The position numbers and the translations under genes are program-made. The notes under the pieces were generated by a model, which ran no database searches, had not been told where the DNA came from, and saw only the letters and a list, made by a program, of their open reading frames with translations. Positions 1 to 35,915 of a stretch of 35,915 bases of DNA are shown here, piece by piece. Every line of letters begins with the position of its first letter. Within the stretch, counting starts at the first letter, position 1. The stretch spans positions 1 through 35,915 of the forward strand of contig CAXUUL010000078.1 in the NCBI GenBank assembly GCA_964255285.1, given 5' to 3'. The DNA is from Ionaspis alba. Taxonomy: Eukaryota.

Positions 1-1649
1 AAATTCGTCGTTCGTGTTCAAACAGAAGCGCCTTCACGCAGAGAAGCTGGCAGGAGAGTGGGCAGCTCCAAGGTGTCCACCAGCACAAGAAGCTCTCTCC
101 GTGTTGAGGATGAGTACATAACAATCTGACAAATGGAGTTTCATTGTAGGGAAAGAACCATGCGGTTGCCAAATCAATGGGAAGGAAAAAAAAGACGATA
201 GGGATTGCGCCTCAATTTCACGACTTCAATTCAGAAATCGATTTTCCTGACATCAAACTGCCTGGCGATTAGTTCCTTCAGTGCGTGTTGTTAATAAGCA
301 TCCTCTCCAGGCGTTCCCTTTCTTGACTCTTGACCCGGTTTTTGATGTTTACGTGTGACAGATTGGTTGCAGTCTACCGCTTCATCAAATGCAAGAGGTT
401 GCACGCGGTTAACACGCTGAATCATCACGTAGCTACCCCATCTCATTATGGTGCCTACATTTAACCACCATGTACCTGAATCAAGTCGTGATGGCGAATG
501 ACGATGCTTGCAGGGCTGGTTGTCCTCCGACTTTTCTGAGGGAAAAGCCCCCTCGCTACACTCAAAATGAAGAACAACGACATTTGAAAGATCAGGGAGA
601 ATGCCTGACATTATACTGTTAGCAAGCATAATTCAACTACCAAATACTGCTTTCCACACGCCTCTCGTCGATTTCTGGTACCGCTCGATACGCGTTGGTG
701 TAATACAAATAATAGTTGACTCTCCTCTCAACCAGCCATTTTCGTTTGTGGCCATTGACGTAAATGCCAAGATCCGGAGTCCCGACGGGCCGAGCTCTCG
801 CCGAACGGTCGATTGTTATCCGTGGCGACAGAATCTTTATGGGTCCCAAAATGAAGGGAAGAAAAGATCATTCGTTGCTTCTGCAAATCATCAGAATTAG
901 AAGCGGTCATTAACACAGTAGTGAGCCCCAGAAGCAGAGGGGATCAATCGAGTACCGTTCAGTACATTGTAATCATTATTGCTTGAGCCGGAGAGACTAA
1001 TCAGACTTGGCAAGGACATGACGAGGACATGACAGGGATCTGATGAGGTCAAGAGTTGTGATTGGTTGCTACCGGGCCATCCCTCTCCGTCTGCTTAGTC
1101 TTGGCTTGCAAGTCCTTTTCTTGCTGCACCTCTCGGAGCAATTATTGTTCACTGCTTCACTCGCAAGTATCAGCAGTCAGGCAAGTACCTATTACTGACC
1201 TGCATTATTCACTCGTTTGACGCTTTCTTTAACAATCACCTTCCCGGTCTGATGGTCTGACCGTGCTCAAGTAACCCACTTACTCATCAGGATAGTCGGT
1301 GGCAGCTTGAATCTCACTCCCGCCATGAGCATTGCGCGCCTTATCTCTTTGTCCGACCACGAACCCGACTTTGAAAACCTCCACCATTCCTCTCCAACAC
1401 GCGACACGCTCAATACAATTCCCTCGTCTTCGATGCCGTAGCAGAAGATTCCGGAGTCATCGCTTTTTCCCATCGCAGAGGGATCCTCGTCACATCAACC
1501 GCTTCGTGATAAGTGGAGGCTGGGGATCCTCACATTGCCCGAGAATCCGCGTACCAGCCCAACCGCCCGTGTCCGACTACCACAGAATAGTTTACTTTAA
1601 TCCCTTCCACTGCCCCTAACTGTTTGGATTGCAAGGCTTCACGACTCTA

Positions 1650-4431
1650 ATGATGGCCTACTCGAAACATTACTTCCACAATGCATCTGGTGTCGGCGTT
1701 CTTGCTCTACTCCTCTCCTTCCTCATCCTCGTCCAACCCACTGCAGCAAAAGTCAACTACGTTCAATCTCAAGATGCCAATGGCCAGACTATCTATTTGG
1801 AAGACAATCGGCAGCCGGCTCTGTACACCGGGGACTTTGGGGACTGCCTCGGTGGCTCGCTGCTGGACTTGACCCGCTTCGACGCTGCATACTACCAAGA
1901 TAACATGACCGTCGTTTTCCACATGGCCGGAACCACTCAGCTCAACAACGAGAGCTTAGTCCGTATGTATCAAGACGTCGTTCAGGCCAGGGTCTACCCA
2001 CTAACCATATGCCAGTGTTCATTGGTGTCTTCGCCTATGGCGAGAGTCGATTCGATCTCATATTCAATCCGTGCAATGCCAATATTGCTAGGTCCGAACG
2101 ATGTACCTTTTCCTACTACTTGCACCATAGCTGATACGCCCTAGTCTATGCCCAACGAACGCGAGCACTCCGTTCGAATTCGGCGGTATCATACCCGTAG
2201 CCCAGTCTGACGTTGCTAGCATTCTCCCAATTGCTCTCACGATCCCGGATTTCGAAGGTCAAGCCTTACTCCGCATATTTGCCAACTCGACTCAGTCCGA
2301 GATCGGCTGCTTCTCCGCCTCGGTCACCAACGGAAATACTTTCGCACAGCCTGCGGCCGTCGGATCGATTCTCGGAATCTTCACCGTCCTCGCCCTGGTT
2401 GCCTCCTTGGCCACTGCAATATACGGCGATCACATCCCCACCATGCGTACTCATCACGCGCATTCCCTCTCTCTCTTTGTCGTCTTCTCCGTCTTTCATC
2501 ACATCTTCTTCACCGGCGCCTTGTCCATGAATTGGCCGAGTGTCTTGCCAGCCTTCTGGAGCAATTTTGCTTGGAGTGCCGGGATGATCTACTCGAAAAG
2601 TATGCAGGATAGTATCAACAGGCTCATCGGTACCAACTATGGAAACACTACGGCGGTGGGTGCGCAGAGCTTGGGTCCTTCATCAGACAACACCGGGGGT
2701 GGGTACTCGATCTCACAGATCTACCGACGAGGCCTTGAAGGCACCTCGGTCTTCAAGCGAGATCTCGAGAATAAGACGACAGGATACTCCTGGTACGGAA
2801 GTCCTGTCAAACCTGGCCTGCCACTACCTGGGAATTACTCTGGATTTGCAGGCACACTCTCGAGCGAGAACATCCCTGCATCTAATGCATTCATGACCGG
2901 CTTTCTTTGGCTGCTGGTTCTCATGGCAATCGTCATAGGTTCTGTAACGCTGCTAAAATGGTCACTCGAAGGACTCGGCAGATTCAAGCTCATCAAAAAC
3001 GATCGCCTGGCATTTTTTCGAAACCACTGGATTCGCTACTTAGCCATGGCTGCGCTGCGAATAGCTTTCATCGGATTTTTCATGATGATCTTCCTGAGCT
3101 TGTTCCAGTTTGTGTATCGGGGATCCGCTGGCGTCACTGCCATCGCAGCGCTCGTCTTCCTGATCTTCTTTGTTGGTCTCCTTGGAGTCGCAGGGTATGC
3201 CTGCTTCTACCGCCTTCGATTCGGTCGATTTACGACTTCGCCCGATCGGCTCCATTTCGAATGGACCAAAGTCTTCCGGTTTCTTCCCTGGGTGGTTCTC
3301 ACCCGCGCCAGTCGTCGCACTGAGAAGACAAATCCCAAATCATCGATTGCTTCAATACCGTGGTGGAGCGCGAGTTATATCGACAATGATCCCCAGCGAA
3401 TTGGGATCCACGATGATGAAGACTACATCAGAAAATTCGGTTTCCTCTCCGCCCGCTTCCGCAAAGGAAGGTGGTGGGCATTCGCGCTATGGCTGGTTTA
3501 CGAATTCGTTCGCGCATGCTTCTATGGAGGAGCTGCCGGAAAACCTCTCACCCAAGTGTTTGGCCTCCTCGTTGTAGAAGCCATCGCGCTCATTATCATC
3601 ATACAATTGAAACCATTCGAAGGGTCACGTCTCAATGCATTGATGGTTTACATTCTTGGGTTCTCAAAAGTGGCTGTTTTGGCTCTTAGTGCTGCCTTCG
3701 ACGCGCGCTTCAGCCTACCCCGGATAATCACCACTGTCATCGGAGTCGTCATAATCGTAATTCAAGGAATACTTACAGTGATACTGTTGATCGCTATCGT
3801 TGTTGGGGCCGTGTCCAGTCACATGTCTCTCACGAGGAATCGGGAAGAATACCATCCAAAATCTTGGGCCAATCTTCGAGGACGATACTTTGCCCACATC
3901 AACCGAGCTGCGACTGACCGTCCAGCGTCACCACCGCCGATGCCCGCGGAGCCCAAAGAACCATACTTCAACATGCATTCCGTGCGCCGCGTGCCCAAGA
4001 TCGAGGACGAAGACAACGATCACATCGGTGAGTTCTATGGCGGCAACGGCTCTCGAACTTCTGTTGCTGGGGTCGGCACAGTGGGTACGACAACAAATCG
4101 TGGTAGTCGTGCCAACAGCATGCGATCGACCATGTCCTATAGCAATCTTCCATTCGGTGCCAGACCTCACCGCACGAGCTGGAGCAGTCGGGATTTCACC
4201 AGCTGGCACGAGGCCGGTAACAGAGAATCGGGGACCATGAGTCGCGGTGGCCTTTCGAACATGCAGAGTGAGGGCAGCTTACGGGATTCATATGGCGTTC
4301 CACCGCGTTCCAGGGCACCCAGTAGGGGGAACACTTTTCCACTCGAAGTAAGGAAACCTCGTAATAACGGAAAGGAGAAGGAGCGAGAGACGGTCGTGGA
4401 GAAGAATGACAGCAAGGACGTTGAGCCCTAA
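1650..4431 (+). CDS. FLC/Pkd2-family TRP-like membrane protein (signal peptide, ML-like TRP_N domain, multi-TM TRP domain)
   Basis: Exons 1650-1962, 2016-2091, 2145-4431 (introns GTATGT..CAG, GTCCGA..TAG) join the 171-aa and 674-aa ORFs in frame; motifs RQPALYTGDFGDC, FDLIFNPCNANIASLCP, GALSMNWPSVLPAFWSNFAWSAGMI; many hydrophobic helices. Confidence 0.9.
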
Positions 4432-5187
4432 TTAAGTTACGAGATACATAGCTGTGTTCAACACAGGCGTAAGCCTGTGCCTTCGCGAAGTTATGACTAT
4501 GGCATATGAGGGGATTTGCTGTCCTCGAAACAGATCGTCCGCAGCGGAAGCTCTGTTTGCTTATGGCATTAATTTTCTTTTGTGTCGACCTTGCTAGGAT
4601 TGGCTATGGTGCAAGGTAATCTTACAGCCTCGGAGCAAGGACGGTCGTGCGAAGACATCGTCTCCCGGCAAGTTCTTGACACACTCTTCGCATACACACG
4701 GTGTTCGGGGCGCATGAAATCGAGCATTGGTATGATCCGTTCGGGATTCGGGATTGATAGCACATAGGTTTAGAAGATTAATACAGACCTCAAAGTCGTT
4801 CTTGATAAAATAATATTGCTCACTGATCACGATGAATGTCGATCGGAGAGCAAGGGACTTCATTGCCATTGAATCCATGCCAAATCTTGCGTGAAGGCTC
4901 CGATACCTTGTTGTCTCAAATTGTATGGGTTGGCCTACTGTGTTATATGCCATTTCACTGATTGGGGGTATCTAATGCAGTACACAGATCCTCTATCCTT
5001 GCCTAACAGTCAACCTACAAACGGTCGAAACCCCGTGAAAACATATCCAGTCGAACCACCCCAGCACCTTTCCAGTGACGAACTCCCGCGGAGTAGCATT
5101 GATTGCGAAGTCACGCATATCCGCCGTGTATAATGTATTCCAATCGAGCCACTTGCTTGGACCTTAGAAGTAACACGTGCATCACAT

Positions 5188-8100
5188 TCACATCACGACA
5201 CAGTCACTATCGGACTGCTTGTTCACGGCTGATCGCGAGACGCGAGATTTCTGCTTCATCGCCCCGCCCCTCCGTAGCTCCTCCAGTCTCTCTCGAGCTT
5301 TGGGGAAGTTTTGTGCTTGGCGAAATTAGCCAAGCTCTCTCCACCATGGTCTCGGGTACGACTCCATGGGAACTTACAAGCTGCTCTCCAATACCATCGC
5401 TTCGCATCCTCGATGTTCGCTGGAGCTCCGATCCCAACCTCGGTGAAATAGCCCATAGCGTACTCGGCCTTGGCCAACCCAGCCGTACCCGCCTTCCTCG
5501 CCCAAAGATAGGCTTCCGTGTCGCTTTGCTGCAGAACGTTTTCGGCACCAGTGAGATACCATCCGGAAAGTGCAAGTTCGCTCTGGTGCTCCTCCTGCAC
5601 GGCTGCCTTACTGTACCATGCTATACTCTGCCTCGGATCGATTGGACATCCCATGCTTCCATATTCATAAGCGGTCCCAAGACGGTACTGCGAGAACTTA
5701 TAGCCCAATTCAGCCGCCTGGATAAAAAGCTGCTTGGCATAAGCTTCGTCTCGGATGATGTTGTCATTCCCACTGGCACTTTCGAATAAGAGACCCTGTT
5801 ATCCAACCGTTAATCCAGAGGGCTTCGGTCCGGAAATCAGGGAAACTTACAAGTTCGTGGAGTGCATGTGGATTCTCTTCATCGGCACGTTCCGCAGCCC
5901 GCTTCAGCCAGACAATCGCCTCCCTGGAGTTCCTGGGCTGTCCGAGTAGGCCCTTCAACTGTATCATGCCCATCTTGTACATGGCCGGAGTGTCTCCCAG
6001 CGTTGCGGCTCTCTTGTACCACTGCATCGCCTTGAGTGGATCTCGTCGAGTGCCTCCACCTTCTTCCTGGCCCATCTCGCAGCACACGGCGACTCTGTAG
6101 GCAGATTGAGCATGACCAGCTTTAGCGGCGGACTGATAGAGAGCAAATGCCTCTTTGACATCTGGTGCCAAGCCCAGCAGGCCCCGTCCGTAACAGTCGG
6201 CGAGGTAGAACATGGCCTCAGGATAGCCATTATTCACGAGTTTCTTCACAATCTTGTGGGCGTCAAGGACGTAGCGCTCGCGATTTCTCGTCCGGGTCTT
6301 GGGGTCCGCACGTCCACCCTCATCTGCCAGCACAGACGCGGCTTCGACCATCTTTTTGGCCAGGAGCAGCTGACCTTTCAGATCTTGTGGATTGGCCCGA
6401 ACCATTTGCTGTAGACGCTGAAGTTCTTGATGCGTTACAGGGACTGGCTGCTCATTTCCGTGCGATGGAGCGACCATCGTCTGTGGTTGTTGAGACAGAC
6501 TTGTTCGGGCAACAGGCGAAGGTGTGTTATGATACTGCCGGACGGGTGCGGGTTTGGGTGACGCACTCGATGGAGATGTTTGCAAGAGGCCAGGGCGTAC
6601 TGGCGTTGGATGTTGGGGAAGGGTGTCAGGATTGGTTGAGCGACCTGTAGGAGGCGATTTCGGGACATTGCTTACCATAGGATGGACCCCTTGTTGAGTG
6701 TTCATCTCGAGTCGGGTATTTATCGACGAGTCCTGATGTCTTATTGACTGGTTTGCTGGACTGCCATATCTCGGTAGTGATACATGACCTTCTGAATCGA
6801 ACCGTGATGACACCATGTCAGGTTCTTTCTGCATCAACGGAAGGGGGTGCCTTGGTAAACGTGGGCGAAAAGGTGGCTCGCTGTAATTGATAGTTTCGTA
6901 CGTGTTGTCATACGCTGAAGCAGTTGGCAGGTAATTGGGAGTAGGGAGTGGTGGTACTTTTCCAGCAGTTCCAAAATCGAAGCCCTGCTCTTGGATGTTT
7001 GAGACTCCTCCGCCTCGAGCGTCAGGCTGGGATCTGCTCCTGTTACCAGATCCAGCAATGTTCGTAGTCTTTCTATCAGATCGACCTTGACTGTACTCGC
7101 TCGGTATCGACTCTAGATGCGAAGCTGCTTGTTGCGGTGCAAGATGCAGTTGCTGATCAATAGACATCCCACGACCCGGCCCTGTCTGCTCGTCTGGCAA
7201 TGCATCAAAGTTCGGCATATCTTCCTCAGGAGGTGTGCGTGGGTTGTGCCGAGAATCTGGAGCAACGACAACCTGAGGTGCATCGTAGTACGAATCGAAA
7301 AGATCACCGTAATTTTCTTGCTGGCCACGTGGTATTTGAGGCACTACTGGTTGCATATGATGGTCTTCTTGGGGCTTTCTTTTATGGCCTTCGGAGGATC
7401 TCGATCGTCCACGATTGTAGCCCGTGTGCCCCGACACAGCATGTGACTCTTGGACGTAACTTGCATTTCTTCGAGCTGCATCGTCCTCTTGCTGATGCCT
7501 GTGCGACTTCAAAGCGGCAAGATCAGGACCTTGACCCAAAGTAAGATGTGTTTGCATCATCTTCTCCGATACTGTGTTTGGTAAAGTCTGACTTCTCCCT
7601 GCGTCTGCATAGTGCCTTGGTCCTCTCGCATCCATATATGCCGGATGAGCTGCACCATAGGTAGTAGCTGATGGAGTTGATCCATAGTTTGGACGTGGTA
7701 GGGCCCCACCGCGCGTACCTTTGTATTCCTGTTGTATAGTCCTTGTATCCTCCCAGCTCCCATCACGCATTCGCTCGATGGCCGGTCCATGTGCACGGCC
7801 GAAGTTTCGCTCGCCCTCTTGATCTTTGGCGATCTGTTTTAGGTATTGAGGTTCAGGCTGATCGTCTCGATCCTGATTGCCTTTGAGCTGTCCCTCGGGT
7901 TTTTGAGACGCTTGATACATCTGATGTTGACTCTCTGGCTTTGACTTCAATTCCTTGCCCTCCTGTACAGCACCTTTCTTTCGTCCTGTAGGAAAAGTGG
8001 GAAATGGATTGTCCCAACTGAGTTTAGGAGATGAAGGTTCTTGGATGATCCGTTCCTTGGAGGCTATACTTTGACATTAGTCACATTCGTGCTTGGGCTT

Positions 8101-8751
8101 CTGGAAGTAGGTGTGCATACCAGCTTTCTTTTTCGCTCGTCCATTGATCTGCTTATACCCATCACCGATGTTTGTGTTACTTCCGACATGGATATGCGTT
8201 TGGGTGACGGCGGGCACTGATTCATATTGAGATGGCTTTCTGTACGCGTCGTCGCTATGTGACCGAAGTAAAGGGGGTCCGCGCCGGCCATATTCCTGGA
8301 TTTCACTAGGTTGGGTGAGTCGAGCATGACGACTTCCGTACGAAGACGGCTCCATCCGATGCTGGGAATGGTATGCACTGTGCTGATCCGCAGGGAGTCT
8401 GCTGTTGTGCTGCGAGCCTTGACGCTCTGAATATCCTACCTGTAGACCGTCGTCCGCAAGACGGATCTGACCTTGTTGTTGTGGCGCATAATACTCATGT
8501 GAAGAGTGAGCCAGCACTCTCTGGTTCGGATGTTCTCTAATCGGCATGTTTAGGTCTTCATGTCGTCTTTGCCTGACTGGCGGTTGATTCGGCTGTGAAT
8601 TCTCGTAAATGTAGGAACCGGACTTCTGATTTGGAGAATACCCTCGATCGTCGCCTTGTTTGTACTCAGGAGGGACGTTCAGAGGTGCTGATTGGGGACC
8701 GTGGTACTGAGCTATGGAGAAAACATGTGGTGTCTGATTATTGTACGCCAT
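5188..8751 (-). CDS. Chitin synthase activator, Chs4/Skt5-like Sel1-repeat protein with C-terminal CaaX box
   Basis: Exons 8751-8121, 8063-5851, 5795-5378, 5315-5188; Sel1 repeats (AMFYLADCYGRG, AMYKMGMIQLKG, AEYAMGYFTEVG); long Q/P-rich N-terminus with SWDNPFPTF; spliced C-terminus ends SDCVVM*. Confidence 0.92.
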
Positions 8752-9674
8752 GGCAATGACGTGATTTAATCTGAAGATCTCCAGTCTTGGGCGGTGAGCT
8801 TATGTGGATTGATTTCTCCCTTTTGTGTTGGCAGTATGCTCTGCTTAGGATGGTATGCAAGCCAGGCGCTGTTAAATTGACCAACAGAACACATGGGCGG
8901 TGGTCGTAAATTGAGAGGGTATGTGAGTCGAGGTAGTAAAGTCGCCTAGGTGTAGTCCAGCTGTCATCCGCAGCATCTCACGAGATAGTTCCGAGGCCAT
9001 CGAACGTTGAGTGGTAGAGCGACAACATAGGCGAGCTGAAGGTTGGGCTCGCGGAGATTGGCATTCCTTGATTTGCTTTGCAACTCGTTGCTTTATTTGA
9101 CACGACCAAGATGCGCAGGAACAAGGATGTTCGAGGACCAGGGACCTTCCAACCAGGTCGTAACTGTGGTTCTAGTGCATCTGTAACTAACGCTGCGCCG
9201 ACTAGCATATGACGTTCATCCACCCTATCGACAAGATCAACGATTGGAGTTCTGACTCTGAACCGAGAGATGATGCCAGGAACATAGTACGATATAGGAC
9301 TACCCTCTCAGACGCAGTACGGCAAGTGTCTATCGGCATGCATGATCTACGCGCCATGCCGGATGCACATCAAGTTCTGGACCCGTGTTCCCGCGCGGGG
9401 CGGCTTGATGGAGCGCGCTTCTTTAGCTATTGCATCACCACCGCTTGCGTCAAGCGCTTAAAGTGTGTGCTTGCGGGTATCTATGATGCATTTCTCGAGC
9501 TCAGTCTTCAAGTTACATTACCTCCTTCTGGTATCGCTCAATCTGGCCCCAAGTTGCGGCAAGCACTCACTGATATTGCTGCGATTGATCTCAGCATTCT
9601 AACTATTTGAACGATAAAGTCCCGACCATAGCAACGTTTGCAGATTCCAACATCGAACGATTTCATCTATTGAC

Positions 9675-10228
9675 ATGTCGGCGAAGACGTGGATCAAAAT
9701 GGCAATCGCGTAAGTCAACATGCCAGATCACAACGTTGCATAGCACTCCTGCCATCTCTTGATATCTATGAGTTAGTTTTTCGATCTAACGCTTGCCATA
9801 GGGGCGTTGTCCTGTGCATTGGAGGTCCGGCCTTGGTCATCTATGTTACTCCTACCGAAGAAGAACTATTCAAGGTAGGAAGAGAGTCCTGGGCTAGATT
9901 TGGATGATTTTAATTGTGGCATCGCCAGCGTTACAATCCGGACTTGCAAAAGCGATCGTTGGAGAATCGCGAAGGGCGGCAGAAGGAATTTGATGAGTTT
10001 GTCGCAAAATTGAAGGAGTATTCGAAGTCAGATAAGCCAAGTAAGCTCGAGTCCATCCTACAACCTGCAGGTTATCCTGGTACTGAATTGTTCGGTTCAG
10101 TATGGGTAGTAGCAAAGGAAGACGAGGAGCGGAAACGGGCTGAAGCAGCGCAAAAGCAAGCACGCTTGGCTCTTGAAATGCAGAAGCGAAGGGAGGAAAT
10201 AAAACAGGAATCCCTCCGCGCTCAGTAA
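9675..10228 (+). CDS. CBP4: Cytochrome bc1 assembly factor Cbp4
   Basis: Exons 9675-9709, 9802-9874, 9929-10040, 10101-10228 give [50 protein letters not shown]...YSKSDKPIW. Confidence 0.9.
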
Positions 10229-10760
10229 TCACTCATCAGCATATGAGATCCTAACGTTCTAGTAAAGCACGATCAACCTTTGATTAGGCCCGTCAGCACC
10301 AGTGTTATGTAGAGTCACATCCTTCCACCCACCGATCCTTGGAACTCATCAATCGAGATCCTCGTTGAATGATATCGACTTGGGGCCCTACAATGAATAG
10401 ACTGTACGATTTACTAAAGACTATGAAAGGGTTTTAATAGAGCAATCCCCGATGGTATTCAAGAACTTTCGCAGTTCTTTTGCTCGAGATCTTCCCGTGT
10501 CTATTTGCACTGATTGGTTCAGCATTTGACATCTCTGTATCGCAACCTTTTCAAGTGTTGATGTGGCCATAGGATACCCATTGCCACATCATTGAGATGT
10601 TTATATTGTTCAATTTGATTGAAAATACCTACACATTATATATCATGTTGATACTATGTAAATCAATGGTGATGGATGTGGAGCACTTTTAACAAATTAC
10701 GAAGAACGGTGGTTAGACCATCCTCCGAGAAGTACTTGGAAGCCGAAGATAAAGACTCGA

Positions 10761-12655
10761 TCATAGTTTAGCAGCCGGTCCAACCGATGTGATTTCGTTA
10801 TACAGTAATCTAGAAGTGGTGTCAGCGCTCAAAGGGTCTCGATGCGCAGACAGGGTCGACTCACGATGTTAGAAAATCTGCATAATCTTCGCCAGTAACT
10901 TGCCCGGAAAAGTATTGAGCAGCAAGATGATACTTGTTCCCTTTCGGTGCCTTTGATGCCAATTCGTCCGCTTGCTCCTTCAGAAGCCTCTGCGCGTATG
11001 CTTTGTCGACCTTTTTGCCCTCTGCCGTCGTCACACCATGCCGACACCATTGCCACAATTGACTTCGACTAACTTCTGCGGTAGCGGCATCCTCCTGCAG
11101 TTGAGAGTCGCATCAAAATAAGTTCTTCGAGGTGAATATCAGAGGACTCACCATGAGATAATTGATGGGCACGCACCCGATCCCCTTCAGCCACCCCTCC
11201 ATATATCCGAGACCGATGTTGAGATTCTTCCTGATGCCCTCCTCGGTAATTGTTCCGGGCATGTTCATGTTCAGCAAATCATTCGCCGTGATGTGCACAT
11301 CCTCCCTATATACGAAGAGCTGATTGGGTGTGGGCATGTGCTTGTTGAATACCTCCGACGCGATAGCGGCTAAAGCTGGGTGTGCAACCCAGGTTCCATC
11401 GTGCCCAGCACGAACCTCACGTAACTTGTCTGAATAGACATTGGCCATTGCAGCATCATTGGCCTTTTTGTCGTCTTTGATAGGTATCTGTGCTGCCATG
11501 CCACCCTTGACGCAGATCAGTCATGGGAATGGTGATGGAAACTGCTGGGATCATACCATCGCATGCACTCCTCGCTTGTGGCATGTCTTGATCAGTAATT
11601 TCACATAGGCATCCATGAACGGTACCGTCATTGTCACCGCTGAGCGATCAGGGAGTACAAAATTCGGGTTCTGCCGGAATTTCTTGATGACGCTGAAAAT
11701 GTAATCCCATCGTCCACAGTTCAGTCCCGCACTGTGATCACGAAGTTCATAAATGATCTATGACCACACATCAGTCCTGTACGCAGATCCATTACAACAA
11801 GGTGACGAACCTCCTCCATTTCGAAAGCAGCGACGATGGTCTCAATCAACACTGTCCCACGGATTGTCCCGCGAGGCATAGCAATGTAGTCCTGGCTCAG
11901 ATTGAAAACGTCGTTCCACAAACGAGCCTCAAGATGCGATTCCATCTTCGGAAGATAGAAGTATGGACCGGTACCGCGTTTGACGAGCTCGTGGGCATTG
12001 TGGTAGAAATAGAGGCCGAAATCAAAGAGGCTGCCGGCAATAGGCTCCCCGTCGACCGTGAAATGTTTTTCCTCAAGATGCCAACCGCGAGCTCTGGCGA
12101 TCAAGGTCGGAAGGACTCTGTCTGTGCGAAGTTTGTACTCCTTTTCACCTTGCTTGAAATCTATCTGCTTGCGAATGGCGTCATAAAGGTTGACCTGGCC
12201 GTTGATCATGTTGTCCCACGTTGGGGCGCTGGAGTCTGTACACATCCGACATTAGCCAAACGTCTCGAGGCACGTCCCAGCGAGCAGTTTCGACCTTCGA
12301 AGTCTGCCATGTAGGTCCAAACATTGGAATTCAATGCATTGACGACCATCTTCCTGTCCGTGGGCCCGGTGATTTCAACTCGGCGGTCAACTAGCCCAGG
12401 AGCAGGCGGAGCACCCTTCCATGCAGCATTCTCCCGGATGTGCTTCGTTTCGGGAAGAAAGTCGGGGAGGACGCCTTTGTCCAGTTCAGCTTGTCTGATT
12501 ATTCGACGTTGGAGCAGTTCCTTCCGCCTGGCATTGAAAGATCGGTGCAGGAGGGCAAGGAATGCAGTAGCTTCCTTATTGAGTATATTTCCCGTCTTGT
12601 CGTTGAGGGGGCCCAGCACGGCCACACCTTGCAGAATAGTATCAATGTTTGCCAT
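10761..12655 (-). CDS. acuE: Malate synthase (glyoxylate cycle), peroxisomal
   Basis: Introns 12236-12294, 11758-11810, 11506-11556, 11095-11151, 10810-10864; motifs [53 protein letters not shown]; last exon ends AAKL* (PTS1). Confidence 0.97.
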
Positions 12656-12764
12656 GCCTGAGGATGAATTGCAGCGGTTGTATTGAGTGGTGTTCGAAGG
12701 ATGGGATATTTCGAACGACGGCGAGCCTACGTCAGGGATGAAGAACACCACGACAAGAAGCTGC

Positions 12765-12930
12765 GCGGGGCAAGGTCAACGGAGAAGACCGGGTCAAAGG
12801 CATGATCGGAAACAGCTCAGAGAATACCTCGGGCTAATGGATTCGATTCAATGATAGTTTTTCTCTGTGAATGTGAATGTGAATGTGGGGTAACCCTGTC
12901 TCAGGCCCCGCTGCCCGGCTTCAACCGAGG
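12765..12930. promoter_or_regulatory. Candidate FarA/FarB (CCGAGG) and CreA (SYGGRG) sites upstream of malate synthase
   Basis: CCTCGG 12827-12832 and CCGAGG 12925-12930; GCGGGG 12765-12770, GTGGGG 12885-12890, CCCCGC 12906-12911. Confidence 0.5.
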
Positions 12931-13535
12931 TCGCGCGTCTTAATCCCTTTGCCAGAGACAGGCAGACGAGAATAAAAATAAGAATCCTGTTTCTTTTCTG
13001 CCCGATGACAACTCTTAGTGCTAAAGGCACAGGCCTTTAGGGGGACTTTTGTCGTGAGATATAAAGATAATTTATTGACAATATGCCTCTAAGGCCTTAG
13101 CATGCTTGAAGATGCAGCGGCACATCATAACACTTACGTCCCCATTAGAACACGGTCGACATCCCCACAATTCCTGTATAATGATTCTAACCCACACGTA
13201 GCATATACCCGTCTCAGCAGTTCTGTCACAAAAAATTCTGATGGAATCGTGCCGATTCAATCCACAGTTACTGCGTAGAACCCACAGCTCGTCAGTGTAT
13301 TGATAAGAAGGTGTCCAAACTCTTTTTTTTTAAAGAGCGTGTATCTCTACCACTTTTTTCTTTCTTTGATTTGTAATACGTGGACCTGCTTATACAAGCT
13401 TGCTGATTTTCTGCATTTTATTACCAAGGATTACATACGACATGTCCTCTGTAGAGTTACCTACAATAAAAACGCCTTCTTCCCGCAGCGTTTGATGCTT
13501 CTTTCTATTGTTTACGTTTATTTGTAAGATCAAAT

Positions 13536-14548
13536 ATGGCACGAACACCCGTATATTTCTTAAGTCATGGTGGAGTGAGTGCGCAATGCTACCTTATTGA
13601 ATATCCATTGGCGCTATGCCCTAGCTAACGTGTTTGAGAAGCCCAATATTATGTACGATTTCGAGCATCCGGCACACATAAAATTGCGAGAAATCGGCAA
13701 AGAAGTCACGTCAAGAGTGCAGCCGAAAGGCATCGTTGTCTTTTCAGCACATTGGCAAGGCGGTAAAGATCACGTTGAAGTCAATACCGAGGAAGTGACA
13801 GACTTGATATACGAGTATGTTCTCGGCCTTGTTGACACAAGAGCTCAATAGATAGTCCACTGAATCAGGCGGGCTATCACAGTTTCTATGGATTTCCCAG
13901 CCACTATTACAAAGAGAAATACCCAAACCGGGGTAGTCAAGCGCTGTCGCAGCAGGTGCTATCTCTCCTCGAGGCTGCAGGGATCAATGCGAAAGGTGTT
14001 AGACGAGGGCTGGACCACGGGGTTTGGGCGGGCTTCAAATGTGGTATGTACTTCAGAGTTCATGATTGGAGAGCATGAACTGAACAAGGATTGTAGCCTT
14101 CGACCCGGAAACGAATCCATTGACAGTTCCCATAGTGCAAGTTTCCCTATTCGACTCGGAGAGCCCGCAACAGCATTATCGCCTTGGGAAAGCGTTAGCG
14201 TCGCTCAGGCAGCATGGGATAGTGATAGTAGTGTCAGGGATGGCTGTCCATAACCTGAGAGATTTCCGATTCACAGTAGGAAGCTCAGACCCGTTACCAT
14301 ACACCAGTACTTTCGACGAGGCACTGAAGGAAGCTGTGGAGACGACGCCTGACGATAGGGAATCTGCCATGGTAAGCTTGCTACAGCGGTCCGATGCGAG
14401 GAAGGCACATCCGACGTTCGAGCACCTCCTCCCAATCTTTGTTGGAGGCGGTGCAGCCGGAGAAGATCGAGGTAAGAGGCTCTGGACCATGAAAGAGGGA
14501 AGCATGAGCTGGGCGCAATATAGGTTTGGAGATGTCGTTTCAAGTTGA
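13536..14548 (+). CDS. Extradiol ring-cleavage dioxygenase, class III subunit B (LigB / YgiD / DOPA-dioxygenase-like)
   Basis: Exons 13536-13574, 13642-13814, 13883-14043, 14097-14548; motifs FLSHGGP, SAHW, DLIYDFYGFP, RGLDHGVW, SGMAVHNL, AHPTFEHLLP. Confidence 0.92.
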
Positions 14549-14657
14549 TCACCAGCAAAGTACCAGTAGAGATGAGCCAGCGTAGCAATTTGGTCGACCA
14601 GAACATCTATCTGTGTCCGGCACCGCTGAAATTGAACTGCTGTGTATAAAGGCATGG

Positions 14658-15096
14658 CTAAATGCCCGTTTTGACGAGCTTTGTGACCTTTTCCTCGATC
14701 TCCTTGTCGTTGAGACCTTACACTTAAGATCAGGGCGCGATGCTCCAAACAGGAGAGTATTCGATCACTCACCAGATAAAGACTCCTGCTTCTCCTTCCC
14801 GTGTTCTTGGCCTATTGTTAGCAGCGTGCCATAATATCCGTATATGCTGCTGGCGTACCATATCGAGTAAAGATCCTTGGCTCAATGCCTTTGGCCTCTC
14901 GCATCATGATTGGGGTGTGTGGGTTATTTTTCTTCATGGTCGGATAAGCTCTGGTCAAGAATGATCTGTAGATTTCAGGTCGGAAGCTTTTGAGCAGGGA
15001 AGCTTCTTACCTGGTAGCAGCACTAAGTTCTGAAGTTTGGCAGAAAAGGAATCGGACCTCCTTGAGGGATTGGGTGAAACCGTATTTTCCTGACAT
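14658..15096 (-). CDS. NDUFA2: NADH:ubiquinone oxidoreductase accessory subunit B8/10.5 kDa (NDUFA2 homolog)
   Basis: Not in ORF track. Exons 15096-15011, 14965-14859, 14805-14773, 14716-14658 give MSGKYGFTQSLKEVRFLFCQTSELSAATRSFLTRAYPTMKKNNPHTPIMMREAKGIEPRIFTRYEHGKEKQESLSGLNDKEIEEKVTKLVKTGI*. Confidence 0.93.
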
Positions 15097-15393
15097 TACG
15101 CAGAGTGGATATACAATCAATCGTTGAATATCCAGCCGGCCAATGCGACAGGCTTAAGAGGTAGGTGCGTTAGATGTGAGCGATTGAATGTCCGTTGTTG
15201 CGTAAGTTACCGCTAGTGATGGGTGCACAAGGCACGCAGGAGGGCAGGCATAAAATTTAGCGCAGCCTTATCGGAGATAATGACCAGACCTTCGCATTGA
15301 CTTTCAGTTGGGAATTTGGCCACAACAAATTGTCTCGCAGCCATTTGACCTTTTAAGCGCCTACTTATATCACTTCCCTTGATCAGCCTGGCC

Positions 15394-16075
15394 ATGTCGT
15401 CTCGCGTTGGGTTACGACTTCTTCACAATGCTAGGGTGGCGAGGATACCGGTTCGACGACCATTAGGTCGAAAATTCGTGACTACCGAGGCAGCCCCGGT
15501 GGCACCATCCCAGAGCCTTGCGCATAGATTATGGAATAGTCCTGTCGGTGTCAAGACCGTACACTTTTGGTATGGGACAGCATCCCACTTCCGATAACAC
15601 TGTCGTGCTAATCTGACTCAGGGCTCCAGTCATGAAGGTATTTAAGGACCGATAGCCCAACCCCTTCAATCGACCGAAGCTCATTCCCTGACAGTGGCTT
15701 CTCGTCCTTGCTGGCGTCAGTGATTTTACAAGGCCAGCAGAGAAGCTGTCTCTCACGCAAAACTTGGCGTTGACCGCAACTGGTGCTATATGGACACGAT
15801 GGTGCTTTATCATCAAGCCAAGAAATATCCTGTAAGCAGGCATTACTCTTTTACACAGAGTTGTTTGAGTCTGACAGACACACAGACTAGCTGCCGTGAA
15901 CTTTTTTCTCGGCTGCGTAGGAGTTACGCAAGTTACTCGTATCTTCCTGTATCAGCGAAGTTTGAAGAATGCTACTATTGGTGAAGTGGCCAAGGATGAT
16001 GCCAAAGATATTGCGGAGTCGGCAAAGTCGGCGGCCAAGGACGCCGATTTGAAGCTCAAGAGTACTATGAAATAG
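15394..16075 (+). CDS. MPC2: Mitochondrial pyruvate carrier, MPC2-type subunit
   Basis: Exons 15394-15569, 15622-15637 (16 nt), 15695-15831, 15886-16075; KTVHFWAPVMKW, DFTRPAEKLS, TGAIWTRW, LAAVNFF; Arg-rich presequence-like N-terminus. Confidence 0.93.
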
Positions 16076-16527
16076 TCCGTAGAAGGGGAACACGGAGAGC
16101 GAACGAGATTTTCTTGTACATAGAGACGCAGCTGGATGGACCTGAAATGCAAATACGTGGCGTGCTCATTTAGTGGCTACGCACTGGCCTTGATTTATTG
16201 CTATTGACCTGCCACAAGAATAGCCCATGTCCAGTCCCATCATGGCCAGACTGAACACTACCAACATGAGGGTATGAACAGTGAAAATTCCAGCTCCCAA
16301 CAGTCTATTCCAGCGAAGGAGGCCAAGTTACAGATGTGCCATTCAAGAGCTACATGACAATTTACCTATGTCGTCCCGTAAACCCTACTCTCGTACTACT
16401 GTGTCTCTGACCCAAGCAGCTTCTTTCTTTTTCCGCGCGCTTATTGCCGCCAAGGCTGGATGCGCGTTGTTTTGTTCAGATTCGGACCTTGACGGACTGC
16501 CCATTGTTCATTCTTACCAACACACAA

Positions 16528-17930
16528 ATGGCTGCTACAAGAGAGCGTGTGGGGCGACCTACTCAGTTCCATGGCGTGCCATTGGAAGAGCGTGCTTTTG
16601 ATTCTCAGGGAAATCGATTACCTTGGGCTTTGGAATGGGCGGAGTAAGAATTCTTGCGCTCAACATCCTGAATTGATGCATTATCGCTGACCAGGCACTC
16701 AGCGATCATCCTAACGCTCGACTCCAGAAGCGTCAGCCAGAAGAAAAAGGGTCGTTTGGTAAATCTACAAGGCGAAAAGGCTCATCTCGAGGCACGAGGA
16801 CGCAAACACCTGCGAAGAAGGAGAATCTTACACTCGATGGCTTTGAGGCCGCGTTGGCATACGACGCTCAAAATGAACCACAAAAACAGCTTCCAAGTAC
16901 AGGTCTTAATGTTCCTGATACAACACATCATGTCGGTCCTAGCTTGACCAAGGAACCAATGCAGGTGATGCTATATGGATACTCTCCAGAGACGCAGTGG
17001 GCTGCTATACAATTTTACGAATCCGTATCTGGTGGAATTATCTGTGAGGATTACGAAAGAGTGCCACCCGTTGAGCGCCGGAGATTTCAGAATGGTCTCG
17101 GATATTCCGGTCACATGCGTCCTCGGGCATTGACAAAAGCAGAAAAGGCTTCGGCTATGCAGTACAGAGGCGGCTCATGCTGGATCAAAGTCACCTTTGA
17201 TTCTATAGAGGCTGGTGAACGTGCCATCTACAATTCACCCCATCCGATTCAAGGCCACCTGGTACATGCCCAGGCTTACCGTGGTCAAGCACCCGATATC
17301 GACGAACCCATGCCATTGACCGAAGAGGTCCAAACGCAAGTGCTTCTTGGTGGTGGAAAATCGGACCGCAGACCGCCACAGACCCTGGGAGCTTCGTTCT
17401 CCCTTCCCTCATTGCAAGGACGGGATGTAACCCAAAGAGGCACTACAACATTGCCGAGATCTTTCACGGTCACTGGCAATACTGAGGAGCAACCTATGCA
17501 GCAGCTTTCTGAGGACGCTTCTCTCTCCTCATCTACCGCGTCTTCGGCAACAGCTCTCGGTCCCGAGCAGGCCATGTTACACCACAGAACCTCCACCTCA
17601 CTCTTCACCGAGATCCGATCTCCCGATGCCCGGGAGACTGCCATTGTACAACCATCCAGGCGGCCCAAAACGTTCACACATTTTCCAGACACTCCTCGGA
17701 CGTTACTCAAGCCTGCTGCTGAAGCCTTTCTGCCACAGTCGTCCTGGACAGAAAGACTTTCCCGACAGCTCTCACATAGCGGATGGATACCGGGTGATAT
17801 CATCGGCAACGCTGTGCCCCGTCTCGAAAACGGGGCCTTTGATTGGACAAACGCTAGCTTCTATTGGAAGGTCTGTTATTGGCTCGACACAACATTCGGA
17901 ATGGACTTGTGCGGTATAAAGGAATCTTAG
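16528..17930 (+). CDS. Nup53/35/40-type RRM-like domain protein
   Basis: Exon 16528-16643, intron 16644-16702, then in frame with the 358-aa ORF; VMLYGY...AIQFYE...GGIICEDY and GGSCWIKVTFDS resemble the Nup35-type RRM. Confidence 0.7.
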
Positions 17931-18216
17931 GTTGTTTCCAGGGTTCGAGTACGTTGGAGTTGTGGCTGATCATGTTAAGACATGATCATGGCTTTGGAAG
18001 AAAGATACCAAGTGAGGTCCGTATTGGGGTAATGGAACATTTCTTTTTGGCGATTCATCTAGCTTTCAAAGGGTATTGGGCAACCACCGTGGAGGAATAG
18101 CATAGCGTCGGCGCCTCCAATCGGAAGGTTTTGTCAAGACAGCAGTCAATTAAATAGTTTCTGGACAGTCTCAATTGTCTCTACGAATGCTTGGGGCTGG
18201 ACTTGGCCTAACAAGG

Positions 18217-19015
18217 CTACAACGCCATAGCTACTCCCGAGACACCACCTAACAGCAATCCCAAGAAACCTGCTGTCTTCTTCACAGCCGCAGCAGAACT
18301 GCTTGATGCTGCAGCAGCACTAGTCGCACTCGATGAAGTACTCCCTGTCGAGGTAGTGGTTGCATCTGTGCCATTGGCATTCCTGAATTGGCCGGTGTAT
18401 GGAGCGGTCTTGATACCAGTGCCGTTAGTACATGTTGAGGGGGACGGAGTACCCTTGGTGAAGGTTATGTCGGCACACTAGGTTAAGAATCAATCAATGG
18501 GCTGTCTGACACAGTGGACTGAGGAACCATGACGGAGGACCACATACATTGTATAAGCCGCCACTTGGATCTCCACTCGTGACAACCTGAATCGTAGCAT
18601 TTTGGCCATCCTTGATATTGAGCTCCGAAGGTACGACCTATGCCTCGTAAATTTCACACAGTCTCGTGCTGCCTTGTGGTTCCTCGGATGTACTTACGAC
18701 GTCGCCCATGCAAAAGTCACCAAATCCTTCTTCCTGGAAGGTAGGCATCAGGGTGATGTTGAAGTTTCCGCCCACGTCGTTGCCAAGCCCCAGTAATACC
18801 TGGACGGCCACTCGGTCATGTTGCATGTTCAGCTGGATCGGTCCACCTTTGAGGGGCCATAAGGTCCTGTTGGGACTCGGGTTGTCCTGACCACCACAGG
18901 GAAATTTTGCAAGATCATCCTCGTTGAAGCCTCGAGCAGCTGGGTAATTGAGGAGGAAGTGAGCGGTGGCGAAGGAGAGTAGGCAGGGAAAGAGAAATGC
19001 AGTCGAGTGATGCAT
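18217..19015 (-). CDS. Bim1/X325-like (LPMO-like) GPI-anchored copper-binding protein, 222 aa
   Basis: Exons 19015-18698, 18637-18548, 18477-18217; 18-aa signal peptide ending ATA followed by His1 (HFLLNYP..RG...PCGG), His48, NATIQVVTSGDPSGGLYNCADITF, Ser/Thr/Ala stalk and hydrophobic GPI signal (GFLGLLLGGVSGVAMAL*). Confidence 0.85.
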
Positions 19016-19230
19016 TGTGTAGGATTACACGTGGGTATGTGCAGCGTAAATAAAGGGAGCGACAGTCTCGATTCGTGTTTGCACCTTGGGGTATGCGGAG
19101 AAGCGGAAGCGGAAGTATGAGTGGGAATGGAATTGGGACGATGTTAAAGAAGCTGTGAACCCAATCCAAAGCAGTTCGTGGTGGGAAATGAGTTGATCAA
19201 AGTCTGGATGGTGTGACAAGGGGAATATTG

Positions 19231-19245
19231 GAGCAAACTTGCTCA
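19231..19245. promoter_or_regulatory. Candidate copper-response element pair (Mac1-type CuRE) in inverted orientation
   Basis: GAGCAA-AC-TTGCTC(A) about 215 bp upstream of the Bim1-like ATG; each arm resembles TTTGCTCA. Confidence 0.45.
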
Positions 19246-19726
19246 AACCACGACAAAGAGGCTATCCGAAACCGAGTCGGGGAGCCAAGTTTTTCTCTTA
19301 TAGCTGGTGCACATCATGTGACACGGTGGATGGTAGGTATGAGAGATCTCTAGTAGACTGCAGTGTATCGCAGTGCTCGGGAGCTTCATGCTTCATTTCT
19401 GATGGGGCCGGGCAGAGTACAGGAGAGGTTTCTAGGATAATTGACTAAGCCAACCTTAACCACAGCCAGAGGATGCTTCTACAGTTACGGCTGCAATAGC
19501 TGGATGCGGTCCTATACACGCCAAAATAGTAGACCGAAGATCTCTGCGTCAATAATAATGATAGGTTTCAGCAGGCTTTGACTCTCCTTTTCCCTATGCA
19601 TATTCAATTCTTGAGCCTGTCAGCATTGGGGAGTATTGTGAGATATTTGCATTTGTCCATCATTGCGCCTCGCTATGCATGCCAGTCTACAGAATCGTTC
19701 CGGAGATGCTGTTATAGTGACATAGT

Positions 19727-20321
19727 CTAGTGCTCTTCTCGCGCGACCAGACGACCGACTCCCAATTCACCAATGAAAATGCCAGCAAGGACAGATAGAA
19801 AATAGCCAAGATTCATTGTCATGACCGCCAGCATCCTGCATCATACTGATTAGCAACAATTGTCCAGGAGGAGTTTCGGGAAGAACGCACAGCAGATAAC
19901 TAATCCCAGCCGTCAAGGTCGTGTAGGCGGCTCGTGGAAGATCGATGGAAATCCGCCATGGGGTGAACGCTCTCGTGTGCCTTTTCACAATTCGAACATG
20001 TTCTTCCGACCCTCGCTCTGTTACCAGCACCCCGGTTTTCGCATCGGTGCTTTCGTTCACCAGCTGTTCTGCCCGTGGCTGTCCGCGGACCGTGACGAAC
20101 CTTCGGTTCAGCTCCTTGTCTGACCACTTGCGCTCAAGGAGGACTTTGCCAGCCGACAACACTCGAGAGACAACGGCAAGAAGGACGAGAAAGATGCAAG
20201 TCCCCGCATAAGCACCCGTACTCGAAGGCGTCCAGGCTTTGGAAAACAAGGGTGACGAGGTCGACTGGAAAAATACCATGTCCATGGTCGTGGAAGACGA
20301 GGAGTGAGAATGCGAAGACAT
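19727..20321 (-). CDS. Ctr-family copper transporter
   Basis: Exons 20321-19891, 19835-19727; N-terminal MSSHSHS..TMDMVFF, WTP...YAGTCIFL, TM2 YLLMLAVMTMN (MxxxM), TM3 GIFIG (GxxxG), C-terminal His. Confidence 0.95.
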
Positions 20322-21472
20322 GGTGATATTGTCGCCGGGCTTTGAAGAGGACGGCAAGCCGAGGGTAGTGCTTTTGAGACCTGACTTGATAGATAGATGT
20401 CTTCACAAGGTAGCAAGCGATTCGAAGGCTTCAGTATGCACGCGAGGTACTGCAGGAAGCAGAAAACAAGGCGATTGCATCGAGTATGTGCGAACAGTGG
20501 ACGTATGGGATGATGCTCAAAGAGTGTAGAGAGTAAAAGCAGGGTGGGTCTAGTAGTTGATGTGACCTACGACATGACACGAATTGTGGGACAGCACTTA
20601 GGGAGAAGTCAATTGTGCCGTCACTCGCTCCAGATCAACAATGCCACACAATTTGACGGTTTGAGTGTGTAAGTCTAGATGTAATCCCACAACATCTCTC
20701 GGTTCCTACCTTTCCCGAAGGATGGAGGACAAAGGAAAGAGAGATGTGGCCGCTGTGGCTACAGAAGCCATGGTAGAACCAGATCGTCGTACACTACAAC
20801 AGAGGAAACTGCCTCAATTGCGCGCAAGCGTAGGGCTGCATCCCTGCCAATCCGATGCTGCTTTATTCAGTTTGCTATACTCCGTCACGAGTGAAACTAT
20901 TGCTCGCTTAACGCTTCGCCTGAAATTAAGTCGCAGTTGGAAAAATGGAATGACTTATGCACTAAAGCGGCATCAGTCTGCACTCTTTGTCTGTCTGACT
21001 GTCCCACAATTAGTGACTTTATAATCTTCATATCGAAACGAGGACATTGTAGGCCGCATCAACGGGGGCTATCTATCACACTTCGTGTTCGACAGCCAAT
21101 ACTCGGTGCAATACTCCAACGGGGCCTAGGCCCCTAACAGAAGTGTCATGCACTTCCAGCCGCAAAATTGCTTGTGCGAATCTTGCAGTCTCGATCATTA
21201 CTCTTCGCCTGTCAACGTCTAGAATACTGCTCTTTACCATTCCTAAGTCCAAATTTCCACTTTTCCTGTTCAAAATAGCTCCTGCTTCCTACTTCCTTCT
21301 TTCTTGAGTTCATCGTCAACCTCAGCTTCAAAAGTCATGATGTTGAACATCTCTCTTTTTTGTATGTTCCCTTGATCTGTCGTCCTCAGATCCCATTGAT
21401 CGACTTAGCCACTTGAGCAGTCTTCCAGCAACGTGGAGCTTTGTCTAGGAGAAAGGAGATCTGACTCACATA

Positions 21473-23623
21473 ATGGATATGATGGATATGACTGGAATGG
21501 GCGATGGACCAAACGGTGCACTTACCTTGGCCCAAGCGAAAACCACGTACTGGGCTTTTGTGGGAGCTGCTCTCGGCGTGGCGGTCGTGGTCAACATCCT
21601 GAATCAGATTGTTAATCGCCAAAGACTTCGCGCTGTCAGCCATGGTACGCCCCAGCCCGCTAAGCCCATCGGCTTCCTACCTACGGCCCTGGCAACGACG
21701 ACTGCCATTGCGCGAGAAGTAGGTTATGCACGAGTCACTTTCAAAATCATCCGACGGTATCGATTACAGTCGCCCGTTCTCGGACACACCGTCATCGTCC
21801 TTTTGGATCTTACTCTTGTATTGGCCCTTTCGTTCTACGGACTCGACCCCCAAGATGAATGGCAATGGGAGCAGATCGCCTACAGGATCGGCCACGTTGC
21901 CACCGCTCAGTTGCCCTTGATATTTGTTCTTGCGGGCAAAAACAATATCATTGGAGGGATCGTTGGATGTGGCTATGAGAGACTGAATTGGCTTCATCGA
22001 TGGACTGCTCGCATACTCCTTCTCACTGTGTCGCTTCATATGGCGTTTTGGTTTGAGGACTGGGCTAGATACGATTACATCAAAGTCAAATTGACGACTG
22101 ATAGCAGGGCCAAGACTGGGTTTGCAGCATGGTGTATTCTCCTCTGGATGGTCCTCAGCTCCCTAGCGCCCTTGCGAAGATGGAATTACGAAATCTTTGT
22201 CGTACAGCATGTTCTATCAATTGGAGGAATCACCGCGGCCATTTATCTCCATCTACCTCAATACCTTAGAGTATGGCTCTGGATCTCGGTAGCCTTTGCC
22301 GTTTTCGACCGGGTCTTGCGATCAGCCATTGTCATCTACTTCAATCTCTCCCTCTTTCATCCCAAAACGAAATCAGGGGCTGGTCTCTGGACATGCAAAG
22401 CAACCCTGGAACCTGTGGAATGCGACGCTACTCGAATAACGATCCACAACCCCCCCATGCATTGGAAAGCTGGTCAGCACGTTTTCTTGTCCTGTCATTC
22501 CGTTGTGCCGCTGCAATCTCATCCTTTCACGATATCTTCACTTCCCAAAGATGGCAAAATGGTATTTTTGGTCAAATCTCGGAAAGGAGGAACGAAAAAA
22601 TTCTTCAGCTATTCGCAGACACGCAGCGTTCTTCCGGTAACAAGGACAGACGCCACAACAAATCGTAGCCAACAGATCGCCATTATTGAAGGTCCATACG
22701 GTCAAACCAGGTCCATGCGCCAATTCGACAGTGTGATTTTCTTTGCTGGAAGTACCGGAATCACCTTCACACTCCCTCTGATGAGGGATATAGTTGCTTC
22801 ATGGCTGCAAAACTCCAGCGGCCAAGCACAACCGGGCGGCGCACCTCGACCTTCACCTGCACCTGTCGTGACTAGGTGTATTCGTTTCGTATGGGTGATC
22901 AAGTCACGAAAGCAATTATCATGGTACAGTACGCAGCTAACCGAGGCCGTGGATGACGTGACGCGTCTGAGGAGCGAAGGCCACGAAGTCGAGCTTGAAA
23001 TCAGCATTTACACCACGTGCGATGAGGAATTAGAGATGGTCGATACCAACTCCGGAGCCGGCGCTGTGGCAACAGAAGTGAAGAGAGTTTCATCCGAAAG
23101 GGACGTCTCAGAGAAATTGGCCGCAGCACAAGTAACTGTGACGGATTTGAAGCTGCGACGAGGTCCTGGAGCATCCACCGTCCAAACATGTGGACCTAAC
23201 GGCTCTTGTTGCTGTACGAATATTGTCGAGGACGAGGATGAACAATCCGACTCGGTTGTGAAGTGCGAGTGTCGCTGTGAAAAGTTGGAGAAGGAAATAA
23301 AGGAGAAGGACGTTGATCAGGACTCTCGGCATCAGTCGCTAACGGCAACTCAACGCTCTCCGGACAAGTTCCAAATTATGACCTCCTCTACTAGTGACGA
23401 ATCGGCCGTGCTCAGAATATTTTCTGGACGGCCGCATCCGAGGAGTATAATCCGTAAGGTACTAGAGCAGGCTCTGGGTGAGAGTGGCGTTGTGGTCTGT
23501 GGTCCGGAAGGTCTCGTCGACGATGTAAGGGCAAGTGTGGTCGCTCTAAGTGACGAAAGGGCGATTCATAAGGGTACAGGAGCTCAGGGAGTCTATTTGC
23601 ATACGGAGGCATTTGGCTATTGA
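21473..23623 (+). CDS. Ferric/cupric reductase (FRE family, Fre7-like), intronless
   Basis: 716 aa; heme His pairs (WLHRW..SLHM; VQHV..YLHL), FAD motif HPFTI, NADPH motifs EGPYG, AGSTG, VCGP, terminal EAFGY. Confidence 0.95.
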   Translation: MDMMDMTGMGDGPNGALTLAQAKTTYWAFVGAALGVAVVVNILNQIVNRQRLRAVSHGTPQPAKPIGFLPTALATTTAIAREVGYARVTFKIIRRYRLQSPVLGHTVIVLLDLTLVLALSFYGLDPQDEWQWEQIAYRIGHVATAQLPLIFVLAGKNNIIGGIVGCGYERLNWLHRWTARILLLTVSLHMAFWFEDWARYDYIKVKLTTDSRAKTGFAAWCILLWMVLSSLAPLRRWNYEIFVVQHVLSIGGITAAIYLHLPQYLRVWLWISVAFAVFDRVLRSAIVIYFNLSLFHPKTKSGAGLWTCKATLEPVECDATRITIHNPPMHWKAGQHVFLSCHSVVPLQSHPFTISSLPKDGKMVFLVKSRKGGTKKFFSYSQTRSVLPVTRTDATTNRSQQIAIIEGPYGQTRSMRQFDSVIFFAGSTGITFTLPLMRDIVASWLQNSSGQAQPGGAPRPSPAPVVTRCIRFVWVIKSRKQLSWYSTQLTEAVDDVTRLRSEGHEVELEISIYTTCDEELEMVDTNSGAGAVATEVKRVSSERDVSEKLAAAQVTVTDLKLRRGPGASTVQTCGPNGSCCCTNIVEDEDEQSDSVVKCECRCEKLEKEIKEKDVDQDSRHQSLTATQRSPDKFQIMTSSTSDESAVLRIFSGRPHPRSIIRKVLEQALGESGVVVCGPEGLVDDVRASVVALSDERAIHKGTGAQGVYLHTEAFGY

Positions 23624-23948
23624 TTTTGACAATTTCTTTCTTTATGTAACCATGAAGCTATATACCCCAGCAATGAGAATCAATAGAGCGGTTTCTTCTT
23701 AGAAACGAACATGGGAAGAAGCAGGTACCTGTCTATATCTGCCAGCTCTGTGAGTGACGAAGAGTGCCAGAAGCGACCATAAAAATCAATAAACATCCGA
23801 GGCGAGTCATCCTATTTGACGAAGTTTCGGTCAAGACAGGAAATCCAATACTGGCCGCCCGATGGACTATTTAGAATGAAACGACAGAGTGTCGATGCTG
23901 CCTGTCGTCAATCTCAAGCACGAAACTTCATCGGACTGCCTGCACTAC

Positions 23949-24900
23949 TTAACAGCCCTTATCAACCAATTCCTTCTCTGTCCATTCCCACAAATTTTCA
24001 GCCAGGGCAGTATCATAGACATACGAACTCCCTTGGCTAATATTAGCGATGGGCTGGTAATACGCTCGATTTGGAGATCTCTTCTCCCTATTGTGGCCGC
24101 CCAAAGCCGGTCTTTTGCCCCTTCCTAGACGCTGCCCATGGCGAGAGACCCACCATTGCCACAACCCATCTCATGACCGCGCTTGTCACTTTGTTCGGCC
24201 CATGGAGGTCTGTTTGAATGATGCCGAGATCGACAGAGACAGAAGTAATCTCTGGATGTCGTGCGGCAAGCTCCCTGGTGTACGGGATATTGGCCAAATT
24301 CGACTGGCCATAACACGCCCAGGCTCCCTGAGCGTCTAATTTTGCTTTCTCAGTTAAGACGCCGTCTTTCAGGGCCAATCAATGTCCATCTGAGGTAAGT
24401 TCTATGATGCGCGCATGAACGCCGGCAGGAGTAGCTTCGTCAGCAGGGTGTGGCCTATGTGGTTGGTGCCGGATTGTACTTCGTAGCCTGCTTCGGTCGT
24501 GCCAGGTGGCGTAGCCATGATTTCTGCGTTGCTCACCAAGATATCAGGACGTGACCACTGAGCCGAGAATTGTCTTGCCGCTTCTGCAACGGAGTGAGCG
24601 ACGTCAAGTCGAGATGGAGGAACGTAACATTGGCTGACGGGACTGCAGCCTTGATGTCCGCAATGACCTTCTCCGCTGTGGATTCCGCGCGTGCTGCAAG
24701 ATATATATGCGCCAGGTTATGCTTCGACAATTGGAGGATCGCCTCCGCGCCGAGCCCCGTGTTTTCCTATGGTGGAAATGGGCTTCACTCTATGGTACAT
24801 GATTGATGCGTTTTACGACACTGCCTCCGGTCGCTATGATCACTTTGTTAGAGAGATCGGGGACGTCGACCTTGGGAGAGAATTTCTTGTCCCAGAACAT
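23949..24900 (-). pseudogene. Degraded short-chain dehydrogenase/reductase (retinol dehydrogenase/WWOX-like SDR)
   Basis: Fragments DVPDLSNKVIIATG / NTGLG / LHLDLTSL / DILVSNAEIMA / GTNHIGH / YGQSNLAN / LAENLWEWTEKEL lie in different frames; frameshift near 24595, deletion/frameshift near 24410, in-frame TGA near 24380, YxxxK Lys changed to Asn. Confidence 0.88.
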
Positions 24901-25591
24901 GGCTGAGAATAAGTTGCAAGGAGATTGAGACTTCAGTGCAAATCGAGACAAATTTAAAGGGACTGTCAAGTCATATTATGTGCGTATGATCGAGAGGTGA
25001 GGAGAATCTAACGACTGTCCTGTGGCCGTAGCTAGATATCTTACCTTGCTCAAGGTCGCTTGAGAACCGTGTAGGGTTCAGAATCAAGTTCGATGCTCAG
25101 GATCGGAACACGGTACTCAGTCAGTCCGGGCCAGTGAGCATTGAATTGGATCCATCCATGAGGATCCATCTGGACAGGTAAATCTGCCGGCTGTTCCTTT
25201 CGCCAACACAAAGAATCAAAATCCGGAAGCAAGCATACTCTACGTATTTTGTGCCAGTGGACTCCAGGTGTGTAAGTGCGCTAAGTATAAGTCTCAGCCT
25301 CATCCAGGCCTGGGCGAGGAGGATGGAACCGGCTGCAAATATCAGATCCTGCTCCCGTCAGGGGTTTTGCCCTGTGACTGTACGGTGGAATTGAACCTCC
25401 CTTATTTTAGCTGGTATCGCCATTGGCCAGGGCAAATACTAATGCACGTACCGGTACGTAACAGTTGCCTGGAGTTACCCTCGACACTCAGTTCAGTCCT
25501 CTTCGAAGTGATTGCTTCCACAAAAAAAAAAAAGAACACGCGCAATTCGAGTCCATCCACCACACATGGTCCCGTGCAGGGCCCGTGCATA

Positions 25592-25858
25592 GATCTTTTA
25601 TCCGACGCCAAGAGATCTGATCTCGACAAGATCTTGGAGCGCAGATCGAGAGGCGCAAAATGGCCAATGAGATACATCAACAGCTGGCGATCTCGTCATC
25701 AGGGCCACTCCAACGGTCTCCACCCTTCTCCTTGGGTCATCATGATAAGCCAATCATGGCAAGCGCTTTAAGGATCGATGAGGAGATTGCAGGGGGAGCA
25801 CATGCTCTGTGGTCCTGTCCGGCTGCTGACTCTGCTTAGACTAGTGCTTCCAGATCGA
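25592..25858. promoter_or_regulatory. GATC/GATCGA cluster, candidate White Collar light-response element for cry-DASH
   Basis: GATC at 25592, 25614, 25619, 25630, 25644, 25689, 25773, 25853; three are GATCGA. Confidence 0.5.
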
Positions 25859-25974
25859 TGATGATGACGATGCTGCGGGTGCTGCTGCTGGTGCTGTTGT
25901 TGTTGCTGCTGGTGCTTCTGCCGACTCATTGCCTGCTCTAATGTAGTGGCTTTCGTTTCGTTTCGTTTCGTTTC
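25857..25974. repeat. Simple repeats: (GAT)n, imperfect (CTG/TTG)n and (TTTCG)4
   Basis: gatgatgatgacgatg, gctgctgctggtgctgttgttgttgctgctgg, tttcgtttcgtttcgtttcgtttc. Confidence 0.8.
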
Positions 25975-26261
25975 TCAGAACACCTTGATTCTACTTGACG
26001 GCTATCGCAGCCCAAAACGTAGTATCCTTCCGGTCCACTCCGCCCTGTGCGGTCATTTGGGTGCACCCAATGAGACTGATTTAATTTCTCAATTGTTTCT
26101 TTCCTTCACAGTTTAGCTGAGTGTCTTATCCTCGAGACAAACCTCCCCCGTGCATCTTCCTCGTCCGCTTCGTCCTCCTTTCTTCTGTGCTCTACTTCAT
26201 AAGGCGAGCCTTGGGCAGCCTAACCTAGCGTTATCCTTGGAGAGGATTGACCATATACAAG

Positions 26262-28166
26262 ATGTCCACTCCGCGCATTCTAATCTACCTTTTCCGCCGT
26301 GATCTTCGGGTTGCCGACAACCCCATCCTTCACGAGATTTCCAGATCGTATCAGCAATCCCAACATCCATTTACCCACCTCTTACCCATCTATGTCTTTC
26401 CTGCCCAGCAGGTAGAGGTATCCGGTTTCCTCTCCTCGGAGTTCGAACGGTCACCTTTCCCAGAGGCTCGTTCCAATGCAGCTGGCTTCTGGAGATGTGG
26501 ACCTCACCGAGCCCAATTCCTGGCGGAAAGTGTATGGGACTTGAAAAAGTCATTGGAGGGGGTCGGCAGTGGCTTAGAGATACGGATCGGTATGGCGGGC
26601 CAAGTCATTAAGGAGATATTTGATGCCTACAAGCGCGACTCTTATTCCGGAGAAGTTGTGGGTGTATGGATGACGAGCGAAGAAGGCGTTGAGGAGCAAA
26701 GGGAAGAAAAGGATGTTAGACAGGCCACTGAAGGCGCTGGGCAAAGTTTCAAGCTGTGGACGGACGAGAAATATTACATAGATGAGTATGACACACCATC
26801 GACACAACATATGCTCATCTGTTGACCATCGGATAGCCGAGACCTCCCATTCAAGAACCCTCGCGATCTACCCGACGTCTTCACCACATATAGGAAGCAG
26901 GTTGAACCGCTGAGGGAGGCACCCCGACGGAGTGTCCCCAAACCCAATACATTACCGCCATTACCTCCGTCTCCCCCGCCTCAATCAGCGCCCTTCGCAA
27001 TTCCGACCACATTTGATGGACTCGTCACTTGTCTAAAAAAGCCCCTAGAAGCGAACCTTGGTTTGACCCATCCACCATCGTGGCCTCCAAATGCCAAATC
27101 CGCCCATCCTTTTCATGGCGGTGAGAAGGCTGGGCATGACCGGATCAAGCACCTCATCACAACAGGCAACATGTCGACCTACAAGGACACTCGGAATGGA
27201 ATGCTCGGCCTAGACTTCAGTACCAAACTTTCCGCCTGGTTAGCTCTTGGCTGCATCACCGCTCGTCAGACTCACGAATATCTAATCGACTTCGAGGAAG
27301 CCAAAACTGAGTTGGGCAAGGGCTCTCAAGGCTACGGCAAAGGCGAGAACAAAGGCACTGCCGCCGTGCGTTTCGAACTTCTCTGGCGAGACTACATGCG
27401 GCTGTGCACGAAGAAATTTGGTCCCCGACTGTTCCGTGTCGAGGGCTTTAGGAATGACACCTCGTACCCATGGAAATACCCACAGAAGGACAAAGATACC
27501 CAGCTCAAAGTTACTCGATTCCTCAATGGAACAACTGGAACTGGCCTGATCGATGCGAGCATGCGTGAACTCTTCCTTACCGGCTATACATCAAACCGCG
27601 CTCGGCAAAACGTTGCTTCCTTTTTGGCCAAACACCTTGGTATCGATTGGCGGATCGGAGCGGAATGGTACGAGAGTTTGCTGATAGATTACGATCTCAG
27701 CAGCAACTGGGGTAATTGGCAATACACTGCGGGCGTTGGTAATGATCCCCGCGGCGAGGCCAGAGTCTTCAACCCTGTCAAACAGGCGTTCGACTACGAT
27801 CCGGAGGGCGCGTACGTGAAGAACTGGGTAGAAGAGTTGAGGAAACTGGACGACCCTCAGTGCGTATTCCAGGCATGGAAAGTGCCAGAGGAAAGAAGGA
27901 AAGAGGTCGGGTTGGAGGGTCTCGAGTGGGTAGAACAGCCTCTGAAGAGGATCGAATTCAGGGTCGGAAAAAGCGGTGGTGGGCGCGGAGGTAGAGGAGG
28001 GGGTAAGGCCGGCAAGGCCGGTGGCAGTAGAGGAGGTGGAGGAGGAGGTGGGCATTATGGTGAAGGTGGAAGGGGTTTCTCAGGTCGGGGCAGAGGAGAG
28101 AAAACAAGGGGTCAGGGTCGTATGGGTGCGATGGACAAGGCGCACTGGAATGGGGCTGTCTACTAA
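26262..28166 (+). CDS. cry: Cryptochrome DASH with Gly/RGG-rich C-terminal tail
   Basis: Exons 26262-26785, 26837-28166; FRRDLRVADN, DLPDVFTTYRK, YKDTRNGMLGLDFSTKLSAWLALG, FELLWRDY, GYTSNRARQNVASFL, SNWGNWQYTAGVGNDPR. Confidence 0.96.
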
Positions 28167-28692
28167 TTATTGTGAGCGTGGATATCATCTCCTTGATTTT
28201 GCAGCATCTGCCAATAGCTACGATGGGACATACTAGCCTCCGTTGCGCCTGGACCTTGGTCAACCTACATTAGGGGCCTGAGCTCTGATGTCAAATTCTT
28301 GTGAAATCATGCTAAAGCTTTGAGCCTGCGTACTGAACACGATCTGGTCGACGCTATTAATGGACAGTGCGAATGATATTGAAGAACGACTGCCTTCAGT
28401 GTTCAGAATCTCAGCTGACATTGTCCCGGTATGGCTGTCTGAAAACGATAGCAGCTGTAACGAGTGCTTGGCGCAAGTTATTTCAAGAAGAGTAATGGCA
28501 GCCAAGCGGGATTACAACGGTACCAGACACATCTGTAGGAGATTGCACAAATGGTACCAGTGAAGTATTAGGAGGGAATTGAACATGCAGCCATTTTGAA
28601 ACAAAGCTAGATCTACCATGGCACAGCCATCCGAGATTGACGCTCAGACAAATGTACGCAACACGTCCGAAACCATTCCAGCACAACCCCTA

Positions 28693-29513
28693 CTACTCGA
28701 CCTTGCTATCGAAAGTCTCCCCTGCCACAAGGTCGGGAATGTCGTCATCGTCATCTTCTCCCTTCTTGTCAGCGTCCTCTCCGCCCTCCTTCTGTTGCAT
28801 GCTCTGATAGCTTTCTGCCAACTTGCGCAGAGAAGCGAGACTGTCAGGCCCAAGCTGGTTCAAGATACCGGGGACGAGTTCGGTCAATTCTTTGTCCTCG
28901 CCATTGCCGTATATTGCGAAGGTGTTCGAGGGCACCGAGGCATGAACTAGTGGATTGGGTAGTCAGTACCAGAGTATTCCACGAGAGCTGAGCCGACACA
29001 TGTGTAATGGGCGAAAAGACGGCGGAGGAAGAGTAGGCTCGTGCAAAGGCAAAATACACACCCTTTGGCGCAGCAAAGTGAATGACATTCCCATCCTCTT
29101 TGAACATGTTCACTTCCTCAATCGCTTGGATGGGTTGGGTATTCAACTTTTTCAGAGCTGTCTGGAGCTTTTTGTCATCTGTGCCTGAGCTCTTGTGGAC
29201 CTTTTTCATCTTTCTCCGTGGTGTTCCCTTTCCCCTGCGAATCGCAAGACGGTCAGCCTTCAGTAGATCAATCCGCCGTCTTCCACCACATCAAATTGGC
29301 AGTCTCAAGATCTGGACGAGGGCATTCGAGTGGTGGAGGTCGGCTTACCCTGTTTAGCATTGCGTTAGCGGGTAATTACGATTTCTTTGCAAGGGAAGAT
29401 CTGGTTCGTGCTTGAGCTCCATCGCTTAGTGCTTCTGGGAAACCGCAGTCTTGAGATTGAGACGTACCAATTCGCACCGACTGCTGCATCTTCGCTAGCT
29501 TTGCCTGATCCAT
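28693..29513 (-). CDS. EGD1: Nascent polypeptide-associated complex beta subunit (BTF3/Egd1)
   Basis: Exons 29513-29468, 29349 (1 nt), 29234-29062, 28946-28693 give [31 protein letters not shown]...[11 protein letters not shown]...[12 protein letters not shown]...[14 protein letters not shown]. Confidence 0.96.
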
Positions 29514-30318
29514 GATTTGCAAAGTTGCGGATTGGGATCACCGCACTGTCCTTGAACTGGAAGCCACAAAGATCCTGAATGGTATCAGATGTCAGATTGG
29601 ATATAGTCGATGGAATCGTAGGCACGCAGAGCCTGTGACCTTACCTGAGTGCCGAAGGTTGACGAGGCGCCTGGTCACCAATTGTATACACTCGAATCTG
29701 GAATCGACAGTGCGAGAGGAATATTGCGGCTAGTCCGCATGCCTTAGCGAGGCGGGAAGGAATTACACGCAGGCGAGGCGGCAGAGGATTAAGAATATTG
29801 ACATCAAACTGCGCGGTTGATAGAGAGCAGCGTATACATCCTCCGCACCTGTCTCGAGAGAGTCGAATGTGGAAGGCGAGCACCTCGCGGCTGACCTCCG
29901 AATTTCGACGTTGTCACCATGACTTACACGCAGGTGACGAAATGATCTGTTCACCCAAAAATATCGTATGGGAGGTTTGGTGGAAAGCCACCTAAGATCT
30001 AGTTGGCTACCTCCCCATTCTCCCAATTAACACGAACAACCTCAGCGACGCCCCAACTACGCCTATTTCAGGTTCACTGATTGTTCTGCCACCTGCGTGA
30101 CCGGTACCGCGCACACCAAGGTCTACAATTCCAATATCGATGTGTATCATATCACATCCGTCCTTATCAGTCTCGATGTTGCGTTTGCAAGCTTCGTCCG
30201 CCATTTCCCATGTATTAACGGCGTGGCTGACAAATCGTCTCATGACAGCGGTCGCGCCCCTTAAATTTACATTCGTTCTTCTGCCATTCAGAAGCACCAG
30301 CACAGTCCTGTACTTTTC

Positions 30319-31448
30319 TCAAAATACTTCTGGATCCTCAAAACCTTCCATGCCTTTTGTTATGACCTTCTCCGCCGCAGAGGCGGCCCTGCCAATCTCC
30401 CCTCCTTCACGTTTTGCTGTTTCCAACCCTCTTCTGACTGCCGTCTCAAACCTCTTCAGGTAGATGCGCTGTCGATCCTGTCGGTCCTCACATTTCTCGT
30501 TTTCCTCATCCTTTAATGAGCCGAAGAGTTGTAGATGCGCGAAGCAGTTTGATCGTGATGGCAAGACATGATTATAAGTATGTGACAACGGGAAAGGCCA
30601 TCCATGATGTATAATAGCCTGGCTGCTACCCTCTGCCAGACCAGCTTGAAGGAGTGAACCTAGGACAGTCAGGCTCTTAACAAAAGCTTTTCCTTCGCTA
30701 CCTGCCTTGCCAAACGATGCTTTAGAGGATGACCATGAAGGTGCCTTGTTATCGTTCGACCAATTGAGCATAGCCAGGAAGCATTTCAGTGTCTTTACCC
30801 AGCCGCCGGCGCAAGAAACAAGCTCGTCTCCCGCAACCGAGAGGGCCCAGGCGAGTATGTCCATTGTCGAGGTGCGAATATCGGCAGCTAGATGCGTCAT
30901 GCCGGCGCGGATGTAGAGTAAGATTTGATCGATGTGGTCTTCGACATCTCCTGGCGGTAGTGTGTGGAGGAGTTTGAGTAATTGACCGCGAACACCATTA
31001 CTACCGTCGAGGAACAAAGGCAGGATTTTGGGGAGGATGACACTGAATGGCTGATGAAGGGACGTGCCGACAGGTCGACTCGAGATTGCAGAGGTGAGAT
31101 AGCTCAGGGAATCTCTGCGCTGAGTGTCCGATCGTGAATTCAGCAGAGAAAGCTGATGACTGAACTGGGCAGAAGAAGACGGTGCAGATGTCGTTAGTGA
31201 CTGTTGGCTCAGAACGATGGCTAGCCATTAGATCAGTAAGAGTAGCTAGCTCCACAAGATCACATTGAGCATCATACCCTTAGACTTGAAACTAGTGTCC
31301 GTCGAATTCGAGGCTTTCGGACGGGCCTTGCCAACTCTTAGCTTGGGTTTCTGCAAGATTAGTTAGAAGTTGTCTAATGGAGGTAAGATAGTAGTAGTAC
31401 CTGAAAGTCTTTCTTTTTCTCCTTCTTCTTTTTCGCACTCGATCCCAT
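30319..31448 (-). CDS. IPI1: Pre-rRNA processing protein Ipi1 (Rix1 complex)
   Basis: Exons 31448-31401, 31350-31278, 31220-30319; MGSSAKKKKEKKKDFQKPKLRVGK..TDTSFKSKAIVLSQQSL, LYIRAGMTHLAADIR. Confidence 0.93.
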
Positions 31449-32251
31449 GGCCTCAGCCCACCGCGTACCTCCTTCTCTTTCGTTTCGAAGGGAATAAGAG
31501 CCTTAGATGCCAAATCATGGACAGCTAGCAAGTGGAAAAGCGAGACCTGATCAGTACAGAATGGGGAATGGGATATCGCGGTGGACTTGTGAGGACGTGC
31601 GATATAGGACTTAGTATGAGACATTGATGAGGAATTTCAGAGCACTGTGGCACGTGCGGCTAGGCCTCGGTAGTGGTAAGCGAAGGACTGTGCTAGAGGT
31701 TCCATCGGGCGAGCAATTAATATGCCGCACGTAAAACAAAAAAGCAATTCTGGCGATTATTAGTGGTTGGTTAGTGGCTGGTCCCCTGATTCAACCCCCT
31801 GCGGCACCGAACCAAGCGGCCGTTGAAGTGGGACCTTAGCTGCCATCTATTGTGCTAGTTGTGTTTGTGAGGAGCTCCCACAATTCCTAGCGAGTTCTAG
31901 TTACTCCGTACTTCAAGCTTGCATCTCGAGCTATCTGACCGATAGCTTGGGGACTAATACCAAAGCCTGACCACTTTGTCTTTGACGGAACGTCTCCACC
32001 ATAGGCACAGCAGCTTCGCCAAAATCTTAGCCTCTCTTTCTACGCAACTGTTTACGTTCTTGCGAGACAATATCGTTGTCACTAACTTTCAAGTTCGTCA
32101 CGAACATTCGCGATCAGAGCGCAGCCTGAAGCTCTATAGACGATCCAATTCTCTGTGTCCTGTCATATTCACACATCACACCTGGTATAGCAAGCACGAG
32201 AATTTCTGCTCGCCGGCGGTGAATCAGGTTCGATTCAGGAACACTGTAATT

Positions 32252-32815
32252 ATGACAGAATCATCCGTGCGTTCTGAATCATATGGTGTATTTTAGATCT
32301 TCGTTGATCTTCTATTAGTCTCCGGCTTTGGACAACCTCGCCCGTCTCTGCTCAAAACCAGGGGTCCAATGCTCGCTGCTTCTCTCTAAAGATGATGGTG
32401 CAATTATACAGAGTACGGGTCTTGCCTCCAGCAAAGAGTCAGCAGCCTCGCTCGAAAACGACATTCGAAACCCTGCTCCTAATTCTCACGAGCCTCGGGC
32501 TACTTTTGCGGACGGGACGGAGAATAAGCTGGGGTATGGAACCGGACGGTTTGGTGCTCTAGGAACGGCCGAGGAAGCCGCGAAGACGGTGTTAGCTTTT
32601 GTCTCTGCAGCTGGCGGACTGGTAGAGAATCTAGATCCAGGGGATGGAGTTCAGCTTTTGAGAATGAGGACAAGAAGATTCGAGATTGTGATCATTCCAG
32701 GTGTGTACAGACATTGTGTCCGAAATATTTGCGGATTGTCCGTCGAGCTGAATGTAGAATTCCAGATCACAAGTATCTGCTCGTGGTGGTGCATGATCCC
32801 CCTAAGAGTTCTTGA
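32252..32815 (+). CDS. Roadblock/LC7-type dynein light chain
   Basis: Exons 32252-32266, 32319-32700, 32766-32815; LARLCSKPGVQCSLLL..GAIIQST and LLRMRTRRFEIVIIPDHKYLLVVVHD match roadblock N- and C-terminal patterns, with an internal low-complexity insert; first exon is tentative. Confidence 0.8.
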
Positions 32816-34258
32816 TTGTCTTGGACAAGATACGATCCTATCGCTCTCGAGACTTTGAGCTTGGGAACGTCATCACTCTCAGCATCATTGTTTCAGGAAT
32901 CGTATCCAAGCGAAGTAATTACGTGCAACACCGAATACTTGGTCGATATGGTCGACCGCATCGATAGCTTTGCGATTCAACAGGTCCACGGTGATCCGAG
33001 TATTCTACCACTCAGTCAAATGTAGCATAAAATGTGTGAGGTCCTTTCTGCGTTATGGGCATTTCCAGTTTGATATACATGATATGATATCTTGAGCGTG
33101 GCCGCAGTGCTCAGGGTCTCGTTCCTCGGAGTTCTTGAATGTTACGATCTGGCAGCATGTGTCAACAGCAACCCGACCTGCAGCGTTGAGAGGATTACTT
33201 CGGGGACCCAGGCAGTGAGATTCGATGCATAAAAACTGGCCGTGTTACACAGCTCAAGAACCCATCCGATGATTAGAAGATACCCAGGAAATCTTCGGGG
33301 CTGTGCTAGATGTCCACAGCCCGGCCAGTATCCATCTGGTCCACAGTCTTGGATATCCGGATCATCACTTGGAACCCGTATCTCGGAAAGCGCGAGTCCT
33401 ACCCGGGATGTCGGGTGACGTCTCAAGGCATGAGGTACATGCTACGGCAAGCTACAGTCCCTACTCTATTCGCTTGTCGCACAGCAGGAAATGAATATTG
33501 AGACGTGGCTTACCGCCAACGCGTTTGAACCTCTGTCTAGAATACTTATGTTCCTGCAACACGAGGAGTTGCACGAAACATGCGCGACCATTAGAGCCAC
33601 AGTCCATGCCTCAGTGTGAACATCAAGTAATAATTGTTTCGTGTGGAGACCAGTCCAAAAATATGATGGAGCACACGAATAGAGATCGAATGGCTTTGTG
33701 GTAAGTCGATCTCAGATTCCCAAACACGCTATTTCACGACTGGTTAGTTTCCGCAAGGCACGCTCCAAAAGGAACTTTACTAGCTTTGACGACTTCATTC
33801 ACAAATGTCATGTTCATTTTCCTTATAGATGTCTCAGAGATATAGCCTCCATAGTGGTACCTTCTAGACGACAGACAGAAACTGAAACGTGATTCAGTGA
33901 GTGGTGCCCGAACACTATCTCACCAAATTATAATACAGAAATCGGAATAGAACTCTGCACTCAAATTGAAAAACCCTAAACTGCTAGTTCTGATTTGCTG
34001 TCTTATGCGAATACCTGCACCCTTATTTTTCTCATCCAGCGAAAAGTATCAGTTTCCCACAGATACCGCAGTGCTAGATCTGGGTTCTGACCGATTGGTA
34101 CAAGAGCTCGGGTCATCCCACTAGCATTTTGGACGTGTTCGAGGGAGAAAACGCGATCAGACTACATACAGGGATTACGAGGACTATAGCGAACCTCAAG
34201 TCCTCAATTATCACAATACCCCCAAAGCATCGTCGGTGACGACGATACAGCCTTTAAC

Positions 34259-35915
34259 ATGAAACATGAGCCGCAAGTGCCAATGGAGCTCAACCAAGAG
34301 AGCAGCAATGTCGATGTCCATCGGGAGGACGTTAGCATGGACGTCTTGGGACCTCAGATAGAGGGCGCTGACGTTCCCTCCGAAGAGGACGACGAATATA
34401 ACGACGGCTCAGATGAAAGCCAAGAATCAGAAATTGAAGGGGGATTTCGGAGGCTGGTTAGACTGCCCGAATTCTCTTTTGCCAGGAGAAATATAGCGCA
34501 GTTGATTGGTAATATTGGGACTCCTTACCTCTTTGCATTACATATCTGATCAACAATAGTCCTGCTGAACGACTCCAAGTATCTTGATATAGCTCCAGCA
34601 TATCAGCGGGACGTGGTTTGGCCAAGTATGTGTACTCGCTCTGATTTGTCGGTTGTCTTGGTTTTTCAGCTAACGGTGCGAAGGAAAACGAATGTCTGGA
34701 CTGATTAATTCGCTGCTACGTAAGGGCTTCATTTTCTCCCCAAACCGGGATTACACCTGTATCAGCTGCCAACATGTAACATAGAAAACTTCTACGTGCC
34801 GCCTGTTCTCTTCAATGTGACCCGCGTCGAGGCCGAGAATGGCGCTATCCGTTATAAGAGGACATGTATGGATGGCAAGCAACGACTGAGCTCGATCCGC
34901 GACTTTATGAATGGCAGACTGCCATGTCACGATCGCAAAGGGAATCCTTGGTGGGTAGTGTCTTGACACTCAAAGGTGCCTTAGCCAATGGGCTTACGGG
35001 ATGACAGGTTCTACTGCATAGAAAAAGACGCGCAGGGCAACCCGCTCAAAAAATACATGAAAAACATTTTGCCAGATTCAATCAAGGAGGAGTTCGATAG
35101 GAAAGATTTGCTGTGTTGTGAATACCTGAACCTTACAGAGACGCAGGAAAGGGAGATATTCCAGAGAGTCCAGCTCGGTATCCCCCTTACAGCGGCTGAG
35201 AAGGTTCGTGCAACCGCAGGCGCATGGCAAGAATTTGCACAATCATTCGAGCTAGATTTCCCTCGTGTGGTAAATCGTAAGTGCACAATCAGGCGGGTAT
35301 GGTGCCATTCTGATATCAACAGTGACAACCAACACGAGGGCTTCGGGCTTCCGTCGCATCCTTCAATGCTTCTCCCAGATTTACGAGACGCACGATCCAA
35401 CATCGGCCGATGGTATCCCTCGTCTCAAGCATTCCAGTGGAGCGCTGGAGCGTTTCTGCAAGCTACAGGAATCCTTGAACGCAAAGACAAAAGCCCATCT
35501 TCGTTCCGTGTTTGACCTGTTCGATCAACTCGTGGCTGACTACCCGGAAATCTTTGGCGACAACGGATATACACGCAACAAGTCTTTCTCCCCGATGGAG
35601 CTGGTAAGTGTCAGTGTGCTGCTCTCGGTTCATGGCGATCGCCAAAAGGGTATGCTGCGCGGAGATGTGTTAGGACTTCGTGACCAGCTACGCTCGAAGC
35701 ATGTCGACCTTCGAATGCATGAAAGGATATGGAAGACTGCCTGGAATTATATTGATGATCTCGAGCGATATCGAGGTTCAGCAGATGGGACGATGACGAC
35801 CAATCACCTAAGGAGAGCAAGAAGGGGAACCGAGCCAGGGGCCACTTCCCCAGGATCACAGCTGGACGCGCGAAATTCTATGAGGACGTCACGGAAAGGG
35901 ATAGGGCTAAGTCCT
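34259..35915 (+). CDS. DUF262 (GmrSD N-terminal / ParB-Srx-like) domain protein, 3' truncated by window edge
   Basis: Exons 34259-34508, 34560-34625, 34684-34719, 34785-34950, 35008-35276, 35323->35915; motifs PAYQRDVVW, LINSLLQNFYVPPVLF, CMDGKQRLSSI, EIFQRVQLGIPLT. Confidence 0.85.

Follow-up and report, generated by a model that had tools for sequence, protein, structure and literature searches.

We find that a BIM1/X325-like gene, a gene for a Ctr copper transporter and a gene for an FRE-type metalloreductase lie side by side on a contig of Ionaspis alba (35,915 nucleotides, the whole stretch of DNA analysed here, hereafter the window), and that the three probably make up a copper-limitation uptake cluster whose members are inherited together. 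A linked module for copper capture, reduction and import had been proposed in the initial annotation; two of its own tests, linkage in other genomes and, through published work on relatives, induction by copper limitation, came out in its favour.

The three genes and their products

The cluster runs from position 18217 to 23623, the two ends being the stop codons of the BIM1-like and FRE genes, respectively. The BIM1-like gene (18217..19015) and its upstream neighbour Ctr (19727..20321) are both on the (-) strand, with 711 bp between the Ctr stop and the BIM1-like ATG. The FRE gene (21473..23623) is on the (+) strand and diverges from Ctr, the two ATGs being 1151 bp apart. Exon models for the BIM1-like and Ctr genes were obtained by manual splicing of the window sequence and then translated. 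Pfam searches returned matches for all three products, namely PF20238 for the BIM1-like protein, PF04145 for Ctr, and PF01794 (Ferric_reduct), PF08022 (FAD_binding_8) and PF08030 (NAD_binding_6) for FRE. Together with the spliced models and the coordinates, these matches confirm the layout first noted from the sequence, that is, a His1-brace, LPMO-like gene downstream of Ctr and an FRE gene divergent from it. Protein identity between the window and the nearest metagenome loci is 42–64% for BIM, 42–59% for FRE and 43–58% for the main segment of Ctr, the short second exon of the latter being higher (to ~80%).

The BIM1-like gene encodes 222 residues in three exons (19015-18698, 18637-18548 and 18477-18217), separated by introns of 60 nt (GTAAGT..TAG) and 70 nt (GTATGT..TAG). 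The splice-joined product, ...GDVVVP...GGLYNCADITF, agrees with spliced homologues such as P0122, and the PF20238 score of exon 1 is 76.1 bits (Pfam cut-off 27). Its hydrophobic N-terminus ends in SFATA and is followed by HF, where His19 (codon 18961-18959) is the predicted mature His1; the signal-peptide cleavage site was placed from the sequence and from alignment to the mature LaX325 chain. This His1 aligns to residue 1 of that chain (PDB 6ibh) and is invariant in two homologue alignments, and the second brace histidine (..NMQHD.., codon 18820-18818; mature His48) aligns to His49 of 6ibh. The X325 copper site is completed by an Asp (PMC10952591). In the homologue profile, which matches 6ibh with an E of 4.9e-22, the segment LYnCaDitF aligns to LYQCADVTF of 6ibh, and its counterpart in the window is CADITF. 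The Asp of this motif (18471-18469) is, we assume, the residue that fills the fourth copper site. Fold comparison was carried out on P0122, which is 71% identical to window exon 1, in place of the window protein; the best PDB match of its model (pLDDT 66.4) is again 6ibh (E 1.6e-11, TM-score 0.77 on target). LaX325 from Laetisaria arvalis (PDB 6ibh, 6ibi, 6ibj) is alike in fold and in the aligned copper-site residues; it is a basidiomycete protein, ~34% identical to P0122. The C-terminus of the BIM1-like protein consists of a Ser/Thr-rich linker and then its sole hydrophobic 19-residue segment (aa 204–222). Judged by these secretion and tail features, the product is a putative GPI-anchored surface protein, and this GPI-type neighbour of Ctr very probably has a histidine brace.

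The Ctr gene encodes 179 residues in two exons (20321-19891 and 19835-19727) joined across a 55-nt intron (GTGCGT..CAG), with exon 2 encoding MLAVMTMN..GIFIG as in full-length homologues; it scores 82.7 bits against PF04145 (cut-off 25.3). MLAVM provides the MxxxM of the second helix and GIFIG the GxxxG of the third, and these columns are invariant in the homologue alignment. The N-terminal His/Ser/Met stretch closes with MDM; the last two residues of the 179-aa model are EH, and its C-terminus lacks a Cys motif.

FRE is a single open reading frame of 716 residues with no intron. Its haem-binding histidine pairs are H175-x13-H189 and H246-x13-H260, and it carries HPFT at 350, GPYG at 407 and CGP at 676. 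Two further features stand out. First, the Met-rich N-terminus, MDMMDMTGMGDG (21473..21508, (+) strand), precedes an extra first hydrophobic helix (aa 29–47); at least 4 Met are found within the first 30 residues in 40 of the 120 best FRE homologues, many of the remaining gene models being truncated at the N-terminus. Second, a Cys cluster, CGPNGSCCC...CECRC (23189..23278, (+) strand), is inserted within the NAD-binding domain. CCC occurs in 119 of these 120 homologues, and the form CGPxGxCCCxxxIEDE..CxCxC is common to diverged loci. By their sequence, both motifs would be of the copper-binding type.

Conservation of the gene arrangement

The scan of related metagenome loci covered 80 loci, which fall into 48 sequence clusters, 24 of them showing both flanks. 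Because the same order and orientation of all three genes recur in 16 of these 24 fully informative clusters, the arrangement is beyond chance. Linkage is not obligatory: Ctr stands alone in 7 of the 24, and in 1 it is accompanied by FRE without BIM. The BIM1-like gene, whose linkage in other genomes had been made a test of the initial proposal, lies 3' of Ctr in 21 of the 29 clusters informative on this point, and FRE is upstream and divergent in 21/29. Wherever they occur, BIM follows Ctr on the same strand and FRE precedes it in divergent orientation, without exception. When locus ORFs were searched with PF20238, all 21 tested matched at E <= 0.001, and 20 exceeded the Pfam cut-off. The three genes are inherited jointly, and the pairwise distances of their proteins correlate, with Mantel r from 0.50 to 0.77 (0/2000 permutations reach the observed values). 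The trio has been kept across classes of ascomycetes, with metagenome loci assigned to taxa on a weak, 136-column Ctr tree.

It could be argued that the BIM1-like gene is merely carried along as a passenger in an old syntenic block, with a role in the cell wall and no working tie to Ctr or FRE. The wider neighbourhood is indeed partly old as well, since a NAC gene, an SDR-like gene, a malate synthase gene and an unknown ORF (16677-17930) are found again close to the trio in a number of loci. In the same direction, Cbi1/Bim1 affects wall structure in Cryptococcus (PMC9258870), and PdBLP2 of P. destructans is abundant in all growth conditions (PMC13208438). However, the linkage of the trio outlasts local synteny: 4 of 12 long trio loci share no flanking genes with the window, and in the others the flanking genes change place. 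Furthermore, FRE is there in all 16 clusters that have BIM and a visible FRE side. These data, along with the promoter and expression evidence below, make a passenger gene improbable, and we favour an uptake cluster in which the BIM1-like protein takes part.

Promoter motifs

Ctr and FRE share a divergent promoter (20322..21472, no strand assigned, 1151 bp) with TGCTCA at 20514-20519 (+) and 21414-21419 (-), both cores being without the extended AAAC prefix. In the promoter of the BIM1-like gene, ~225 bp 5' of the ATG, lies AACTTGCTCA (19236..19245, (+) strand), a candidate Mac1-type copper-response element and the sole AACNTGCTCA match across the 35.9-kb window. Inside the single window, TGCTCA and TTGCKCR showed no enrichment. 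Over the 22 promoter sets for which enrichment was computed, the regions ahead of BIM1-like genes in related loci contain 19 copies of the 8-mer CTTGCTCA, where 1.1 would be expected; TGCTCA occurs 49 times in Ctr-FRE promoters (17.7 expected) and 40 times in Ctr-BIM spacers (16.7 expected). In each case 0/500 shuffles reach the observed count. The Ctr-FRE region of related loci has 2.23 TGCTCA per kb, compared with 0.68 per kb in the remainder of these loci, and the extended AAAC(T/G)TGCTCA is enriched both between Ctr and FRE and in front of the BIM1-like gene. For the yeast form TTTGC[TG]C[AG], related loci show no enrichment (0.18 vs 0.17 per kb).

The TGCTCA-type motif fits the Mac1 motif obtained by ChIP in Fusarium, DHNTGCTCANNN (PMC11563359), and the MacA motif of A. 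fumigatus, TGTGCTCA (PMC6514546). Both promoters carry candidate elements of the Mac1/MacA type; therefore, all three genes would switch on in concert when copper is scarce. That the BIM promoter shares the extended motif with the Ctr/FRE promoter also speaks against a mere passenger.

The Aspergillus fumigatus cluster and its interpretation

The initial annotation took the three-gene linkage as possibly undescribed. This has to be corrected, since the adjacency was in print for A. fumigatus in 2008 (PMC2481287) and a CTR/BLP/reductase model appeared in 2025 (PMC12113139). In the 2008 study of Sugui et al., Afu6g02800 (putative GPI-anchored protein), Afu6g02810 (ctrA2) and Afu6g02820 (metalloreductase) are adjacent, co-induced (log2 11, 8 and 3, respectively) and were jointly deleted (PMC2481287). 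The kinds of gene are those of the window, in the tag order GPI protein, Ctr, reductase, and the GPI gene responds most strongly of the three, which again is not what a passenger would be expected to do. The printed probe and primer for Afu6g02810 translate to RRYIAIA and WFATHL, short peptides only, which match P0038 and P0112 of the window's Ctr subfamily. The A. fumigatus homologues listed for VC83_03096, CTR1a and BLP2 of P. destructans are XP_747795.1, XP_747796.1 and XP_747797.1 (PMC13208438). These accession numbers are consecutive, and we infer that they are the Afu6g028xx trio, with orientations as in the window. The window belongs to another lineage, probably one of lichen formers. 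The 2008 report did not identify the GPI protein as a histidine-brace copper protein, and it discussed the cluster as a matter of oxidative stress and iron. Over this earlier work, the present analysis adds the very probable brace identity of the GPI neighbour, the cross-class conservation, the shared promoter motif and the FRE Met/Cys motifs.

In the available portions of that study, the assays of the triple deletion cover iron-limited media, peroxide, menadione and neutrophils, with no copper-limitation test among them. Could the cluster then serve mainly in oxidative-stress defence rather than nutritional uptake? The trio was induced more by normal than by CGD neutrophils, and the triple deletion failed to grow in menadione; the mutants, however, showed no peroxide sensitivity and their sensitivity to neutrophils was not raised (PMC2481287). 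A shortage of copper for Cu/Zn superoxide dismutase would be expected to cause menadione sensitivity. Moreover, copper represses ctrA2 (PMC8425704). A primary role in defence appears quite unlikely to us.

Yeast Ctr2 and Fre6 act on an internal store, and the Ctr and FRE of the window might likewise serve a vacuole or endosome instead of the cell surface. With 179 aa the window Ctr is short, and FRE lacks a signal peptide. Afu6g02810 initially received a low-affinity annotation and was aligned with Ctr2 proteins (PMC2481287, PMC2932688), and A. nidulans CtrA, of another Ctr subfamily, accumulates in vesicles (PMC7705104). Against this, published work presents CtrA2 as an importer of high affinity whose overexpression rescues the macA mutant (PMC6514546, PMC8425704), homologues have Met-rich N-termini, and the linked BIM1-like partner has the predicted features of a secreted, GPI-anchored surface protein. 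We consider an internal role very unlikely. Ferric reductases do belong to the FRE family, but a module for reductive iron uptake is hardly tenable: with all three genes deleted, A. fumigatus grows normally on iron-limited media (PMC2481287), the gene linked to FRE is for a Ctr rather than an iron permease, the promoters have a Mac1-type motif, and the FRE Met and Cys motifs look to be of the copper-binding kind.

Proposed mechanism

Returning to copper uptake at the cell surface, we propose that the GPI-anchored histidine-brace X325/BIM1-like protein would capture Cu(II) there. FRE would draw electrons from NADPH in the cytosol and pass them via FAD and two haems to the outer face, reducing Cu(II) to Cu(I) and thereby freeing copper from the brace, and the Cu(I) would be imported by a Ctr trimer of the CtrA2 type. 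In such a scheme, the reductase would act on brace-bound copper, the three proteins would work side by side, and the outward Met motif and the cytosolic Cys cluster of FRE would handle Cu(I).

More tentatively, the cluster might be an ancient, vertically inherited Pezizomycotina unit that encodes one surface machine. Here, FRE as a dedicated cupric reductase would take Cu(II) directly from the brace, hold Cu(I) on its Met motif, pass it to the CtrA2-type channel, and sense or receive imported Cu(I) on the Cys cluster (CGPxGxCCC..CxCxC), which could allow feedback control. We regard this extension as possible but doubtful. If true, it would give ascomycete X325 proteins a general biochemical role and define a copper-specific FRE subfamily.

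Comparison with other fungi

Induction by copper limitation, which the initial annotation expected, is documented in a relative. In P. destructans, BCS raises BLP2 (VC83_03095) along with the reductase VC83_03096 (protein log2FC 3.57 and 3.59, respectively), and a CTR/BLP/MRed model for high-affinity copper import has been in print since 2025 (PMC13208438, PMC12113139). The three kinds of protein are those of the window. The consecutive locus tags of BLP2 and VC83_03096 go unremarked in the available text of the published model, where the tags of the copper-induced CTR1a, CTR1b and BLP3 are far from each other and from the BLP2-reductase pair (PMC12113139). Unlike in the window, the two annotated Ctr genes (VC83_00191 and VC83_04814) lie elsewhere. 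In Cryptococcus, the genes for Bim1/Cbi1 and Ctr1 are presumably unlinked. Bim1/Cbi1 of C. neoformans is a GPI-anchored histidine-brace copper protein that aids copper uptake through Ctr1, and adjacency of the two genes is not described in the available portions of PMC9258870 and PMC12113139.

Divergent ctr/fre pairs in filamentous ascomycetes are, as the initial annotation held, well known (PMC7705104, PMC11563359). Since A. nidulans has no protein significantly similar to AfCtrA2 (PMC7705104), its AnctrA-AnfreC pair belongs to a different Ctr subfamily; AN3210, which follows AnctrA in the gene numbering, codes for an MFS transporter (PMC5585587), and the third gene in Fusarium is annotated as a SAM-domain protein. 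The AnctrA-AnfreC pair is conserved in 110/127 species (PMC7705104), and ctr3-fre9 and ctr1b-fre12 of Fusarium oxysporum are ChIP-confirmed Mac1 targets (PMC11563359). All of these are described as pairs whereas the window holds a trio, and in all of them Ctr and FRE diverge from a shared promoter with Mac1 sites, like in the window with its candidate sites.

Identity of the three clustered genes

The initial annotation had placed a BIM1/X325-like gene, a Ctr copper transporter gene and a divergent FRE metalloreductase gene at 18217..23623. Pfam searches confirm this cluster: all three genes lie in open frames, and the coordinates are exactly those of the two outer stop codons. The DNA is fungal, with short spliceosomal introns, and the gene models were spliced by hand from the sequence and then translated. 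The BIM1-like gene (exons 19015-18698, 18637-18548 and 18477-18217, minus strand) encodes 222 aa and matches PF20238 (BIM1-like_dom) at 76.1 bits; the Ctr gene (exons 20321-19891 and 19835-19727, minus strand) encodes 179 aa and matches PF04145 at 82.7 bits; the FRE gene is a single plus-strand ORF (21473-23623) of 716 aa carrying Ferric_reduct, FAD_binding_8 and NAD_binding_6. Both spliced models are in register, residue for residue, with full-length homologues. For each of the three proteins the best named relatives belong to lichen-forming fungi, which, together with two fused FRE models described below, points to a probable lecanoromycete as the source. The neighbours are ordinary, namely a TRP-type channel, a Sel1-repeat protein, malate synthase, a LigB-type dioxygenase, a photolyase, NAC and Ipi1.

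The BIM1-like protein has a hydrophobic N-terminus ending in ..SFATA, followed by HF. The histidine after SFATA aligns with residue 1 of mature LaX325, the copper protein of Laetisaria arvalis (PDB 6ibh), and the histidine of NMQHD aligns with His49 of the same chain. Furthermore, a profile built from 12 homologues matches 6ibh with an E-value of 4.9e-22, LYnCaDitF being aligned with LYQCADVTF. The AlphaFold model (mean pLDDT 66.4) of P0122, a homologue with 71% identity to exon 1 of the window's gene, finds the LaX325 chains as its best PDB matches (E 1.6e-11, TM-score 0.77 on target), with LPMOs next. The C-terminus, a Ser/Thr-rich linker followed by a hydrophobic tail, looks like a GPI signal. 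X325/BIM1-like proteins are widespread and, to our knowledge, their role outside Cryptococcus has barely been tested.

Ctr carries MLAVM and GIFIG in its last two helices and has a short N-terminus in which His, Ser and Met abound. C-terminal Cys or His-Cys-His motifs are discussed for other Ctr proteins. The window's Ctr ends in EH (19727-19760) without a Cys motif, as does its subfamily, whose members end in ..(E/D)H; the linked reductase has a cytosolic Cys cluster instead.

That reductase has the His pairs H175/H189 and H246/H260, HPFT at 350 and GPYG at 407. It is set apart by two more traits. First, its N-terminus is Met-rich (MDMMDMTGMGDG; 21473-21508, residues 1-12) and precedes an extra first helix; homologues begin MDMSGMSMG..GDGVP. 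Since seven hydrophobic helices are counted, this N-terminus should face outward, much like the Mets motifs of Ctr1. Second, an insertion in the cytosolic NAD-binding domain holds a Cys cluster, CGPNGSCCC...CECRC (23189-23278, residues 573-602). The insertion is otherwise variable, but CGPxGxCCCxxxIEDE..CxCxC is conserved: CCC occurs in 119 of the 120 best FRE homologues, and the surrounding motif is common to loci about 50% diverged. The cluster resembles a Cu(I)-thiolate site and may serve to sense or receive imported copper. The linked reductases make up a subfamily that carries copper-type motifs on either face of the membrane, which adds to previous work.

Conservation of the linkage

The linkage seen in the window recurs in other genomes. 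Metagenome contigs were scanned with a Ctr alignment, yielding 80 loci, each with as much as 10 kb of flank per side, in which BIM1-like and FRE genes were located by tblastn with the window proteins and by homologue profile HMMs on six-frame translations. The loci fell into 48 clusters at ≥95% nucleotide identity over the Ctr region, and a gene was scored absent only with at least 3 kb of flank visible. Both partners were present in 16 clusters and both absent in seven; in one, FRE was present in pieces and BIM absent. BIM was present with the FRE side not visible in five clusters, FRE was present with the BIM side not visible in four and absent with the BIM side not visible in one, and in 14 neither side was visible. 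Thus, BIM was found in 21 of 29 informative clusters, FRE likewise in 21 of 29, and the full trio, in the same orientation, in 16 of 24. Every BIM-bearing cluster with a visible FRE side carried FRE (16/16). All BIM matches lay downstream of Ctr on the same strand (gap 412-1984 bp), and all FRE matches upstream on the opposite strand (gap 360-1541 bp). PF20238 was matched in one ORF per BIM-bearing cluster (21/21 at E ≤ 0.001), 20 of these above the cut-off; the sole match below it comes from a 37-aa fragment lying at the end of a contig.

A quick Ctr tree, built on only 136 columns and with many forks left open, gives the loci provisional taxon labels. In this tree, trio-bearing loci fall into at least five well-supported clades, whose named proteins are from Lecanoromycetes, two groups of Dothideomycetes, Chaetothyriales and Eurotiales; further trio loci lie near a leotiomycete and near Xylona. 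A firmer anchor is given by loci L040 and L045, whose BIM shares 92% identity with a protein of Aureobasidium pullulans. Protein distances over 17 trios, with a median divergence of 47-50%, are correlated (Mantel r of 0.50 for Ctr-BIM, 0.68 for Ctr-FRE and 0.77 for BIM-FRE; 0 of 2000 permutations reaching the observed value for each pair), indicating that the three genes have long travelled together. The trio is conserved and co-inherited across several classes, an addition to previous work.

Loci with Ctr alone could represent either a separate paralogue or repeated loss of the partners. They are scattered among the trio-bearing clades, a pattern that suggests repeated loss. In two of them, L029 and L053 (Ctr near position 10001), an SDR-like gene is kept about 2 kb upstream, at the place of FRE in the window, suggesting that FRE and BIM were deleted. 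L035 and L036, where FRE is in pieces and BIM absent, may be decaying clusters.

Four of the 12 long trio loci share no flanking genes with the window, and in the others the shared genes switch side. Genes for NAC, malate synthase and the TRP channel reappear in distant lineages, no more than 10 kb from Ctr but on varying sides (L002, L028, L032, L042, L045, L053, L061, L075 and L078); these scattered neighbours are the remnant of an old synteny block.

A shared Mac1-type promoter element

The intergenic regions were compared as two sets, 22 Ctr-FRE promoters and 22 Ctr-BIM spacers, each comprising 21 locus representatives plus the window. TGCTCA occurs at 2.23 per kb in the former (49 observed, 17.7 expected, sd 4.0) and at 1.76 per kb in the latter (40 observed, 16.7 expected, sd 4.2), as opposed to 0.68 per kb in the rest of the loci; none of 500 shuffles reached either count, though related loci are not fully independent and the counts thus overstate the number of independent events. 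In the BIM spacers, an unsupervised k-mer count ranked ACTTGCTC, AACTTGCT and CTTGCTCA at or nearly at the top (13-14 of 22 spacers versus 0.9-2.1 expected). An extended form, AAAC(T/G)TGCTCA, was found in both sets, and also upstream of Ctr in loci without the partner genes. It fits the Fusarium oxysporum Mac1 ChIP-seq motif DHNTGCTCANNN and the Aspergillus fumigatus MacA motif TGTGCTCA (PMC11563359 and PMC6514546, respectively). For the yeast-type TTTGC[TG]C[AG], the loci show no enrichment.

The window's sole AACNTGCTCA match (19236-19245) lies about 225 bp upstream of the BIM1-like ATG, and its Ctr-FRE promoter has two bare cores only. Within the single window there is no enrichment of TGCTCA (21 versus 27.3 expected) or TTGCKCR (15 versus 21.6 expected). 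Across the loci, both promoters share a Mac1-type element, which goes beyond previous work.

Relation to known systems

Divergent Ctr/FRE pairs under Mac1 are already established. The AnctrA-AnfreC divergent pair, described in A. nidulans, persists in 110 of 127 species (PMC7705104), and ctr3-fre9 and ctr1b-fre12 of F. oxysporum are direct Mac1 targets (PMC11563359). Unlike Ctr in the trio, however, AnctrA has an MFS transporter, AN3210, as its neighbour.

As for the three-gene linkage, which the initial annotation had thought possibly novel, a literature text search returned no statement of it, the founding Bim1 (Garcia-Santamarina 2020) and X325 (Labourel 2020) papers lying outside the scope of the search. 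Accession numbers and locus tags led to a 2008 A. fumigatus paper by Sugui et al. (PMC2481287). The cluster is already to be seen there, and the idea of how it functions appeared in print in 2025 (PMC12113139); novelty can thus not be claimed. A Pseudogymnoascus destructans proteome lists the A. fumigatus homologues of the reductase VC83_03096 (XP_747795.1), CTR1a (XP_747796.1) and the BIM1-like protein BLP2 (VC83_03095; XP_747797.1) (PMC13208438). These are three consecutive numbers, and XP_747796.1 is an A. fumigatus copper transporter (PMC2932688). We infer that they name the same genes as Afu6g02820, Afu6g02810 and Afu6g02800, respectively. Afu6g02810 is ctrA2, reported to be a high-affinity importer that copper represses (PMC8425704); its printed probe and primer translate to RRYIAIA and WFATHL, respectively, and match Penicillium/Aspergillus members of the window's Ctr subfamily. 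AFUA_6G02800 is also mentioned in PMC5810475 and PMC3601126.

In the 2008 study, all three genes were deleted together, and the triple mutants did not grow in menadione but behaved normally with peroxide, on media limited for iron and when exposed to neutrophils (PMC2481287). Menadione sensitivity would follow from a poor copper supply to Cu/Zn superoxide dismutase. We would add that the GPI protein in this trio is very probably a Bim1/X325 protein. An old, unexplained result can thus be re-read, the most induced gene of the trio very probably being a Bim1-like copper scavenger.

Induction data come from P. destructans. With the copper chelator BCS, BLP2 mRNA rose 3.8-fold and that of VC83_03096 rose significantly, and a "CTR/BLP/MRed" import scheme was drawn (PMC12113139); the two proteins were up by log2 3.57 and 3.59, respectively (PMC13208438). 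The BLP2 and VC83_03096 tags are consecutive, although the available text passes over their adjacency. Consecutive BIM and FRE tags with no annotated Ctr between them are found in P. destructans (VC83_03095/03096) and in Letrouitia subvulpina (Q9167_001921/001922); either Ctr was lost, or a short, intron-containing Ctr was missed by annotation. Gene callers may miss such a gene between the two larger ones.

A capture-reduce-import model

The reading of the cluster as a copper capture-reduce-import module, put forward in the initial annotation, is supported by the gene identities, the conserved arrangement, the joint inheritance and the shared motif. We propose that copper scarcity would cause a Mac1-type factor to turn on all three genes. 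The surface-anchored histidine-brace protein would then collect Cu(II), and the reductase would deliver electrons at the outer face. Cu(I), less well held by the brace, would shift to Met residues of the reductase and Ctr, and then cross the Ctr channel. By analogy with relatives for which they have been reported, induction by copper limitation and a CtrA2-like importer role would be expected here. The reductase may act directly on brace-bound copper, perhaps within a physical complex, and its Met motif and Cys cluster may take part. In many ascomycete lineages the BIM1-like gene adjoins a reductase gene and that of a probable CtrA2-type importer; with the shared Mac1-type element and the co-inheritance, this makes the hypothesis that the reductase releases copper from the histidine brace for channel uptake directly testable.

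Other genes around the cluster

A fourth gene was sought in the longer Ctr-BIM spacers, and no convincing ORF was found. For a 417-aa plus-strand ORF of the window (16677-17930), Pfam returns nothing even with the threshold at E 1; L002, L009 and L032 have this ORF just past their BIM1-like gene, and L053 has it in another place. On the other side of the trio, the SDR label of 24088-24975 is weak (Pfam E 0.11). Two deposited FRE models are fused to further domains, P0258 (Teloschistes) to an SDR and P0215 (Psora) to NAC, and are probably merged adjacent genes. These fusions mirror the order in the window, where FRE is followed by the SDR-like gene and, further on, by NAC.

Follow-up and report, generated by a model that had tools for sequence, protein, structure and literature searches.

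Only a handful of one-nucleotide exons have been documented so far. In fungi, such an exon was described in the CYP621A P450 genes of Fusarium and presented as the first case in a fungal gene (PMC12940212). The long-read annotation of Coprinopsis cinerea additionally reports 13 genes with one-nucleotide exons, which are not named in the text (PMC12230235). As for plants, Arabidopsis APC11 contains a one-nucleotide exon, the lone base being A (A333) (PMC4674806), and the one-nucleotide microexons of APC11 and VPS55 are conserved across land plants (PMC8831610). Two other arrangements are close to these exons. In stwintrons, an internal intron interrupts the donor, the branch or the acceptor element of an external intron, and the external intron is functional only after the internal one is excised (PMC5587772). 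In the BOT1 gene of Cryptococcus neoformans, recursive splicing occurs at a zero-nucleotide exon, and the splicing intermediates have been shown (bioRxiv 10.1101/224170).

The DNA analyzed here, referred to as the window, is the whole stretch of 35,915 nucleotides from Ionaspis alba (contig CAXUUL010000078.1). It contains a fungal gene of the single-copy type that encodes the beta subunit of the nascent-polypeptide-associated complex (NAC-beta; EGD1/BTF3 family). According to the comparison with Pfam, exon 3 of this gene matches the NAC domain PF01849 (E = 8.9e-15, 54.8 bits at a cut-off of 21.3), and the domain is preceded by the basic N-terminal segment GKGTPRRK, as in the NAC-beta/BTF3/EGD1 family. 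Homologues named NAC subunit beta match at 91–96%, and BTF3 chains from PDB match with E = 1.5e-15. The coding part of the gene has the following features:

29468..29513, minus strand: exon 1, coding part, from ATG (29513-29511) to ATT G (G = 29468); the orthologous loci have the same end peptide
29350..29467, minus strand: intron 1, 118 nt, with donor GTACGT, branch motif GCTAAC (29369-29364) and acceptor AACAG
29349..29349, minus strand: probable single-nucleotide exon G, second base of the glycine codon G-G-G
29235..29348, minus strand: intron 2, 114 nt, with donor GTAAGC, branch motif GCTGAC (29257-29252) and acceptor CGCAG
29062..29234, minus strand: exon 3, third base of the glycine codon, then 14 residues...FAAPK and the first base of a valine codon; start of the NAC domain
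28947..29061, minus strand: intron 3, 115 nt, GTGTGT ... TACTGAC ... CTAG
28693..28946, minus strand: exon 4, coding part with the stop TAG, (V)HASVPSNTF...DSKVE and stop

Exon 1 thus encodes 15 residues and the first base of the split glycine codon, and exon 3 opens on the minus strand with G(29234) GGA AAG GGA ACA CCA CGG AGA AAG. Since exon 1 ends in phase 1 and exon 3 has only one base ahead of GGA AAG, a direct join of these two exons is one base short. When the gene is translated with this join, i.e., with the G at 29349 skipped, the frame shifts and a stop codon follows 9 codons on; retention of intron 1 leads to a stop after 30 residues, and removal of intron 1 with intron 2 kept gives GGG TAA, as read from the sequence. 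Both the frame and the conserved protein segment, as it stands in 30 canonical database proteins, are restored only with G 29349 included. The sequence around this base (29354-29343) reads AACAG/G/GTAAGC, where slashes mark splice junctions, so that AG precedes the G and GT follows it, and both flanking introns are of workable length, each with a donor, a branch motif and an acceptor to itself.

These features agree with the first-pass annotation of the locus, which had described two complete introns with their own branch motifs around one G; all its coordinates and the lengths of 118 and 114 nt proved to be correct. Its further statements, namely, that only inclusion of the G gives the conserved residues, that splicing as a single intron shifts the frame and that retention of intron 2 yields GGG TAA, were borne out by the translations and by direct reading of the window. 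Together with the comparative data presented below, the lone G at 29349 is very probably a genuine constitutive one-nucleotide exon that provides the middle base of a glycine codon built from three exons (G + G + N). From the relatives of this gene we infer that the G is included in the mRNA of this species.

Several other features were observed near the gene. A possible 70-nt intron in the 5' untranslated region of NAC-beta (29575-29644, minus strand; CAG/GTAAGG ... AATCTGAC ... ATTCAG/GATC) can be proposed from the sequence only; it is located about 60 nt upstream of the ATG. Further upstream, at position 29658, sequencing run X1 has two contig variants over 29628-29700 that differ by one G>A substitution; the variant has a depth of 27.5 versus 108 and may reflect a polymorphism in the promoter region or a repeat boundary there. 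The NAC-beta gene is flanked by a photolyase/cryptochrome-type gene (26229-28166, plus strand; Pfam DNA_photolyase and FAD_binding_7), which is apparently split at approximately 26825 by an intron or a frame change, and by an Ipi1/Rix1-complex gene (30319-31227, minus strand; Ipi1_N). A scan of 28600-29700 against Rfam with E up to 1 found no family, and hence no known intron-hosted snoRNA.

The junction between intron 2 and exon 3 adjoins a run of four G (29232-29235), and if the assembly had lost a single base from this run, the true gene would have one ordinary phase-1 intron. The first-pass annotation had named a mis-assembled G-run as a case that would overturn its reading. An independently assembled Logan contig from run X1 (depth 131, length 1069 nt) reproduces 28600-29657 without a gap or a difference, and a low-depth contig from run X2 does the same for 29169-29429. 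The two runs come from one study, and X1 is possibly the source of the window itself, so the comparative argument is stronger than that from the read contigs. The same one-base shortfall is found in all 61 other distinct orthologous sequences described below, and 57 of the 62 sequences carry a base other than G after the second intron, so that these have no homopolymer at this place. An assembly error in the G-run is contradicted by both kinds of data and is considered extremely improbable.

To analyze the orthologous loci, JGI metagenome contigs were searched with exon 3 alone as the query, which makes the choice of loci independent of their intron structure. The search yielded at least 361 relatives, and the best 80 were taken; these comprised 76 unspliced loci and 4 intronless ones. 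The 76 unspliced loci together with the window gave 62 distinct intervening sequences. Representative loci were printed and checked by eye.

In all 62 distinct sequences, exon 1 ends with the codons for RI followed by G/GT, and the intervening DNA ends with AG/N immediately before GGA or GGC AAG, the first codons of GKGT. All 62 also contain an internal AG/G/GT that leaves both introns with a length of at least 40 nt; the first-pass annotation had proposed looking for AG-N-GT at this site in other EGD1 genes, and here it is present in every one. When the intron interiors were shuffled 200 times, a mean of 6.3 and a maximum of 12 of the 62 sequences had such a site, and the control pentamers AGAGT, AGCGT and AGTGT were found in 2, 5 and 5 sequences, respectively. 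According to the blastn comparison, the 62 sequences form 41 groups between which the intervening DNA cannot be aligned, which means that the pentamer AGGGT is conserved against complete divergence of its surroundings. Of the 62 sequences, 60 have a YTRAY branch motif a short distance before the inner acceptor; the two others (L035 and L038) lack it by the simple pattern used. A second AGGGT is present in seven sequences, and in each of these the branch motif accompanies one site only.

The composition of the site corresponds to a split GGN codon. The lone base is always G (62/62), as the second position of GGN requires, and the base after intron 2 varies (A in 26, C in 16, T in 15 and G in 5 sequences), as expected for the third position. 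Of the two donors, the inner one is uniform and strong (GTAAGC in 29 of the 62 sequences, A at +3 in 61 and G at +5 in 53), and the outer one is more varied. The median length of intron 1 in the orthologues is 98.5 nt (range 53–487 nt) and that of intron 2 is 133 nt (range 76–190 nt). Three loci (L001, L010 and L018) have an unusually long intron 1 of 475–487 nt, compared with the median of about 98 nt, and an intron 2 of only 82 nt. Both introns around the lone G are kept in all 41 groups, and intron 3 is present in 39 groups and absent in two. In the loci without the third intron (L002, L028, L029 and L032), exon 3 is continuous with exon 4, and both introns around the G are kept.

The four intronless contigs (L023, L046, L060 and L062) are cDNA-like and read RI-GGA/GGT-GGA AAG at the junction, where the slash separates alternative codons. 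All four align to full-length database proteins as one HSP, with an identity of 100% for three and of 98.7% for L046. Their best blastn identity with the genomic loci is about 79%, and no pair from the same organism is present. With AG/G/GT universal in the orthologous loci, and with the cDNA-like contigs and transcript-derived proteins reading RI-GG-KGT, the assembly of one glycine codon from three exons, as put forward in the first-pass annotation, is supported.

Database proteins at the same junction are mostly different from this form. Among 120 homologues, 90 are wrong at this place: 44 have no exon 1, 31 have unrelated residues between RI and GKGT, 10 have a one-residue insertion (RIGxGKGT) and 5 read RIGKGT. 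The remaining 30 read RIGGKGT; seven of these come from named genome records, and the majority are unnamed proteins whose contigs measure about 1 kb. A further 31 named proteins comprised 12 canonical and 19 aberrant forms. These annotation scars fit a one-base shortfall at the junction, and the one-nucleotide exon would explain why most automatic gene models are wrong here. In six proteins, namely, P0185 (Orbilia brochopaga), P0019, P0065, P0091, P0097 and P0078, one of the two glycines is missing (RIGKGT). The cDNA-like L046 has an identity of 96.2% with the O. brochopaga protein and reads GG, whereas the annotated Orbilia form is one glycine short. The missing glycine suggests that the models of the RIGKGT proteins rely on a splice site that is shifted or non-canonical at this junction.

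The proteins with the one-residue insertion correspond to another possible splicing pattern, in which a single intron of 229 nt extends from the second GT of the donor hexamer (AC/GTCTCA, 29463) to the acceptor at 29235; several gene predictors adopted this pattern in other species. In the window this intron keeps the frame and gives VRIGTGKGT, with one extra residue; besides the ten insertions among the 120 homologues, four more occur among the further named proteins (Drepanopeziza, Polyplosphaeria, Pyrenophora and Bipolaris). However, the donor GTCTCA has no G at +5, and 20 of the 62 orthologous sequences have no GT there. Where a GT is present, the insert would not be conserved, its residue being D, T, I, A, K, E, S or L, or else a stop, and neither the four cDNA-like contigs nor the 30 canonical proteins contain an insertion. 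Since the shifted donor is missing in about a third of the sequences and the insert is variable, this donor is not the biological solution. Such an intron would also leave the invariant inner AG/G/GT and its branch motif unexplained, and it is regarded as highly improbable.

The additional G could also come from one non-canonical event over 232 nt (G/TA..AG or GT..CA/G), the inner AG/G/GT being irrelevant. An aligner would describe an mRNA with five G in this way, and the mRNA sequence alone cannot separate this event from the removal of two introns. The genomic comparison bears on both variants of the event. In 57 of the 62 sequences, the last AG is followed by A, C or T, so that the GT..CA/G shift cannot produce the canonical GGN codon there, and the G/TA..AG shift would require TA..AG introns in all lineages. 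The conservation of the inner acceptor, the G, the inner donor and the branch motif across 41 groups would have no explanation either. There is therefore very little probability that a single non-canonical event provides the G.

For the one-nucleotide exon, the following course of splicing can be proposed. Directly behind ATT G, the coding sequence is broken by two introns of the canonical U2 type, both complete and with exactly one nucleotide between them. Intron definition is usual for short fungal introns, and each of the two would be recognized across its own length. Their removal would probably proceed in two rounds, one after the other, since simultaneous occupation of an acceptor and a donor with a spacing of 1 nt is not possible. 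The G would serve as the first base of the 3' exon in one round and as the last base of the 5' exon in the other, and either order of removal would give the same mRNA. Co-transcriptional kinetics would favor the removal of intron 1 first; the flanking sequence shows no constraint that reveals the order.

The closest mechanistic precedents of the proposed course are two known types of stepwise intron removal, which it resembles in part. Stwintrons, the spliceosomal twin introns of Pezizomycotina, consist of adjacent U2 introns removed in successive rounds, as would be those of the NAC-beta site, and both give rise to spurious single introns in automatic annotation. In the [D1,2]/[A2,3] form of stwintrons, the internal introns overlap by one G, whereas the NAC-beta introns are complete and have one exonic G between them (PMC5587772). 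Sequential removal as in stwintrons had been suggested in the first-pass annotation; judging from the described features of the class, the comparison holds for sequential removal only and does not extend to membership, since the introns of NAC-beta are contiguous and complete and no splice signal is interrupted (PMC5587772). In BOT1, as in NAC-beta, an acceptor followed by a donor lies inside an apparent single long intron; its removal is stepwise in BOT1 and would be so in NAC-beta. However, the BOT1 pivot keeps no nucleotide and the outcome is the removal of one intron, whereas NAC-beta keeps a base needed for the frame (bioRxiv 10.1101/224170). The NAC-beta site is thus not a case of recursive splicing with a zero-length exon, as one G is retained and required; the logic would be analogous, with one base kept.

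Among the described one-nucleotide exons, that of the Fusarium CYP621A genes shares several features with the NAC-beta site. As in NAC-beta, the pentamer is AG/G/GT, with canonical introns on either side, its lone G provides the middle base of a glycine codon within a conserved motif, and gene models are systematically wrong (PMC12940212). Comparative support is common to both cases, and SRA reads are available in addition for CYP621A (PMC12940212). The CYP621A exon is described for one genus and close allies (20–24 genes), whereas the NAC-beta loci are near members of five Pezizomycotina classes; the host genes also differ, being a P450 family in one case and a housekeeping ribosome-associated chaperone in the other (PMC12940212). 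The consulted passages of the CYP621A paper do not mention NAC-beta (PMC12940212). The exons of Coprinopsis cinerea are likewise fungal nuclear one-nucleotide exons whose omission breaks gene models, but this fungus is a basidiomycete, unlike the Pezizomycotina related to the NAC-beta loci (PMC12230235). The supplement files searched do not list the 13 genes and contain no match to “nascent polypeptide” (PMC12230235).

The plant APC11 and VPS55 exons are similar to that of NAC-beta in being constitutive one-nucleotide exons between two spliceosomal introns. As described, they have been kept over hundreds of millions of years; reference annotations do not contain them, and leaving them out changes the N-terminus (PMC4674806, PMC8831610). 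They reside in unrelated genes and were validated using RT-PCR and reporter constructs, whereas the NAC-beta exon is known from sequence (PMC4674806, PMC8831610). The first-pass annotation had called one-nucleotide exons rarely documented, which is right, but according to the two fungal reports they are no longer unprecedented in fungi (PMC12940212, PMC12230235). In open PMC papers and bioRxiv, no paper linking NAC-beta, EGD1 or BTF3 to a one-nucleotide exon or a stwintron was found, although an earlier mention elsewhere is possible.

The taxonomic breadth of the arrangement was assessed using the nearest named protein of each locus. Because NAC-beta is a very conserved protein of 155 aa, these labels are approximate; those given here have the highest identities with a clear margin, and intron-derived residues in mis-annotated proteins add noise. 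In Pleosporales, four loci (L034/42/45/79) were 99.3% identical to Ophiobolus. Leotiomycetes were represented by a locus near Hyaloscypha variabilis (L052, 98.7%) and five near other Helotiales (L038/51/58/70/72, 91–93%), and Pezizomycetes by loci near Choiromyces (L055/57/59/67, 94–95%) and Wilcoxina (L033/36/37, 91.6%). The closest proteins from Eurotiomycetes were those of Exophiala/Rhinocladiella (L007/54/77, 93–96%) and Trichophyton/Microsporum (L004, 89–93%), and those from Lecanoromycetes belonged to Parmeliaceae (L049/65/68, 92.6%). The nearest named relatives thus span Pezizomycetes, Leotiomycetes, Dothideomycetes, Eurotiomycetes and Lecanoromycetes within the best 80 of at least 361 matches. 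With the nearest relatives distributed across five classes, the arrangement is probably older than the radiation of Pezizomycotina, i.e., the one-nucleotide exon appears to predate the split of the main classes.

Skipping of the G as an NMD or autoregulatory switch had been put forward in the first-pass annotation, marked there as an inference. An addition compatible with the one-nucleotide exon is that selection keeps the arrangement because occasional skipping of the G produces an NMD-sensitive frameshift that tunes the dosage of NAC-beta. Consistent with this, skipping leads to the early stop already described for the window and, in 59 of the 62 sequences, to a stop inside the examined stretch of 300 nt, and both introns are retained in every group. 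However, intron 3, which has no such role, is kept almost as faithfully, so that retention alone is no sign of selection. In addition, short-range intron definition should make a skip over 233 nt rare. A regulatory role of this kind is therefore rather unlikely. Equally tentative, and doubtful at present, is the suggestion that the one-nucleotide exon, rather than being a frozen accident, is an ancient splicing checkpoint, inherited from the Pezizomycotina ancestor and located where the ribosome-binding segment of NAC-beta begins. If so, joining of donor 1 to acceptor 2 would give a frameshift targeted by NMD, the efficiency of the two-step splicing would set the dosage of NAC-beta, and the strong inner donor, with its nearly invariant A at +3, would reflect selection on splice efficiency.

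The one-nucleotide exon of NAC-beta is a deeply conserved addition to a rare known class, and it is notable for its host gene and for the scale of mis-annotation. Many mis-predicted NAC-beta proteins lose the N-terminal exon or gain spurious residues by the ribosome-binding RRK motif. A simple AG/G/GT rule could correct the NAC-beta models across fungal genomes. The host is a universally expressed gene of the essential type, and, because NAC-beta is expected to be abundantly expressed, it would be an accessible natural substrate for the study of stepwise splicing in fungi.
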